Positions 1 through 64,000 of a stretch of DNA of 64,000 bases are shown here, in pieces. Every line of letters begins with the position of its first letter. Position 1 is the stretch's first letter. The position numbers and the translations under genes were made by a program. Location of the stretch: positions 15,661-79,660 of the forward strand of contig JAGWHY010000003.1 of the NCBI GenBank assembly GCA_028873575.1. The letters are read 5' to 3'. The stretch comes from Acidobacteriota bacterium (GTDB taxonomy: Bacteria > Actinomycetota > Acidimicrobiia > Acidimicrobiales > RAAP-2). The notes under the pieces were generated by a model that had not been told where the DNA came from, ran no database searches, and worked only from the letters and a program-made list of their open reading frames with translations.

Positions 1-786
1 CAGAACTACTTCACGCGACTGCTGCACTACCTGAGTCAGCTCGTATTTCACTTAAATCTGGGGCACTCGTATAAGCAGAGTCTGTCGGTGAATTCGATTA
101 TCGGCCTCTACGTGCCGCGCACGCTGTGGCTCGCTCTGAGTGCGTTGATTTTGACGGTGCTCATTGCCATTCCGCTTGGTATCTTCCAGGCTTCTCGTCG
201 CAACACCGTCGCGGACTACGCCGCGACGGGTACCGCCTTCGTGTTGTACGCGATGCCGGCCTTCTTGCTGTGCATCTTGGTGATTGACGCCTTCGGCTTC
301 CACGGCCCCCATTTGCCGATTTCACCGCCGTCGGGGGTCGCGCCTTGGGCGATCTTTACCGACCCCGTAGCCTTTATTTTGCCCGTGGGCTGCTTGACCT
401 TGCTCTCGGTCGCCGCCCTGAGTCGTTTTATGCGTGGCACGGTACTCGAGGTGCTTGTCCAGGACTACGTTCGCACGGCGCGCGCCAAAGGGTGCTCGCC
501 TCGCCGCGTTCTCTGGCGCCACGCGTTTCGTAACGCCCTCGGACCGATCGTCACCATCTTGGGTCTCTCAATCCCCGGCCTCATTGGGGGGGCACTCATC
601 ATCGAAGACGTCTTTAACTACTCGGGCCTTGGGGTTCAAACCATTAACGCCGCTTTGCAAGTTGACGTACCCACCATCTTGGGCATCACCCTGTTGGTGG
701 CGATTTTCACGCTCCTCGGCAACTTGATGGCGGACGTGGCCCTAAGCCTGGTTGATCCTCGAATCCGAATTGAGGGGAAACAGTGA
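1..786 (+). CDS. ABC peptide/nickel transporter permease (DppB/OppB family), 5' end outside the window
   Basis: The reading frame is open from nt 1 and in frame with the listed ORF 88..786. The translation is multi-TM and has the permease cytoplasmic loop (RTARAKGCSPRRVLWRHAFRNAL). Its stop overlaps the next permease start (GTGA at 783-786). Confidence 0.85.
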   Translation, partial: QNYFTRLLHYLSQLVFHLNLGHSYKQSLSVNSIIGLYVPRTLWLALSALILTVLIAIPLGIFQASRRNTVADYAATGTAFVLYAMPAFLLCILVIDAFGFHGPHLPISPPSGVAPWAIFTDPVAFILPVGCLTLLSVAALSRFMRGTVLEVLVQDYVRTARAKGCSPRRVLWRHAFRNALGPIVTILGLSIPGLIGGALIIEDVFNYSGLGVQTINAALQVDVPTILGITLLVAIFTLLGNLMADVALSLVDPRIRIEGKQ

Positions 787-1688
787 GTGACGTGATTAGC
801 GCCTTCGCGGCACCACTTGAAGACACGAAGCCCGTACCGATGTGGCGTCAGCGAGCGCGGATTTTCTTCGCCAATAAGCTCGCGATCGCGTCGGTGGTGT
901 ACGTTCTCTTGCTCACCATCGCGTGTTTTCTGGTCCCTCACCTACACCCGGTGAACGAGACCAACCAGGCGCTCGCCTTCAATAATCCTCAAAACGCCGC
1001 GCCGTCGAGCGCGCACTGGCTCGGGACGGACAACAACGGATTCGACGTGCTCGGCCGAATACTCTTCGGCGGCGAATACTCCCTCACTCTGGGTTTCTTG
1101 GCCGGCATTATCACGATTGTGGTCGGGACGCTCTACGGGATGATTGCGGGATTTTTCGGTGGTGTGATCGACACCGTCATGATGCGTCTCGTTGACTCGT
1201 TTCTCTCTATTCCCTACATCTTCTTACTCTTGACGTTGATTACCATCTTTGGTCGCTCGACCGTCTTTCTTATCTCCATCATCGGGTTTACGGGTTGGTG
1301 GGGCAACGCCCGAATCATCCGTGGTGACGCTCTATTGATTAAGCGTTTGGACTACGCCAACGCCTCAGTCTCCATGGGCGCGAATAAGTGGCACATCATT
1401 AGACGACACGTCTTTCCAAATTCGATCAGCAACATCGTCACCGTCGCGACGTTCTCCGTCGCGGACGCGATTCTCTTTCTTTCGGCTTTGGGATTCTTGG
1501 GCCTTGGTATCCAGTCACCGCAGACCGACTGGGGAACGATGCTCCAACTCGGTACCAATCAGATCCAAAATGGTTACTGGTGGGAGGTCTACCCCGTCGC
1601 GGTGGTCTTCATCTTGGTCGTCGTCTCCATCAACTACATTGGCGACGCTCTCCGTGACGCCTTCGAAGTTCGTCTCCTCGAGCGTTAA
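783..1688 (+). CDS. ABC peptide/nickel transporter permease (DppC/OppC family)
   Basis: 301 aa with an N-terminal TM segment, then GTDNNGFDVLGRILFG and ASVSMGANKWHIIRRHVFPNS, typical of the second permease of Dpp/Opp systems. Translationally coupled to the upstream permease. Confidence 0.85.
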   Translation: MSDVISAFAAPLEDTKPVPMWRQRARIFFANKLAIASVVYVLLLTIACFLVPHLHPVNETNQALAFNNPQNAAPSSAHWLGTDNNGFDVLGRILFGGEYSLTLGFLAGIITIVVGTLYGMIAGFFGGVIDTVMMRLVDSFLSIPYIFLLLTLITIFGRSTVFLISIIGFTGWWGNARIIRGDALLIKRLDYANASVSMGANKWHIIRRHVFPNSISNIVTVATFSVADAILFLSALGFLGLGIQSPQTDWGTMLQLGTNQIQNGYWWEVYPVAVVFILVVVSINYIGDALRDAFEVRLLER

Positions 1689-1875
1689 GCGTTCCGTCCC
1701 GTCAGTGGACTAGTTCGTGGAGGTCCGGACACGCCTTAGGAAGTGCCGCACGTGCTGACGACACGCCAACTCGACGGGCCCTGACCTGGCGGACGGTGAC
1801 GGGGATGAGAGAATGGGAGACGTTGGCGTTCGCCAGGCTCACACCGCTCGCATCGTTGCCCACCCAAGGACCGGA

Positions 1876-3726
1876 ATGAATATCTTTACGAAGCGCGGCA
1901 CTCCCAACAGGTTGCCGGTGGCGTCACGCCTCGCCGCTCGCGTACTGGTCGCCGCGGTCGTCCTCGCGGGTGCGTCCCTCACGGCGTTAGTTTCGTCACC
2001 AATAGCCCGCGCGTCGTCGTCAGAAATTCAGTTCGCGCAGGCCCCCGGCGCGAGTCCTACCGCTATCTTTCCCTACAACGACTGCCTGCACACCTCAACG
2101 AACAACGTTCAGCTCTTTCAGCAGTTGATGTACCGGCCCCTCTACTGGTTCGGTAAGGGTGCCTCACCCGCCCTGCAGCCCGCGCTCTCTCTGGCGCTCG
2201 CGCCTCGGACCAGTCACGGCGACCGGGTTTTCACTATTTCACTCAAGGGCTGGCGATTTAGTAACGGCCAGGTCGTCAACGCCGCGTCGGCGAAGTTTTT
2301 TCTCAATATTTATAAGGCGGATCCCTACTCGAACTGTTCGTACAATCCGGGCTTCGCCATCCCCGATCAACTCTCGTCCGTCAAAGCCGTTGGCACCACG
2401 TTGACGCTCACGTTCTCGTCGCCGCAGAACCCAATCTCGGTCCTCGATAACTATCTCTCGCAGATTACGCCCCTACCCCTCGATTGGTCGCGCGTGGCGA
2501 GCGGGCCCGCGCCGACGTGCGCGCTCGGTGCCTACGGCGCGAAGGTGACTGACGCGTCGTGTCTCCTCGTTCGTAGCTACCTCGCCACTCTCGGTACGCA
2601 GACCTCCACCTTCACCAATAGTTTCTGGCAGTCCGGCGTCGACGGGCCGTGGACACTACGCGCCTTTTCGAGCAACGGAAGCGCCACGTTCGGCGCAAAT
2701 CCACGGTATTCGGGACCCGATCGACCCCGAGTCGCGACCCTGCGCGAGGTGGCCTACTCCTCGGCGAGCAGTGAACTCACCGACCTCCAGAGTCACGCCT
2801 TAAGTGTGGGCTACGTCGACCCCTCAGCTATTCCTTCGCGCGCGTCGAACACGAAGGGTCCGCGAACCAACCTCCCGTCCCTCAATTCGTACTACTCGGT
2901 GGCCTCCCTCGCGCCTTGGGGGTTCAACGACGCTATTTTGAACTTTTCCAGCGCGAACCCGAACGCCGTTCTCCTCAAACAGCTCTACGTTCGCCAAGCG
3001 CTCCAAATGGGCATCAATCAGCCGACGCTGATCCACAGCGTCTACAACGACTTCGCGGTGCCCTCGACGAGTCCGCTGCCCTTGTCGACTCCTGCGGCGC
3101 TCGCGGCGAGTGTCGCGAACCTCTACCCCTTTGATCTCAACGGCGCCCAGGCGCTCTTGAAGACCCACGGCTGGACGCTCAGTGGCGCGACGTGGACCTG
3201 TCAGCGTCCCGGCGTGAACGCCGACGAGTGTGGTTCCGGCATCGCCGCCAACAGACCGCTCACGCTCAACGTCGTGTGGGCCAGCGGCTCCCCCACTACG
3301 GACACCATGATGCGCGCCGAAGTCGCCGCGTGGACTCAGATCGGCTTCCAGGTCACGACGATCATCGATACTCCGAATAACGCGATGACCGATTGCCACG
3401 ACGCCGCGATCGGCGATCTCTGCTACCTCGGCGGTGGATGGAACTACGCACCCTTTATGTTCCCGAGCGGCGAACAGCTCTTCTCCTCACAGGGCGTCGC
3501 TAACTTCGGCTCCTACAGCGACCCCGCGATGAACGCGCTGATCACGCGATCGCTCGTCGCGCCCGGCACACTGAGCGCGTACGCGAAGTACGCCGCCTCT
3601 CAGCTCCCCGTCCTCTACGAACCCGACGCCACGTCGCTCTACGAGATCGCGAAGAGTCTTCGAGGTGTTGACGGTGCAGTCCTGAGTCCGGTCGGAACTT
3701 TCACGCCCGAGTTCTGGTCGAACTAA
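1876..3726 (+). CDS. Extracellular solute-binding protein, family 5 (peptide/nickel type)
   Basis: ORF 1813..3726. The preferred ATG is at 1876 (MNIFTKRG...), followed by a hydrophobic signal peptide (VLVAAVVLAGASLTALVSSPIARA). The ~600-aa mature size and position just after the two permeases fit an SBP. No lipobox Cys. Confidence 0.7.
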   Translation: MNIFTKRGTPNRLPVASRLAARVLVAAVVLAGASLTALVSSPIARASSSEIQFAQAPGASPTAIFPYNDCLHTSTNNVQLFQQLMYRPLYWFGKGASPALQPALSLALAPRTSHGDRVFTISLKGWRFSNGQVVNAASAKFFLNIYKADPYSNCSYNPGFAIPDQLSSVKAVGTTLTLTFSSPQNPISVLDNYLSQITPLPLDWSRVASGPAPTCALGAYGAKVTDASCLLVRSYLATLGTQTSTFTNSFWQSGVDGPWTLRAFSSNGSATFGANPRYSGPDRPRVATLREVAYSSASSELTDLQSHALSVGYVDPSAIPSRASNTKGPRTNLPSLNSYYSVASLAPWGFNDAILNFSSANPNAVLLKQLYVRQALQMGINQPTLIHSVYNDFAVPSTSPLPLSTPAALAASVANLYPFDLNGAQALLKTHGWTLSGATWTCQRPGVNADECGSGIAANRPLTLNVVWASGSPTTDTMMRAEVAAWTQIGFQVTTIIDTPNNAMTDCHDAAIGDLCYLGGGWNYAPFMFPSGEQLFSSQGVANFGSYSDPAMNALITRSLVAPGTLSAYAKYAASQLPVLYEPDATSLYEIAKSLRGVDGAVLSPVGTFTPEFWSN

Positions 3727-3735
3727 GACGGCGGC

Positions 3736-5763
3736 TCAGCTGTTGGACGACGCCGCGCCAATCGAGACTGGTTGACGTAACGGGAAATGGCAAGCGGCCT
3801 GGTGCGACGGACCAAACGCCTCCATCAGCGGTTCCACGTTGGCGCACACGTCTTGGGCCCGTGGGCAACGCGTACGGAAACGACATCCCGACGGCGGATG
3901 AACGGGCGAGGGTAGCTCGCCACGAACCTTGAGGCCACGACGGCGCGCCGCCTCGGCAGGGTTCGGCGTCGGGACCGAATCGAGAAGGCCCTGGGTGTAG
4001 GGATGCGCCGGCGAGCGGAACACGGATTCGGCGTCACCGATTTCCACAATTTTGCCGAGGTACATGACGGCAATCGTGTCGGCCATGTAATACACCACCG
4101 CCAAGTCGTGACTGACGAAGACGTAGGTAACGTTGTGCTCGCGCTGGAGCCCCTTCATCAGGTTCAAAATCTGCGCCTGAATGGAGACATCGAGCGCCGA
4201 AACGGGCTCGTCGGCGACGATCAACTTCGGGTTGAGGGCCAGGGCACGGGCCAGGCCAATGCGCTGGCGCTGGCCACCGGAGAACTCGTGCGGGTACCGG
4301 TCAGCCGCACGACGATCGAGCCCGACGACGTCGAGGAGTTCATAGACCCTTGCTTGACGATCGGCACTTGAACCTTCCTTTTGCACGAGCAGCGGCTCGG
4401 CCAAGATGTCGTTCACCTTCATGCGCGGATTGAGTGAGGAGTAGGGATCCTGGAACATCATTTGACGATCGCGTTGCGTGGCTCGTGAGGTTTTGTAGTT
4501 CTTCGCCGTGACGACCTCATCGTCGAAGGTGATTTGACCACTCGTCAGAGGCTCGAGGCCCACCAGCATTCGGCCGATCGTCGTCTTGCCACAGCCCGAC
4601 TCGCCCACCAAGCCGAACGTCTCACCCTCGTTGATCGAAAAGTTGACGCCCGAGACAGCGTGAATCGCGCCCACTTGATGGCGGATAAAGCCGGCCTTGA
4701 TAGGAAACTCCTTGACCAAGTTCTCCGCACGCAACAGTTCGCGACGCGACGCGTCACGAATGACGACCGATTCGGGCCGCGTCACGACCGGCAACGGACC
4801 GTCGACCGGGTGAAAGCACGCGTAGAGTCGGTCGCCATCTGTCGTTAGCGGTGGATCCGTGGCGAAACACTGCTCCGTCGCGCGACTGCAACGCGGCGCA
4901 AATCGACAACCGACGATTTCCTTCGTGAGGTCCGGTGGAAGTCCCGGAATTGAAGAAAGTTCGTGCTTGGACGTATTCTCCAGGTTCGGCATCGAGGCGA
5001 GCAGCGACTGGGTGTAGGGGTGACGCATCGTCGAAAAGAGTTCCGTCGTGCTGGCCTCTTCGGCCTTCTTGCCGGCGTACATTACGGCGACGCGGTCGGT
5101 GCGACCAGCGATCACACCCATGTCGTGCGTGATCAGAATCACGCCCATGTTGAGTTCTCGACGAAGATTGTCAATGATGTCGAGGATTTGCGCCTGAATC
5201 GTCACGTCAAGGGCCGTGGTTGGTTCGTCGGCGATGAGCAATTTGGGATTGCACACGAGGGCCATCGCGATAATCACTCGCTGACGTAGACCACCGGAAA
5301 GTTCGAACGGGTACTGATTTAACCGTTCGACCGGATTAGGCATGTCCACCATCTCGAGCACTTCGAGTGCTCGCTTCTTCGCCTCGGCGTCACTCGCGCC
5401 GTGGTGAATGCGAAGTCCCTCGCCAATCTGACGACCAATCTTGGAGGTTGGGTTGAGTGAGCTCATCGGGTCCTGAGGAATGAGCGCGACGCTTCGACCC
5501 CGGTACGACTGCATTTCTTTTTCTGAAATTGTGCTGAGGTCGACACCCTCGAGCATGATCGACCCGCCCGCGATTCGCCCATTAGTGGGGAGCAGGCGCA
5601 TGATCGAAAGCCCCGTCGTGGTTTTGCCACAGCCCGATTCACCCACTAGACCTACGCATTCGCCGGCTTGCAGCGTAAGAGAAAAATCATCCACTGCCGT
5701 CGCGAACGACTTACGAGACGCGAATTGAACCTTCAGATTCTGTATGGTCAAGAGGGAAGACAT
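3736..5763 (-). CDS. Fused double ABC ATPase of the peptide transporter (DppD-DppF type)
   Basis: 675 aa with two complete ATPase modules. Walker [10 protein letters not shown] occurs twice. Signatures are LSGGLRQR and FSGGQRQR. Walker B motifs are [12 protein letters not shown] and [12 protein letters not shown]. Oligopeptide-type C-terminal Cys motifs are GCRFAPRC and GCRFRTRC. Confidence 0.9.
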
Positions 5764-5833
5764 AACCTCGCAATCCTAGTCAATCACCCGTAAATCGCCC
5801 GTTCACGAGGACGTGATCAAGATGAACTTTTAC

Positions 5834-6511
5834 TCACAAATTTGGATATTTCTCAGGTAACCGCCACGTCACCCGATGATGACCGCTGACGCCGAGACGA
5901 CGAAGCGCCAACAAATGCTGTGGCGTTCCGTATCCCTTGTTCTTGCCCCACCCGTAGAGGTCGTCACCACCTCCCAACTCGCGCATCAGGGCATCACGCT
6001 CAACTTTGGCGAGAACGGAAGCCGCGGCGATCAACGCGCTGCGCGAATCCCCCCGGACGATCGTCGTCACGCGGGCGCGATTAGCTTGAAGTTCTCGTGG
6101 CACGTCCGCCCCCAGGTCCCACATGGTTTCGGTGGACAGAAAATCCGTCGCGCCGTCCAAGAGAATGTCGGTCGGCGAAGTTCGCAACTTCTCTAACGCT
6201 CGATTCGCCGCGACCCGCAACGCCACCGTGAGACCTAATTCGTCGACCTCGCGCGCACTGGCCGCCCCGACCGCGAAGTCGTCGCACCATTCCGTGATAC
6301 GCGGCACTAACTGCTCACGTTGACGTGGGCGAAGACGCTTCGAATCATCGAGACCTGACGGCACGTCGCGTTCCTGACGCAGAAGCACTGCGCCGACCAT
6401 TAGCGGACCGGCGAGCGCGCCACGTCCGACCTCGTCGAGGCCCACGATGACCGCACCTTTTTGCCAAAGTGGTCGCTCGAAAGCCAGTAAGTCCCTTTCG
6501 GCGCTCAGCAC
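5834..6511 (-). CDS. rnhB: Ribonuclease HII
   Basis: 225 aa with GLDEVGRGALAGPLMVGAV (catalytic D-E), DDSKRL, and a C-terminal GYGTPQH region. Size and motif order match RNase HII. Confidence 0.85.
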   Translation of the reverse strand: MLSAERDLLAFERPLWQKGAVIVGLDEVGRGALAGPLMVGAVLLRQERDVPSGLDDSKRLRPRQREQLVPRITEWCDDFAVGAASAREVDELGLTVALRVAANRALEKLRTSPTDILLDGATDFLSTETMWDLGADVPRELQANRARVTTIVRGDSRSALIAAASVLAKVERDALMRELGGGDDLYGWGKNKGYGTPQHLLALRRLGVSGHHRVTWRLPEKYPNL

Positions 6512-6554
6512 GACTTCAGCGTAATCTCACCGTGAACTCCTACGATGGACCGAT

Positions 6555-7094
6555 ATGTCACTCGCGATCGTCGTTCCGTTGCGCGACTTCTCTCTCGCCA
6601 AGGAACGCCTGCGCTCGCGCGGCGTCAGTGACGTCACGGACTTGGCTCGTCAACTCGCCTCCGGCGTGCTTCGCGCGTGCCCACCTCGACCCACGTACGT
6701 GGTGACCGAAAGCGACGACGTGGAGCGCTTCGCCGAGGAGCTCGGCGCGGAGGTTCTGCGTCCGACGACGTTCTCGTTGAATGACGCGGTGACGTTTGCG
6801 TACCGTACGCTCGCCGCGCGTTACGAACAACTCATGATCGTGCACGGTGATCTCAAAAATCCCGAAGGTCTAGGAGCGTACGTACCCCCGGCGCACGTCA
6901 CTGTTTTCACGGATCACGTGGCGGACGGAACGAACGTCCTCGTCGTTCCCACGGGATACGACTTTCACTTCGGATACGGACCGCGTTCCAAAACGCACCA
7001 CGTCAGCGAAGCGAGCCGACTTGGTCTCGCGGTGAGCGTGATTGAAAATAGCCCTTGGCGCTTCGACGTCGACGAGCCGTCGGACCTCGCGTAA
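6555..7094 (+). CDS. CofC/FbiD-like 2-phospho-L-lactate (or PEP) guanylyltransferase family protein
   Basis: 179 aa. N-terminal AIVVPLRDFSLAKERL, central IVHGDL, then ADGTNVLVV, FGYGPRS..H, and C-terminal FDVDEPSDL. This reproduces the CofC motif order (VPxK..AKxRL / GDLP / DGTN / FG..S..H / D.D.p.DL). The assignment rests on motif order only. Confidence 0.5.
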   Translation: MSLAIVVPLRDFSLAKERLRSRGVSDVTDLARQLASGVLRACPPRPTYVVTESDDVERFAEELGAEVLRPTTFSLNDAVTFAYRTLAARYEQLMIVHGDLKNPEGLGAYVPPAHVTVFTDHVADGTNVLVVPTGYDFHFGYGPRSKTHHVSEASRLGLAVSVIENSPWRFDVDEPSDLA

Positions 7095-7106
7095 GCGTCT
7101 AGACAG

Positions 7107-7139
7107 CATTCGAGGGGGTCACGAAGACCCCCTCGAATG
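7107..7139. terminator. Perfect 14-bp stem / 5-nt loop hairpin between convergent genes (bidirectional terminator candidate)
   Basis: cattcgagggggtc-acgaa-gaccccctcgaatg lies in the 62-bp gap between the stop of the CofC-like gene (7094) and the stop of the Lys/Ala-rich gene (7157). Confidence 0.6.
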
Positions 7140-7156
7140 ACGAACGCGTGAAGAAA

Positions 7157-7429
7157 CTACTTCTTCTTCGCAGCCTTCTTGGCCGGAGCCTTCTTAGCCG
7201 GAGCCTTCTTAGCGGGCGCCTTCTTGACGGCCTTCTTTACTGCCTTCTTAGCTGCCTTCTTGGCCGGAGCCTTCTTCGCAACCTTCTTCGCAGCAGCCTT
7301 CTTGGCGGGCGCCTTCTTGACGGCCTTCTTTACTGCCTTCTTAGCTGCCTTCTTGGCCGGAGCCTTCTTCGCAACCTTCTTCGCAGCAGCCTTCTTGGCA
7401 GGCGCCTTCTTCTTCGCGGCAGTAGCCAC
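7157..7429 (-). CDS. Lys/Ala-rich histone-H1-tail-like (AKKA/PAKKA repeat) putative nucleoid-associated protein
   Basis: The listed ORF is 7157..7456. A GTG at 7429 is preceded by a perfect AAGGAGGG RBS (7433-7440) and is the preferred start. The product is about 90 aa and almost entirely A/K/P/V repeats (KKAPAKKAAAKKVAKK...). No globular domain is visible. Confidence 0.6.
   Translation of the reverse strand: MATAAKKKAPAKKAAAKKVAKKAPAKKAAKKAVKKAVKKAPAKKAAAKKVAKKAPAKKAAKKAVKKAVKKAPAKKAPAKKAPAKKAAKKK
7212..7397. repeat. Perfect 93-bp (31-codon) tandem duplication inside the Lys/Ala-rich gene
   Basis: Unit gcgggcgccttcttgacggccttctttactgcc...cagcagccttcttg occurs at 7212-7304 and again, identical as far as I can read it, at 7305-7397. 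A diverged partial third copy follows (gcaggcgccttctt). Confidence 0.85.
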
Positions 7430-7732
7430 TTTCCCTCCTTGGGACTCATCGTTCAATCAAACGGGAACCACGAAAACACCACCTTGGTGCAGTCGATGCA
7501 GGAACCACTTTGATGACGCGAACTCGCTCATGCCTCGCCCAACCTCGCGGTTGTGCGCCGACTGATCGCAGTGCACGGTCCACCGCGGAGAAGCGTCGCG
7601 AGCAACGATGCGCACAGCGTCGCTCACTACGTGGACCTCCTCCGCAGAAGGACAGAACAAAGTTCAGTCGTAATTGAGACCAATGTCAAGTATTTCGACG
7701 ACTTTTACGACCGATGGTTGACGATGAAAAAT

Positions 7733-9016
7733 TTTGGAGGCATCTACCTCGGTCGCGGTGAGCGTGGCGACGCGCGCAGTGGCGATCAACATTCGACGTT
7801 GGTCCTTGGCCCCACGCGCAGTGGCAAGACGACGAGTGTGATTATTCCCAACCTTCTCACGACCTCCAGTCCCGCCGTGATTACGTCGACGAAGGACGAC
7901 GTCGTGCGCCAATTGGCGGACGCGCGTCGCGACGGCGCGACGCTGCTGTTCGATCCTTCCGGCACGGTGCCGACCCCCAAAGGCGTGCACCGCGTTGGCT
8001 ACTCGCCAATCCGCCAGGCACGCGAGTGGGACGGCGCGGTGCTGGTCGCGCGAGGGTTGCTCGACGTTGCCCGACGACAAAGCGTCCATCGTGGCGACGA
8101 TCACTGGAGTGAACGTGCTGGTGCGTTAGTCGCGCCCTTGCTGCACGCCGCGGCGCTCAGCGACGAATCCCTCGGCCAACTCGCGACGCGCGTCGACGCG
8201 CGTCGCTACGAAGACTTCGCGCAACTCTTAGACGATCGCTACGGCGAGTTTCATCCGGCCGTTTCGCTCTTGCGCGGTGTGCTGGCCACGGAGGAGCGAG
8301 AGCGCTCGAGTATCTGGTCCAGCGCGGCGGGGCTCTTCGCCGGCGTACGGACCGAGGCGGCTCGTCACGCCGCGCGTGAGGCGCCGCTCGACGTCACGAG
8401 TTTTCTCAGTGGTCCCCACCAGTTACACGTCGTCTCACCAAGCCGACACCAAGCAGTGACGACCCCGCTCGTCGTGGGTCTCATTGAAGAACTCGTCCAC
8501 GCCACCTACGACCGATCCAGCTCCGGCGCCACGCTTCTACTCGCCCTCGACGAACTAGCGAACGTGGCTCCCCTGCCGCGGCTGGCCAGCATCGTCTCCG
8601 AAGGTGCCGGTCAGGGCGTCTTGACTCTCGCGTGCCTGCAGGACTTGAGCCAGGCCCGGGCGCGTTGGGGAGCCACGGCCGACGGTTTTCTCTCCCTCTT
8701 TCCTACGACCCTCGTCCTGCCCGGCATCGCCGACCGAGAGACGCTGCTGCAACTCCAACGTTTCGCCGGTCGCCACTTGGTCGAGACCACCACGGCCCAA
8801 CGTGACGCCAAGGGTCGCCTGCGCGGTCACGCGACCGGTCAGCTCGAACGCGACGTGTTGAGTATCGCCGAGCTCACCCAGGGGCGCCCGGGGCACGCCC
8901 TCGGACTCGACGAGCGCAACCGGGTGCGCTGGATTGAGCTCACGCCCGCCTATCGGGACGCCCGATTCCGCCGTCACCTCGAGCGACCTTCGCGCGAGTA
9001 TTCGCGCGAGCGCTGA
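7733..9016 (+). CDS. VirD4/TraG-type (type IV coupling protein-like) P-loop ATPase lacking a membrane anchor
   Basis: ORF 7553..9016, with the ATG at 7733 preferred. Motifs are HSTLVLGPTRSGKTTSVIIPNLL (Walker A in the T4CP context) and LLLALDELANVAPLP (Walker B). There is no hydrophobic stretch anywhere in the ORF, including the in-frame upstream extension. Confidence 0.65.
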   Translation, partial: FGGIYLGRGERGDARSGDQHSTLVLGPTRSGKTTSVIIPNLLTTSSPAVITSTKDDVVRQLADARRDGATLLFDPSGTVPTPKGVHRVGYSPIRQAREWDGAVLVARGLLDVARRQSVHRGDDHWSERAGALVAPLLHAAALSDESLGQLATRVDARRYEDFAQLLDDRYGEFHPAVSLLRGVLATEERERSSIWSSAAGLFAGVRTEAARHAAREAPLDVTSFLSGPHQLHVVSPSRHQAVTTPLVVGLIEELVHATYDRSSSGATLLLALDELANVAPLPRLASIVSEGAGQGVLTLACLQDLSQARARWGATADGFLSLFPTTLVLPGIADRETLLQLQRFAGRHLVETTTAQRDAKGRLRGHATGQLERDVLSIAELTQGRPGHALGLDERNRVRWIELTPAYRDARFRRHLERPSREYSRER

Positions 9017-10044
9017 ACCCACGCGGAGAGTTCGCGCATTTCCAGAGGTCGAGGGCCGCGCTCACGGACGAGCGCGCTTTGGCGGGCCTGCCACACGCCA
9101 AGCGTTTTTTCGCGCACGCCACGTTCGTCGCGCCACTCGGGGTAGAGCGCGTTCACGCACCCCTCAATCTCGCGAGGCGCTTGGCCGAGAATCGCCGCGT
9201 CACTCCACGCCTCGACGACGTGACGACGCGCGACCTCGCGACGACCCTCCAGGCTGGCGCCGAATCGGTGCTCGTCAATGGTGCGCGGCGGCGCGATGCG
9301 CGCGAGTCGCTGACCGGACTCTTCGAAACGTTCGAGATCACGACGCCACCGTTGTCGAATTTCGTCGCGTTCCCAATATCGCTTTTCGCCACGGACGTCG
9401 TGGTGACCACCCCAGAGCGCACGATAGCCCTCGTCGAGTCCGGCGATCGCGTCGTGACCCGCGAAAGTGCGCTGAGCTTGGTAGGAGGTTCGTCGAGCAA
9501 TCTCAAAGCGCAACGACGCGCGATACAACCCGTCGGCGGCGCGCGCGTGGGCGTAGAGCGCGCGCGAATCCAAGACGACTGAGGTATTGGCGGGTCGCGC
9601 GCCGACGACGACGTGATCATGCAGGTGTGGCTCGCCGTGTCGATTAACGCCGTGGGTGAAGGACACGACGCGTTCCCACGCGCGCGACACTTCGCGGTCG
9701 CCACCGGCGCTGCGGTCACGAATAACCAACGCGCGCGACTCGAGGTACGCCATTGCCCCACGAACTGACGTGCGCTGAGCGGCGACGAGGTGGGGCGCCG
9801 CCGCTTCGTCGAGGGCCAGCAGGGTCGAATACGGTCGTGGCGCGGCAAAAATCAGGTCGTACCCCATGACTTGCGAGCGCGACGTCGTCGTCAAGACGCG
9901 CGACACGTCGTGGGCGCTCGCGGGGTCGCCGTCACCGCGTAACCACCACCCCGCCGGCCCGTCACGAAGACCGTCGAGTTCGCGCGCCTGATCGTCGGTG
10001 TAGTAGCGAACGTCGCCACTGCGGCGTACGTAGATGCGCAACAT
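8974..10044 (-). CDS. TrwC/MobF-type relaxase (HUH) domain protein without a helicase domain
   Basis: ORF 8974..10050. The ATG at 10044 is preceded by GGGAG. Motifs are an N-terminal Tyr pair (VRYYTDD), GYDLIFAAPRPYSTL (compare TrwC GLDLTFSAPKS), and the His cluster SFTHGVNRHGEPHLHDHVVV (compare TrwC FRHETSRERDPQLHTHAVI). About 356 aa, so relaxase domain only. Confidence 0.7.
   Translation of the reverse strand: MLRIYVRRSGDVRYYTDDQARELDGLRDGPAGWWLRGDGDPASAHDVSRVLTTTSRSQVMGYDLIFAAPRPYSTLLALDEAAAPHLVAAQRTSVRGAMAYLESRALVIRDRSAGGDREVSRAWERVVSFTHGVNRHGEPHLHDHVVVGARPANTSVVLDSRALYAHARAADGLYRASLRFEIARRTSYQAQRTFAGHDAIAGLDEGYRALWGGHHDVRGEKRYWERDEIRQRWRRDLERFEESGQRLARIAPPRTIDEHRFGASLEGRREVARRHVVEAWSDAAILGQAPREIEGCVNALYPEWRDERGVREKTLGVWQARQSALVRERGPRPLEMRELSAWVQRSREYSREGRSR
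8990..9009. repeat. Quasi-palindrome tcgcgcga-gtat-tcgcgcga in the 43-bp overlap of the two convergent genes
   Basis: Two copies of the self-complementary octamer TCGCGCGA are separated by 4 nt. In RNA from either strand this gives an 8-bp GC-rich stem with a 4-nt loop. It encodes SREYSRE in both convergent reading frames. Confidence 0.85.
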
Positions 10045-10071
10045 GGGCACCTCCCGGCACCCAACGGTCGT

Positions 10072-12054
10072 CTACAGCGCGGCCAACATCCGCTTCGCGA
10101 GCTCGTGACCAGCTCGGCGATACGCCGGCGTCGCGACGACCGCGCCCGGACCGCACTTCACCATCAGGTGATCAAGGAACGAAGCGCTCGTGACGTGAAA
10201 CTTGACGGCGAGTCGACCGTCGCGCACGGTCGACCACTGCGCGCCCGGCAACGTTTCAAAGTGCCAGCGGTTCGGCGGTTCGAGGACCACGACCACCTCG
10301 CCCCCGTCGTCACCGACGCGGGTCAGCCAGCCCTCAACGGTGTCCGGCGGTGTGGGAACGCCCGGTGAGGTGGCGAGGACTGCCGTCACGCGATCGAGGC
10401 GAAACGTACGCCAGTCGCGTCGCGTGTCGCAGTAGGCGCGCACGTAGGTGTGACCATTCAAGACCCGGATCTCGCGCGGCGAGATGAGACGGACTTGGAC
10501 TTCGTCGGACTCGACGGCGACGTACTCAATCTTGAGCTGCGCGCCGTCGCGCACCGCGCGCTCAATCGTGACGAGCGAATCGTCGACGTCGTTGGATTCA
10601 ACGTGCAAAAAAGAACTCGTGACGTCCTCGATCTTGCGCATGGCTGAGGTGAGCGCGTCGTCGTGGTACACCCGCGCCGCCTCGTGCAGGGCCAGGTTGA
10701 GTTCGAACAGGTCGCGCCACATCAAGGCCGACGGCTCGGGCGCGCCTTCGGGCAGGTCACTAAAGTCCGCGAGGTAGAGCGAATCGTCGTGGGCCTCGTC
10801 GTCCCAGTCGTCACACTCCTTGATGACGTGAGCGGGAAATCGGCCGGTCCCGTCGGTCGTCGCGTTCATCGGCTCGAGCGAGACGAGACGGTCCATGATG
10901 AGTCGAACGTGATCGGGCTCAAGGCCAAATCGTCGCGCGAGTTCACTCACGCGAAGCCCTCCGTCACTGGCGTAGACCGCGTGCAAGAGCCGTAGGGTCT
11001 GCCCGAGCACGTCCTGCCCACCCTGGGGCGGAAAGACAATGTCGTCCAGGGGTGGCGCGTCACCGCGGTTCACGCCTCTGAGCCACGTCGCCAGGTCGTC
11101 ACGTAGAGATTTGGGAGCCTCCACGCGAACGCGGTCCGCGGCGTCGAGGGCGAAACGTAGCGCGCTGCCGGGTCCGTCAAAGGTGATGCCGACCTCAACC
11201 CGATTGCGTTTTTGCGCGGTGAGCGCCCCCGGGTACTGACGAACCAACAGTTCCGCGTAGTCGGCACTCGTACTCACGACAACGTCGAGTGGTCGAGGCG
11301 ACTTCTGATACTCCGGTCGCCACGCGCGCGCGTTCTCGAGCGTCTCGTCGTCGACCGAGAAAGTATCGGCCAAGACTTCGGGCATCGACGTCATGCGCGA
11401 AAAGCGGTATCCCTTGATTTCCTCCGTCCCGCGCACTCTCGCCACGAGGTACGCGACTCCGCGCACCACGTCCACGACGAGTGGCTCCACGACACGAATC
11501 TTTCGCGTGGACGAGTAGTACTCGAAGGACAGAACGCGGCGAAGCTTCAACGCCCGCACGACTGGTGTGTAGTAGTTGGACGCGGCCAGCGCGCCGTCAG
11601 TGGCGGGCGTTTCGCTAAAGACGCTAAAGGCCCCCGACTGACCGAAGCCGCAAAAACGCAGCGCGAGCGCGACGACGCGTGCCTCGCGATCGTTGAAGTA
11701 CAACGGCGGCGCGTACCCACTCGCGGGGTCGACGCGATAACCAACGGACCCGTCGTCGCGCTCGACGGTTTCGATGACGAAACCGAGATCTCGGATACGG
11801 GCCTTGTCACGTTCGAACTTCTGACGCACCGTCGCGTCGGCACCCTCGTAGGCGCGAACTTTTCGCGGCCCCTTCGCCGACACGGGGAACTCGTCAACGG
11901 TCAGCTCGCGAAGTATCTCTTCCTGACTCAACGCACCGTATTGGTGGGCCCGCTGTAACAACAGCACCAGCGCCACCAGGCGCTCACGGCTCTGTTCAAC
12001 ACTTCCTCGCACGACCATGGCTCTCCTCGAAGTTCTCGCGTCCGTCGCCGTCAC
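10072..12054 (-). CDS. Fused PafB-PafC-type transcriptional regulator (two HTH-WYL-WCX modules)
   Basis: 660 aa. The first module starts with LVALVLLLQRAHQYGALSQEEILREL (wHTH) and has a WYL-like core near VVRGVAYLVARVRGTEEIKGYRFSRM. The second has LRLLHAVYASDGGLRVSELARRFGL (wHTH) and GHTYVRAYCDTRRDWRTFRLDRV (WYL). An alternative start at 12018 has a GAGGAG RBS. The gene lies 15 nt after moaC and 27 nt before the relaxase start. Confidence 0.7.
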   Translation of the reverse strand: MTATDARTSRRAMVVRGSVEQSRERLVALVLLLQRAHQYGALSQEEILRELTVDEFPVSAKGPRKVRAYEGADATVRQKFERDKARIRDLGFVIETVERDDGSVGYRVDPASGYAPPLYFNDREARVVALALRFCGFGQSGAFSVFSETPATDGALAASNYYTPVVRALKLRRVLSFEYYSSTRKIRVVEPLVVDVVRGVAYLVARVRGTEEIKGYRFSRMTSMPEVLADTFSVDDETLENARAWRPEYQKSPRPLDVVVSTSADYAELLVRQYPGALTAQKRNRVEVGITFDGPGSALRFALDAADRVRVEAPKSLRDDLATWLRGVNRGDAPPLDDIVFPPQGGQDVLGQTLRLLHAVYASDGGLRVSELARRFGLEPDHVRLIMDRLVSLEPMNATTDGTGRFPAHVIKECDDWDDEAHDDSLYLADFSDLPEGAPEPSALMWRDLFELNLALHEAARVYHDDALTSAMRKIEDVTSSFLHVESNDVDDSLVTIERAVRDGAQLKIEYVAVESDEVQVRLISPREIRVLNGHTYVRAYCDTRRDWRTFRLDRVTAVLATSPGVPTPPDTVEGWLTRVGDDGGEVVVVLEPPNRWHFETLPGAQWSTVRDGRLAVKFHVTSASFLDHLMVKCGPGAVVATPAYRRAGHELAKRMLAAL

Positions 12055-12069
12055 GGCGGGGCGACCAGA

Positions 12070-12561
12070 TCACTCGTCGAGTGATTCCTCACGCCGCCAC
12101 GTACCCGAACGACCACCGGACTTCTCCCACAACGCGAGTTGCTCGATGCTCATCGTACGGTCGCTGCTCTTGCACATGTCGTAGATCGTCAACGCCGCGA
12201 CCGCGCACGCGGTCAGGGCTTCCATTTCGACGCCCGTGCGATCAACGGTGTCGACGCTGCTCTCGACGTCGATATGGTCGTCGGCAATCGTAAAATTCAC
12301 GTACACGTTGCCCACCAATACGGGGTGGGCCATGGGTAGGAGCCCGGCGGCCTGTTTGGCCGCCTGAATCCCGGCCACCCGGGCGGTCGCCAAGACGTCG
12401 CCCTTATTCATCGAGTTCGCGGCGACCGCGGCGGTCGTATCCGGCAGCATGTTGACGCGGCACTTGGCCAGGGCGCGTCGCGCCGTGACCTCACTGGGGC
12501 CGAGGTCACGGGGGAAGGCACCACCGCTGCTTCCGCGGCGAATCTGGTGGAAGTCGTCCAT
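12070..12561 (-). CDS. moaC: Cyclic pyranopterin monophosphate synthase MoaC
   Basis: 163 aa with KGDVLATARVAGIQAAKQAAGLLPMAHP and DRTGVEMEALTACAVAALTIYDMCK, which are MoaC signatures. The N-terminus is somewhat divergent. Confidence 0.8.
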   Translation of the reverse strand: MDDFHQIRRGSSGGAFPRDLGPSEVTARRALAKCRVNMLPDTTAAVAANSMNKGDVLATARVAGIQAAKQAAGLLPMAHPVLVGNVYVNFTIADDHIDVESSVDTVDRTGVEMEALTACAVAALTIYDMCKSSDRTMSIEQLALWEKSGGRSGTWRREESLDE

Positions 12562-12601
12562 CGCGCCATGCTACGACACGATTTCTCTTGAGCGAGCTCC
12601 A

Positions 12602-12608
12602 GTAGAAT
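12602..12608 (+). promoter_or_regulatory. Candidate -10 element (GTAGAAT) for the FmdB-type gene
   Basis: TAGAAT lies 31 nt upstream of the ATG at 12640, with a CAGGAG RBS in between. The same GTAGAATGGAC string recurs upstream of ftsE. Confidence 0.3.
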
Positions 12609-12639
12609 GGACCTTTGAGGTTCTCGCCAGGAGTTCGCA

Positions 12640-12918
12640 ATGCCGACCTACGAATACGAATGCCAAAGCTGCCACGAGCGTCTCGAGGCGGTGCAGTCAT
12701 TCTCCGACGCACCCTTAAGCGTCTGCCCGGCCTGCGGCGGGGTGTTGCGCAAGGTCTACTCGGCCGTCGGAATCGTCTTTAAGGGCGGTGGGTTCTACAA
12801 GACCGACGCGCGTTCATCCAGTTCTGCCGCCGTGCCCGCGAGTGACGCCAGCGCTACGTCTACGCCCGCCACGCCCGCCACGCCAACCACGACGTCGAGC
12901 GCGGCCACCGGCGACTAG
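12640..12918 (+). CDS. FmdB-family zinc-ribbon protein (CxxC_CxxC_SSSS)
   Basis: MPTYEYECQSCHERLEAVQSFSDAPLSVCPACGG followed by VFKGGGFYKTD, with a Ser/Thr/Ala/Pro-rich tail. Confidence 0.8.
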   Translation: MPTYEYECQSCHERLEAVQSFSDAPLSVCPACGGVLRKVYSAVGIVFKGGGFYKTDARSSSSAAVPASDASATSTPATPATPTTTSSAATGD

Positions 12919-12957
12919 CCAGTCCGGCGTCGAAGGTGACACGGTAGGCTCAAATCC

Positions 12958-14883
12958 GTGATTTTGCCGTCCATTGAGACCCCGGCCGACCTGCTGGCGC
13001 TCTCCTACGACGAGCTGGAACAACTGAGCCAAGAGATCCGCGATTTCATCATCGAGACCGTGACGACGACCGGTGGGCACCTGGGGTCGAACCTGGGGGT
13101 CGTCGAGCTAACGCTGGCGCTGCACCGCGTCTTTGAGTCCCCCAAGGACATCATTCTCTGGGACACGGGCCACCAGGCCTACGTGCACAAGTTGCTTACC
13201 GGTCGACGCTACGGGTTTAAGCACCTGCGTCAACGCGGCGGGTTGTCGGGCTACCCCAATCGCTCCGAAAGCCAACACGACTGGATCGAATCGAGTCACG
13301 CCTCGACGGCCCTCTCCTACGCGCACGGTCTCTCGGTCGCGCTCGAACAGCGCCACGAGCTCATTGGCCGCGGTGGTAAGCGCCACGTCGTCGCGGTCGT
13401 GGGCGACGGTTCGCTCACCGGCGGCATGGCCTACGAGGCGCTCAACAACCTCGGACACTCTAACCAGCGCGTCGTCATCGTCCTCAACGACAACGGGCGT
13501 TCCTACGCCCCCACCATCTCAAAGCTCTCCGAGTCGCTGACCGCCTTGCGACTCAACCGCACGTACTTGACGCTACGAGAGCGGCTCCGTCGTCTCGTTC
13601 CGCACCTTCCGCGCGTCGGCAAAGCCGCCTACCTCGGCATCGACGGCTTCACGTCGGTGGTGCGCGAAATGGTCACGCCGCACACCTTCTTTGAAAACCT
13701 CGGCGTTCGCTACGTCGGCCCCATCGACGGTCACGACCTCGCCGCGCTCGAAACGGTGTTGACCAACGCGGCCACCTGGGACGGCCCCATCGTGGTGCAC
13801 GTGTTAACGCAAAAGGGCCGCGGCTACGAACCCGCGATTAGCGACAACTTAAAGATGCACGACTACAAGCTGCCCCCGCGGCTGAACGACGAAGAGGTTG
13901 CCCCGACCTCCTTCACCCAGGCCTTCTCCGACGCGCTGGTCTCGATCGCGAGTGTCGACGAGCGCGTCGTGGCGCTCACCGCGGCCATGGCTGGTCCCAC
14001 CGGACTACTGACCTTCCAGGAGCGCTACCCCAAGCGTTTCTTTGACGTCGGCATCGCCGAGCAGCACGCCGTCACCGCGGCCGCCGGCATGGCGATGGGG
14101 GGACTCAAGCCCGTCGTCGCGGTCTACGCGACGTTCTTCTCGCGCGCCTTTGATCAGGCGCACCTCGACGTCGGACTACTCGACTTGCCGGTCGTTTTCG
14201 TCTTCGACCGCGCCGGCATTACGGGTGACGACGGTCCGAGTCACCACGGCCTGTTGGACATGGCGCTCGCGCTCGCGATACCGAACATGACGGTCTTCGC
14301 GCCGTCGACCGCCGAGGAGCTCCCGGTGATGCTGGCGAGTGCGCTGGCCCTGTCGTCGCCGAGCGCCATTCGCTTTCCGAAGACCCCGCCCAAGCCCTTC
14401 GACGGTCACGCCGGCGAAGGACTGCACGCGCGCAAGATCGTCACCGGCGACGGCGCCCTCTGCGTGCTCGCGGTCGGCAAGATGGCGCCCAACGCGTACC
14501 GCGCGCTCGAACTGCTCGGTGACGACGCCCGCCACGTCACGCTCTACGACGTTCGCGTCTTGCCACCCGACCCCGCCATGATTCGAGACGCGTTGGCGCA
14601 CGCACGCACGATGACGATTGAAGACGGCACGCGCCACGGCGGCGCGGGCACGTTAATGGTGTCGGCGATACGCTCCCTCGCCCAGGACCTCAGCCAACCG
14701 GTCCCCTCGACGCGCATTCTCGGCGTCCCGCGCGCCTACCTCGAACACCACCGTCCCGACGACCTCTTGGCCGAACTCGGGCTCGACCCCGAGGGTCTCG
14801 CCAACGCGATGCGGCGGCTGTTGCGCGATCAGCCCGAGTTCGCGCCGCCCCTGCCGGAGGCGCCGCGCCCGCGGTACCTGTGA
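12958..14883 (+). CDS. dxs: 1-deoxy-D-xylulose-5-phosphate synthase
   Basis: 641 aa with GGHLGSNLGVVELTLALH, GDGSLTGGMAYEALNN (ThDP motif), IAEQHAVT and DGPSHHG. Confidence 0.95.
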   Translation: MILPSIETPADLLALSYDELEQLSQEIRDFIIETVTTTGGHLGSNLGVVELTLALHRVFESPKDIILWDTGHQAYVHKLLTGRRYGFKHLRQRGGLSGYPNRSESQHDWIESSHASTALSYAHGLSVALEQRHELIGRGGKRHVVAVVGDGSLTGGMAYEALNNLGHSNQRVVIVLNDNGRSYAPTISKLSESLTALRLNRTYLTLRERLRRLVPHLPRVGKAAYLGIDGFTSVVREMVTPHTFFENLGVRYVGPIDGHDLAALETVLTNAATWDGPIVVHVLTQKGRGYEPAISDNLKMHDYKLPPRLNDEEVAPTSFTQAFSDALVSIASVDERVVALTAAMAGPTGLLTFQERYPKRFFDVGIAEQHAVTAAAGMAMGGLKPVVAVYATFFSRAFDQAHLDVGLLDLPVVFVFDRAGITGDDGPSHHGLLDMALALAIPNMTVFAPSTAEELPVMLASALALSSPSAIRFPKTPPKPFDGHAGEGLHARKIVTGDGALCVLAVGKMAPNAYRALELLGDDARHVTLYDVRVLPPDPAMIRDALAHARTMTIEDGTRHGGAGTLMVSAIRSLAQDLSQPVPSTRILGVPRAYLEHHRPDDLLAELGLDPEGLANAMRRLLRDQPEFAPPLPEAPRPRYL

Positions 14884-14921
14884 CGAGACGTACCCGCCGT
14901 CAAGACCGGTACGATGCGGCT

Positions 14922-15317
14922 ATGAGCTTTGACGTGCAAAAGTCCGACGAGGAGTGGCGCGAGAGTCTCAGCGCCGAGCGCTACGCCGTGTTACGTGAAG
15001 CGGCCACCGAGGCGCCCTTCACCGGATCACTACTCCACGTCGACGCCCAGGGCGTGTTCACCTGCGGCGGTTGTGGGCAAGTGCTCTTCACGAGTGCCCA
15101 GAAGTTCGACTCGGGCTGTGGGTGGCCGAGTTTCGACCAGTGCGAACCCGGCACCATTATCGAGCGCCCCGACCACTCGCTCTTTCGCGAACGTACCGAG
15201 ATTCTCTGTTCGAAGTGCGGCGGACACCTCGGCCACGTCTTTCCCGACGGTCCCACACCGACGGGCCTGCGCTACTGCGTGAACTCACTCGCCATCGACT
15301 TCACCGACCAGAACTAG
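14922..15317 (+). CDS. msrB: Peptide-methionine (R)-S-oxide reductase MsrB
   Basis: ATG at 14922 (MSFDVQKSDEEWR...). Two CxxC pairs (CGGCGQ, CSKCGG), GHVF, and the catalytic RYCVNS. Confidence 0.9.
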   Translation: MSFDVQKSDEEWRESLSAERYAVLREAATEAPFTGSLLHVDAQGVFTCGGCGQVLFTSAQKFDSGCGWPSFDQCEPGTIIERPDHSLFRERTEILCSKCGGHLGHVFPDGPTPTGLRYCVNSLAIDFTDQN

Positions 15318-16168
15318 ACGTCGAGAAAGCGCCGGATCGCGATCGCCGATCCGACCGAACCAATCACTACGCCCACGGCCAACACGACGGCTTCCGTGCC
15401 GACGAGGGCGCTGGCGCCTAACTGAAACTCGTTGTGCAGCGGGTACCAGGTGTGCAGCGCCAGGACGAGCAACATGGCCACCACCGAGCCAATGAGCCCC
15501 TGGATAAAGCCCTCGGTGATGTAGGGCACGCGAATAAACCAGTTCGTCGCCCCGACCAGCTTCATGACCGACACTTCGCGTCGACGCGAGAAAATCGCCA
15601 TACGAATGGTGTTCAAGATCAACACCACGGCCGAGAGCAACAGCACACTCGCCAACGCGATGAAGACGATCTGCACCACGCGGATGGCGTGGTTCATCTC
15701 GCGAATCTGCTGCTCGGGCGCGGTGACCTTGTAGACGCCAGGCTGATTCTGAAAGGTGGTCTCGACCACGAAGGCGTTGGAGGGCACCGTTGGAATACAG
15801 CGAAACGACGACGGCATCTGCGCGACGCTCAGCACACTCGACTCCGACGGTGGCAGAAGCTTGAGGGCCTCTTGGTAGTCCTGGGCCTGGGTGTAGTAGA
15901 CGCAGCTCTTCACGATGGGCAGGGTCGAAAGTTGACCCTGCACGTTGGCGATCTGGCTCGTCGTCGCGTTGGGCTGCATCCACACCGTGACGCGGGTGCC
16001 CTGTTGCCACTGGGCCGACGCTTGCGCGGCGCTCTGACGCAGCAGCAACGCTGAACCGGCTAAGGAGAGTGAGACCGCGACGGTCAAGACCGCGGCGATG
16101 GTCATCATGCGGTTTCGCCAGAGGTTGCCCAGCGTCTCTTTCACGGCGTAGCGAAGATAGACCCTCAC
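15314..16168 (-). CDS. ftsX: Cell-division ABC transporter permease FtsX
   Basis: 284 aa. N-terminal [17 protein letters not shown], a large extracytoplasmic loop, and three C-terminal TM segments. A 4-nt overlap couples it to ftsE. Confidence 0.85.
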
Positions 16169-16866
16169 GGTAGCGACACTCCTTCATCGACGCCGTACAC
16201 GCCACGGATCTGGTCACGAATCATCTCACCGCGGTCGAGCTCAATCACGCGTCGGCGCATCCGGTCCACCAATGCCTTGTCGTGCGTCGCCATGACGACG
16301 GTCGTACCGGTGCGGTTGATGCGCTCGAGCAGCGCCATGATCGATTCAGAGTTCGCCGGGTCGAGGTTGCCGGTCGGTTCGTCCGCCAAGAGAATGAGCG
16401 GGCGATTCACGAAGGCGCGCGCGACGGCGACGCGCTGTTGCTCGCCACCCGAGAGCTCGCCCGGGAACGACTTGGACTTCGCGGCGAGTCCCACCAGCTC
16501 GAGAATCTGGGGAACCTGCGTCTCCACGGTCGACCGGGGGCGCCCGATGACCTCGAGGGCGAAGGCCACGTTCTCGAAAACGGTCTTGTTCGGTAACAGA
16601 CGGAAGTCCTGGAAGACGCAGCCGATGTTTCGCCGCAGGTACGGCACACGCCACTTGGGCAGTTCCCCGATGTCGCGACCGGCCTCCAAGATACGGCCCT
16701 GGTCTGGAAGCTCCTCGCGCAACAAGAGGCGAAGGAACGTGGTCTTACCGGACCCCGAGGCGCCGACCAAAAAGACGAACTCACCCTTTTCGATTTCGAG
16801 GGAGATGTCCTTTAAGGCGGGGCTGCCGTTCTTGTACGTCTTAGAGACGTTCTCGAAGCGAATCAC
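16165..16866 (-). CDS. ftsE: Cell-division ATP-binding protein FtsE
   Basis: [11 protein letters not shown], Walker [10 protein letters not shown], signature LSGGEQQR, and Walker [13 protein letters not shown]. Confidence 0.9.
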
Positions 16867-16992
16867 AACTACACCCCCTCGGGTTGACTGGTTAGAGTGC
16901 GACGAACGGGCACGACAACACCGTCCATTCTACCGGCGGTGACCCCCAAATGGGGCCGGCGAACCCTTGTGAATGAAGGAACTATCAACTTC

Positions 16993-18138
16993 TTACGAAG
17001 CCGAACGCTGGCGACGCAGCTCCGCTTCCATGAAGCCGTCCAGGTCGCCGTCGAGGACCGCCTCGACGTTGCCGGTCTCGTAATTACTGCGATGATCCTT
17101 CACGAGTTGGTAGGGCGCCTGCACGTAACTGCGAATCTGTGATCCCCAGGCGTTGTCGACGCGCGCGCCACTCAACGCGTCCATCTCCGCTTGACGTTGC
17201 GCGCGGGCGCGTTCGGCCAGTTTGGCCTCGAGAATCTGCATGGCGCGCGCGCGGTTTTGGTGTTGCGAGCGTTCGTTCTGACAGCTCACGACGATGCCGG
17301 TCGGCACGTGGGTGATGCGAATCGCCGAGTCGGTCTTATTGACGTGTTGGCCACCGGCGCCCGACGAGCGATAGGTGTCGACGCGTAGATCCTTTTCGTC
17401 GATGTCGACCTCACTGGCGTCATCGGCCAGTAAAGGCGTGATCTCAAAGCTCGCGAAGCTCGTTTGACGGCGGGCTTGGGAGTCGAAGGGGCTAATGCGC
17501 ACCAGACGGTGCACGCCACGTTCGGCCGACAGCCAGCCGTAGGCGAAGCGACCCTTCACGATGAACGTCGACGACAACAAACCGGCTTCCGAGCCTTCGG
17601 TCGCCTCGTCAATTTCAACGGCGTACCCGCGTCGCTCGGCCCAACGTTGGTACATACGCAGCAGCATTTCGGTCCAGTCCTGGGCGTCGGTGCCGCCCGC
17701 GCCGGCGTGGAGCTCCACGATCGCGTCGTTCTCGTCGTAGGGACCGGCAAAGAGACTCTGAATCTCGAGCGCGTCAATCTGGCGCGTCAACGCGGCGACG
17801 GTGGACTCGAGTTCGTTCAGTAGGGACCAGTCGGCCTCACCAGAACTCAGCGACTCCCCCGCGAACTCGGCCAAGACGCGCGAGTCGTCGAGGTCGCGCC
17901 GCAGCCCGTCAAAGGCCTCGAGGTCGTTGGCCAGTCGACCCAGTTCGGTCGTGACGCTGCGCGCGTGTTCCTGATCGTTCCAGAGATCGGGGTCCGCGGC
18001 CAACTCCTGCACCACGGCGTGGCGAGCGCGCGCGTCGTCGATTTTTAGATAGTCGCGGGCCGCACTCCAGCGCTCCTCGAGGGTTTCGAGGGTGCTGAGG
18101 GCGTCGCGGAGCGCGTGTTCCGCCTTAGGGTCGGCCAT
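16993..18138 (-). CDS. prfB: Peptide chain release factor 2
   Basis: ATG at 18138 (MADPKAEH...). SPF tripeptide (ISPFDSQARRQTSFA) and GGQ (SGAGGQHVNKTDSAIRITH). The frame is continuous with no internal UGA. Confidence 0.9.
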   Translation of the reverse strand: MADPKAEHALRDALSTLETLEERWSAARDYLKIDDARARHAVVQELAADPDLWNDQEHARSVTTELGRLANDLEAFDGLRRDLDDSRVLAEFAGESLSSGEADWSLLNELESTVAALTRQIDALEIQSLFAGPYDENDAIVELHAGAGGTDAQDWTEMLLRMYQRWAERRGYAVEIDEATEGSEAGLLSSTFIVKGRFAYGWLSAERGVHRLVRISPFDSQARRQTSFASFEITPLLADDASEVDIDEKDLRVDTYRSSGAGGQHVNKTDSAIRITHVPTGIVVSCQNERSQHQNRARAMQILEAKLAERARAQRQAEMDALSGARVDNAWGSQIRSYVQAPYQLVKDHRSNYETGNVEAVLDGDLDGFMEAELRRQRSAS

Positions 18139-20791
18139 GGCACTGCTTGAACTTACGTCCCGAACCACACCAACACGGGTCGTTGCGTCCAATCTTGTCT
18201 CGATCGCGCGCCGCGGGCTTGGCGGTCGCGTCGTGGGCCGGTAACTCGGTGCCCCCGGGGGCGACCTCATTGGCGTTGGTCACCGCGCCACGCAGGCCGT
18301 CGTCGACGGACTCGTCGGGCGCGACGGCCTCGACGTGGGTGATGTAGCGCACGTAATCGAGGTCCACCGCGTTGAGGAGGTGCTCGAACATCAAGTACCC
18401 CTCCTTCTGCCACGCGGTGAGCGGGTCCTGCTGGGCGACTTGGCGCAGGTGAATACCGTCTCGCAAGTAGTCCATGTCCGAGAGGTGCTCGCGCCAGCGC
18501 TGGTCGAGAATCTGCAACATCACGTCGCGCTCAATCTCTCGCGCGGTGTCGAGCCCCCCGGGGAAGTTGTCGCACTTCTTCGCGTAGAGGGTCAACGCCT
18601 CGTCGACCACCGCCGCGACGACGTCGTCAACGTCCTCGAGAGCCATGATCGCGTCCGCACTGAGCGTCGTCGGGTAGTAGGTCTGGAGGTCGACGAGCAG
18701 GGCGTTGACGTCCCACTCTTCGACGTAGGACTCACCAAGGTGGCCGCGCACGATCTCCTCGAGACGTTGCTCGAGCAGCGCGATCGTCCAGTCGTGAATG
18801 TCCTCACCGTCGATGACCTGTTGACGGCGTAGGTAGATGACCTTGCGCTGCTCATTCATCACCTCGTCGTACTTCAAGACGTCCTTACGGATTTCGGCGT
18901 TACGACCCTCGACGGTGTTTTGCGCGCGTTCAATCGCGTTGGACACCATCTTGGCCTCGATGGCCTCGTCGTCGGGCATCGCGCGACCCATCACCCACGA
19001 GACGGCCCCGGTCGCGAAGAGGCGCATCAGTTCATCTTCCAACGAGAGGTAGAAGCGGCTCTCGCCCGGGTCACCCTGACGTCCCGCGCGACCACGCAGC
19101 TGGTTGTCAATGCGTCGCGAGTCGTGCCGTTCGGTACCCAAGACGTAGAGCCCACCGAGTTCTCGAACCTCGTCGCCTTCGGCGTCGCAGATCGCGCGCC
19201 ACTTGGCGAGCGCCTTGGCGTAGGCCTCGTCGTAGCCCTCCGAGCCCACCGCGACCCCCGAGGCGACGACCTCGCGTGAGGCGAGACCTTCGGCGTTCCC
19301 ACCGAGGATCACGTCGACGCCTCGACCGGCCATATTGGTCGCGACGGTGACGGCGTGCTTGCGTCCGGCCTGGGCGACGATCTCGGCTTCGCGAAAGTGT
19401 TGCTTCGCGTTGAGCACCTCGTGCGGGATGCCGGCCTTCGAGAGTTCGCGCGAGAGCAGTTCCGACTTTTCCACCGACGCCGTACCCAGCAACACTGGTT
19501 GGCCACGGTCGTAGCGCTGCTGCACGTCGTCGACGATGGCCTTGAATTTCGCCGCCTCGGTCTTAAAGATCAGGTCGGGCTTGTCGTCGCGACGCGCCGG
19601 GCGGTTCGTCGGAATCGGCACGACGGACAGACCGTAGGTGTTACCGAACTCCGCGGCCTCCGTCTCAGCCGTACCGGTCATACCGGCGATTTTGTCGTAC
19701 ATGCGGAAGTAGTTCTGCAGCGTCACGGTCGCCCACGTGTGATTCTCTTCTTGAATCTTCACGCGCTCCTTGGCCTCGACGGCCTGGTGCAGACCGTCGC
19801 TCCAACGCCGTCCGTCGAGGGTGCGTCCGGTGAACTCGTCGATGATCTTTACTTCACCCTGGGCGACGAGGTAGTCCTTGTCGCGGTGGAAGAGCTCCTT
19901 CGCCCGCAGGGCTTGGCCGAGTTGGTGCACGTAGTTCGTCGCCACCGCGTCGTAGAGGTTGGTCACGCCGAGTTGCCCTTCGACTTTTTCGATGCCGGCC
20001 TCGGTCGGTACCACCGTCTTTTTTTCTTCGTCCACTTCGTAGTCGACGTCGCGGGTCAGCGTGCGCACGATGGAGGCGAACTGGTAGTAGAGCTTCGTGA
20101 CGTCCGACGCGGGACCCGAAATGATGAGTGGGGTGCGGGCCTCGTCAATCAAAATCGAGTCAACCTCGTCGACGATGGCGTAGTGATGACCACGCTGAAC
20201 CATGTGTTCGCGACGTCGCGCCATGTTGTCACGCAAGTAGTCAAAGCCGAACTCGGTGTTGGTGCCGTACGTCACGTCGCAGTCGTAGGCGGCCTTCTTG
20301 TCCTCGAACTCCTGGAGGTCCGGTCCGACGCGACCCACGCTGACGCCAAGGAACTGGTGGAGTCGACCCATCCAGGCCGCGTCACGCGTCGCGAGGTAGT
20401 CGTTGACGGTCACCACGTGAACGCCCTGGCCAGCCAGGGCGTTGAGGTAGACCGGCAGTGTCGACACCAAGGTCTTACCTTCACCGGTCTTCATTTCGGC
20501 GATCCACCCAAAGTGCAGCGCCATGCCACCCATCAACTGGACGTCGTAGTGTCGCTGGCCGAGCACGCGCGTCGCGCCCTCGCGGACCACCGCGAAGGCC
20601 TCAATCAAGAGATCGTCGAGCGTTTCGCCCTGGGCGATACGGGCGCGGAACTCGTCGGTCTTCGCGCGCAGTTCGGCGTCGGAGAGTGCCGCCATTTCCG
20701 GCGCCAGGTCGTTAATCGGCCCCACCAACTCCGCGAGTTGACGTACGCGCTTGCCCTCACCGGCCCGAAGAATCTTGCTGAAAACACTCAT
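18125..20791 (-). CDS. secA: Preprotein translocase ATPase SecA
   Basis: ATG at 20791 (MSVFSKILRAGEGKRVRQL). MKTGEGKTL Walker A, a DEVDSILIDEARTPLIISG DEAD-like motor, and the C-terminal Zn finger CWCGSGRKFKQCHG. Confidence 0.95.
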   Translation of the reverse strand: MSVFSKILRAGEGKRVRQLAELVGPINDLAPEMAALSDAELRAKTDEFRARIAQGETLDDLLIEAFAVVREGATRVLGQRHYDVQLMGGMALHFGWIAEMKTGEGKTLVSTLPVYLNALAGQGVHVVTVNDYLATRDAAWMGRLHQFLGVSVGRVGPDLQEFEDKKAAYDCDVTYGTNTEFGFDYLRDNMARRREHMVQRGHHYAIVDEVDSILIDEARTPLIISGPASDVTKLYYQFASIVRTLTRDVDYEVDEEKKTVVPTEAGIEKVEGQLGVTNLYDAVATNYVHQLGQALRAKELFHRDKDYLVAQGEVKIIDEFTGRTLDGRRWSDGLHQAVEAKERVKIQEENHTWATVTLQNYFRMYDKIAGMTGTAETEAAEFGNTYGLSVVPIPTNRPARRDDKPDLIFKTEAAKFKAIVDDVQQRYDRGQPVLLGTASVEKSELLSRELSKAGIPHEVLNAKQHFREAEIVAQAGRKHAVTVATNMAGRGVDVILGGNAEGLASREVVASGVAVGSEGYDEAYAKALAKWRAICDAEGDEVRELGGLYVLGTERHDSRRIDNQLRGRAGRQGDPGESRFYLSLEDELMRLFATGAVSWVMGRAMPDDEAIEAKMVSNAIERAQNTVEGRNAEIRKDVLKYDEVMNEQRKVIYLRRQQVIDGEDIHDWTIALLEQRLEEIVRGHLGESYVEEWDVNALLVDLQTYYPTTLSADAIMALEDVDDVVAAVVDEALTLYAKKCDNFPGGLDTAREIERDVMLQILDQRWREHLSDMDYLRDGIHLRQVAQQDPLTAWQKEGYLMFEHLLNAVDLDYVRYITHVEAVAPDESVDDGLRGAVTNANEVAPGGTELPAHDATAKPAARDRDKIGRNDPCWCGSGRKFKQCHGRP

Positions 20792-21090
20792 GTCCCGATG
20801 AACCTTACCGGTCAAAACCGCGTCGTAGTTGGGCTGCGGGTGCTGACCTGGTCTTTGACCCCACACCTGCCTGCGGCGGTCTCGACGCGCGCCCCGAGCA
20901 GCCCAGGGCTCTCTCGGCGCGTTCTCGCGCACTCCACCGGCTCCCCGCCGCGCCACTTTGGCTCGTTGGGGGCAGGACTTACTTCTAAACCGCGCCATGC
21001 TCGGCGTCAAAAAGACGCCTTACGTGGGTCGTTTCGCCCGCGACTGGCCTCGACTTGCAACCACAGACCACCCGCAGCCCGCTCGTTAGT

Positions 21091-21936
21091 CTACGGCCTC
21101 GACGTCGACCGGGTCGTGGCGAGGGCTACTACTAATCGCAACGCGAGTACCGCGCTCGCCAGTGGCGCCAGTAGTCGGCGGGGCCCTCGCGCGGTCTGCC
21201 ACTCAAAACGCACGGCGCTGCGGTGATGGGCGACGAGCATCGCGCGCGACGCGCGCGCCCGCGAGACGCCCTCCACGTGGGTGACGACCGCGTCGTCACT
21301 CGCCCCGACGCGCCAGCCCTTTTGCGCGAGGCTCCAACACAGGGCCATGTCCTCGGCGAACATGAAGTAGCGCTCGTCAAAGCCCCCGATCGACTCGAAG
21401 GCGCGCCGTCGAATCAAAAAGCACGCGCCCGAAACCCAGTCCACCGATCCGTCGGCGTGCGGGGCTCGGTAGCGCCGCGTGGCGGGATTCCCCGGCCACC
21501 ACGTCGACAGCAGCGCGTGCGCGCCCGCTAAGAAGACGTTCGGAAAGACGCGGTGCGACGGGTAGACGCTGCCGTCGGGGCGAACCACGCGCGGACCGAC
21601 GATCGCGAACTCCTCTCGCGCGTCGAGAAACGCCACCATCGCGGCGAGCGCCCCGTCGTGCACCACGACGTCGGGATTGGAGACGAGCAGGTAGGGGCGC
21701 TCGCTGGCGACCGCCGCGCCACGATTGACCCCCGCGCCGTAGCCGAGATTCAGTCCGGGGCGGACCAGTCGCACGTCACCGAGGGCCGCTTCGGGCGTGG
21801 AGCCGAGGTCGCCGTTTTCGACAACGACGATCTCACCCACCCCGTTCGCGCGCAGTGACGCGACGCACCCCACCAACGCCAGATCGGCGTGGTAATCCAC
21901 GACGACCGCCGCGACGTCGCGGGCGACATTACTCAC
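21091..21936 (-). CDS. Family 2 glycosyltransferase, WbbL-like rhamnosyltransferase
   Basis: The GTG at 21936 overlaps the rmlD stop (GTGA). Motifs are VVVDYHAD, NLGYGAG, NPDVVV, and VSGACFLIRRRAFESIGGFDERYFMFAEDMALC. The position directly after rmlD matches the mycobacterial rmlD-wbbL arrangement. Confidence 0.7.
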   Translation of the reverse strand: MSNVARDVAAVVVDYHADLALVGCVASLRANGVGEIVVVENGDLGSTPEAALGDVRLVRPGLNLGYGAGVNRGAAVASERPYLLVSNPDVVVHDGALAAMVAFLDAREEFAIVGPRVVRPDGSVYPSHRVFPNVFLAGAHALLSTWWPGNPATRRYRAPHADGSVDWVSGACFLIRRRAFESIGGFDERYFMFAEDMALCWSLAQKGWRVGASDDAVVTHVEGVSRARASRAMLVAHHRSAVRFEWQTARGPRRLLAPLASAVLALRLVVALATTRSTSRP

Positions 21937-22850
21937 GACGCGCGCTTTGCGCGATCGCGCGTTAAGCGAGTGAGCGCCTCGGTCCACGGCGGCAACGCGG
22001 CGAAGGCCGCCGCGAACTTCGTCGTCACGAGATCACTCTTGGCCGGGCGCGGCGCGAGGGGCGCGGGGGAAAGTTCACTGGTGGGAATCGCCGTGGCAAA
22101 GTCGTCGCCACGCCCGAGAGCGCGTCCCACGAAGTGCGCCACGTCGAACCAGGTCGTCACGCCGGTGTTCGCGACGTGCCAGTAGCCGCCGGGTCGCTCG
22201 CGCACCAACGTCGCGAGCGCGCGCGCCAAGTCACTCGCCGCCGTCACGGTCCCTCGTTGATCATTGACGAAGCGCACCGTCTCGCCGTTCGTCGCGCGAT
22301 CAGCGATCACGTGAACGACGCTGGTGCCGCGAACGCCCATCACCCACGAGGTGCGCACGATGGTGTCGCGCTCGTCGCAGCGCAGTTCGCCAGCCCGCTT
22401 GGACGCGCCGTAGACGCTCAAGGGATTCGTCGGATCATCTTCGACGTAGGCGCCCTTGGCGCCGTCGAAGACGTAATCCGTCGACACCGTAATGAAGTGC
22501 GCGTTCACCGCGCGCGCCGCGTCCGACAGCGTGCCGACCGCCGTGGCGTTGACGGCAAAGCAGGCGTCGCGTTCCACCTCGGCACGGTCAACCGCGGTGT
22601 AGGCCGCGAGGTGCACGACGACGTCGGGGCGCGCCACGTCGAGAGCGCGGGCGACCTGCGTGGGATTGGTTACGTCGAGGTCGTGACGCGTCAGGCCAAT
22701 CACCGCGAACTCCTCGTTCGTGATTGGCGTCGCGTCGGGTTGAAAGTGGGCGTCGCCGCCGAGGGGCACCGCCCCGCCCAACACGTCGAGCAGGTCAACC
22801 CCCACTTGGCCGGCCGCGCCGGTGACCAGTACGCGCGTGGGACGCGTCAC
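21933..22850 (-). CDS. rmlD: dTDP-4-dehydrorhamnose reductase
   Basis: The GTG at 22850 overlaps the birA stop (GTGA). VLVTGAAGQVG Rossmann motif, STDYVFDG, and YGASKRAGE (YxxxK). Confidence 0.85.
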   Translation of the reverse strand: MTRPTRVLVTGAAGQVGVDLLDVLGGAVPLGGDAHFQPDATPITNEEFAVIGLTRHDLDVTNPTQVARALDVARPDVVVHLAAYTAVDRAEVERDACFAVNATAVGTLSDAARAVNAHFITVSTDYVFDGAKGAYVEDDPTNPLSVYGASKRAGELRCDERDTIVRTSWVMGVRGTSVVHVIADRATNGETVRFVNDQRGTVTAASDLARALATLVRERPGGYWHVANTGVTTWFDVAHFVGRALGRGDDFATAIPTSELSPAPLAPRPAKSDLVTTKFAAAFAALPPWTEALTRLTRDRAKRAS

Positions 22851-23599
22851 GACGTTGGCTCCACGCGCAGGTGCACCACGTCGCCGTAGGTCACGCGTCG
22901 AGGTTGCCCGTCGACGGTTACGACGAGCGCGCCGTGCTCGTCGAGGTCCTCGGCCACGCCGACGAAGTTGTCGCCGACCAGTTCGACGCGCACCCGGCGG
23001 CCGAGCGTCGACAGCGACTCGCGCCACTGCGTTGACACGTGGGCGCGCCCTGGCGTCGTGTCGAGCCAACCGCGTCGCTCCTCGAGAGTCTCGAGCAGTT
23101 CGTCAAGAACGTCACGCGGACTCACGACCTCGCCGGTCTCTTCGAGCACGCTCGTCGCGTGCAGGGCCTGCGCGCCGTGCGCGGTGAGATTAAGGCCTAG
23201 CCCCACCACCACCGCGACGCCCGAAGGCGCCATGACGACCTCGGCTAAGACGCCGCCAAGTTTTCGTGGGCCCACGACGAGGTCGTTCGGCCACTTCAAC
23301 GTGCACTCGAGACCCACGAGGCGACGCAACGCGTCGCGAGCACTTAACGCCACTGCCGCCACGACGAGACCGAGTTCGTCGGGCACCAGCGGCGGACGCA
23401 GCAGAATCGAGCACAACAGCGCCGAGCCGGCCGACGACTCCCACGTGCGCCCGAGCCGACCTCGACCGGCGCGCTGAAAGTCGGCGCGCGCGACCAGTCC
23501 TTCACTCGCGCCCTCGCGCGCGCGTTCGACGAGCCACGTGTTCGTCGAGTCGATTTCGTCGAACTCCTCGATTCGCCAGATCTGGTGATTCACGTTCAA
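22847..23599 (-). CDS. birA: Biotin--[acetyl-CoA-carboxylase] ligase (group I, no HTH domain)
   Basis: 250 aa with FDEIDSTNTW, QRAGRGRLGRTWES (the GRGRxGRxW biotin-binding loop), and KWPNDL. Confidence 0.85.
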   Translation of the reverse strand: MNVNHQIWRIEEFDEIDSTNTWLVERAREGASEGLVARADFQRAGRGRLGRTWESSAGSALLCSILLRPPLVPDELGLVVAAVALSARDALRRLVGLECTLKWPNDLVVGPRKLGGVLAEVVMAPSGVAVVVGLGLNLTAHGAQALHATSVLEETGEVVSPRDVLDELLETLEERRGWLDTTPGRAHVSTQWRESLSTLGRRVRVELVGDNFVGVAEDLDEHGALVVTVDGQPRRVTYGDVVHLRVEPTS

Positions 23600-23656
23600 A
23601 GACTAGGGTTTTTGGTTCCAGTGGTAGAACGTAGAAGATTCGTCGCGGAGGTTGAC

Positions 23657-25411
23657 GTGTTAAAGAAAGTCCTCATCGCCAACCGTGGCGAGATCGCCGT
23701 ACGGGTGATGCGCACCTGTCGCGAAATGGGCATCGGTACGGTGGCGGTCTACTCGGACCTCGACCGCAACGCGCTACACGTACGTCTCGCCGACGAGGCC
23801 TACGCGCTGGGTGGCCAGAGCGCCGCCGAAAGCTACCTCAACACCGAGGCGATTCTGTCGGCCCTCGAGCAAAGTGGCGCCGACGCCGTGCACCCCGGCT
23901 ACGGCTTTTTCTCCGAGAACACCGATTTCGCGCGCGCGATCACCTCACGTGGAGTCACCTTCATCGGACCGCCCCCCGAGGCGATCGAAGTGATGGGCGA
24001 CAAAATCTCGTCGCGTCTGGCCGCCGAGGCCGCGGGTGTGAAGGGCGTCCCGGGACGCTCGCAGACGCTCGAGAGCGCTCAGGAGGTCATCGACTTCGGT
24101 AACGAGGTCGGTTGGCCCGTGGCGATCAAGGCCGCCTACGGCGGCGGCGGACGCGGCATGAAGGTCGTGAGCGCGCCCGAGGACGCGGCGGCGGCGCTCG
24201 AGAGCGCGCAGCGCGAAGCGCAGAGTTACTTCGGGCGCGCCGAGTGCTACGTCGAGCGTTACCTCACGTGGCCGCGCCACATCGAGATGCAGGTGCTCGC
24301 CGACGCGCACGGTCACACCCTGTGGCTCGGCGAACGCGACTGCTCGGCCCAGCGCCGCCACCAAAAGCTCGTGGAAGAGTCACCGGCCCCCAACTTTCCC
24401 GACGAGATCCGCCGCGCCATGGGTGAGGCGGCCGTGAAGGTCTCCGAGGCGTGCGGCTACGTCAACGCCGGCACCGTGGAGTTCCTCTACCAAGACGGCG
24501 AGTTCTACTTCCTCGAGATGAACACGCGACTGCAGGTCGAACACCCCGTGACTGAACTGGTGACGGGTCTCGACCTGGTCGAGTGGCAGTTACGCGTCGC
24601 CGCCGGCGAGGCGCTCGACTTCACCCAGGACGAGATCCGCCGCGACGGACACGCCATCGAGGTGCGCGTGAACGCCGAGGACCCCTCCAACGGACGTTTC
24701 GCCCCCTCGCCCGGACTGATCACGAAGTTTGACCAGCCCTCTGGACCAGGCGTACGCCTCGACGCCGGCTACGGCACGGGCGACACGGTCTCGCAGTACT
24801 ACGACAACCTCATCGCGAAGCTCATCGTCTGGGCGCCGACGCGCGAGCGCGCGCGGCGTCGGTTGCTGCGCGCGATCGAAGAGACCACTATCGAAGGGGT
24901 CGCCACCACGCTGCCGGCCGATCAGGTGATCTTGAGTGACGAGGACTTCGTCAACGGCACCCACTCCACCAAGTGGGTCGAGACGAATCTCGACTTTTCG
25001 AACCTGCCGAGCCCGGCGCGCGCCGCCGTGTCGGTCGGCGACGGACGGGTGCGCAAGGACGTCACCGCCGAGGTCAACGGCCGACGCGTGACGGTCGCGC
25101 TGTGGGTGCCCGAGTCGAGCGACGACGGTCTGCCGCGCGCGCAGTCCACCGCGGCTAAGCCCCGACGCCAACACCACGCGGGCGTGGTGGGCACCGGGTC
25201 GGGCAGTGTCACCGTCCCGATGCAGGGCACGATCGTGAAGGTCGCCGTCGAAGTGGGTCAGTCGGTCGAGGTCGGCGACGTGATCGTCATTCTCGAAGCG
25301 ATGAAGATGGAAAACAACGTCACCGCGGAAAAGTCCGGCGTCGTCAAATCCTTAAAGGTGGCGGCGGGCGACGCGGTGAGCGGCGGGGACGTCGTGGCGG
25401 TCATTGAATGA
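23657..25411 (+). CDS. accA: Acyl-CoA carboxylase alpha subunit (biotin carboxylase + BCCP)
   Basis: The GTG at 23657 lies 5-6 nt after a [35 protein letters not shown]-grasp motifs, and the C-terminal biotinylation motif ILEAMKMEN. Confidence 0.9.
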
Positions 25412-26562
25412 GCCTCTTCGATCAGGCCACCGAGGCCATTGAGAATCAGCGCGCGTCACTGGTGGCGTTGAGTCACTTCGTCCACGCGCACCCCGAACTG
25501 GGCTACGTCGAGTTCGAGAGTGCCGCGGCGGTCGCCCAGGCGGCCGAAGACGCCGGACTGCGCGTCGAGCGCGGCGTGGCCGGACTTGAGACGGCCTTTC
25601 GCGCCACCGCCGGCACCGGATCGCTCAATATCGCCTTCTGCGCCGAGTACGACGCACTGCCCGACGTCGGACACGCCTGTGGACACAACCTCATCGCGGC
25701 CTCGTCGCTCGGGGCCGCGCTGGGTTTGGCGCGCGTCGCCGACGAACTCGACCTCACGGTGACCTTGCTCGGCACCCCTTCGGAAGAGGGCGGTGGCGGC
25801 AAGATCGACCTACTCAAGGCGGGCTACTTCGACGACGTGCACGCGGCCATGATGATTCACCCCTGGCCCACCGAGCGCCTCGAGGCGACCTGTCTCGCGG
25901 TCGATCACTTTGACGTGACCTATGAAGGCAAAGAGGCCCACGCCTCGGCCGCGCCGTGGGAGGGCGTGAACGCCCTCGACGCGTTGACCATTGCGCAAGT
26001 CGCCCTAGCGCTGCTTCGTCAGCAACTGCGTCCCGGCGACCAGGTCCACGGCGTCGTCGTCGAAGGCGGGGCCGCGGCCAACATCATTCCGCGTCGTGCC
26101 GCGGGGCGTTTCATGGCGCGCGCGCTCACGGCGTCGCGCCTCGTCGAACTGCGCCAACGTATCGACGCCTGTTTCGCGGCCGGCGCACTCGCGACCGGCG
26201 CGACGCTGCACGTCGAGGAGCTCGGCAGTGCCTTTTCGCACATGGAGTCCGACCTCGACCTGCTCGCCCACTACCGTCGAGCCGCCGAAGCCCTCGGACG
26301 TCGCTTCGATCTGGACGACGAGGGCGCGGCCAAGCCCACGATTTCGACCGACATGGCCAACGTCTCACTCGCGGTGCCGAGTATTCACCCCTTACTCGCG
26401 ATTCCCACACACGGCGCCGTCAACCACCAACCCGAGTTCACCGCCGCGTGCGTGACCCCCGAAGCCGATCAGGCCGTCATCGACGGCGCGATCACTTTGG
26501 CCCACACGGCCATTGCTACCGCACAAGACGCGTCGCTGCGCGCGCGACTACTCCAACGCTGA
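25408..26562 (+). CDS. M20-family amidohydrolase/peptidase
   Basis: 384 aa with HAHPELGYVEFES and AEYDALPDVGHACGHNL (metal ligands). An ATGA overlap couples it to accA. Confidence 0.8.
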   Translation: MSLFDQATEAIENQRASLVALSHFVHAHPELGYVEFESAAAVAQAAEDAGLRVERGVAGLETAFRATAGTGSLNIAFCAEYDALPDVGHACGHNLIAASSLGAALGLARVADELDLTVTLLGTPSEEGGGGKIDLLKAGYFDDVHAAMMIHPWPTERLEATCLAVDHFDVTYEGKEAHASAAPWEGVNALDALTIAQVALALLRQQLRPGDQVHGVVVEGGAAANIIPRRAAGRFMARALTASRLVELRQRIDACFAAGALATGATLHVEELGSAFSHMESDLDLLAHYRRAAEALGRRFDLDDEGAAKPTISTDMANVSLAVPSIHPLLAIPTHGAVNHQPEFTAACVTPEADQAVIDGAITLAHTAIATAQDASLRARLLQR

Positions 26563-26852
26563 TGGTGCTCGAACACGCCGTACTTACGACGCGCCCCGGC
26601 GAAGGCGCGACCTTCGAGGCGAATCTGGCGGCGGCGCTCGCGATTATTGAGAGTGCCGAGGGCTGCCTGGGGGCCGAGGTGCGTCGACAGATCGAAGATC
26701 CAACGGTCTACCTGCTCCTCGTGCGCTGGACCTCGGTCGAGGCGCACCTCGCCTTTCGTGAGACGGAACGCTTCACGCAGTGGCGCGCGCTCACCTGGCC
26801 CCACTACGCCTCCGCGCCCCACGTGACGCACTTCGGCGAACCGCTGCGTTAG
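26562..26852 (+). CDS. Antibiotic-biosynthesis-monooxygenase (ABM) domain protein
   Basis: The ATG at 26562 overlaps the M20 gene stop (TGATG). The 96-aa product ([22 protein letters not shown]...[20 protein letters not shown]) has typical ABM size and pattern. It is the 3' part of the listed ORF 25956..26852. Confidence 0.65.
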
Positions 26853-28429
26853 TTGGGTTGATAGACCCCGAAGGCGTCGCGCAAGACGTCAGCGACCTCA
26901 CCTAACGTCGCCAGCGCTCGCAGCGCGTCCTTCATGGGGTAGAGCAAGTTGGCACTCCCCCGCGCGCAGGTGGCGAGGTCACTGAGTGCCGCGCGCACCG
27001 CGGCCTCGTCGCGACGCGTCTTAAGCGAACGCACGCGCGCGACCTGCGCGCGCTGTTGCGCCTCGTCAATCGGAAACACGTCGGCCGCCTGGGCGTTCGC
27101 GTCGACGAAGCGGTTCACCCCGACGACGACCTTCTCGCCGCTGTCGACGCGGCGCGCGAAGTCGTAGGCCGCGGCCTCGATTTCGTCTTGGAGGTAACGC
27201 GCCTCAATCGCCGCCACCGACCCGCCGAGTTCATCGATCGCGCGCAGGTACTCGCGCGCGCCGGCCTCGACCTCGTTGGTCAACGACTCGACGAAGTACG
27301 AACCAGCCAGTGGGTCCACGGTGTCGGCGATGCCCGACTCGTACCCCAAGATCTGCTGGGTGCGCAGCGCCAGCTTCGCCGCGCGCTCGGTCGGCAGCCC
27401 GAGGGCCTCGTCGAAGCCGTTCGTGTGCAGGCTCTGGGTGCCCCCGAGGGCCGCCGCCAAGGCCTGGACGGTGACGCGCACGACGTTGTTGTCCGGCTGC
27501 TGGGCGGTCAACGTCGAGCCGCCGGTCTGGGTGTGAAAGCGCAGCATCATGGACTTGGGATCCGTCGCGCCGAAGCGCTCCTTCATGATCGAGGCCCACA
27601 ACCGTCGCGCGGCGCGAAACTTGGCGACCTCCTCGAAGAGATTGTTGTGCGCGTTAAAAAAGAAACTCAGTCGTGGCGCGAAGTCGTCCAGCGCGAGGCC
27701 GGCGGCGAGGGCCGCCTCGACGTAGGCGACGCCGTTAGCGAGGGTGAAGGCAATCTCTTGGACCGCGGTCGATCCGGCTTCGCGAATGTGGTAGCCGGAG
27801 ATCGAAATGGTGTTCCAGTTCGGCATCTCCTTCGCGCAGTAGGCGAAAGTGTCGACGATCAGTCGCATGGAGGGACGCGGTGGGTAGATGTACGTGCCGC
27901 GCGCGACGTACTCCTTCAAAATGTCGTTTTGAATCGTGCCGCGCAACTTTGAACCCGCGACGCCCTGCTCTTCAGCGATCAACTGGTAGAGCAGTAGCAG
28001 CGTCGAGGCGGTGGAGTTAATCGTCATCGACGTGGTCACCTCGTCGAGGGGCAGATCGGCGAGCAAAAGTCGCATGTCCTCGAGCGACGAGATCGCGACG
28101 CCCACCTTGCCGACCTCACCCTCGGCGCGCGGGTGATCGGCGTCGTAGCCCATCTGGGTGGGCAGGTCGAAGGCGCAGCTCAGTCCCGTTTGACCGGCGT
28201 TCAAGAGGAATTTAAAGCGCTCGTTGGTCGCCTCAGCGGTACCAAAGCCGGCGTACTGGCGCATGGTCCACAGGCGTCCGCGGTACATCGAGGGCTGCAC
28301 GCCTCGGGTGTAGGGATACGCCCCGGGCGCGCCGAGGCGCTCGTTCGGGGAAAAACCGGTCAGATCGTCGGGTCCGTAGAGCGCCTTAATCTCAATGCCG
28401 GAGTCGGTTCGTCGTTCGTCGCTACTCAT
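26849..28429 (-). CDS. Methylmalonyl-CoA mutase family large subunit (substrate-binding barrel only; MCM or ICM type)
   Basis: ATG at 28429 ([20 protein letters not shown]). [46 protein letters not shown] and [11 protein letters not shown]. About 526 aa, ending before any B12-binding domain. Confidence 0.85.
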
Positions 28430-28495
28430 CACGGTCAGGTTAGGCGTTGACTCGCGCGCACGCTCAAGATCCTTCGGGCGCGCGAGGGTTGCGCC

Positions 28496-29065
28496 ATGAG
28501 GAAAGATGGGGAGATGTACTGTCCCCACTGCGGCACCCCGTCCGACGACCACGCCACGCTCTGTCACGTTTGCGGCAAGGCGTTGTCGCCCACCCTCGTG
28601 AGCGCGTCGCTCGACGACGCCCCCGGCACGCCCGTGCTCGCGGGGTGGTGGCGACGCGTCGGCGCGACCTTCGCCGACAACTTGATCTTGATCATCCCCA
28701 CCCTGCTCGTCGCGTCGATCTTCGAAGGTTTAGGCGGGGTCTACACCGGCGCCGTCGCGGGTCTGATGCTCCAGGGTTTCTACATGGTCTGGCAGATCAG
28801 TTCGCGCTCCGGACAGACCGTGGGCAATCGCGTCGCCGCGTCCAAGGTCGTCGACGCGTTGACGGGTAGTCGCGTCACGATGACCCAAGCAGTGAAGCGC
28901 TGGGGATTCGTCGCCGTGTACAGCTCACTCGAGTTCACCGGCACGCGCGGCGCCTCGGTCGTCGTCTCGCTCTTCGCCCTCGTGGACGTACTCTGGCCGC
29001 TCTTTGACGCGCGCAAGCAGACCCTGCACGACAAGTTCGCCGGAACGTTGGTGGTTCGCCTCTAA
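28496..29065 (+). CDS. RDD-family membrane protein with N-terminal zinc ribbon
   Basis: [20 protein letters not shown], then [17 protein letters not shown] segments, and the C-terminal [13 protein letters not shown] typical of RDD proteins. Confidence 0.7.
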
Positions 29066-29066
29066 A

Positions 29067-30230
29067 TCAGGCCAAGACCGCGTGCGGCATGCACAGGTCG
29101 TCGTACTCCGCGATGACGATCGGCGCCGCGTGCTCGCCACAGGCCGGGCACTCGGGGTCGCGACGTACCTTAAAGGTGCGAAAGCTCTGATCCATGGAGT
29201 CGTACGTCAACAGCCGACCAATCAGGGGCTCACCCAGATTCAACAAAAGCTTGATGGTCTCGATGGCTTGGATGGAACCGACGATGCCCGGCAGCACGCC
29301 CAAAACGCCCGCCTCGGCGCAGCTGGGCGCCAGTTCGGCGGGCGGCGGCTCGGGAATCATGCAGCGATAGCAGGGACCCACGTAGGGGCTAAAGACGGTG
29401 ACCTGACCCTCGAAGCGGAAGATCGAGCCGTGCACGACCGGGATGTTCTTAAGCAACGCGGCGTCGTTCACCAAGTAGCGCGTGGGGAAGTTGTCGGTGC
29501 CGTCAACGATGACGTCGTAGCCGTCAATGATGTCCAAGATGTTGTCGGCGCCCAGGCGCGTGTCGTAGGTCTTCACGACGAGGTCGGGATTCATCGCCTC
29601 GAGGGTCGCGCGCGCACTGTCCACCTTGCGCATGCCAACGCGGTCCATGTTGTGCAGAATCTGACGCTGCAGGTTCGAGGCGTCCACGACGTCCATGTCG
29701 ATGATGCCGAGCGTGCCGACGCCCGCCGCGGCCAGGTACAACGCGGCCGGTGAGCCGAGGCCCCCAGCGCCGAGCAGCAAGACCTTCGAGTCCAGCAGCT
29801 TCATCTGGCCCTTTTCGCCGACTTCGGGCAACAAGAGGTGGCGCTGGTAGCGGTTGCGCTGATCCGCGCTCAAGGTACGTGGCGTCTTCCACACCAGGCC
29901 CTCGTCCTTCCACTTGTTGAAGCCACCGATGATCGACACCACGTCGGTGTAGCCGAGCTCTTGGAGAGTCTTGGTGGCGAAGGCTGAGCGCACACCCCCC
30001 GCGCAGTAGACCGCGATGGGCGCGTTCTTGTCGGGGAGGCGACCTTCGATGGAGAACTCGAGGTTGCCGCGCGGCACGTGGACCGCGCCGGGCACCGCGC
30101 CTTGCTCGTACTCGTCGGGTTCACGCACGTCGAGCAGCGTGTAGTGCTCGAGGCGATTAGCCACCTCGTGGGGGTCGATCTCGCGAATCTCGGCCTTGGC
30201 GGCGTTGAGTAGGTCTCGGGGTGAGGACAC
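29067..30230 (-). CDS. Rhodanese-ThiF/MoeB fusion (MoeZ-like adenylyltransferase/sulfurtransferase) with N-terminal rhodanese
   Basis: Residues ~1-115 form a rhodanese domain (LLDVREPDEYEQG, active-site loop VYCAGGVRS). The remainder is ThiF/MoeB (LLLGAGGLGSPAALYLAAAGVG, Zn ligands CYRC and CPAC). Confidence 0.8.
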   Translation of the reverse strand: MSSPRDLLNAAKAEIREIDPHEVANRLEHYTLLDVREPDEYEQGAVPGAVHVPRGNLEFSIEGRLPDKNAPIAVYCAGGVRSAFATKTLQELGYTDVVSIIGGFNKWKDEGLVWKTPRTLSADQRNRYQRHLLLPEVGEKGQMKLLDSKVLLLGAGGLGSPAALYLAAAGVGTLGIIDMDVVDASNLQRQILHNMDRVGMRKVDSARATLEAMNPDLVVKTYDTRLGADNILDIIDGYDVIVDGTDNFPTRYLVNDAALLKNIPVVHGSIFRFEGQVTVFSPYVGPCYRCMIPEPPPAELAPSCAEAGVLGVLPGIVGSIQAIETIKLLLNLGEPLIGRLLTYDSMDQSFRTFKVRRDPECPACGEHAAPIVIAEYDDLCMPHAVLA

Positions 30231-30306
30231 GGCGCTCTCCTTTGTGCGTGGTGAAATCTTACCTGCCAGGTCAACAATTCAACACGGCCTCTGCTAGACC
30301 TCTCGC

Positions 30307-30909
30307 GTGGACCTCGCCGATCTCCTCGCCCGCCGGCGCATGACGCGCTCCTTTGACGGAAGCGCGGTCGACCCCGCGTGGCTCGAGGAGCGCTGCGCCG
30401 ACGCCCTGTGGGCGCCCACCGCGGGTAACAGCGCCGGCGTGCGCATGCACGTCGTGAGCCACGAGCACGTCGCCGCCTACTTTGATCACGCCACCGACGC
30501 GGCGTGGCGCGCGAGCGCGCCGCGCGCCCCGGGGCTCTCACGCGCGGGCGCCGTGGTACTCGTCACCTGTCAGCCCGAGCGCTACCTCGAGCGTTACGGC
30601 GCCGACGACAAGCGGGCCTCGGGGCTCGACCAGCGCGACGCGTGGCCCCTGCCCTACTGGCACGCCGACGCCGCGATGGCGACGATGGCGCTGTTGTTGT
30701 TGCTCGAAGAGGCGCGACTCGCCGCCACCATTTGGGGCAGCTTTCGCTACGCCGAGGCGATTCTGCGATGGGCCGACGTCGACGACGGTGAGCTCTTCGC
30801 CTCGGTGCTCGTGGGACGAGGTGACGGCGCCGACACGCCCTCGCGCTCACTCAGTCGCGAGGTCCCCAGTCGGCGCGCGCGCGTCACGCGCGTGCGACCC
30901 GCCGATTAA
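30307..30909 (+). CDS. Nitroreductase-family protein
   Basis: GTG start. LLARRRMTRSFDGSAV and APTAGNSAG are typical nitroreductase N-terminal motifs. 200 aa. Confidence 0.7.
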   Translation: MDLADLLARRRMTRSFDGSAVDPAWLEERCADALWAPTAGNSAGVRMHVVSHEHVAAYFDHATDAAWRASAPRAPGLSRAGAVVLVTCQPERYLERYGADDKRASGLDQRDAWPLPYWHADAAMATMALLLLLEEARLAATIWGSFRYAEAILRWADVDDGELFASVLVGRGDGADTPSRSLSREVPSRRARVTRVRPAD

Positions 30910-32402
30910 GGCCGCGCGGCGACGTCGCGCAGGAATTCAATAATCGTGCGCGCGCTAAAGGCGGTCGCGCCCTTGGTCAGGTAACCACTCGGCGCCTCCG
31001 TACGGGCCGGGCCCGCGATGTCGAGGTGCGCCCAGGGGCGATCTTTGGTGAAGCGACGCAGGATTAACGCAGCGATAATCGCCCCGGCGCGGGGACCCTT
31101 TCCGATGTTGCGCATATCGGCGACGTCGGATTCGAGGTGGGGCTCGTAGCTGTCGACGAGGGGCAGTCGCCAGAGCTGCTCACCACTGCGCGAACTAGCC
31201 CCGGCGAAGCGCTCGGCCAACTCGTCGGTCGAGGCGAAGAGCGCACCCACCTCGTCGCCGAGCGCGACGTTTTGCGCGCCGGTCAAGGTGGCCACGTCCA
31301 CGATGGCGTCGGGCTTGGCCTCCACCGCCAGGCAGAGCGCGTCGGCCAAAATCAGTCGCCCCTCGGCGTCGGTGTTGAGCACTTCGATGGTCATGCCGTT
31401 ACGTAGAGTCAAGACGTCGCCGGGCTTCGTCGCGCGCTCGCCCACCAAGTTCTCGGTGAGTGGCGCGATCGCCGTCACCTTGAGGGGTAGACGCAGTCGA
31501 CTCGCGACGAGCAACGCGGCCATCACGATGGCCGAGCCGGTCATGTCGGTCTTCATCTGCATCATGCCTTCACCGGACTTGAGCGAGAGTCCCCCCGAGT
31601 CGAAAGTAACGCCCTTACCGACCAGCGCCACGTGGGGAAGATTCGACGTTGGCGACGGGTCGTACACGGCGCGCACCAGTCGGGTCGGCTGCGCCGAACC
31701 CTGGCCCACGCCGAGCAGCCCCCCGAGACGCTCTTCTTTGATCTTCGATTCCGTCCACACCTCGAGGTTGACGAAGGCCTCTCCACTGAGTCGATTCTCG
31801 TAGTGCTTGGCTAACTCCTTGGGCGTCATGTCGCCGGCCGGCGTGTTGATGAGGTGCTTGGCCCAGTTCACCGCATCGGCGATTTCTTGAGCTTCACTCA
31901 CGGCGTTCGTCACCTCGTCGTGCACGGCCACGGTGGGCAGGGGCTGCGCCAGCGGCACCACGTAGAGGTCGGCGCTCTTGGCGGACTTAAAGCCGTAGCT
32001 CGCGAGAAGGGCGCCCTCCACGAAGGCGCGAGCCGCCAGACCCGGTTCCTCAATCGCGTCGGTCGGTAGCAGGAACGAGATTGTTCCCTCGCCGGCCGCG
32101 CGCGCCGCGGCGGCGCCGGCGAGGCGGTAGCTCTCGGCGCGGTTGTAGCCGCTGCCGATCGAAATCAGGGCGAGGGAGGGTCCCCGTAGCGCGTGCAGCA
32201 CCACCACCGCGCCGGGCTCGCTCTTGAGGCCGTGCTGCGCGCACCACTCTTTGGTCAGTTCGTGCGCGACACGCAACTCACCGATCTGAGTGGGTAGGGC
32301 GTGACTGAGATAGCCCGCCCCCTCGTCAACCACGACGGGCAGCGCGACCAGGCCCCCGTCGACGGCGTCCTTCAGTGCAACAACGCGGGCCTGACGCGAC
32401 AT
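30906..32402 (-). CDS. pepA: Leucyl aminopeptidase (M17)
   Basis: 498 aa with GKGVTFDSGGLSLK, MKTDMTGSA, and the NTDAEGRLILADAL signature. Confidence 0.9.
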   Translation of the reverse strand: MSRQARVVALKDAVDGGLVALPVVVDEGAGYLSHALPTQIGELRVAHELTKEWCAQHGLKSEPGAVVVLHALRGPSLALISIGSGYNRAESYRLAGAAAARAAGEGTISFLLPTDAIEEPGLAARAFVEGALLASYGFKSAKSADLYVVPLAQPLPTVAVHDEVTNAVSEAQEIADAVNWAKHLINTPAGDMTPKELAKHYENRLSGEAFVNLEVWTESKIKEERLGGLLGVGQGSAQPTRLVRAVYDPSPTSNLPHVALVGKGVTFDSGGLSLKSGEGMMQMKTDMTGSAIVMAALLVASRLRLPLKVTAIAPLTENLVGERATKPGDVLTLRNGMTIEVLNTDAEGRLILADALCLAVEAKPDAIVDVATLTGAQNVALGDEVGALFASTDELAERFAGASSRSGEQLWRLPLVDSYEPHLESDVADMRNIGKGPRAGAIIAALILRRFTKDRPWAHLDIAGPARTEAPSGYLTKGATAFSARTIIEFLRDVAARP

Positions 32403-32411
32403 GGCGACTCC

Positions 32412-32951
32412 TTAAATCGAACGGGTGGTGCGATGCGCGGGCCCCTCGGCCCAACGCGCGAGCGTCCATACCAAATCGCTCAAGCGATTGAGGTACGGCA
32501 CGACGAATGACCCTTCGAGAGGGTAACGCACCGCGACGCGTTCGGCACGTCGCACCACGGTACGCGCGACGTCGAGCGCCGCCGCGAGTTGATTCTCGCC
32601 GGGTACCACGAACTCATTGGGCATCTCGATCTCCGTCGAGAGTCGATCAATCTCGCTCTCGAGGTGCGCCACCATTTCGGACGTGACGAGCGAGCGCCCC
32701 GCCGCGAGCTTGTGACGATTCTCCGGCAACGTGGCGACCTCGGCCATCAAGACCCACAGATCGCGCTCGAGGTTGACGAGGAGTTCGTTCACGACGCCAC
32801 CTTTTTCACTGAGTGAGCGTGCCCATCCCAACGACGCTTGGGCCTCGTCGACGGCGCCGTTGACCTCGATGGGGTCGGCACTCTTGGCGACGCGACCACC
32901 GAAGTACAGACCGGTCGTGCCCTTGTCGCCCCCACGGGTGTAGATCTTCAC
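32412..32951 (-). CDS. PduO-type ATP:cob(I)alamin adenosyltransferase
   Basis: MKIYTRGGDKGTTGL N-terminus and a helical-bundle-sized 179-aa product with RTVVRRAER. Confidence 0.85.
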   Translation of the reverse strand: MKIYTRGGDKGTTGLYFGGRVAKSADPIEVNGAVDEAQASLGWARSLSEKGGVVNELLVNLERDLWVLMAEVATLPENRHKLAAGRSLVTSEMVAHLESEIDRLSTEIEMPNEFVVPGENQLAAALDVARTVVRRAERVAVRYPLEGSFVVPYLNRLSDLVWTLARWAEGPAHRTTRSI

Positions 32952-32997
32952 GAGTTCAGCGTAGTGAGCCCGAAGGCCCCGGTAGCCTTAGTGCGAG

Positions 32998-35900
32998 ATG
33001 GACCACGCCGTGCGCCCCCCGTTCGCTCGTCCACCCGCGGACGATCCCTATCTTCGCGCACTGCGCGAGGGTGTCGTGATTTTCGACGGCGCCACGGGCA
33101 CCAATTTGCAACTCCAGCACCTGACGGCCGACGACTTTGGTTCGAGTGCCCTCGAAGGCTGCAACGAGATTTTGAGCGTCACCAAACCCGACGCCGTCGA
33201 GCGCCTGCACCGTTCTTTTCTCGACGTCGGCGTCGACGTGATCGAAACCAACTCGTTTGGATCATTTTCGGTTGTCTTGGCCGAGTACCAAATCGCCGAT
33301 CGCACCCACGAACTCGCCCTGGCGTCCGCGCGGATCGCCCGCCGGGTGGCCGACGAGTACGCGAGCCCGGGCTCGCCGCGCTTCGTGGCCGGTTCCATCG
33401 GGCCGGGCACCAAGTTCCCCACGCTGGGTCAAATTAGTTACGACGACCTGAGCGCGAGCTACGAAGAGTTGGCCTACGCCCTCTTGGAAGGTGGCGTCGA
33501 CGTGCTGGTCATCGAGACCATGTTCGACCTACTCTCGGGCAAGGCGGCGATCGCGGCGGCGCACCGCGCCATGGCGCGTCACGGTCGGATCGTCCCGATT
33601 CAGGCCCAGGTCACAATCGAACTCACGGGACGCATGTTGCCCGGTACCGAGATCGGCGCCGCGATCACCGCCCTCGCGCCACTGGGCGTCGACGTGCTGG
33701 GCCTGAACTGCGCGACCGGACCCGTCGAGATGTACGAACCGCTACGCACCTTGAGCGACGCCGCGCCCACGCCACTGTCGTGCCTGCCCAACGCCGGCCT
33801 GCCGAGCGTGGTCGACGGCAAGATGCACTACGACCTCACGCCCGAGGCGCTCGCCGAACACCTCTCGAGATTCGTCAGCGACTACGGCGTCCAGGTAGTC
33901 GGGGGATGCTGCGGCTGTACCCCCGAGCACCTGCGCCACGTCGTTGAGGCCGTGCGGCCGCTGCGCGCGGCGCCGCGAAACGCGCACCTCGAACCAGCGG
34001 TCGCCTCGATCTACGCGCCGGTCAGCTACCAGCAGGACCGTTCGGTGCTGCTGGTCGGAGAACGCACCAACGCCAACGGTTCGAAGAAGTTCCGCGACGC
34101 GATGCTCGAGGGCGACTGGGACACCTGCGTCGCGATCGGGCGCGATCAGATCAAAGAGGGCGCGCACGTACTCGACGTGTGCGTCGACTACACCGGGGCT
34201 GACGGCGTCAGTGACATGAACGAGCTCATGAGTCGACTGGCCACCCAGTCCTCCGTGCCCATCATGGTCGACACGACCGAAACCAAGGTCGCGCGCCAGG
34301 CTCTGACCTGGCTCGGTGGCAAGGCGCTGTTGAACTCGGTCAATCTCGAAGAGGGCGACGGACCGGGCACGCGCCTCGACGGCTTCTTGACCCTGGCCGC
34401 CGAGTTCGGCGCCGCGGTCGTGGCGACCTGCATCGACGAAGAGGGTCAGGCGCGCACCGCGGAGTGGAAAGTGCGCGCCGCGCGCAACATCACCAACCTC
34501 GCCGTCGAGCGTTACGGACTGAGCGCCGAGGACATCTTCATTGACCCTCTCGCCCTCCCCCTCTCCACGGGTATGCACGAGTCACGCCGCGACGGCATCG
34601 AAACGATCGAGGCCATCCGTCGCATCAAGACGGAGCTGCCGGGCGTGCGCACGATTCTCGGCCTCTCGAACGTCTCCTTCGGGCTCAACCCCGCCGCGCG
34701 CCAGGTGTTGAACTCGGTGTTCCTTCACGAGTGTGCCGAGGCCGGCCTCGACGCCGCGATCGTCCACGCGTCGAAGATCTTGCCGCTCGCGCGCATCGAC
34801 GACGAGGCGCGCCAGTTGTGCCTCGATCTCATTTACGACCGCCAGCGCGAGGGGTATGACCCCCTGGCCGAGCTCTTGCGCCACTTCGAAGGCGCGTCGG
34901 TGACGACGTCATCGACGGCGAGCCTCGACGATCTCACCCTGCACGAACGGCTTCGTCGACGCATCATCGACGGCGCGCGCGTGGGCCTCGAGGCCGACCT
35001 CGACGCCGCCCTCGAAGAAGGTCTCAGCGCGCTCGCCATCGTGAACGACTTCTTGCTCGACGGTATGCGCGAGGTCGGCGACCTCTTCGCGAGCGGCGAG
35101 ATGCAACTGCCCTTCGTGCTCCAAAGTGCCGAGACGATGAAGAGCGCGGTGAGTTACCTCGAACCCCACATGGAAAAAAGCGACCAGGGCGGGCGCGGGC
35201 GCGTGGTCCTCGCGACCGTCAAGGGTGACGTGCACGACATCGGCAAGAACCTCGTCGACATTATTTTGACGAACAACGGTTACGAGGTGATTAATCTCGG
35301 CATCAAGGTCGGCGTGAACGAGATGCTGAGCGCCGTCGAAGAGCACCAGGCCGACGCCCTCGGCATGAGTGGACTGCTGGTGAAGTCGACGTTGATCATG
35401 CGCGAGAACCTCGAGATCATGAACGACCGCAAGATGTCCGACCTCCCGGTGCTCTTGGGCGGCGCTGCCCTCACGCGCACCTACGTCGAGCGCGACCTGC
35501 GCGAGGTCTACCAGGGTCGCCTCTTCTACGGCAAGGACGCCTTCGAGGGCCTCCGCGTGCTGGACCGCTTGGGCGAACTACGTCGCGGTGACGTGGACGA
35601 CCCCACCTTCGGCCGGGAGATCTCTACTAAACGGGTCAATCGGCGCTTTCGCGACGACGACGCCGCGGCGCCGACCGATCTGCCGGCGCGTAGTCCCGAG
35701 GTCGCCATCGATAATCCGCTCTTCCCGCCACCTTTTCTCGGAAGTCGCGTGGCCAAGGGCATCTCCCTTGACGAGATCGCGACCTACCTCAACTTGACCG
35801 CCCTCTTTCGTAACCAGTGGGGCTACCGACCCGAGGAGGGTGAGAACGACGCCGACTTTAAGACGCGCGTGAGTGCCACCCTGCGCGAACAGCTCAACCT

Positions 35901-36504
35901 GGCCAAGTCCGAAGATCTCCTCATTCCCCAAGTGGTCTACGGCCACTTCCCGGCCGGGGCCGACGGCGACGACCTGGTGATCTTCGACGACGACGCGCGG
36001 ACCACGGAGCGCACGCGCTTTCACTTCCCACGCCAACGTGAAGCGCCGCACCTGTGTATCGCCGACTTCTTTCGCCCGGTCAACCACGTCGAGCGCGACT
36101 ACGCGAGCTTCATGCTGGTCACGATGGGTCCGCGTATCTCTGAACGTACCCAGGAACTCTTCGCGTCCAATCACTACGGTGACTACCTGTTGCTCCACGG
36201 CCTGGGCGTCGAAATGGCCGAGGCGCTCGCCGAACTGTGGCACCGACGAATTCGCGAAGAACTCGGCTTCGCCGACGAAGACGGCCCCACCCTGACCGGC
36301 CTATTTCGTCAGCAGTACCGCGGGGGGCGTTACTCCTGGGGCTACCCCGCCTGCCCCTCCCTCGAGGACAACGCCAAGGTCGCCGAACTCCTGGGCGCCG
36401 AACGGATCGGCGTTGAGGTCTCGGAAGGCTTCCAACTCCACCCCGAACAGACCACCGACGCCATCATCTGCCACCACCCGCGCGCGAAGTACTTCATCGC
36501 GTAG
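32998..36504 (+). CDS. metH: Cobalamin-dependent methionine synthase
   Basis: 1168 aa. An Hcy-binding domain (LGLNCATGP, GGCCGCTPEH), a pterin-binding domain, the B12-binding DxHxxG (GDVHDIGKNLV), and an AdoMet activation domain (RYSWGYPACP). Confidence 0.95.
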   Translation: MDHAVRPPFARPPADDPYLRALREGVVIFDGATGTNLQLQHLTADDFGSSALEGCNEILSVTKPDAVERLHRSFLDVGVDVIETNSFGSFSVVLAEYQIADRTHELALASARIARRVADEYASPGSPRFVAGSIGPGTKFPTLGQISYDDLSASYEELAYALLEGGVDVLVIETMFDLLSGKAAIAAAHRAMARHGRIVPIQAQVTIELTGRMLPGTEIGAAITALAPLGVDVLGLNCATGPVEMYEPLRTLSDAAPTPLSCLPNAGLPSVVDGKMHYDLTPEALAEHLSRFVSDYGVQVVGGCCGCTPEHLRHVVEAVRPLRAAPRNAHLEPAVASIYAPVSYQQDRSVLLVGERTNANGSKKFRDAMLEGDWDTCVAIGRDQIKEGAHVLDVCVDYTGADGVSDMNELMSRLATQSSVPIMVDTTETKVARQALTWLGGKALLNSVNLEEGDGPGTRLDGFLTLAAEFGAAVVATCIDEEGQARTAEWKVRAARNITNLAVERYGLSAEDIFIDPLALPLSTGMHESRRDGIETIEAIRRIKTELPGVRTILGLSNVSFGLNPAARQVLNSVFLHECAEAGLDAAIVHASKILPLARIDDEARQLCLDLIYDRQREGYDPLAELLRHFEGASVTTSSTASLDDLTLHERLRRRIIDGARVGLEADLDAALEEGLSALAIVNDFLLDGMREVGDLFASGEMQLPFVLQSAETMKSAVSYLEPHMEKSDQGGRGRVVLATVKGDVHDIGKNLVDIILTNNGYEVINLGIKVGVNEMLSAVEEHQADALGMSGLLVKSTLIMRENLEIMNDRKMSDLPVLLGGAALTRTYVERDLREVYQGRLFYGKDAFEGLRVLDRLGELRRGDVDDPTFGREISTKRVNRRFRDDDAAAPTDLPARSPEVAIDNPLFPPPFLGSRVAKGISLDEIATYLNLTALFRNQWGYRPEEGENDADFKTRVSATLREQLNLAKSEDLLIPQVVYGHFPAGADGDDLVIFDDDARTTERTRFHFPRQREAPHLCIADFFRPVNHVERDYASFMLVTMGPRISERTQELFASNHYGDYLLLHGLGVEMAEALAELWHRRIREELGFADEDGPTLTGLFRQQYRGGRYSWGYPACPSLEDNAKVAELLGAERIGVEVSEGFQLHPEQTTDAIICHHPRAKYFIA

Positions 36505-36540
36505 TGCGACGAAAGCGTTCTTAAAGCTTTCTCACGTTGG

Positions 36541-38079
36541 TTGCGTAGGTTGGCGCCCGTGTCGACACCACTCTCACGTCGCAATTTCTTACGTGGGCTG
36601 GGCGTCAGCGCCTCGGGCCTCTTCACGTCGAGCCCGAGCCAAGCCACGACGCTCGAGCGCGCGCTCGAGTTTCCGTCGAGCGCCTACGCCTCGTGGGTGC
36701 GATTGGAGAATCAGCGCGCCGGCGACGGAACCTGGCTGAAGGGCGAGCCCGCCGCGGCCGGCAACCTCGAAGGTTTCGCGACGTCGACGAGTGCCCCGTT
36801 AGGCGCCACGTTGGCGTTCTGCGTGAGTGCCGCCACGTCGCGCGTGCGCGCGAAGATCTATCGACTCGGCTACTACGGCGGTCTCGGCGCCCGGCTCGTG
36901 GAAGTTCGCGACGGCATCGAGACGACCGCGCGTCCGGTACCGCCACCCGACGCCTACGGGACCGTCGACTGTACGTGGCCGGCGAGCTTCTCGCTGACGC
37001 TCGACGCGCGCTACCCGCCGGGTCAGTACTTGGTGCGACTGGAGAATCCGACCGGACAGTTTCGCTTCGTGCCGTTTCTCGTGCGCGACGACGCGTCGCG
37101 CGCGACCTACGTCTACTTAAGCGCCGTCACCACGTGGCAGGCCTACAACGCCTGGGGAGGCTACAGCCTGTACCGCGAGACGGACGTCACCGGCTCCTCG
37201 ACGATTTCCAACGCGCGCCGCGCCGTTCGCGTCTCGTTTAATCGACCCTACGACCGCTACTTCGCCAACGGCGCCGGCGACCTCATCGGCAACGAGTACC
37301 CACTCTTATTCATGCTCGAACGGCTCGGCCTCGACCTCGCCTACTGGACCGACGTCGATCTCCACGAACGCGGGCCCACGCTGCTTCGTCACCGGGCTCT
37401 TCTGTCCCTCGGGCACGACGAGTACTACTCACCCGCCATGCGCGACGCCGTGACGCGCGCGCTGGACGCCGGCGTCAACGTCGCGTTCTTTGGGGCCAAC
37501 TTCGTTTACCGCAAGATCCGCTTCGAGCCCAGCTCCCACGGCGCCACGCGCCTCATGGTGAACTATCGATCGACTGCCGATCCCATCGGCGCGGTCGATC
37601 CGGCCGCGGTCACCGTCAACTGGGGGTCCTCTCCCTCCAACGAGCCCGAGAGCACGTTCAGCGGATCGGTGTACGGAGGGGCCGAGGGATCGGGGTCGCT
37701 GACCGTCGTGAACGCGGGCGCGTGGCTCTGGCGGGGCGCGTCGCTGCGTACCGGCGCGGTCCTCCAAGGCGCGCTGGGCGGCGAATTCAATCACGTGGCC
37801 ACGCCCGCGCCGGCGCTCGCGCCGGTGCAGGTCTTTGGACAGTCCGCCGTGGCGGGCGGAACGAGCAACGTGACGTACTACGCGCCACCTGGTCGCGGCG
37901 GCGTCTTCGCCTCGGGCACGGGATACTGGATCTATCGACTCTCGAACGCGCCCCTACTCGGCGATCGATGGATTCCGGCCCCCGTCGCCGGCGTGACGGG
38001 CCCCCTCAGCGTGGCCACCCGTAACGTACTCGCCCTCTTCGCGCGAGGTCCCGCCGGCGACGTACTTCCGTCGCGCTAG
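36541..38079 (+). CDS. Tat-signal secreted protein of unknown function (possibly N,N-dimethylformamidase beta-subunit-like fold)
   Basis: Twin-arginine signal LSRRNFLRGLGVSASGLF. The mature region has KIYRLGYYGG and QAYNAWGGYSLY. The family assignment is from memory of similar actinobacterial proteins only. Confidence 0.4.
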   Translation: MRRLAPVSTPLSRRNFLRGLGVSASGLFTSSPSQATTLERALEFPSSAYASWVRLENQRAGDGTWLKGEPAAAGNLEGFATSTSAPLGATLAFCVSAATSRVRAKIYRLGYYGGLGARLVEVRDGIETTARPVPPPDAYGTVDCTWPASFSLTLDARYPPGQYLVRLENPTGQFRFVPFLVRDDASRATYVYLSAVTTWQAYNAWGGYSLYRETDVTGSSTISNARRAVRVSFNRPYDRYFANGAGDLIGNEYPLLFMLERLGLDLAYWTDVDLHERGPTLLRHRALLSLGHDEYYSPAMRDAVTRALDAGVNVAFFGANFVYRKIRFEPSSHGATRLMVNYRSTADPIGAVDPAAVTVNWGSSPSNEPESTFSGSVYGGAEGSGSLTVVNAGAWLWRGASLRTGAVLQGALGGEFNHVATPAPALAPVQVFGQSAVAGGTSNVTYYAPPGRGGVFASGTGYWIYRLSNAPLLGDRWIPAPVAGVTGPLSVATRNVLALFARGPAGDVLPSR

Positions 38080-38903
38080 CCCTTCGGCGCCTTGGCCGCG
38101 CGCAGCGTGTAGGTGAGGGGCAGTCGTTCGGCCCCCTCGCGCAGGCGAAACTCGTTGCCGCCGACGTCGTACATCGCGTCACCAAGGGGATTCCACGGCA
38201 CCGTGTCGTGCTCTTCGAAACTCGCGATGGCCAACCCGGCGTTCATCACGGCACTCATGATTTCGCCGAGTCCGTGGTTGAACTGCACCGTCGCCGGTGA
38301 CGAAAGCGGTTCGTCGTGCGCGACGTAGGTGGACGTTTCGTAAAAACTAACGCCCGGCGTCTCGAAGTAGGGGTACTTAATGACCAGGAGGTCATCTTCG
38401 CGCGGGTAATCAAGTGACCAGAGCACGGGGTGACCCTCACGAATGAAGAGGCGTCCCCCGGGGCGCAACAGACCCGCGACGACCCGCGCCCAGCGCGCCA
38501 CGTCGGGCAGCCAACACAGTGCGCCGATCCCGGTGTAGACCAGGTCGAACTGATCGCGACCGAGCACCTCAAGAGCGTCGTAGAGTTCGGCTTCGACGAA
38601 ACGGATGGTGACGCCGCACTCGGCCGCCAACGTGGCCGCGGCCTCGAGCGCCGGCGCCGAGAAATCGAGTCCGGTGACGCTCCTCGCGCCAAGGCGCGCC
38701 AACGAGACCGTGTCGGATCCAAGGTGACACTGCAGGTGCACCACGTCGAGATTCTCGAGTGACCCGAGGCGCGCCGTGTCAAAACGCACCACGTCAGAAA
38801 GGGCGCCGGGATCGCCGCGTAGGTGATCGAGGTCGTAACCCTTGACGTGATGGGCAACGCGCGAGTTCCAGTTCGCGCGATTGACGCTGACGTAGTCGCT
38901 CAC
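38076..38903 (-). CDS. Class I SAM-dependent methyltransferase
   Basis: 275 aa with VVHLQCHLGSDTVSLARLGA..VTGLDFS (motif I/II region) and DLVYTGIGALCWLPD. Confidence 0.7.
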   Translation of the reverse strand: MSDYVSVNRANWNSRVAHHVKGYDLDHLRGDPGALSDVVRFDTARLGSLENLDVVHLQCHLGSDTVSLARLGARSVTGLDFSAPALEAAATLAAECGVTIRFVEAELYDALEVLGRDQFDLVYTGIGALCWLPDVARWARVVAGLLRPGGRLFIREGHPVLWSLDYPREDDLLVIKYPYFETPGVSFYETSTYVAHDEPLSSPATVQFNHGLGEIMSAVMNAGLAIASFEEHDTVPWNPLGDAMYDVGGNEFRLREGAERLPLTYTLRAAKAPKG

Positions 38904-38945
38904 GACGTCATCTTTTCACGCGTGACGCGCAGGTCGCGCGAGGAT

Positions 38946-40571
38946 TTAGCGCCGCGACGGCGCGGCCACCGGCGTCGCCTCGCTCAAGGCCTCGCGCGCG
39001 TGGTAACTCGAACGCGTCAGTGGCGAGGACTGCACGTGCGCGAGGCCCAGGCGGCGCCCCCGCTCGGCCAAGTCCTCGAACTCGTGGGGTTCCCAGTAAC
39101 GCGCGACGGGTAGGTGGCGCTCGGTGGGTCGTAGGTACTGCCCGATCGTGGCGATCTGCACGCCCACCGCGGCGAGGTCGGCCAGCGTCTCTTCGACCTC
39201 GTCGGCACTCTCGCCGAGTCCCACCATCAGGCCCGACTTGGTCGTAAAGCCGGCGCGGGCACTGCGCGCGAGCACGCTCAGTGAACGTAGGTACCCCGCG
39301 CTCGGACGAACGGCCCGTTGCAGGCGCGCGACAGTTTCGACGTTGTGATTTAACACGTCGGGCTGGGCCGCGAGCAAAATCTCGAGCGACGCCACGTCGC
39401 CCTTTAAGTCCGACGTCAGCACCTCCACCTTGGTGTCGGGCGACGCTTCGCGAATTGCCCGTACCGTGGCCGCCATGCCGCCGGCGCCGCCGTCGGGCAG
39501 GTCGTCGCGCGCGACGCAGGTGATCACCGCGTGGTGAAGGTTGAGGCGCACGACTGCTTCCGCGACGCGCTCGGGTTCACTTGGATCAAGGGGCATTGGC
39601 TTACGGGTGTCAATCAGACAAAAACCGCAGGCCCGCGTACAGCGCTCGCCGTTAACCATGAAGGTCGCGGTGCCCTGACTCCAGCACTCGAAGATGTTCG
39701 GACAGCCCGCCTCTTCACAGACCGTCACCAGACGCAGGTCCTCGGTCAACGTGCGCAGCGACTGGTACTCGTTACCCATGTGGGCCTCGATGCGCAGCCA
39801 CTCGGGCTTGCGCGTGCGAATCGAGAGTCCGTCGTCCGGGTTAACGCCGGCCTTACGCAGGCGACGCAACATTGGACGTTCCGCCGAGGTGGTCGCCACC
39901 GACCGGTCGACGCGCGCCACGCGCGCCTCCGTGCCGAGTCGCGCGTCGAGCTCTTCACCCAGAATCTCTTCGACGTCGGGTACGTGGAGTTCGAGCCCCA
40001 GTGAGACGAGCGAGCCGACCGGCTTGTCGGGGATGCCGCACGGAATAATCGCGGCGAAGGCCGCCAGATCGACGTCGACGTTAAGCGCGACGCCGTGCAG
40101 GGTGCGACGGCGTCCCATGTCGTCGCGCTCGGTGCGCACGCCCACCGCGGCAATTTTGACGGGTCGACTCTCGAGGTGCGCCCAGACGCCGGGGTAACCC
40201 TCGAGGCGCCCGACGTCGCCCAGACGACCGTCGGGGTCGACGCGACGCACCGTCGCGACGACGGCCTCTTCGAGTCGGTGCACGTGCGCGCGACCCGCGC
40301 CGGGATCGTCGCTCACCGTCACGATCGCCCAGGCCACGATCTGGCCCGGCCCGTGGTAGGTGACGTCGCCACCCCGGTCGGCCTCGACGACGACCGCGTT
40401 GAGATCCTCGGGGGCGACCAGGAAGTGATCGGCCTGCGCCCGTACGCCCTTCGTGTACGTCGGCGGATGCTCAAAGAGCAGCACGTAGTCGTCGCGCGCG
40501 CTCACCAGCGCGCGCTGAAAGTCGTTGGCCTCGAGAAAGCTGACGCGCCCTAAGTGGCGACGTCGCAACAT
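38946..40571 (-). CDS. lipB-lipA: In-frame fusion of octanoyltransferase LipB and lipoyl synthase LipA
   Basis: A single 541-aa ORF. The N-terminal ~230 aa carry LipB motifs (GGDVTYHGPGQIVAW, IIPCGI). The C-terminal ~310 aa carry LipA motifs (RKPEWLRI, CEEAGCPNIFECW, radical-SAM CTRACGFC). There is no stop between the two halves. Confidence 0.85.
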   Translation of the reverse strand: MLRRRHLGRVSFLEANDFQRALVSARDDYVLLFEHPPTYTKGVRAQADHFLVAPEDLNAVVVEADRGGDVTYHGPGQIVAWAIVTVSDDPGAGRAHVHRLEEAVVATVRRVDPDGRLGDVGRLEGYPGVWAHLESRPVKIAAVGVRTERDDMGRRRTLHGVALNVDVDLAAFAAIIPCGIPDKPVGSLVSLGLELHVPDVEEILGEELDARLGTEARVARVDRSVATTSAERPMLRRLRKAGVNPDDGLSIRTRKPEWLRIEAHMGNEYQSLRTLTEDLRLVTVCEEAGCPNIFECWSQGTATFMVNGERCTRACGFCLIDTRKPMPLDPSEPERVAEAVVRLNLHHAVITCVARDDLPDGGAGGMAATVRAIREASPDTKVEVLTSDLKGDVASLEILLAAQPDVLNHNVETVARLQRAVRPSAGYLRSLSVLARSARAGFTTKSGLMVGLGESADEVEETLADLAAVGVQIATIGQYLRPTERHLPVARYWEPHEFEDLAERGRRLGLAHVQSSPLTRSSYHAREALSEATPVAAPSRR

Positions 40572-41750
40572 TTAGAGTTCGCTCTCGACGTCGAGCCCCG
40601 TCAAGAGCTCGCCCACGCGTTCCAAGAACGCGGCTGCCGCGACGGGCTCGCAGACCCGGTGGTCAAACGAGAGTCCGAGTGCTAGGCGCGCGCCAATCTC
40701 AATCACGTCGGCCCCGTCGGGGCGACGCACCACGGGCACGTGCTGCAACGAACCCAGTGACAGCACGGCTACTTGGGGCTGGATAATGATCGGCGCGACT
40801 AACACGGTGTGCGCACTCGGCGAGCGCATGACGCTGAAGGTGCCGCCCATGAGGTCGTCCGTCGTCAGGTCTCGCGTCGCGAGACGCTCGTCGAGGTCGT
40901 GCACGCGTCGCGCCAACGCGCGAACCGTCAGCCCCGCCGCGGCGTGCACGACCGGCACCAACATGCCGTCGTCGGGCAGGGCGCGCACCAGACCGACGTT
41001 CACACTACGGTGACGCGTCAACACGTCACCGTCGAAGGTCGCGTTGAGGTACTCGAACTCACCCAGCGCGCGTACCGCCGCCACCGTGACCAAAATCTCC
41101 TCGCTCACCGCGAAACCGTCGCGGGTGAGAGCCCCTTGCTCGCGCAAGCGCTCAAAGATCGGCGCGTCGAACTGCGCCACCACGAAGCCGTGCGGCACAC
41201 TCTGGCTCGACACGCTCATGTGCGCGCCCATACGTTGGCGACCCTTCGACAACGGCGTGACCAACTCTTCGGTCGGCCCGAGCGCGACCGCGCGCTCCGC
41301 GTCGCGACGGGTAATCGATCCCCCGGGCCCGGACCCGCGCACGCTCGAGGCGTCGACGCCGCCGTCACTCAAAATCCGGCGCACGACCGGCGACACGACG
41401 ACGCCGTTCGTGGGCGCCTCGTTCACCAGTCGCGCCGGTGCCGGCGTGGCGGGTGTCGGACTCGACGCAGAACTCGCGGGGGCCGGCGCGTCAGGACTCG
41501 AAGTCGCGACGCTCTGGGACTCGTCGATCACCGCGACGCGCGCGCCGGTTTCAACCGTGTCGCCTTCGCCAGCCAGAATCTCCACCAGCACACCCGCGGC
41601 AGGCGAGGGCATCTCGGAGTCGACCTTGTCGGTCGAGACTTCGAAGAGCGGCTCGTCGCGCGCGACGAGGTCGCCGACCTTTTTGAACCACTGCGTGATG
41701 ATGCCTTCGGTAACGGACTCCCCGAGGGACGGAAGCGTGACGTCAGCCAA
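40572..41750 (-). CDS. 2-oxoacid dehydrogenase E2 dihydrolipoamide acyltransferase
   Basis: Lipoyl domain (LFEVSTDKVDSEMPSPAAG), a peripheral subunit-binding domain (SPVVRRILSDGGVD...GSGPGGSITRRD), and a catalytic domain with LSFDHRV. Confidence 0.85.
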   Translation of the reverse strand: MADVTLPSLGESVTEGIITQWFKKVGDLVARDEPLFEVSTDKVDSEMPSPAAGVLVEILAGEGDTVETGARVAVIDESQSVATSSPDAPAPASSASSPTPATPAPARLVNEAPTNGVVVSPVVRRILSDGGVDASSVRGSGPGGSITRRDAERAVALGPTEELVTPLSKGRQRMGAHMSVSSQSVPHGFVVAQFDAPIFERLREQGALTRDGFAVSEEILVTVAAVRALGEFEYLNATFDGDVLTRHRSVNVGLVRALPDDGMLVPVVHAAAGLTVRALARRVHDLDERLATRDLTTDDLMGGTFSVMRSPSAHTVLVAPIIIQPQVAVLSLGSLQHVPVVRRPDGADVIEIGARLALGLSFDHRVCEPVAAAAFLERVGELLTGLDVESEL

Positions 41751-43176
41751 CGTGCAGTCCTCGTCCGGCGAGCGCGAGCAGCGTCTCGCCGAAGGTCTCC
41801 GACAGTGACGGGTGGGGCTGGATGAGGGCGGCTGCTTCTTCGGCCGTCGCTTCCCAGTTCACGGCGAAGTAGCCGGCCCCGAGTTGTTCGGTCACCCACG
41901 GTCCCGCCATGTGCACGCCCAAGATCTGTCCGGCCGTTCCGTCGGGTCGCTTTTCGGCGATGATCTTCACCACGCCGTCGGTCTCACCAATGATCTGCGC
42001 GCGCGAGTTCCCACCAAAGGGGTCCTTCTTCACCACGACGTCAATGCCGCGCTCTTTGGCCGCCGCTTCGGTCAAACCACAGAAGGCGACCTCGGGGTTC
42101 GAGTAAATGGCCCAGGGCACGCGGTCGTAGTCGACCGGGATGACCGGCTCGTCGCGCATGGTCTTAATGGCGACGATCGCTTCGGCGAAGCCGACGTGGG
42201 CGAGCTGGGGTGAGTTCGCGACCACGTCACCCACGGCGTAGACGTGGGGATTGGCGGTGCGCTGGTAACTGTCGGTCACCACGAAACCACGCTCGTCGAG
42301 CTCCACGCCGGTACCCTCACCGAGGAGGCCCTCGCTGCGCGGACGTCGCCCGACCGAGACGACGACCATGTCGACGCTGACGCCCTCGCCGCCGTCGATC
42401 TCGACCGTCGTTCCCTTCTTCCCGGGCGTGTGGCCCGTAATGGTGACGCCGGCGCGCACGTCGATCCCGCGCTTCTTGAAGGCACGCTCGACGACCTTGG
42501 CGACCTCAGCGTCACAGCCCGCGAGAATCGAGGGCAGACCCTCCAACACCGTCGTCTTGACGCCCATGTCGGCGAGCATTGACGCGAACTCACAGCCAAT
42601 CGCTCCGCCGCCAATGACCGCGGCGCTACTCGGCAGTGTCGAGAGCGCGAGAAACTCATCGCTCGTTACGACGAGCGTGCCGTCAACGTCGAAACCCGGC
42701 AACGTGCGCGGCACGGAACCGGCCGCCAAGATCACGTCGGTGCCCTTCGCGACCACGCCGGCGTCGGCACCGTCGAGCACGCTGACCGTTTGGTCCGCGC
42801 CAAGTTGGGCGGTGCCTTCAAAGATGGTGATCTTGCGACCCTTCAAGAGACCCGACAGACCCTTGTGCAGACGATCCACGATCTCGTTCTTACGACTCTG
42901 ACTGACCGCGAAGTCGACCTTGACCGCGCCCGAGGTAATACCAAATTCGCTGGCGTGCTCGAGCGTGCGGCGCACGTGCGCGGTTTCGAGGAACTCCTTC
43001 GCGGGAACGCAGCCGCGGTGCAAACACGTGCCGCCAACCTTGTCGCGCTCGATCAGCGCGACGTTCATGCCCGCCGCGGCGCCGTAGAGGGCGGCGGCGT
43101 AGCCACCGGGCCCTCCTCCGATGATTACTACGTCGAACTGCTGGACCTCGTTGGCCACGTCCATTCCTTCCGTCAA
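41743..43176 (-). CDS. lpd: Dihydrolipoyl dehydrogenase (E3)
   Basis: IIGGGPGGYAAA FAD motif, the redox disulfide GGTCLHRGCVPAK, and the C-terminal dimerisation HPSLSE. Confidence 0.9.
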   Translation of the reverse strand: MTEGMDVANEVQQFDVVIIGGGPGGYAAALYGAAAGMNVALIERDKVGGTCLHRGCVPAKEFLETAHVRRTLEHASEFGITSGAVKVDFAVSQSRKNEIVDRLHKGLSGLLKGRKITIFEGTAQLGADQTVSVLDGADAGVVAKGTDVILAAGSVPRTLPGFDVDGTLVVTSDEFLALSTLPSSAAVIGGGAIGCEFASMLADMGVKTTVLEGLPSILAGCDAEVAKVVERAFKKRGIDVRAGVTITGHTPGKKGTTVEIDGGEGVSVDMVVVSVGRRPRSEGLLGEGTGVELDERGFVVTDSYQRTANPHVYAVGDVVANSPQLAHVGFAEAIVAIKTMRDEPVIPVDYDRVPWAIYSNPEVAFCGLTEAAAKERGIDVVVKKDPFGGNSRAQIIGETDGVVKIIAEKRPDGTAGQILGVHMAGPWVTEQLGAGYFAVNWEATAEEAAALIQPHPSLSETFGETLLALAGRGLHVG

Positions 43177-43232
43177 ACCGCGTCGTTCCCCGAAGGAAAT
43201 CCTAATGTTTTCCCGGCTCGGCGAACCTCGCT

Positions 43233-43670
43233 CTAGGCCTGCTCGCCTCGTTGCGTGTCGGCCGCCCGCGTGGCCAGCACGTCGACGAAATCATTCATCA
43301 CGTCGCCCGAGTGACCCTTGACCCACGTGAAAGAAATCGGGCGCGTACCGGGTAGTACCAGGGCGAAGAGCTCCTCCCAGAGATCACGGTTCGCGACGGG
43401 CTGACCCTGGGAGTTCTTCCACCCCCGCCGGAGCCATCCGGCGTGCCAGCGGTCGTTAAAACATTTCACGACGTAGGTCGAGTCGCTGACGATATCGACG
43501 GGGCCCTCGGGGTAGGCGCGCAGCGCCTCAATCACGGCGCGCACCTCCATGCGTTGATTCGTCGTGTGCGCCTCCGCGCCACTGGCGTAGTGGTCCTTAC
43601 CCTCGGCCCAGGCCCATCCTCCCGGTCCCGGATTCCCGCGGCAGGCGCCGTCGGTGTGCAGTCGCGTCAT
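43233..43670 (-). CDS. rnhA: Ribonuclease HI
   Basis: The ATG at 43670 overlaps the Rrf2 stop (ATGA). HTDGACRGNPGPGGWAW, TNQRMEVRA, DSTYV, WVKGHSGDVMNDFVD (DEDD residues). Confidence 0.85.
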   Translation of the reverse strand: MTRLHTDGACRGNPGPGGWAWAEGKDHYASGAEAHTTNQRMEVRAVIEALRAYPEGPVDIVSDSTYVVKCFNDRWHAGWLRRGWKNSQGQPVANRDLWEELFALVLPGTRPISFTWVKGHSGDVMNDFVDVLATRAADTQRGEQA

Positions 43671-44125
43671 ATGACCCGAGTAATCCACGCGTCGGGGTCG
43701 TTGGTGAAGCGCGTGACCGCGAGCGGAAGGTCACCGCGCAAGACCTGACCGAGGGTCACGTGCTCGAGCACTTCGCGTAACGCCGCGCGCACCGCCACCC
43801 ACACGTCACGCAGGTGGGTCGCCTCGCCGCCGTAGTTCAGCGTCTCGGGACGCATTCCGCGTACGCCCGCCATCGGGCCTGACACCACGCGCAAGATGTC
43901 GGCGATGACGATCTCGTCGGGGTCCTTCGCCAAGCGAAAGCCACCCTCGGGACCGCGCTGACTGGTGACGACCCCGCCGCGACGAAGGTCTGACATGATC
44001 GCGCCGAGAAACTTCGCGGGCAGTTCTTGTTCTTGGGCGAGGTGCTCGGCCGACACCGATCCGTCACTCGCCGCCAGGGTCAACAGCGCGCGAATCGCGT
44101 ACTCGGCCTTGGCGGGAATCTGCAT
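43667..44125 (-). CDS. Rrf2-family transcriptional regulator
   Basis: ATG at 44125. MQIPAKAEYAIRALLTLA plus a wHTH (LPAKFLGAIMSDLRRGGVVTSQRGPEGGFRL). No C-terminal three-Cys cluster is visible. Confidence 0.8.
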   Translation of the reverse strand: MQIPAKAEYAIRALLTLAASDGSVSAEHLAQEQELPAKFLGAIMSDLRRGGVVTSQRGPEGGFRLAKDPDEIVIADILRVVSGPMAGVRGMRPETLNYGGEATHLRDVWVAVRAALREVLEHVTLGQVLRGDLPLAVTRFTNDPDAWITRVI

Positions 44126-44192
44126 GGGCCCATTCTGCCCCACCGTCGTCACCGACCCCGGCGTGACGCCCAGAACTTCTACACTGCCCACT

Positions 44193-44828
44193 GTGTTCTC
44201 GCTCGCCCGCCGCCACCTCTACCTCTGCGTGGGGCTGCGCGACGACCTCGCCACCTTCTTACCCGCGGTGCTCGAGGGCGGCGTTGACGTCGTGCAACTA
44301 CGCGAGAAACAGCGCCCGCGCGCCGAGCAGGTGGCCCCGGGGCGCGAAATGGCGGCGATCTGCCGCGACTTCGGCGTGCCCTTCGTGATGAATGACGACC
44401 CCACCTTGGCGCTCGAGGTCGGCGCCGACGGCGTGCACGTCGGTCAAGACGACGTCAGTGTCGCGACCTGTCGCGAACTTCTCGGACCGGAGGCCATCAT
44501 TGGTCTGTCGACGCACGCCGACGACGAGTTCGACGCCGCACTCGCGCAGGCGGCGACGTACCTCAGCGCGGGTCCGCTCGAGGCGACTCCCACCAAGGTG
44601 GGTCGACCCGGCACGGGGCTCGCCTACGTGCAGCGTTGCGTCGCGCGCAGCGACCGACCGGTCTTCGTGACCGGCGGGGTCAACGCCACGAACGTTGCGT
44701 CGTACGTCGAGGCCGGCCTGCGCCACTTCGTGGTCGTGCGCGCACTCACCGAGTCGCGCGATCCCGGTCGCGACGCGCGCGAGCTACGACGCGCGCTCGA
44801 CGACGCGCTCTCAGCGGTGACGATCTAG
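44193..44828 (+). CDS. thiE: Thiamine-phosphate synthase
   Basis: GTG at 44193. VDVVQLREK, FVMNDD, GVHVGQDD, IGLSTH and VFVTGGV motifs. Confidence 0.8.
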   Translation: MFSLARRHLYLCVGLRDDLATFLPAVLEGGVDVVQLREKQRPRAEQVAPGREMAAICRDFGVPFVMNDDPTLALEVGADGVHVGQDDVSVATCRELLGPEAIIGLSTHADDEFDAALAQAATYLSAGPLEATPTKVGRPGTGLAYVQRCVARSDRPVFVTGGVNATNVASYVEAGLRHFVVVRALTESRDPGRDARELRRALDDALSAVTI

Positions 44829-45557
44829 CCAGCCGAGCAGGGTCGCGACCATTCGCGGATCGGCGCGCAGTTGGTGGCCGGCCCCTTGAATGAGTCGAAG
44901 TTCGGCGCGACCCTCGGCCGCGGCCACCAAGTCACGCGCGTCGCTCGGGGGAACCTCAACGTCGTCGGTGCCGTGGCCAATCAACAGCCGTCGCGGCGGA
45001 ACCTTGGCGATCGCCCCCAAGGGATCGATGGCGAGTAGGTCGTCACGTAACGCCTCGGGTGAGAGGAGATCACGCTCGTCACCGACCACGCCGGCCACGT
45101 GCACGAGGCGGTGGAACTCCGCGGCGTCGCCGCACCAGGGTTCGAGGTAGGCCGGCGCGGCGAAGCTCGCCACGCCGCGCACCCGCTCGTCCGTCGCGGC
45201 GATCGCGAGTGCCAGGACGCCCCCGAAGCCGAAACCGGCTAGCGAGATACGTCGTTCACCGAGCTCCACCCGATCCAAAATCGCCGTGAGGTCCGCGCGC
45301 CACTGCGTCGCGCTAAAGGTTCCCGTCGATCCGCCGACGCCCGAGAGCGTGCCGGTGGCGACGACCCAGCCCGACTCATTGGCGAGGTGCTCGGCTAGTT
45401 CCGGTAAGAGGCCCGCCGCCTGGCGGCCCATGCCCGTCGCGCGCGGCAGACCGTGCACGAGAATGAGGAGATGATCGGCGAGGGGCCGCGCGCTGGACGT
45501 CGCGACGCGCAGATCGAGCAGAGAGTTGCCGCTTTGCAGTTGCTCGTGGGCGAGCAC
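44811..45557 (-). CDS. Alpha/beta-hydrolase-fold protein with Gly in the nucleophile position
   Basis: 248 aa. The nucleophile elbow reads LAGFGFGG (GxGxG instead of GxSxG). Acid- and His-like positions (HGTDDVEVP, GAGHQL) are retained. Confidence 0.55.
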   Translation of the reverse strand: MLAHEQLQSGNSLLDLRVATSSARPLADHLLILVHGLPRATGMGRQAAGLLPELAEHLANESGWVVATGTLSGVGGSTGTFSATQWRADLTAILDRVELGERRISLAGFGFGGVLALAIAATDERVRGVASFAAPAYLEPWCGDAAEFHRLVHVAGVVGDERDLLSPEALRDDLLAIDPLGAIAKVPPRRLLIGHGTDDVEVPPSDARDLVAAAEGRAELRLIQGAGHQLRADPRMVATLLGWLDRHR

Positions 45558-45563
45558 GGAGCC

Positions 45564-46679
45564 TTAGATGCCTAAGCGCTGAGCCAAGAGCTCACGGTGA
45601 TAGGCAGGGTCGCCCAAGAACAGCTCCGAGCTCTTCGCGCGCTTGAAGTAGAGGTGCGCGTGGTGCTCCCAGGTAAAGCCAATGCCGCCGTGAATCTGAA
45701 TGTTCTCGGCCGCGCAGTGGAAGTACGCCTCCGAGCAGAAGGACTTGGCGAGACTCGCCGCGATGGGCAACTCGTCATTGAGCTCCTGGGCGCAGTAGGC
45801 GGCGTAGTAGGCGGCGGACTTGGCCGACTCGACGTCGAGCAACATGTCGGCGCACTTGTGCTTGATCGCCTGAAACGAACCGATCGGTCGACCGAACTGC
45901 ACGCGCTCTTTGGCGTAGGCCACCGAGTTGTTTAAGACGCGCTGCGCGCCGCCGACCTGCTCGGCCGCGAGGGCCGCGGCGGCGAGTTGGAGCGTCGTCT
46001 CGAGTCCCGCGAGCGCGCCGCCCGCTTCGCCGATCAGCGTCGCGGGCGTGTTCGTCAAGACCAGTCGACTCTGCTTACGGGTCTGGTCCATCGTGGGCAG
46101 ACGATCACGGCTCAACCCGTCGGCGTCGCCCTGCACGGCGAAAAGCGACAGCCCCGCCGGCGTCATCGCCGGGACCAAGATCAACGACGCCAGTGCGCCG
46201 TCGGTCACGAAGCTGCGCACGCCCGAAATCGTCCACGCGCCGTTGACCTGCGACGCCGTCGTCGAGGTCGTCGACAGATCCCACTGACCGGCGTCGTCGG
46301 TCAACGCGAGCGTCGCGATCGTCTCACCCGAGGCAATGTCGGGGAGGTACGTGGCGCGGTTCTCCTCGGTGCCGACGTGAAGCAGCGCGTTCGCGGCGAG
46401 GGCAACGCTCGAGAAGTACGGCGAGCACAACAGCGCCGCGCCCATCTCTTCGAAGACGACGTAGAGCTCGACTGGGCCGAAGCCCTGCCCCCCGTAGGTC
46501 TCGGGAATGCCGAGGCCCTGGAGCGCGAGTTCCTTGGCCATCTGCTCCCAGACCGCCGGGTCGTAGCCGTCCTCGGTCGCCATGAGTCGGCGCACTTCGG
46601 TCTCGGGCGACTTCTCTTCTAAGAAGCGTCGCACCATCTTGCGAAGCTCTTCTTGCTCCTCGCTAAAGCCAAAGTTCAT
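45564..46679 (-). CDS. Acyl-CoA dehydrogenase
   Basis: ATG at 46679 (MNFGFSEEQEELRKMVRRFLEE). RPIGSFQAIKHKCADM and a C-terminal IHGGIGFTWEH. Confidence 0.85.
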   Translation of the reverse strand: MNFGFSEEQEELRKMVRRFLEEKSPETEVRRLMATEDGYDPAVWEQMAKELALQGLGIPETYGGQGFGPVELYVVFEEMGAALLCSPYFSSVALAANALLHVGTEENRATYLPDIASGETIATLALTDDAGQWDLSTTSTTASQVNGAWTISGVRSFVTDGALASLILVPAMTPAGLSLFAVQGDADGLSRDRLPTMDQTRKQSRLVLTNTPATLIGEAGGALAGLETTLQLAAAALAAEQVGGAQRVLNNSVAYAKERVQFGRPIGSFQAIKHKCADMLLDVESAKSAAYYAAYCAQELNDELPIAASLAKSFCSEAYFHCAAENIQIHGGIGFTWEHHAHLYFKRAKSSELFLGDPAYHRELLAQRLGI

Positions 46680-46764
46680 TATTCGACCTCTCCTACCGCT
46701 CAGTACGACGCCCCCCGAGATTAGCCAACGTGACCGCGGGGCCAATCCGTGCCAGGCTAAGCGG

Positions 46765-47382
46765 GTGGACAACGTAGAACTGGTCTGGTCCGACGCCCTC
46801 GCCGAAGTGCACCGCTTCGTCGTGGGGCCGATTGCCAACAACGTGTACGTGGTGCGCTGTAAGCGCACCGGCGAAGCGGCGCTACTCGACGCCGCGAATG
46901 AACACGAACGACTCCTCGAGGTGGCGCGCGCCCTCGGCGTGACCTCCGTACTCGAGACGCACGGCCACTGGGATCACATCGGGGCGGTCGAGCAGGTGCG
47001 CGACGCTGGCATCGACGTGTGGGTCCGCGCCGAAGACGCCCACTTACTCCCGAGTTACGACCACCTGCTCGACGACGACGCCGTCCACCAGGTGGGCGAA
47101 CTACGCCTGCGCACCATTCACACCCCTGGCCACACGCCCGGCAGCATCTGTTTCGCGCTCGAGAACACGCCCGTCATCTTTAGTGGCGACACGCTCTTTC
47201 CGGGCGGACCGGGCAACGCGACCTTCGAGGGCGGCGACTTCGCGACAATCATCACCTCAATCGAAGAGCGACTCTTTCGCGTCTTTGACGCCGACACGGT
47301 CTTTTGGCCCGGCCACGGGGCACCTTCAACCATCGGCGCCGAACGTCCGCACCTCGACGAGTGGGTCGCGCGCGGCTGGTAG
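46765..47382 (+). CDS. MBL-fold metallo-hydrolase (glyoxalase II-like)
   Basis: ETHGHWDHIG (HxHxDH), HTPGHTPGS and GDTLFPGGPG. The start is uncertain (GTG 46765 or GTG 46807). Confidence 0.75.
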   Translation: MDNVELVWSDALAEVHRFVVGPIANNVYVVRCKRTGEAALLDAANEHERLLEVARALGVTSVLETHGHWDHIGAVEQVRDAGIDVWVRAEDAHLLPSYDHLLDDDAVHQVGELRLRTIHTPGHTPGSICFALENTPVIFSGDTLFPGGPGNATFEGGDFATIITSIEERLFRVFDADTVFWPGHGAPSTIGAERPHLDEWVARGW

Positions 47383-47528
47383 CTCGCTCGTCACGTTCCT
47401 CGTCCGTACTGATTAACGAGGAGGCCCCGTAGACTGTTCGGTTCTCGCGGACGGTTGAAAGGTGCTTCTGTGGCGCGCACGCGCGGCGAACGCTGCCTAA
47501 CTCTCGCCTCCCACACGCTGACGCCGCG

Positions 47529-48938
47529 GTGCTTGACGTGGCGCGCGTAAGCCTTCGCGAGCGCCGCGCCGCTCGCCAACGTCGCAGCCCCGGCTTCGAC
47601 CGCCGACTCGTCGCGCCACTCGTGTTGGGCGCGACGCTCAACCCCATCAACTCCTCGATGATCGCCGTCGCGCTGGTGCCCATCGGACTGGCCCTACACG
47701 TCTCCGCGGCGTCGACCGCGTGGCTCGTGTCGGGTCTCTACCTCGCGACGGCCGTGGGTCAGCCAATCGTTGGGCGCCTGGTCGATGAGTTCGGCGCTCG
47801 ACCCGTCTACCTCAGCGCCACCACCCTCGTGGGCGCGGCGGGTCTCCTCGGCGCGCTCGCGCCCAACCTCAACGTGCTCATCGTGGCGCGGGTGCTCTTG
47901 GGCGTGGGCACCTGCGCCGGCTACCCGGCGGCGATGCACCTTATTCGCCGCGAGGCACAACGCACCGGGCTGCAAAGCCCGAGCGCGATCCTCGCCACCT
48001 TGGCCGTGTCGGCCCAGACGGTGCTCGTGATCGGTCCCACCATCGGCGGACTCGCGATTGGACTGTTCAACTGGCGCGCGATCTTCGCGCTCAACGTACC
48101 GCTGTCGATACTGTGCGTAGGACTGGGCGCGGCGCGGCTGCCGGCGACGCGACGCGAGGACCGCGTGGCGAGCGACCTCGACGTGACGGGCATGGTGCTC
48201 TTTGGACTCACGCTGAGCGCCCTCATGTACTTCTTGATGCGACCGAGCCTGGCGCACGCGCCCATTTTGGTGCTCACCGTCCTCGCGGGCGCTCTCTTCG
48301 CGCGCCGCGAGACGCGCCGGGAAGAGCCCTTTATTGACCTCAAACCTTTGGGCGCCAACCCGGCCCTACTCGCGACGTACCTGCGCCAACTCACCGTCTC
48401 GATCATCTCCTACTCCTTTCTCTACGGCTTCAGCCAATGGATGGAGGCCGGCCGAGGCCTCAACGCGTCGGTGACCGGACTCGTCTTGTTGCCGATGTTC
48501 TTGATCGCCATCGTCGTCACGGCCGCGACCGGTCGACGTCCCGAGGTCCGCGCCAAACTGCTCACCGGCGGTGTGGTGCAGATCGTGGGGACGCTCGCGC
48601 TGGTTTTCGTGGGTACCCGAGTCAGCGTGGTCACCCTGGTCGGAATCTGCGCGATCATTGGCGTCCCGCAGGGCCTCAACAGTTTGGCCAATCAAAACGC
48701 GCTCTACCACCAAGCCAGTGCCGATCGCGTCGCCTCCTCGGCCGGACTCCTTCGAACCTTTACCTACCTCGGCGCGATTCTCGCGGCCGCGATCAACGCG
48801 TGGTGCTTCGGTCGCCACGCCTCGACCCAGGGGCTCCACGACCTCGGCGCGGTGCTCGTCACGCTGTCCGTCTTCCAAACGATCGTCACGGTGCTCGATC
48901 GCCGCCTGAGTGAGGTCGGTCGCGTCGTCGCGACGTAA
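47529..48938 (+). CDS. MFS transporter (drug:H+ antiporter-like)
   Basis: 469 aa with many TM segments. Motif A-like GRLVDEFGARP and a DHA-type organisation. Confidence 0.75.
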   Translation: MLDVARVSLRERRAARQRRSPGFDRRLVAPLVLGATLNPINSSMIAVALVPIGLALHVSAASTAWLVSGLYLATAVGQPIVGRLVDEFGARPVYLSATTLVGAAGLLGALAPNLNVLIVARVLLGVGTCAGYPAAMHLIRREAQRTGLQSPSAILATLAVSAQTVLVIGPTIGGLAIGLFNWRAIFALNVPLSILCVGLGAARLPATRREDRVASDLDVTGMVLFGLTLSALMYFLMRPSLAHAPILVLTVLAGALFARRETRREEPFIDLKPLGANPALLATYLRQLTVSIISYSFLYGFSQWMEAGRGLNASVTGLVLLPMFLIAIVVTAATGRRPEVRAKLLTGGVVQIVGTLALVFVGTRVSVVTLVGICAIIGVPQGLNSLANQNALYHQASADRVASSAGLLRTFTYLGAILAAAINAWCFGRHASTQGLHDLGAVLVTLSVFQTIVTVLDRRLSEVGRVVAT

Positions 48939-48941
48939 GAA

Positions 48942-48960
48942 GGGCCGCGACCGCGGGCCC
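48942..48960. terminator. GC-rich bulged hairpin between convergent genes
   Basis: gggccgc-gacc-gcgggccc (7 bp with one bulge) lies in the 26-bp gap between the MFS gene and the DapB-like gene. Confidence 0.3.
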
Positions 48961-48964
48961 ACGC

Positions 48965-49942
48965 CTACGGAGCGACCACCTCAGAGATTTCGTCGATGGT
49001 GCTCAAATCGCGCCACGAAGCACGTGGCGCGTCACTCGACGTCGACACTGCGCTGATCGCCTCGAGATTCCACGTCGGCGCCTCAGATCTTGGCGAGCGT
49101 CGCTCGAGCCGTTGCGCGAGCGCGCGCAGTCGTCGCGCGCCACGACGACGCCACCCACGCACGACACGCACCTCTGGCGAAATCAGCGGCACGTCTAGGG
49201 CGAAATAGGGAATCAGCAGATCTTCGAGACGGTACAGACCCGCGGGGCGTTCGACGAGGTGTCGCGCCGCGAAGACGGCGCCACCGCCAAAGGCCTCGCG
49301 CGAGATGGCCTCGTGACGCAGACGTACCGTCTGGGACGGAAAGCCGAAGAGCACTTCGTGCACGCCAATAATCCCGCCGGCGCGAATCGAGTGGACCTGC
49401 TCGGGCGCGAGTCCGAGCGTTTCAGCAAGACGCGTCGCTGTCCCGGAGACGCCCGACTTCTCACGAAAGTGCTCTTCGACGACGTGGACGTCGAGCTCGG
49501 GCGCGATGCGCTGGAGCGTCTGCGCCGCGAGCATCACGAAATTCACGCCGAGGGTGATGTTGGGCGACCAGAGAACCCGGGTGCGTTGCCCGAGGTCGCG
49601 GAGTCGACGCTGCGCAGCGTCAGAGTAGTGCGACACGGCAGTCACGATGGCTACGCCGCGCTCGGCGGCCGCGTCGGCGTAGAGGTCGAGGCCGCTCTCG
49701 GAGGAGAAATCGATCACGACGTCGACGGGCTGCGCGTCGAGCAACGTCGCGGCGCTGGTCGTCTCGCGCGAGAAGATCAGCGCCGACGCGTCGGCCTCCT
49801 CGCCCAGAATTTCGGCGACGGAACGACCCTCGAGACGACGACTACGACGAAGAATCCAGGACAGGGAACACGCGTCGTCGCGTAAGAGCACCGTCGCGAC
49901 GCTGCGTCCCGTTCGGCCAAAGCCAATAAGTCCTACGCGCAT
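48965..49942 (-). CDS. DapB-like (4-hydroxy-tetrahydrodipicolinate reductase family) oxidoreductase paralog with C-terminal extension
   Basis: The ATG at 49942 is preceded by an AGGTGG RBS. MRVGLIGFGRTGRS Rossmann motif, SPNITLGVN, and EEHFREKSGVSGTA in place of the canonical E-x-HH-xx-K-x-DAPSGTA. About 80 extra C-terminal residues. Confidence 0.55.
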   Translation of the reverse strand: MRVGLIGFGRTGRSVATVLLRDDACSLSWILRRSRRLEGRSVAEILGEEADASALIFSRETTSAATLLDAQPVDVVIDFSSESGLDLYADAAAERGVAIVTAVSHYSDAAQRRLRDLGQRTRVLWSPNITLGVNFVMLAAQTLQRIAPELDVHVVEEHFREKSGVSGTATRLAETLGLAPEQVHSIRAGGIIGVHEVLFGFPSQTVRLRHEAISREAFGGGAVFAARHLVERPAGLYRLEDLLIPYFALDVPLISPEVRVVRGWRRRGARRLRALAQRLERRSPRSEAPTWNLEAISAVSTSSDAPRASWRDLSTIDEISEVVAP

Positions 49943-50202
49943 GAGACCACCTTTCTCGAGAGCGCGAGTGACGACGTCGACGCCGCGCGACACGCCGCCG
50001 AGCTCACCTCTCGCGGGATGGGGTTAGCCAGTGGTGAACCTAGTCAGCCCCAACGCGTTCGTGGCTTAGAGCCAGCTGAGAGTTACCAATCACCCCGTGC
50101 CCCAAGGGTTCGGCGCGGCGAGAATTTCGCTGACGCGCCGTCAAATTCAACCAGTGGCGAAGGCGTCGTAAAACGCCGAGGGTGAATTTCTCACTCGCCA
50201 GT

Positions 50203-50973
50203 ATGATTAACTCCGTGTCCGCACCCGTTCTCGAACTACAGAATTTGCACGTCAGCGCGGAGGGTAGCCCTATTTTGCGCGGCGTCAATCTCGTGGTCGG
50301 CGAGGGTGAGGTCCACGCCCTCATGGGCCCGAACGGCGCCGGCAAGTCCACTCTGGCCAACGTGGTGATGGGTCACCCCGGCTACGTGGTCACCGAGGGC
50401 ACCATTCTCTACCGTGGCCAGGACGTCGCCTCCTGGTCGCCGGACGAACGCGCGCGCCAGGGCATCTTTCTCGCCTTCCAGTACCCCGAATCCATTAGTG
50501 GCGTCTCGGTGATCCAATTTCTTCGCCAGGCCATCGCCGCGCGCAAGGGCTTAGACGAGCTGAGTGTCCTCGAAGTTCGTCTCGACCTCGCCGAGTGGAT
50601 GGACCGCCTGGGCATGGACGCGGCCTTCGCCGAACGCCACCTGAACGAGGGCTTCTCGGGCGGTGAGCGCAAGCGCAACGAGGTTCTCCAGATGGCGTTG
50701 CTCGAGCCCGCCCTGGCGCTGCTCGACGAGACCGACTCGGGACTCGACATCGACGCACTTCGCGTGGTCGCCAACGGCGTGCGCACCGTGCGCGCCGAGT
50801 TGCCCGCCATGGGAGTGCTCGTCGTGACCCACTACGTCAAACTTCTCGAAGAGATCGCGCCCGACCAGGTGCACGTGCTCATTGACGGGCGCGTCGTGAC
50901 CTCCGGGGGCCCGGAAATTGCCGAGCGGATTGAGCGCGAAGGCTACGACGCGCTTCGCCCGGCCCTCGCGTGA
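50203..50973 (+). CDS. sufC: Fe-S cluster assembly ATPase SufC (copy adjacent to sufS-sufU)
   Basis: LELQNLHVSAEG..ILRGVNL, Walker A GPNGAGKST, GIFLAFQYP, FSGGERKRNEVLQM, LLDETDSGLDIDAL. The start is uncertain (50182, 50203 or 50215). Confidence 0.85.
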   Translation: MINSVSAPVLELQNLHVSAEGSPILRGVNLVVGEGEVHALMGPNGAGKSTLANVVMGHPGYVVTEGTILYRGQDVASWSPDERARQGIFLAFQYPESISGVSVIQFLRQAIAARKGLDELSVLEVRLDLAEWMDRLGMDAAFAERHLNEGFSGGERKRNEVLQMALLEPALALLDETDSGLDIDALRVVANGVRTVRAELPAMGVLVVTHYVKLLEEIAPDQVHVLIDGRVVTSGGPEIAERIEREGYDALRPALA

Positions 50974-52205
50974 GTAACTTCTCCGCCCAGCGGGTACGCG
51001 CCGAGACGCCCGAGTTCTTGCGCGTCATTAACGACCACCCGCTGACCTACCTCGATTCGGCCGCGAGTTCGCTACCCCCGCGCGCGGTGATCGAGGCCAT
51101 GAGTCGCTACTACGAACTTCGTCACGCCAACGTGCACCGCGGCGTGTACCAGACCGCTAACGAGGCGACCGACGCGTACGAGGGCGCGCGCGCGACGATC
51201 GCGCGCTTCATCAACGCGCCGGGCGGCGCCGACGAGATCGTCTTCACCAAAAACGCGACCGAGTCGTTCAACCTGCTCGCGAAGTCGTGGGGTCTCGCGA
51301 ACCTCGGGCGCGGCGACGTCGTACTGATCAGTGAGATGGAGCACCACGCCAACATCGTGCCGTGGTTCCAGCTGCGCGAGGTCACCGGCGTCGAGGTGCG
51401 CTTTTTGAAGGTCACCGACGACTACCGTCTCGATCTCTCCACGCTCGACGAAGACCTGGCCGGCGTCAAACTTCTTTCGATCACCGGCATGTCGAACGTG
51501 CTTGGCACGATCAATCCGGTGCGCGAACTCGCCGACGCGGCCCATCGTCACGGCGCGCTCGTCGCGATGGACGCGGCGCAGTCGGTGGCCCACGCCGGGC
51601 TCGACGTGACCGCGCTCGACGTCGACTTCGCCGCCTTCTCCGGCCACAAGATGCTTGGCCCCACCGGCATCGGCGTCTTTTGGACGCGTCAGGAGATCTT
51701 GGCCGCGATGCCGCCCTTCCTCGGCGGCGGCGGGATGATCGCCGACGTGCGCACCGACGGCTATCGACCGGCGACGGGCCCGTCAAAGTTCGAAGCGGGT
51801 ACGCCCCCGATCGCCGAAGCGGTCGGCCTGGGCACCGCGGCGCGCTACCTCGAAAGCCTCGGCCTCGACCACGTCGTCGCGCACGAAACGGCCCTCACCG
51901 CCGACGCGCTCACCCGCCTCGCGCACCATTTCGCCGGACGCGTGCACGTGATCGGCCCGGCCACCACGCAGGCGCGTGGCGGCGTGATCAGCCTCGACGT
52001 GGAGGGCGTGCACGCCCACGACGTCGCGCAGGTCCTCGACGAGTTCGGGGTCTGCGTGCGACCGGGTCACCACTGCGCCAAGCCCCTCATGCGTCGCTTC
52101 GGACTGGCCGCGACGGCGCGCGCCTCGTTTGGTCCCTACTCACTCACCGCCGACACCGACGTCCTCATCGAGGCGCTCGAGCACGCGGTCAAACTCTTTG
52201 GATAG
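50970..52205 (+). CDS. sufS: Cysteine desulfurase SufS
   Basis: HRGVY, HHANIVPW, FSGHKMLGPTGIGV (PLP lysine), RPGHHCAKPL (catalytic Cys). GTGA overlap with sufC. Confidence 0.9.
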   Translation: MSNFSAQRVRAETPEFLRVINDHPLTYLDSAASSLPPRAVIEAMSRYYELRHANVHRGVYQTANEATDAYEGARATIARFINAPGGADEIVFTKNATESFNLLAKSWGLANLGRGDVVLISEMEHHANIVPWFQLREVTGVEVRFLKVTDDYRLDLSTLDEDLAGVKLLSITGMSNVLGTINPVRELADAAHRHGALVAMDAAQSVAHAGLDVTALDVDFAAFSGHKMLGPTGIGVFWTRQEILAAMPPFLGGGGMIADVRTDGYRPATGPSKFEAGTPPIAEAVGLGTAARYLESLGLDHVVAHETALTADALTRLAHHFAGRVHVIGPATTQARGGVISLDVEGVHAHDVAQVLDEFGVCVRPGHHCAKPLMRRFGLAATARASFGPYSLTADTDVLIEALEHAVKLFG

Positions 52206-52207
52206 CC

Positions 52208-52675
52208 GTGTCGAATCTCGATGACCTGTACCGCGAAATTATTCTCGATCACTACCGCTCGCCGCGTAACCGCGGTCAGTTAGCGACCCCGCCGGCCCAC
52301 CGCGTCGAAGGCTTCAACCCGCTTTGTGGCGACGAGATCACGATCGACCTCCTCGTCGACGACGGCGTCCTCGTCGACCTCAAACTGTCCGGTCAGGGCT
52401 GTTCGATCTCGCAGGCCTCGTCGTCGTTGATGAGCGTCGCGGTCAAGGGAAAGTCGCGCGACGACGTGCGCCACGCCATTGCCTCGTTCAAGGAGATGAT
52501 GCTGCGCCACGAGTCGGCGTTGAGTGACGACGAGTCGAAGAATCAAGTCGCGCGACTGCGCGAACTCGGCGAGATCGCCGCGCTACAGGGCGTCGTGAAG
52601 TTTCCCGTGCGCATCAAGTGCGCCACGCTGGCCTGGAACACGTTGGCCCAAGGGCTCGACGAACTCGCCCTCTAG
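52208..52675 (+). CDS. sufU: SUF-type Fe-S scaffold/sulfur acceptor SufU
   Basis: GTG at 52208, 3' part of the listed ORF 51362..52675. LYREIILDHYRSPRN, NPLCGDEI, GQGCSISQAS, KCATLAW. Confidence 0.85.
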   Translation: MSNLDDLYREIILDHYRSPRNRGQLATPPAHRVEGFNPLCGDEITIDLLVDDGVLVDLKLSGQGCSISQASSSLMSVAVKGKSRDDVRHAIASFKEMMLRHESALSDDESKNQVARLRELGEIAALQGVVKFPVRIKCATLAWNTLAQGLDELAL

Positions 52676-54036
52676 GGCGTACACGGGACGGGGTCAAACG
52701 ACGGCACCGCGGCCGTGGGGTTGGTCGTCGTCGTGACGGGCGTACCCGTGTGATGCTTCGTGGTGGTATGGACCGTCGTGGTCGTGGTCGTGGTCGTAAT
52801 CACCGGCGGCGGTGGCGTGGCGCCCGAGGCGTTGGGCGGTGGGTTCGTCGGCGACATCAACTCCGAGCCAAAGATGTTCACTAAGAGCTGTTGGGCGGCC
52901 GGCTGGTCGACGTAGAGAACGTCGCCGTCGACCGGACTCACCCCAGAGACGGTGGGCAGCGTGTAGGTCGCGATCGAGTTCGCGTTGAGCGAGTGAAAGC
53001 GCACCGCGAGACCGATGAGCTCGTTCAACGAGAACTTCTGGTCCAGGGTGATGCCTTGAGGAATATTGGAGAGCAGACTGTTCAGGGTCAGTGGGTTGTA
53101 AATACCCTTCACGCGATTGAGCATCGCGCGCAAGAACGCGTTCTGGCGATCGATGCGACCAAAGTCACTCGTGCCGTCGTAGACCCAGCCGTCCGCCGCC
53201 AGCGTCGCGTACGACGCGTTATCCCCCGGCCACCGGCCATTGCCGTGCACGTCGTAGTAGAAGTGCCGACTTCTGGTGACCGCCAGGGCTTCGAAGCCCT
53301 TGATCAACTGACAGCCCGCGTGGGGAATGCGCAGTCCCGAGTACGGGTCGGCCGAGGGGTAGGGGAAGTCGAGGTAGACCCCGCCGATGGCGTCGGCCAC
53401 GTTGATCATGCCGGCGAAACTCACGACGACCGTGTCGTGAATCGGGATGCCAAAGTTGGCCTCGATGGTCTGGACGAGCAGACCCGGACCGTTGCCAAAG
53501 TTCACGTTGATGCGATTGGTGTTGCCGTAGAGCGACTGATTGGCGAGCAGTGACACCATCGTGTCGCGCGGAATCGAGATGACCGAAATCTTGTTCTGTT
53601 GCGGGTCGACGTGGACAATTTTCACGACGTCACTGCGCTGACCCGCGACGGACCCCGAACTCGCCCCGGTCTGCGCCGCGACCGCGCCCGTTAGGCCGGC
53701 GCGCGAGTCCGAGCCGATGACCAAGATATTGAACGGCGCGCCGGAGATGGGTTGGGCCGCTTCATTGCCGACCGAGATTTTGGTGATGTTGTTGAAGCGG
53801 TAGGCGGCGTAGAGGTAACCACCGCCGAGGAGCGCCACTAACAACACGACCACCGCGACGCCCGCGATGATCCACTTACGCCCGCGTCCGCCACGGCGCC
53901 GCGGCCGGGGCTTCACTCCTTGACGGCGGTCGACCGCTTCGCCGAGGGCGACGAGTCGCTGTTCATTCGCCAGTCGCCGCCGGGCCTGTCCGGCGCTTTC
54001 GCGACGGCCTCTACCGTCGTTACGTCCGTCAGCCAT
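52672..54036 (-). CDS. LytR-CpsA-Psr (LCP) family cell-wall glycopolymer ligase
   Basis: Basic N-terminus, one TM segment, NILVIGSDSRAG, RSDVVKIVHVDP, SIPRDT, and a Thr/Pro-rich C-terminal tail. Confidence 0.85.
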   Translation of the reverse strand: MADGRNDGRGRRESAGQARRRLANEQRLVALGEAVDRRQGVKPRPRRRGGRGRKWIIAGVAVVVLLVALLGGGYLYAAYRFNNITKISVGNEAAQPISGAPFNILVIGSDSRAGLTGAVAAQTGASSGSVAGQRSDVVKIVHVDPQQNKISVISIPRDTMVSLLANQSLYGNTNRINVNFGNGPGLLVQTIEANFGIPIHDTVVVSFAGMINVADAIGGVYLDFPYPSADPYSGLRIPHAGCQLIKGFEALAVTRSRHFYYDVHGNGRWPGDNASYATLAADGWVYDGTSDFGRIDRQNAFLRAMLNRVKGIYNPLTLNSLLSNIPQGITLDQKFSLNELIGLAVRFHSLNANSIATYTLPTVSGVSPVDGDVLYVDQPAAQQLLVNIFGSELMSPTNPPPNASGATPPPPVITTTTTTTTVHTTTKHHTGTPVTTTTNPTAAVPSFDPVPCTP

Positions 54037-54079
54037 TGAACAATCCTACCGGTGAGGTCGCGTCCGACGGGTGACGGGG

Positions 54080-54802
54080 CTAGTGGGCCACACGAAAGGG
54101 CTCGTAACCACTTCGTTCAAGTTCTTCGGCCAGTTCGGGTCCTCCGGTGGCGACGACGCGGCCCTCACTCACCACGTGAATCACGTCGGCCGCGAGCTCC
54201 ACGAGCAGCCGGCGAAAGTGGGTGATCGCCAGTACGCCACAGTTCCACTCGCTCGTCGCCGCACTCAAGCGTCGCGCGACCGCCCCGAGCGCGTCGACGT
54301 CGAGTCCCGAGTCAATCTCGTCGAGCACCGCGAACTTCGGTCGAAGAACTCCGAGCTGCACCATCTCGGCGCGCTTGCGTTCGCCACCAGAAAGATCGAC
54401 GTTCACGAATCGCTCGAGCACCTTCGCGGAGAGGCCCACGCGGTCGGCCTCTTCGTTCATGCGCGTCGCGACCTCGTCGCGATCGGCGCCCGCCGCGATC
54501 AAGAGATCGACGGGCCGCACGCCCGGGATTTCGAAAGGCTGTTGCAACGCGAGCAGCAGCCCGCGACGGGCCCGCTCGGTGGCGCTCAGGGTGAGGAGCT
54601 CTTCGCCGTCGAGGCGCACCGATCCTTCGGTGACGCGGTAGCCCGGGTGCGCGCTCAACGCGTGGGCCAAGGTGGACTTTCCCGAACCGTTCGGGCCCAT
54701 GATCGCGTGCACTTCGCCCCCGCGCATGGCGAGGTTAAAACCTCGCAGCACTTCCTTGTCGCCTACCGAAACGTGCAGGTTTTCAATAACTAGTTCACTC
54801 AT
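54080..54802 (-). CDS. sufC: SufC paralog (copy in the sufD-Rieske-sufC block)
   Basis: LVIENLHVSVGDKEVLRGFNL, GPNGSGKST, LLLALQQP, LSGGERKRAEMVQL, VLDEIDSGLDVDAL. More divergent from the canonical SufC motifs than the other copy. Confidence 0.8.
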   Translation of the reverse strand: MSELVIENLHVSVGDKEVLRGFNLAMRGGEVHAIMGPNGSGKSTLAHALSAHPGYRVTEGSVRLDGEELLTLSATERARRGLLLALQQPFEIPGVRPVDLLIAAGADRDEVATRMNEEADRVGLSAKVLERFVNVDLSGGERKRAEMVQLGVLRPKFAVLDEIDSGLDVDALGAVARRLSAATSEWNCGVLAITHFRRLLVELAADVIHVVSEGRVVATGGPELAEELERSGYEPFRVAH

Positions 54803-55110
54803 CAGATCTCTACTTCCACCCGACCGTCGCGCACGACGGCGTTAAAGCGCGCGACCGGCTTCGTCGCCGGAAAACTCATGGGCGCGCCGTCACGCAGCGA
54901 AAACATCGCGCCGTGGCGCGCGCATTCGATCTCTTCCGTGTCGAGGTCCACCACCCCTTCCGCGAGCGGGAAATCTTCGTGACTACAGCGATTCTCCAAG
55001 ACGAAGACCTCGTCGCCGACGCGCACGCCCACGAGATTCCTCTCGGCCACCTGAAGTGGGCGGGGCTGACCAAGCGCAAACTCCTCGAGCGCGCCAACGT
55101 CGACGATCAC
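54802..55110 (-). CDS. Rieske-type [2Fe-2S] ferredoxin
   Basis: 102 aa with CSHEDFPL (CxH) and CARHGAMF (CxxH). Start and stop overlap sufD and sufC respectively. Confidence 0.8.
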   Translation of the reverse strand: MIVDVGALEEFALGQPRPLQVAERNLVGVRVGDEVFVLENRCSHEDFPLAEGVVDLDTEEIECARHGAMFSLRDGAPMSFPATKPVARFNAVVRDGRVEVEI

Positions 55111-56348
55111 GGCGCCACCACCGCGACGCGACTAAGGGTGTCCGTGACGTCGGCCTCCACGACCTGGGCGAGGTCGCTCGGCAGTGCCGTCAGCATTTCG
55201 TAAAAGAAACCTTGAATCAAGAGTCGTTCGGCGTCGGCGCGCGACACGCCGCGCGACTCGAGGTACCAGCGTTGCAGCTCGTCAAGGGGCCCCACCGACG
55301 AGGCGTGCGCGCACATGACGTCGTTCTCGCGAATGTCGAGGTTGGGCACGCTGTCGGCGTGCGCGGCCGGCGAGAGCAAAAGATTGTGATTGGTCTGTCG
55401 CGCGTCGGTTCGCTTCGCGCCCTTTTCGATTTCGATCAAGCCGGTGTAGACCGAGCGCGACGAATCCGCGACCGCGCCCTTAGAGAGCAACGTCGAGGTC
55501 GTGCGCGGCGCGAGGTGCAACTGGTGCGTGCGAAAGTCGTGCACCTGGTCGCCCGCGCCGAGAAAGGTGGTGCGCAGTTCGTTCGACGCGTTGGCCCCAC
55601 GCAATTCGGCGTCGTTGCGCGAACGGTCGTAGTGTGACCCGAGTCCGACGACCCCTTGGACCAGTCGCGCGTCACGCGCGAGAAATCCGGTGGTACGCGC
55701 GACGTGCCAGGCGGTGGCGTCGAGGCGCTGGTAGTTCACGAGTTGCAGCGAGGCGTTGTCGTCGAGCTGGTACTCCTCGAGGGGCACCACCAGTCCGTCG
55801 CGCCCGCCTTCGAAGTACTCGATGATCGTAGCTTGCGCGCCGCGACCCAAGATCACATGCGTGCGCGGGAACGACGCGCCCGAGGTCGCCGAGTAGACGA
55901 TGAGAATGGGTGCCGTGACGTGCGCGCCGGGCGCGACGCGTACGACCAGCGTCGACGGCGCGAGCGCGCAGTTCAACAGTGCGAACGAGTCGCGCTCGTA
56001 GTGCTCGAGCAGCGAGCCGCCGGCCAACGAATCGACCGACTCCTCGACACTGACCTCGACGCCGTCAGTGTCGCGTCCGGCGTCGACCAGAAAACCGTCC
56101 ACGACGCGCACCACCCGTCCACTCCCGGCGGCGAGGGCGTCGACCAGTGGCGAGTTCGTGACGCCACCGGGCGCCTGGGCGACCTGGTAGCGCTCGAGGG
56201 CGAAGTTCCCGAGTGGGGCGTAGCGCCACACTTCGTCACTCGTGAGGGGAAGTCCGCTCTCGACGAAGGCCGACCACGCGTCGTGACGAACCACGTTTTT
56301 GGCGTGCTCGAGGAGGAAAGAAGTGGCCGAAGTAGTGAAATTTTCCAT
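55107..56348 (-). CDS. sufD: Fe-S cluster assembly protein SufD
   Basis: 413 aa with a beta-helix-type repeat region, C-terminal NLDIRENDVMCAHASSVGPLDE and YLESRGVS. Confidence 0.85.
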   Translation of the reverse strand: MENFTTSATSFLLEHAKNVVRHDAWSAFVESGLPLTSDEVWRYAPLGNFALERYQVAQAPGGVTNSPLVDALAAGSGRVVRVVDGFLVDAGRDTDGVEVSVEESVDSLAGGSLLEHYERDSFALLNCALAPSTLVVRVAPGAHVTAPILIVYSATSGASFPRTHVILGRGAQATIIEYFEGGRDGLVVPLEEYQLDDNASLQLVNYQRLDATAWHVARTTGFLARDARLVQGVVGLGSHYDRSRNDAELRGANASNELRTTFLGAGDQVHDFRTHQLHLAPRTTSTLLSKGAVADSSRSVYTGLIEIEKGAKRTDARQTNHNLLLSPAAHADSVPNLDIRENDVMCAHASSVGPLDELQRWYLESRGVSRADAERLLIQGFFYEMLTALPSDLAQVVEADVTDTLSRVAVVAP

Positions 56349-56413
56349 AAAAGTAGAACTATGGAAGTGTAATGGGGTCGAGCACCAGTCTCGGCCGACG
56401 AAAAGGAGCTTCC

Positions 56414-57244
56414 GTGACCTTTACCTCCGACGTGCTCAGTCTCGAGATTGATGGACCCGTCGCGACGCTCTGGCTTAACCGCCCCGAGGCGCGCAACGCC
56501 CTGGGTCGCGACTTCTGGCGCGACCTCCCTCGCGCCGCGGCCGTCCTCGAGGAGGACCGCCGGGTACGCGTCGTGGTCCTCGCCGCGCGAGGCCGTGACT
56601 TTACGGTCGGTCTCGATCTCAAAGAGCTCGGCGGCGCGCTCGGTGGTGAGGGGCGCGACGCCCCCTCAAAAGCGTCGGCCAACCACGCGACCTATCGCGC
56701 GGTCCGTGAGATGCAAGACGCGGTCAGTTCACTGTCGAACCTGCGTACGCCGGTACTCGCGGCGGTGCACGGCTACTGCCTCGGGGGCGGCATCGATCTC
56801 GTGACGGCCTGTGACGTGCGCCTCGCGACGACCACGTCCGTTTTCTCGGTGCGCGAGACCAAAGTCGCGATCGTGGCGGACCTCGGAACACTGCAACGCC
56901 TGCCCCGCGTCATCGGCGCGGGGCACGTCGCCGAACTGGCCTACACCGGTAAGGACATCTCGGGCGAACGCGCGGCCGCGATTGGACTCGTGAACCACGC
57001 CGTGGGCGAGACGCCCGAGGAGGTTCTCGAAGCAACCTACGCCCTCGCGCGCGAGATCGCGGCCAACTCGCCTCTCGCTGTGGAGGGCACCAAGGCGGTG
57101 CTGCGGGCGAACGACGGCGCGACGATCGACGAGGGACTCGAGTTCGTCGCGCGCTGGAACACGATGTTCTTAGCGAGCAACGACCTGCGCGAGGCCATGA
57201 CCGCGTTCCTCGAGCGACGCGCGCCGAAATTCACCGGCGACTGA
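56414..57244 (+). CDS. Enoyl-CoA hydratase/isomerase (crotonase) family protein
   Basis: The GTG at 56414 lies after an AAGGAG RBS. ATLWLNRPEARNAL and GYCLGGGIDLVTACDVRLA. Confidence 0.85.
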   Translation: MTFTSDVLSLEIDGPVATLWLNRPEARNALGRDFWRDLPRAAAVLEEDRRVRVVVLAARGRDFTVGLDLKELGGALGGEGRDAPSKASANHATYRAVREMQDAVSSLSNLRTPVLAAVHGYCLGGGIDLVTACDVRLATTTSVFSVRETKVAIVADLGTLQRLPRVIGAGHVAELAYTGKDISGERAAAIGLVNHAVGETPEEVLEATYALAREIAANSPLAVEGTKAVLRANDGATIDEGLEFVARWNTMFLASNDLREAMTAFLERRAPKFTGD

Positions 57245-57245
57245 T

Positions 57246-57584
57246 CTAAACGAGATTCGCGCGCGCCCACGCACCGAGTTGCGCGAGAACGGGTACCAAC
57301 GCCTCGCCCGAAGGTGTCAGTTGGTACGCCACGGTGACCGGGGGGCCGGGTTCCACCTGACGCGAGATAAGCCCCGCGCCCTGGAGCTCGACCAAACGCT
57401 CGGCGAGTACCGAGTCACTGATGCCGACGACGGCGCGACCGAGTTCGGCGAAACCGGCCGCCCCGTCGGCCAAGGTGCCGAGCAAGATGCCGTTCCAGCG
57501 CTTACCGAGCAGACCAAAGGCGTGAACCAAAGCCGCGTCACAGGCCGGCGCGTCGTGGACTTCGGGGTTGACGATCTTTTCCAT
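57246..57584 (-). CDS. HxlR-family transcriptional regulator
   Basis: 112 aa with FGLLGKRWNGILLGTL and a wHTH with LAERLVELQGAGLISR. Confidence 0.8.
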   Translation of the reverse strand: MEKIVNPEVHDAPACDAALVHAFGLLGKRWNGILLGTLADGAAGFAELGRAVVGISDSVLAERLVELQGAGLISRQVEPGPPVTVAYQLTPSGEALVPVLAQLGAWARANLV

Positions 57585-57625
57585 CGCGCACCTTTCTCCC
57601 TTTCATACTAGTAATAACCTGGCTG

Positions 57626-57640
57626 CTTTGTTTTTCAAAG
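57626..57640. promoter_or_regulatory. Inverted repeat CTTTG-N5-CAAAG in the hxlR/azoR divergent region (operator candidate)
   Basis: ctttg-ttttt-caaag sits in the AT-rich 94-bp intergenic region between the divergent HxlR and azoreductase genes. Confidence 0.3.
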
Positions 57641-57678
57641 TAACCCTTATTATGTGAGTGAGCTACTAAAGGAAAACC

Positions 57679-58329
57679 ATGACTCTCTTTCGCCTCGACG
57701 CCAGTATCCGTCACGAAGGATCTTCCAGCCGCGCCCTCGCCGACCTCGTCGAGGCGACCTGGCGCGACGGTCGTCCCGACGCGACGGTAACTCGTCGCCA
57801 CGTCGGTACCGAGCCCCTGCCCGCCGACGCCTGGGCGCTCGCCGTCTCGGCCGGCGCGACGCCCCCCGACCAGCAGAGTTCGGCCCAACGCGCCGCAACG
57901 CAACTCGCCGCGACACTGACCGACGAGCTTCTCGACGCCGAGGCCCTACTCTTCGCGGTGCCGCTGTACAACTTCGGCATCTCCCAGCACTTCAAGACCT
58001 GGGTCGACCTGGTCCTCACCGACGCGCGCTTAAAGGCGGACCCGGTGCCCCTCGCGGGGCGACCGGCGGTGCTCGCGGTCGTACGTGGTGGCGCCTACGG
58101 CGCTGGCACGCCGCGCGAGGGCTGGGACCACGCCACCGGCTGGACGCGGCGAATCCTCGAAGACGTGTGGCACCTCGACCTGCGCGTGGTGGAGTCGGAG
58201 TTCACGTTGGTGGGCGTCAACCCCGCCCTCGACGCCTTTAAGGAGATGGCCGACCGTATGCACGCCGACGCCGACGCGTTAGCGCGCCAACACGGTGACT
58301 TCTTGGCGCGCGCGAGCGTTAACGCGTAG
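57679..58329 (+). CDS. azoR: FMN-dependent NADH-azoreductase / NAD(P)H:quinone oxidoreductase
   Basis: MTLFRLDASIRHEGSSSRAL, then LLFAVPLYNFGISQHFKTWVD. 216 aa. Confidence 0.8.
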   Translation: MTLFRLDASIRHEGSSSRALADLVEATWRDGRPDATVTRRHVGTEPLPADAWALAVSAGATPPDQQSSAQRAATQLAATLTDELLDAEALLFAVPLYNFGISQHFKTWVDLVLTDARLKADPVPLAGRPAVLAVVRGGAYGAGTPREGWDHATGWTRRILEDVWHLDLRVVESEFTLVGVNPALDAFKEMADRMHADADALARQHGDFLARASVNA

Positions 58330-58683
58330 CTAGTCGCGGCGCCAGAACTTCCAGCCTCGACGGCGGCGCTCTTGCTCGTCGAGCTCGCGGCGGCGCTCAC
58401 TGGTGAACTCCGACGCGACGGCGTTGACGATCTCGTCGGCCGAGTCCAGTAAGGCGCGTCGCTCGTCGAGCGACGCGGAGGTGTCGGGTTCGTGCTCGAC
58501 GGGGCGCTCCACCAACGAGCCGTGGGCCCAGCCCACGTCGGCCAGTCGCCGTTCGTAGGTCACGCAGTCGGCGGGACAGCTCCAGGGCTGGTCGGGCGCG
58601 TTGCCCAGCACGCAAAAACGCGCGACCTCACCCGAGGCGTAGGTGCGACTTTGAAAGTGCTTGCACTCTTCGCGCATGGCCAT
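58330..58683 (-). CDS. Hypothetical small 4-Cys protein immediately downstream of sufB
   Basis: 117 aa. Four Cys in the first 40 residues (C7, C24, C36, C40; ...SCPADC...), followed by an acidic/basic helical-looking tail. I recognise no family. Same strand as sufB, 48 bp after its stop. Confidence 0.4.
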   Translation of the reverse strand: MAMREECKHFQSRTYASGEVARFCVLGNAPDQPWSCPADCVTYERRLADVGWAHGSLVERPVEHEPDTSASLDERRALLDSADEIVNAVASEFTSERRRELDEQERRRRGWKFWRRD

Positions 58684-58731
58684 GGTGCCTAGTTTCTCAC
58701 GTCCGCAAGTGACGCGTTCGCCGGCGGCCGC

Positions 58732-60132
58732 TTAGCCGATCGAACCTTCCATCTGAAGTTCAATCAAGCGCGACCACTCGACCGCGTACTCCATAGGCAG
58801 CGTGCGGGTGATGGGCTCGATGAAGCCATTGACGATCATGCCCATGGCCTGGGACTCGGTAAGTCCCCGACTCATGAGGTAGAACAGCTGGTCGTCGCCA
58901 ATCTTTGACACCGTCGCCTCGTGACCGATGGAGGCGTCTTGTTCGCCGATCTCCATGTAGGGCTTGGTCTCGGAGGTCGACATTTCGTCCAAGATCAACG
59001 CGTCACAGCGCACGAAGCTCTTCGCGCCCGTCGCGCCCTCTTCCACCTTCACCAGACCGCGATACGCCGTGAGTCCGCCGTCCTTCGAGATCGACTTCGA
59101 CACGATGGTCGACGTGGTCTCGGGGGCGAAGTGCACCATCTTGGCGCCCGCGTCTTGGACCTGGCCGGGGCCGGCGTAGGCGACCGAGAGCACCTCACCG
59201 GAGGCCTTGGGGCCCATGAGGTAGACCGACGGGTACTTCATCGTCAGGCGCGAACCGATGTTGCCGTCGATCCACTCCACGTGGGCCTCGGCCTCGGCGC
59301 GCGCGCGCTTGGTGACGAGGTTGTAGACGTTGTTCGACCAGTTCTGGATCGTGGTGTAGGTGATGCGCGCGCCGGGCAGGGCCACCAGTTCAACGACCGC
59401 CGAGTGCAACGAGTCGGTGGAGTACACCGGGGCCGAGCAGCCCTCGACGTAGTGCACCTGACTGCCCTCGTCGGCGATGATGAGGGTGCGCTCGAACTGA
59501 CCCATGTTTTCGGTGTTGATACGAAAGTAGGCCTGGAGCGGCTGGTCGACCTTGACCCCCGGCGGCACGTAGATGAACGAGCCGCCACTCCACACCGCGG
59601 AGTTCAGCGCCGCGAACTTGTTGTCGTTGGGCGGGATGATTTTGCCGAAGTACTTACGCACCAAATCGGGGTACTCGCGCACCGCGGTGTCCATGTCGCA
59701 GAACAACACGCCCAAGCGCTCGAGGTCTTCGCGGTTACGGTGAAAGACGACCTCGGATTCGTACTGCGCGGTGACGCCCGCGAGGTACTTACGCTCGGCC
59801 TCGGGGATGCCCAACTTCTCGTAGGTGTTCTTGATCGCGTCGGGCAGATCTTCCCAACTGTGCACTTGGTTCTCGGTGGGCTTGATGTAGTAGTAGATGT
59901 CGTTGAAGTCGAGGTCGGGCATGCGCGTGGCGAACCAGGGCAGCATGGGCTTGGCCTCAAACTTCTTCAGCGCGTTCAAGCGAAAGTCGAGCATCCACTT
60001 CTCTTCGCCCTTCATCGCTGACATCTCACGAACGATGGCCTCGTTGATCCCCTTCTTTGGCTTGAAGACGGGAATCTGTTCGTCGGACCAGCCGAGCTGG
60101 TACCGGCTGAAATCGAGGTTGTCAATCGCCAT
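58732..60132 (-). CDS. sufB: Fe-S cluster assembly scaffold SufB
   Basis: 466 aa with [47 protein letters not shown], and a C-terminal LFYLMSRGL. Confidence 0.95.
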
Positions 60133-60142
60133 GGCGCTCCTT

Positions 60143-60153
60143 TGGGATAATCC
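60143..60153. promoter_or_regulatory. Perfect palindrome GGGATAATCCC between the likely sufB promoter and RBS (operator candidate)
   Basis: gggat-a-atccc, extended 13/15 as ttgggataatcccta, lies 11-21 nt upstream of the sufB ATG and directly abuts the AAAGGAG RBS. Confidence 0.35.
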
Positions 60154-60213
60154 CTACGTCCATAGTAGTAACTGCGTGCTCGGCCAAATCGCGGAAACTG
60201 GCAGAGTAGAACG

Positions 60214-62376
60214 GTGCCTACTCCCCCCACCGCTCCGAAACGCCCCTTCTCCATGACCTTTCACGGCGACACGCGCGTCGACCCCTACTACTGGCTGATG
60301 GAACGCGACAGCGACGAGGTGCTCGCACACTTGCGCCACGAAAACGAGTTCGTCGAGGCCGAGCTCGCGCCCCTAAAGCCCCTCACGAACGGCCTCTTCG
60401 AAGAGATTAAAGCTCGCATCGAAGAGACCGACATCTCGGTCCCGGTGCGTCGTGGTGACTGGTGGTACTACGACCGCACCAAAGAGGGGCTCAACTACCC
60501 CATTAGCTGTCGACTGCCCGCGCGCGGAGACGACGAGACGCCACCCGACATCGACCCCTTGACGACGCTCGACGGAGAGCAGATCATCTTGGACGAGAAC
60601 GTCGAAGCCGGCGACCGCGACTTTCTCTCGGTCGGGGTCCTCGCGGTCAGTCCCGACGACGCCTGGGTCGCGGTGGGTACCGACTTCGAGGGCAACGAGC
60701 GTCACCGCGTGACGATTCGTCCCCTCGCCGGTCAGGCGCCCGTGGCGGACGTCCTCGAGGACGTCTACTACGGCTTCGCCTGGGCGAACGACTCGCGCCA
60801 CTTCTTTTACACCCGCGTCGACGACGCCATGCGTCCTTGGCAACTGTGGCGCCACGAACTGGGCACGGACGCCAGTCGTGACGTGTTGGTCTACCAAGAA
60901 GACGACGCGCAGTACAACGTGGGCGTGGGTCGTAGTCGTGACCGCCAGGTCATCGTGCTCGTCGCGAACTCCTCCATGACGACCGAAGTGCGTTTCCTCG
61001 ACGCCAATCACCCAACCGAGGCGTTCGAGCTGCTCGAGGCGCGTCGCCACGGCGTGGAGTACGGCGTGGAGCACTACGTCGACGAGACCGGTCGCGCCTG
61101 GTGGCTCAAGGTCACCAACGAAGACGCGACCGACTTTCGCCTGCTGGCGCGCGCGCGCGACGAGCAGACCTGGCGTGAACTGATCGCCGAGCGACCGGGC
61201 AATCGCCTCGACGGCGTGGACGTCTTCAAGGGTCTGCTCGTGGTGAGCGAGCGCCTGGACGGTTCGGCCGCCGTGCGGCTCATCTCCCTCAGTACGGGCG
61301 ACGATCCCTTTTCCGGCGACCTGCTCGCGCGTTCGCGCGTGCTCACCCACGACGTCACGCCGAGCACCATTCACCTCGACGCCAACGCCAACTTCGTCAC
61401 CACGATGCTGCGCGTGTCGATCACCTCACTGGTCACCCCGCGCCTGGTGGGTGACGTCGAGCTCGCGACCGGTGAGTTGCACGTGCGCAAACAGCAAAAA
61501 GTGAAGGGCGGTTACGACGAGGGCGACTACGTCACGGGACGGCTCTGGGTCGAGGCCAGCGACGGCGTCAAGATTCCCGTCTCGGTCGTCGCGCGCCGCG
61601 ACGTGCTGAACGTGGCCGCGGACGGTTCACTCTCCCCCAAGGCCCCCGCACCCTTTTTGCTCTACGGCTACGGCAGCTACGAGATCTCTATCGATCCGGG
61701 CTTTTCCTCGCTGCGACTCTCGCTGCTCGAACGCGGCGTCATCTTCGCGATCGCCCACGTGCGCGGCGGCGGGGAGATGGGGCGCTCGTGGTACGAGATG
61801 GGGCGCCTCGCCCAAAAACCCACCACCTTCAGCGACTTCGTGAAGGTGGCCCGTCACCTGGTCGACGAGGGCTGGACGACGCCCACGCAACTGGCCGCGC
61901 GCGGCGGCTCGGCCGGCGGCCTCTTGATGGGCGCGGTGATGAATTTGGCGCCCGAACTCTTTCGCTGCGTGGTCGCCGAAGTGCCCTTCGTCGACGCGCT
62001 GACGACCATGCTCGACGCGTCACTCCCGCTCACCGTCGGTGAGTGGGAGGAGTGGGGCAACCCCGAGGCCAGCGCGACCACGTATCGCACGATGAAGAGC
62101 TACGCGCCGTACGACAACGTGCGCGCCACCAACGACGACGGCACGCCGCGCGCCTACCCCCACCTCTACGCCGCCGGCGGACTCAACGACTCGCGCGTCG
62201 GTTTCTGGGAGCCGGCCAAGTGGGTCCTCAAACTGCGTGACGTCAATCCCGAAAACTACGCGCTGCTGAAGACCGAAATGGGCGCCGGACACGGTGGGCC
62301 CTCGGGTCGCTACGACGCGTGGCGCGACGAGGCCCAGATTCTGGCCTGGGTGCTCACCGAAATCGGCGCGGCCTAA
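60214..62376 (+). CDS. ptrB: Oligopeptidase B (protease II, S9A prolyl oligopeptidase family)
   Basis: GTG start. PKRPFSMTFHGDTRVDPYYWL matches the PtrB N-terminus. Beta-propeller region. Catalytic GGSAGGLL, then a C-terminal GAGHGG. Confidence 0.9.
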   Translation: MPTPPTAPKRPFSMTFHGDTRVDPYYWLMERDSDEVLAHLRHENEFVEAELAPLKPLTNGLFEEIKARIEETDISVPVRRGDWWYYDRTKEGLNYPISCRLPARGDDETPPDIDPLTTLDGEQIILDENVEAGDRDFLSVGVLAVSPDDAWVAVGTDFEGNERHRVTIRPLAGQAPVADVLEDVYYGFAWANDSRHFFYTRVDDAMRPWQLWRHELGTDASRDVLVYQEDDAQYNVGVGRSRDRQVIVLVANSSMTTEVRFLDANHPTEAFELLEARRHGVEYGVEHYVDETGRAWWLKVTNEDATDFRLLARARDEQTWRELIAERPGNRLDGVDVFKGLLVVSERLDGSAAVRLISLSTGDDPFSGDLLARSRVLTHDVTPSTIHLDANANFVTTMLRVSITSLVTPRLVGDVELATGELHVRKQQKVKGGYDEGDYVTGRLWVEASDGVKIPVSVVARRDVLNVAADGSLSPKAPAPFLLYGYGSYEISIDPGFSSLRLSLLERGVIFAIAHVRGGGEMGRSWYEMGRLAQKPTTFSDFVKVARHLVDEGWTTPTQLAARGGSAGGLLMGAVMNLAPELFRCVVAEVPFVDALTTMLDASLPLTVGEWEEWGNPEASATTYRTMKSYAPYDNVRATNDDGTPRAYPHLYAAGGLNDSRVGFWEPAKWVLKLRDVNPENYALLKTEMGAGHGGPSGRYDAWRDEAQILAWVLTEIGAA

Positions 62377-62394
62377 ACAAAAACGCGCGCGGCG

Positions 62395-62937
62395 CTACGC
62401 GAAAGAAACGTAGATCGTCGCGGGCGCGCCGAGCGCGTGTGAGGTCGACGTCACGGGCGACGACGTCGTCGTGGTGGAGGTCGACGACGAGCCGGGCGTC
62501 GCGTGATGACGCGTCGCGATGAAAATCGCGGCCACCACGAAGGCGACGACCGCGATCACGGCGACGACCGCACCCAGGGCCCCCATCGACGAGCGATTTG
62601 AAGAACGGTGCAAGAGCCACTCTTGATCGTGGCGCGAGATTGACGGCACGACGTCGTCGCCCGACGACGGCATCGCGTCGCTGAAGACGTAGTGGCGCTG
62701 GGGGTCGAGGCGAGGTGGCGTGGGCGCCGGGCGCACGGTCCCCTGGTCGTGGCCGTCGAGGAGGCGAAAGCCCTTCGAGGGCGTGTAGGGCGACGGCGGC
62801 GGCGTCATAAGTCGACGATCCTGGCTGCGCGCGAGTTCACGAGCCTGATCGCGGCGTAGCTTTCGAAGACGCAACCCCACCATGGCCGCTACCACGAGCA
62901 GCACCACCACGGCCAGCACCTTCAAGGTGAGCACCAT
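62395..62937 (-). CDS. Hypothetical membrane protein (two TM segments, Pro-rich linker, Ser/Thr-rich C-tail)
   Basis: N-terminal TM segment (LAVVVLLVVAAMVGL) and a second TM segment (GAVVAVIAVVAFVVAAIFI). No recognisable domain. Confidence 0.4.
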   Translation of the reverse strand: MVLTLKVLAVVVLLVVAAMVGLRLRKLRRDQARELARSQDRRLMTPPPSPYTPSKGFRLLDGHDQGTVRPAPTPPRLDPQRHYVFSDAMPSSGDDVVPSISRHDQEWLLHRSSNRSSMGALGAVVAVIAVVAFVVAAIFIATRHHATPGSSSTSTTTTSSPVTSTSHALGAPATIYVSFA

Positions 62938-63008
62938 TAGCGTTGCGGCCCTGGTAGCGCGTGTCGCGTGGTGGTCGTCACGTTCCTACCGTAGTGAACG
63001 GCTTCGCC

Positions 63009-63482
63009 CTAGGCGAGTACGCCAAAGCCCCCGCGGTAGTAGATAAGCGGTACGCCGTCGTGGGCCCGCGCCTCGTCGACGGCCACCACGGCCACGTCGT
63101 GGTCGCCGTAGGTGGCGACCACCTCGATACGACCCTCCAGCGTGGCGAGCACGCCGTCGAGGAGCGGCGCGCCGTTACTTCCCGTAAACCACGTCACGTC
63201 GGCGAACTTGTCGACGCCGCTCGTCGCGAAGGCGCGCGCGATCGACTCCTGGTCGTCGCGCAGCACGTTGACGCCAATAACTCCGACGTCACGGATTTTC
63301 GGCCACGAATTCGAGCGCGACGTCGCCGCGAAGGAGACCAGCATTGGCTCCAGCGAGAGTGACCCGAAGGTCTGACAGGTAAAGCCCGCCGGTCCGTCGG
63401 GCGTCGCGGCCGTGATGACGACGACGCCCGTCGGGTAACGACCGAGAACCTCTTTGAAGTGCGCGACGCTGACCGAGGACAC
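63009..63482 (-). CDS. Flavin reductase (FMN-binding split-barrel) family protein
   Basis: FKEVLGRYPTGVVVITA...GFTCQTFGSLSLEPMLVSF, a typical flavin reductase-like domain. 157 aa. Confidence 0.8.
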   Translation of the reverse strand: MSSVSVAHFKEVLGRYPTGVVVITAATPDGPAGFTCQTFGSLSLEPMLVSFAATSRSNSWPKIRDVGVIGVNVLRDDQESIARAFATSGVDKFADVTWFTGSNGAPLLDGVLATLEGRIEVVATYGDHDVAVVAVDEARAHDGVPLIYYRGGFGVLA

Positions 63483-63531
63483 CCGAGGGAGCCTAATGGT
63501 GGTCGGTAGTCGCGCGACCTAACGTGGCCCC

Positions 63532-64000
63532 ATGGAGCGTGACGTCGAACTCGCCGACGTGCGTCTGCGCGTCGAGGTGAGCGGACCCGACGACGGCCCC
63601 CTCGCGCTCTGTCTGCACGGCTTTCCCGACACGCCCTTCACCTTTCGCTTTCTTCGCGCCGCGCTCGAACGACGTGGCTACCGCGTCGCGGCCCCGTGGC
63701 TCCGCGGTTACGCGCCGTCGTCCACGTCCTCGTGCGAGAACTACTCGCTGAGCGCCTTGGTCGACGACGCGAACGCGCTGCACGACGCGCTCGGCGGTGA
63801 CGAACGTGCCGTCGTTATTGGACACGACTGGGGTGCCGCGATCGCCTACGGCGCCTGCGCGCGCGCCCCCGAGAAGTGGCGCCGCGCGGTGGCAATCGCC
63901 GTACCGCCGAGCGCGCTGTTCGCCTCGGCCCTCTTTCGCTTCGACCAGACCAGGCGTAGTTGGTACCTGTGGTTCTTTCAGAGTCCCTTCGCCGAATCGG
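63532..64000 (+). CDS. Alpha/beta hydrolase (epoxide-hydrolase-like), 3' end outside the window
   Basis: My own translation from the ATG at 63532 is MERDVELADVRLRVEVSGPDDGPLALCLHGFPDT...VVIGHDWGAAIAYG (HGxP oxyanion motif, GHDWG nucleophile elbow). The frame stays open to the window end. Confidence 0.7.
   Translation, partial: MERDVELADVRLRVEVSGPDDGPLALCLHGFPDTPFTFRFLRAALERRGYRVAAPWLRGYAPSSTSSCENYSLSALVDDANALHDALGGDERAVVIGHDWGAAIAYGACARAPEKWRRAVAIAVPPSALFASALFRFDQTRRSWYLWFFQSPFAES

Follow-up and report, generated by a model that had tools for sequence, protein, structure and literature searches.

A chromosomal relaxase, a soluble T4CP-family ATPase and a fused PafBC-type regulator at a housekeeping locus of Acidimicrobiales

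Genes and features of the locus

The window, i.e. the whole stretch of 64,000 nucleotides that was analysed, carries a locus with the gene order oppDF-rnhB-cofC-hlp-ATPase-relaxase-WYL-moaC. The original prediction, made from the sequence alone, had assigned three adjacent genes to a T4CP-like ATPase, a TrwC relaxase and a double-WYL regulator. These genes and their domain assignments hold in Pfam, PDB and AF2/Foldseek comparisons, and for the ATPase and the relaxase they were supported by both profile-HMM and fold searches. The features are given below.

7157..7456, minus strand: hlp, encoding a Lys/Ala-rich histone-H1-like protein with AKKA repeats (translation; weak NCBIfam histone H1-like match)
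7457..7723, minus strand: highly conserved non-coding spacer from hlp to the ATPase gene (alignment A3, RNAalifold)
7724..9016, plus strand: soluble, anchor-less ATPase of the T4CP family, 430 aa (Pfam, AF2/Foldseek, hydropathy)
8974..9016, no strand assigned: 43-nt overlap of the 3' ends of the convergent ATPase and relaxase genes (sequence)
8974..10044, minus strand: stand-alone MobF/TrwC-type HUH trans-esterase (relaxase) domain, 356 aa (Pfam, PDB, Foldseek)
10072..12054, minus strand: fused PafB-PafC-type regulator with two HTH-WYL-WCX modules, 660 aa (Pfam WYL twice and WCX; PDB)

The ATPase gene had been placed at 7733, where the codon is TTT; the start was moved to the ATG at 7724, which is also used by public gene calls. 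The protein consists of a nucleotide-binding domain, an all-alpha domain and a TraG-D_C region, with Pfam matches to T4SS-DNA_transf (5e-20), TraG-D_C (1.7e-15) and TrwB_AAD_bind (1.6e-6). Walker A (GPTRSGKT, beginning at residue 29) and Walker B (LALDE) are invariant across 47 homologues. The AF2 model (pLDDT 87, with a helical insertion at about 95-230) was aligned by Foldseek with Cag-beta/VirD4 and TrwB-deltaN70 over about 400 columns with TM 0.66-0.72 (Cag-beta 2e-19, TM 0.70; TrwB-deltaN70 5e-15), and as modelled the ATPase has the complete overall TrwB/VirD4 fold. The absence of a membrane anchor, claimed earlier, was borne out by hydropathy: there is no hydrophobic segment in the ORF or in the hydrophilic in-frame stretch that extends it upstream as far as the stop at 7516 (peak 19-residue Kyte-Doolittle mean 1.34), so that no upstream TM segment had been missed through a mis-called start. 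Hundreds of homologues of about 432 aa with 68-93% identity were found, exclusively in Acidimicrobiales; the closest relatives at 38-49% identity are mostly anchor-less too, and the closest non-chromosomal ones are plasmid T4CPs of Mycobacterium/Rhodococcus at about 34% identity.

The relaxase matched Pfam TrwC at 9e-23 and the PDB TrwC sequence at 5e-5, and the top 26 Foldseek matches of its AF2 model are all MobF/TraI/TrwC trans-esterase domains, led by 8a1b (6e-8, 300 columns). As had been proposed, it has no helicase domain by Pfam or fold search, and its length is constant across homologues (356-358 aa). Among 23 homologues, the three His residues of the HUH motif (H131/H140/H142) and Y14 are invariant, and Y14 is followed by Y, F or L at position 15. 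TrwC/TraI have two pairs of N-terminal catalytic tyrosines; in these homologues a further conserved Tyr about 8 residues downstream of Y14 was not found, the N-terminal 60 residues of the model being of low confidence. The closest non-chromosomal relatives are Mycobacterium/Rhodococcus MobF relaxases, with 30-35% identity over the first 200 aa. With their invariant motifs and complete modelled folds, the relaxase and the ATPase both look active.

The third protein had been described as a natural PafB-PafC fusion, and its top PDB match is indeed the naturally fused Arthrobacter PafBC 6sj9 (7.8e-16), the alignment spanning both halves of the protein (664 aa for 6sj9 vs 660 aa). The RxFRLDR WYL signature is present. 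At E<=0.01 Pfam gave no HTH_PafC match to the window protein; the same-position homologues of loci L146 and L121 matched it at 1.6e-26 and 2.3e-26. The fused PafBC architecture is already known (PMC6789036), and in mycobacteria PafBC is the ssDNA-activated master activator of the DNA-damage response (PMC11804915, PMC6789036).

The relaxase ATG lies 27 nt after the WYL gene and the spacer contains GGGAGG, in agreement with the ribosome-binding site predicted there; since the spacer is so short, the two genes are probably co-transcribed. A further link to moaC had been suggested from a gap of 15 nt. This distance is correct for the long WYL ORF and becomes 51 nt for the start at 12018 chosen by public gene calls. 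The moaC-WYL adjacency is limited to this clade and is broken in locus L003 and in deeper lineages, and moaC is therefore not part of the module.

The convergent overlap of the ATPase and relaxase genes is real. It holds TCGCGCGA-GTAT-TCGCGCGA, both strands of which encode SREYSRE, and L003 likewise has an overlap, the size range being 43-46 nt. Across the clade, the strength of the overlap hairpin is barely above that of shuffled sequence.

In alignment A3, the spacer 7457..7723 has a mean column identity of 72% with long invariant runs; it contains no conserved ORF and has no Rfam match. The minus strand carries a TTGACA box, the GGAGGAGG sequence and a covarying structure, which RNAalifold scored at -44.6 vs -16.7 for the plus strand and in which 11 pairs have changed on both sides. 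For these reasons the spacer is most likely the hlp promoter with a structured 5' leader; the ATPase promoter must also sit in it. The minus-strand hlp leader explains the spacer better than an oriT/nic reading would, and no conserved candidate for an oriT or nic site was found at the locus. The hlp gene is the conserved left synteny anchor of the ATPase; in deeper lineages an HU with a basic tail occupies this place, and an HU/p173 gene adjoins the ATPase in most loci.

Conservation and neighbourhoods across Acidimicrobiales

A species-level survey gave 127 matches among 185,579 species genomes, and 80 Acidimicrobiales genomes were fetched for synteny. The trio with identical flanks is present in 80/80 of these species-level genomes, all Acidimicrobiales-type MAGs. 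Conservation in related genomes, which the original prediction had left to be checked, is thus complete in this set, and the genes stand in all 80 genomes at the same housekeeping locus and not within an ICE or AICE. ATPase identity is 68-74% vs about 51% for rnhB and about 54% for cofC in the same species genomes. The ATPase (dN/dS 0.059), the relaxase (0.114) and the WYL gene (0.065) each evolve under strong purifying selection, their values being no higher than those of rnhB (0.155) and cofC (0.127).

The earlier observation that the context of a mobile element is missing was confirmed. The 64-kb window contains no integrase, Rep or T4SS gene and no tRNA, its base composition shows no break, and the remainder consists of housekeeping genes by Pfam. 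Within ±10 kb in eight Pfam-annotated contexts, integrase, Rep, FtsK/TraB and T4SS genes were likewise absent. Because purifying selection is combined with order-wide vertical inheritance, domestication is strongly supported, and we consider it very probable that the trio is a domesticated core module and not a mobile element. The original prediction of a domesticated module rather than a conjugation apparatus is therefore supported.

In deeper Acidimicrobiales, where the ATPase is 40-49% identical, it is kept at the cofC-HU locus with the left flank gpsA-cofC-HU, and its partners are of four types: relaxase with PafB/PafC, relaxase-helicase, imuA'-imuB-dnaE2, and UvrD/PcrA. The first type is the commonest, about 40 deeper loci having a convergent helicase-less relaxase (440-500 aa) with PafB/PafC, split or fused. 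This relaxase-PafB/PafC adjacency with short spacers occurs in at least two deep clades, though WYL identity drops to 25-31%. A full-length relaxase-helicase (1058 aa, with an AAA_30 helicase) was found only in the L087/L088 lineage. In about 17 loci the ATPase, imuA', imuB and dnaE2 are co-directional with gaps of 55-130 nt (NCBIfam bits against the cut-off: 142 vs 65 for ImuA', 1233 vs 939 for DnaE2); in this mutasome clade the ATPase is the first gene and has no adjacent relaxase. A further clade has UvrD/PcrA downstream of the ATPase. In a neighbour-joining (NJ) tree the chromosomal ATPases form one clade, with a plasmid T4CP set apart by a long branch. Loci of the relaxase type are spread over at least two deep clades; those with imuA' make up a single nested one. 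Against a DNA-damage role of the locus, the imuA' and UvrD neighbourhoods could stem from rearrangement at a recombination-prone locus and not from function.

Known systems and alternative explanations

TrwC-TrwB of R388 and the actinobacterial MobF plasmids share with the window module the trans-esterase fold, the T4CP nucleotide-binding and all-alpha folds and the adjacency of the genes. They differ in several respects: the plasmid T4CP homologue is 608 aa long, about 180 aa of which form an N-terminal extension, whereas the window ATPase has no transmembrane anchor, and the module lies at a fixed single chromosomal locus without T4SS, plasmid or ICE backbone. Besides being without the helicase domain, this clade's relaxase is derived in sequence: the LGLxG segment and the FSxRxA motif have been lost and APK is replaced by APR. 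Since several MobF motifs are lost, its substrate may have changed.

These likenesses bear on the possibility that the module initiates DNA transfer from the chromosome, which we regard as unlikely. The relaxase would nick a chromosomal oriT and the soluble T4CP would deliver the nucleoprotein, via an adaptor protein, to a channel encoded elsewhere (T4SS, T7SS/ESX or other), while PafBC would make DNA export or Hfr-like transfer of the chromosome respond to DNA damage, comparable to SOS-induced ICE transfer. Relaxase and T4CP genes that lie side by side canonically serve to initiate transfer (PMC12857230); here both the catalytic residues and the relaxosome-recognition region TraG-D_C are kept, one lineage retains the full-length relaxase-helicase, and the nearest non-chromosomal relatives of both proteins are those of Mycobacterium and Rhodococcus plasmids. 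However, the ATPase has no TMD, and engineered T4CP mutants without it are conjugation-dead (PMC7431656). MPF/T4SS genes were found in 0 of about 170 loci and in 0/8 annotated contexts, the helicase for processive unwinding is gone in most lineages, the ATPase of the mutasome clade has no relaxase beside it, and a conserved oriT-like element was not found. IMEs and mobilizable plasmids with their own T4CP (e.g. CloDF13 MobC/MobB) have the same minimal set of relaxase and T4CP and no mating-pair-formation system, but they carry an integrase or replicon and att/oriT sites, are patchy in distribution and depend on the T4CP TMD for transfer (PMC7431656), none of which is seen in the window module.

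The regulator could also be functionally separate from its neighbours. The window protein shares the double HTH-WYL-WCX architecture and the length of PafBC of Mycobacterium and Arthrobacter aurescens (6sj9), and the split and fused forms at this position mirror known PafBC variation (PMC6789036). It is only about 25-30% identical to known PafBC, from which it also differs in that its gene lies beside a relaxase gene, putatively co-transcribed, and is convergent with that of a T4CP-like ATPase. PafBC orthologues are defined by locus association with pafA/Pup-proteasome genes (PMC6789036); no pafA, pup or proteasome gene was found in the window or beside the WYL genes of the relatives examined. 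When the 64 kb were scanned for the RecA-NDp (PafBC) motif, the single match was off target; the regions upstream of the ATPase in 158 loci had none, nor did the region upstream of the ATPase or the rest of the window show a conserved LexA box. The double-WYL protein might be the general PafBC regulator of the lineage beside a domesticated relaxase-ATPase pair that works outside DNA damage, for instance in replication-termination or dimer processing or, next to HU, in maintenance of the nucleoid. Mycobacterial PafBC regulates more than 100 distant genes and not its neighbours (PMC6789036, PMC8682763), which together with the missing promoter motif near the ATPase and the regular HU/hlp neighbour speaks for this separation; the survival of the relaxase-PafB/PafC adjacency in at least two deep clades despite the low WYL identity, and the independent mutasome and UvrD neighbourhoods pointing to DNA damage, make it distinctly unlikely.

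Anti-plasmid or anti-phage defence, in which a WYL-regulated decoy relaxase with its T4CP would intercept or nick incoming conjugative or phage ssDNA on the model of BrxR/CapW-type WYL regulators controlling defence islands, is quite improbable. WYL regulators often adjoin defence systems (PMC9122601, PMC11662680) and PADLOC gave a weak match of the ATPase to mad8 (E 1e-4), but otherwise only generic WYL models were hit, and the relaxase and the whole system were unmatched. Such systems are typically patchy, fast-evolving and located in variable islands, whereas this module is fixed at one housekeeping locus in all genomes examined, with dN/dS of 0.06-0.11; its regulator is of the PafB/PafC heterodimer type and not the BrxR/CapW homodimer type, and neighbouring defence genes are absent in all genomes seen. 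A decaying ICE/IME remnant without current function, which the bare relaxase and T4CP would resemble as an IME mobilisation module, is hardly credible and was rejected on the same chromosomal position in 80/80 species, order-wide conservation, strong purifying selection, constant lengths, intact catalytic motifs and the lack of integrase, att repeat, tRNA or compositional anomaly.

Proposed origin and function

As a whole, the findings are best explained if a MOBF relaxase-T4CP pair was long ago exapted for a chromosomal function linked to DNA damage, a reading to which we give about an even chance. The source would be a relaxase-coupling-protein pair as found on actinobacterial plasmids, inherited vertically through Acidimicrobiales. 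Its constant component would be the soluble, hexameric-type T4CP ATPase after loss of the membrane anchor, and the ancestral partner a TrwC-type HUH trans-esterase whose helicase was lost in most lineages. The relaxase is presumably co-transcribed with a PafB/PafC-type activator of the ssDNA-sensing class, and this PafBC would sense ssDNA and control or accompany expression. The relaxase may make or reseal a site- or structure-specific ssDNA nick via a 5'-phosphotyrosyl intermediate, and the ATPase, presumably in physical cooperation with it, may act inside the cell to translocate or remodel the DNA, or the adduct of DNA and relaxase, feeding no secretion channel.

Since the relaxase and ATPase genes are chromosomal, strongly conserved and beside a putative DNA-damage sensor, they probably serve the cell's own DNA-damage response and not conjugation. 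Judged from sequence, we put the likelihood of a DNA-damage-response function slightly short of even. The reading gains independent support because in sister lineages the ATPase heads imuA'-imuB-dnaE2 or adjoins UvrD/PcrA. As for the known ImuA'-ImuB-DnaE2 cassette of Actinobacteria, a sister clade has an ATPase-imuA'-imuB-dnaE2 array headed by the orthologous ATPase; the mycobacterial mutasome cassette (PMC10421592) has no T4CP-like gene, and the window ATPase has no adjoining mutasome genes.

More tentatively, a conjugative relaxase-T4CP pair may have become, in Acidimicrobiales, a component dedicated to the DNA-damage response of Actinobacteria. At lesions or stalled forks, ssDNA could be generated or processed by the relaxase together with the soluble hexameric motor; the resulting ssDNA would activate the co-encoded PafBC and pass substrates to the ImuA'-ImuB-DnaE2 mutasome or UvrD. 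We found no publication describing a chromosomal relaxase-ATPase-PafBC module. If the proposal is true, Acidimicrobiales would provide the first example of a repair or signalling machine derived from a relaxosome, and also the first T4CP that is naturally cytoplasmic and has a non-secretory role.

Protein folds and relatives of the trio

The three genes and their profile matches are as follows.

7724-9016, + strand: ATPase of the type IV coupling protein (T4CP) family (Pfam T4SS-DNA_transf 5e-20, TraG-D_C 1.7e-15, TrwB_AAD_bind 1.6e-6)
8974-10044, - strand: TrwC/MobF trans-esterase, the relaxase (Pfam TrwC 9e-23; PDB sequence search TrwC 5e-5)
10072-12054, - strand: double-WYL regulator (two WYL stretches and a WCX domain by Pfam)

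The assignment of the ATPase as VirD4/TraG-type was confirmed by Pfam profiles and Foldseek superposition. The start placed at 7733 in the original prediction was corrected to the true ATG at 7724. As had been claimed, hydrophobic segments are lacking both from the ORF and from its in-frame extension upstream to a stop at 7516 (maximum 19-residue hydropathy 1.34). In superpositions with H. pylori Cag-beta (VirD4) and with TrwB-deltaN70, the AlphaFold2 model of the ATPase (47 homologues, pLDDT 87, pTM 0.84) aligned across about 400 columns (TM 0.66-0.72). This complete fold match, together with the lack of a hydrophobic segment, indicates that the modelled ATPase is a complete cytoplasmic T4CP, consisting of a nucleotide-binding domain and an all-alpha domain and naturally without the transmembrane anchor (TMD). 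Its homologues have a constant length of about 432 aa with invariant Walker A/B.

For the relaxase, Pfam, PDB sequence search and Foldseek agreed with the predicted TrwC/MobF enzyme without helicase. The best 26 Foldseek matches of its AlphaFold2 model were all relaxase domains, with the trans-esterase domain of pKM101 TraI first (6e-8 over 300 aligned columns), and its 356 residues are essentially the entire trans-esterase domain and nothing more. Homologues are constant in length (356-358 aa), Tyr14 and the His triad are invariant, and a single conserved Tyr is evident. Since the catalytic residues are conserved, the relaxase may still make and reseal ssDNA nicks through a phosphotyrosyl intermediate. 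We infer that one conserved Tyr would fit such nicking and resealing, not the termination of rolling-circle transfer, in which two tyrosines act. Compared with other Acidimicrobiales chromosomal relaxases, that of the window clade is without the LGLxG segment and the FSxRxA motif and has APR in place of APK, and the YY and H...HxH motifs are retained; judged by these motifs it is a derived form.

The regulator had been described as a fused PafB-PafC protein, and its best solved-structure match was indeed the naturally fused Arthrobacter PafBC (6sj9, 7.8e-16; 664 aa, compared with 660 aa here). The PafBC architecture is shared but the genomic context is not, because the regulator sits outside any pafA/proteasome locus, the orthology criterion for PafBC in PMC6789036. 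The spacings reported earlier were also correct: the 27-nt spacer with RBS before the relaxase ATG carries GGGAGG, and the end of moaC is 15 nt upstream of the long WYL ORF, or 51 nt if the start in the public gene call is used.

Outside chromosomes, the closest relatives are genes on actinobacterial plasmids. Small Mycobacterium and Rhodococcus plasmids encode T4CPs with about 34% identity to the ATPase, and the M. kansasii plasmid protein (608 aa) has an N-terminal extension of about 180 aa with hydrophobic stretches; plasmid MobF relaxases are 30-35% identical to the relaxase over the first 200 residues. The ATPase and the relaxase share the folds of the T4CP and MOBF families, respectively, but they are without the TMD of the former family and the helicase of the latter, and no T4SS or mobile backbone surrounds them. 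In an NCBIfam search of the proteins, conjugative T4CP and MobF models matched below threshold only, and the proteins are therefore distant from the curated conjugation families.

Synteny, selection and distribution in the Acidimicrobiales

A relaxase-family profile was run against 185,579 species with one genome each and gave 127 loci, all labelled Acidimicrobiales-type MAG apart from a few obvious mis-binnings. The original prediction asked whether the trio is conserved, chromosomal and integrase-free in relatives. Housekeeping synteny was shared by 80 of the 80 fetched loci (denoted by L numbers), in which the order oppDF-rnhB-cofC-[hlp]-ATPase-relaxase-WYL-moaC-Zn-ribbon...dxs was found where the contig was long enough (hlp, a histone-H1-like gene). 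The ATPase was 68-74% identical in amino acid sequence to its window counterpart, the relaxase about 57% and the WYL protein about 63%; for the neighbours rnhB and cofC the values were about 51% and 54%, respectively. Complete Acidimicrobiales chromosomes, such as OY969907.1, OY970319.1, OY970351.1 and OY970152.1, also carry the trio. Against the closest relative, L004, dN/dS was 0.059 for the ATPase, 0.065 for the WYL gene, 0.114 for the relaxase, 0.127 for cofC and 0.155 for rnhB; the trio is under purifying selection. No integrase, Rep, FtsK/TraB or T4SS gene was present in eight Pfam-annotated ±10 kb neighbourhoods. The lack of a tRNA and of a compositional break was confirmed over 64 kb, and every other window gene tested was housekeeping, in line with the neighbourhood first described. 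An early survey had found Acidimicrobidae devoid of AICEs (PMC3218068). Since the synteny is strict, the selection purifying and the proteins intact, the trio is neither a mobile element nor a remnant of one, and we regard it with high confidence as a domesticated core module.

The locus also occurs in records labelled Candidatus Saccharibacteria or Acidobacteria/Acidobacteriota (L024, L061, L081 and protein P0121). With an Acidimicrobiales-specific locus, these are probably mis-binned or mislabelled MAG contigs. The MAG palsa_511 has two contigs (L028, L029), each with a relaxase locus of 57-58% identity to the window; either the bin mixes strains or the duplication is real.

The next-closest ATPase relatives (38-49% identity) in an exhaustive search of 1.84 billion representative proteins were mostly anchor-less too, and in a profile search they were labelled Acidimicrobiales wherever the source names an organism. 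A further 80 metagenome loci and several long contigs were typed by tblastn. The ATPase almost always comes after gpsA-cofC-(histone-like)-HU, but the downstream partner differs by lineage:

Downstream partners of the ATPase gene
Type a (about 40 loci): convergent helicase-less TrwC relaxase (440-500 aa) and PafB/PafC-type genes
Type b (L087/L088): full-length TrwC+AAA_30 relaxase-helicase of 1058 aa, without a WYL gene
Type c (about 17 loci): co-directional imuA'-imuB-dnaE2 with gaps of 55-130 nt
Type d (L131, L126): guaA-ATPase-UvrD/PcrA

Type a loci encode the regulator as one fused protein (about 650-740 aa) or in two separate genes, as in L146 (347 and 334 aa), where the 334-aa protein has HTH_PafC (Pfam 1.6e-26), WYL and WCX domains. 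In type c (L085, L089, L090, L092, L093, L095-L098, L100-L103, L107, L169, L170) the anchor-less ATPase orthologue is the first gene of the array; ImuA' reached 142 bits (NCBIfam cut-off 65) and the error-prone polymerase 1233 (cut-off 939). A mutasome cassette of the composition ATPase-imuA'-imuB-dnaE2, headed by a T4CP-like ATPase, is not previously described. In type d (L131, 7983-11745, and L126) the ATPase is relocated beside guaA and the UvrD/PcrA helicase gene is next.

In an NJ tree, a long branch separated the chromosomal ATPases, all in a single clade, from the nearest plasmid T4CP; relaxase-type loci fell in at least two deep clades, and the imuA' type formed a single nested clade. 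This placement indicates that the relaxase-ATPase pairing is ancestral in the order and that the mutasome and UvrD arrangements are derived. The PafBC association is probably ancestral as well.

MOB typing and ICE/IME finders depend on the view that relaxases and coupling proteins mark mobile DNA. The module shows that such a pair can belong to the chromosomal core of a whole bacterial order and be inherited vertically. Acidimicrobiales abound in soil, peat and water metagenomes, and relaxase or T4CP hits from them do not therefore count as evidence of mobilisable elements. The module is a clean example in which parts of the conjugation machinery apart from the T4SS channel have been exapted. 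It is an order-wide exaptation of the pair, with an unexpected link to PafBC and the ImuA'-ImuB-DnaE2 mutasome. A full-text literature search found no paper naming both PafBC and a relaxase and, among the matches listed, none linking PafBC to T4CP terms; in the matched text of a review on the recruitment of mobile elements for cellular functions, the word 'relaxase' is absent (PMC8987985).

Possible function

A DNA-damage role of the trio is possible and is the reading we tentatively prefer, with the module performing intracellular DNA processing related to DNA damage. It is suggested by the PafBC regulator family and by the mutasome and UvrD/PcrA neighbourhoods: the ATPase heads a damage-inducible mutasome cassette in one clade and has UvrD/PcrA downstream in another, and in mycobacteria PafBC, activated by ssDNA, is the master activator of the response to DNA damage (PMC11804915, PMC6789036). 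A regulator of the ssDNA-sensing PafBC family and, in sister lineages, the mutasome are linked to a previously unsuspected ATPase, which is a concrete and testable candidate for a new component of the response to DNA damage in actinobacteria. For biochemistry, the module provides a T4CP that is naturally soluble and a trans-esterase of minimal size.

The trio might instead initiate chromosome transfer through an unlinked channel, which we consider unlikely. TrwB, PcfC and MobB without TMD are transfer-dead (PMC7431656), so the loss of the anchor argues against docking on a secretion channel, as do the loss of the helicase in most lineages and the lack of any MPF gene nearby. Slightly less likely again is that the three genes are functionally separate neighbours. 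A defence function is improbable, the PADLOC defence models having given no meaningful match, and an inert remnant is scarcely credible.

Non-coding elements and other window genes

The hlp-ATPase spacer (7457-7723, about 260 nt, non-coding) is far more conserved than the flanking proteins (alignment A3). Its consensus fold is much stronger on the minus strand than on the plus strand (-44.6 vs -16.7 kcal/mol), with 11 pairs that show compensatory changes. The same strand has a TTGACA box (TGTCAAG as complement) and GGAGGAGG, which is sequestered in a helix by pairing with CUUCUCC. A small ORF was rejected, because the frame of a peptide-like 'TVHCDQS..' stretch is broken in many genomes. An oriT or a known RNA was also rejected: there was no Rfam match, and the minus-strand location of the covarying structure fits an hlp leader better. 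The spacer is probably the promoter of the histone-like gene together with a structured 5' leader of its mRNA that has not been described before, and it lends no support for an oriT. No candidate nic site was found.

The convergent ATPase and relaxase genes share 43 nt at their 3' ends (8974-9016). The overlap contains TCGCGCGA-GTAT-TCGCGCGA, and therefore both proteins end in SREYSRE, from opposite strands. The hairpin in the 3' overlap was rejected as a conserved terminator or nic hairpin, being barely stabler than shuffled sequence across 79 loci, and is not conserved. Within the ATPase gene, a perfect palindrome of 24 nt, GCGACGCGCGTCGACGCGCGTCGC (8183-8206), is the longest in the 64-kb window, where the runner-up has 9-nt arms; as a functional site it was dismissed, being conserved in no orthologue, not even the 92%-identical one.

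Motif scans found no conserved LexA box (GAAC-N3-5-GTTC) and no conserved RecA-NDp motif (TGTCR..-N8-TAnnnT). The window's GAACAAAGTTC at -69 was discarded as a DNA-damage promoter motif, not being kept even in the 92%-identical L004. In an imuA'-type sublineage (L089-L096, L118), a perfect palindrome TTCGCG-N-CGCGAA precedes the ATPase start by 64-133 nt. Of the ten occurrences of this palindrome in 771 kb, nine are found there; it differs from the usual actinobacterial LexA box and is a likely candidate operator.

The product of hlp (7157-7456, -) has AKKA-type repeats only, with an internal tandem duplication of about 30 aa and no HU fold; deeper lineages have at this position a basic-tailed HU protein and a separate H1-like protein. 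Elsewhere in the window, one 541-aa ORF (38946-40571, -) joins the catalytic domain of a LipB-type octanoyl/lipoyl transferase to a lipoyl synthase (LIAS_N and radical SAM) and appears, from its domains, to be a lipB-lipA fusion.
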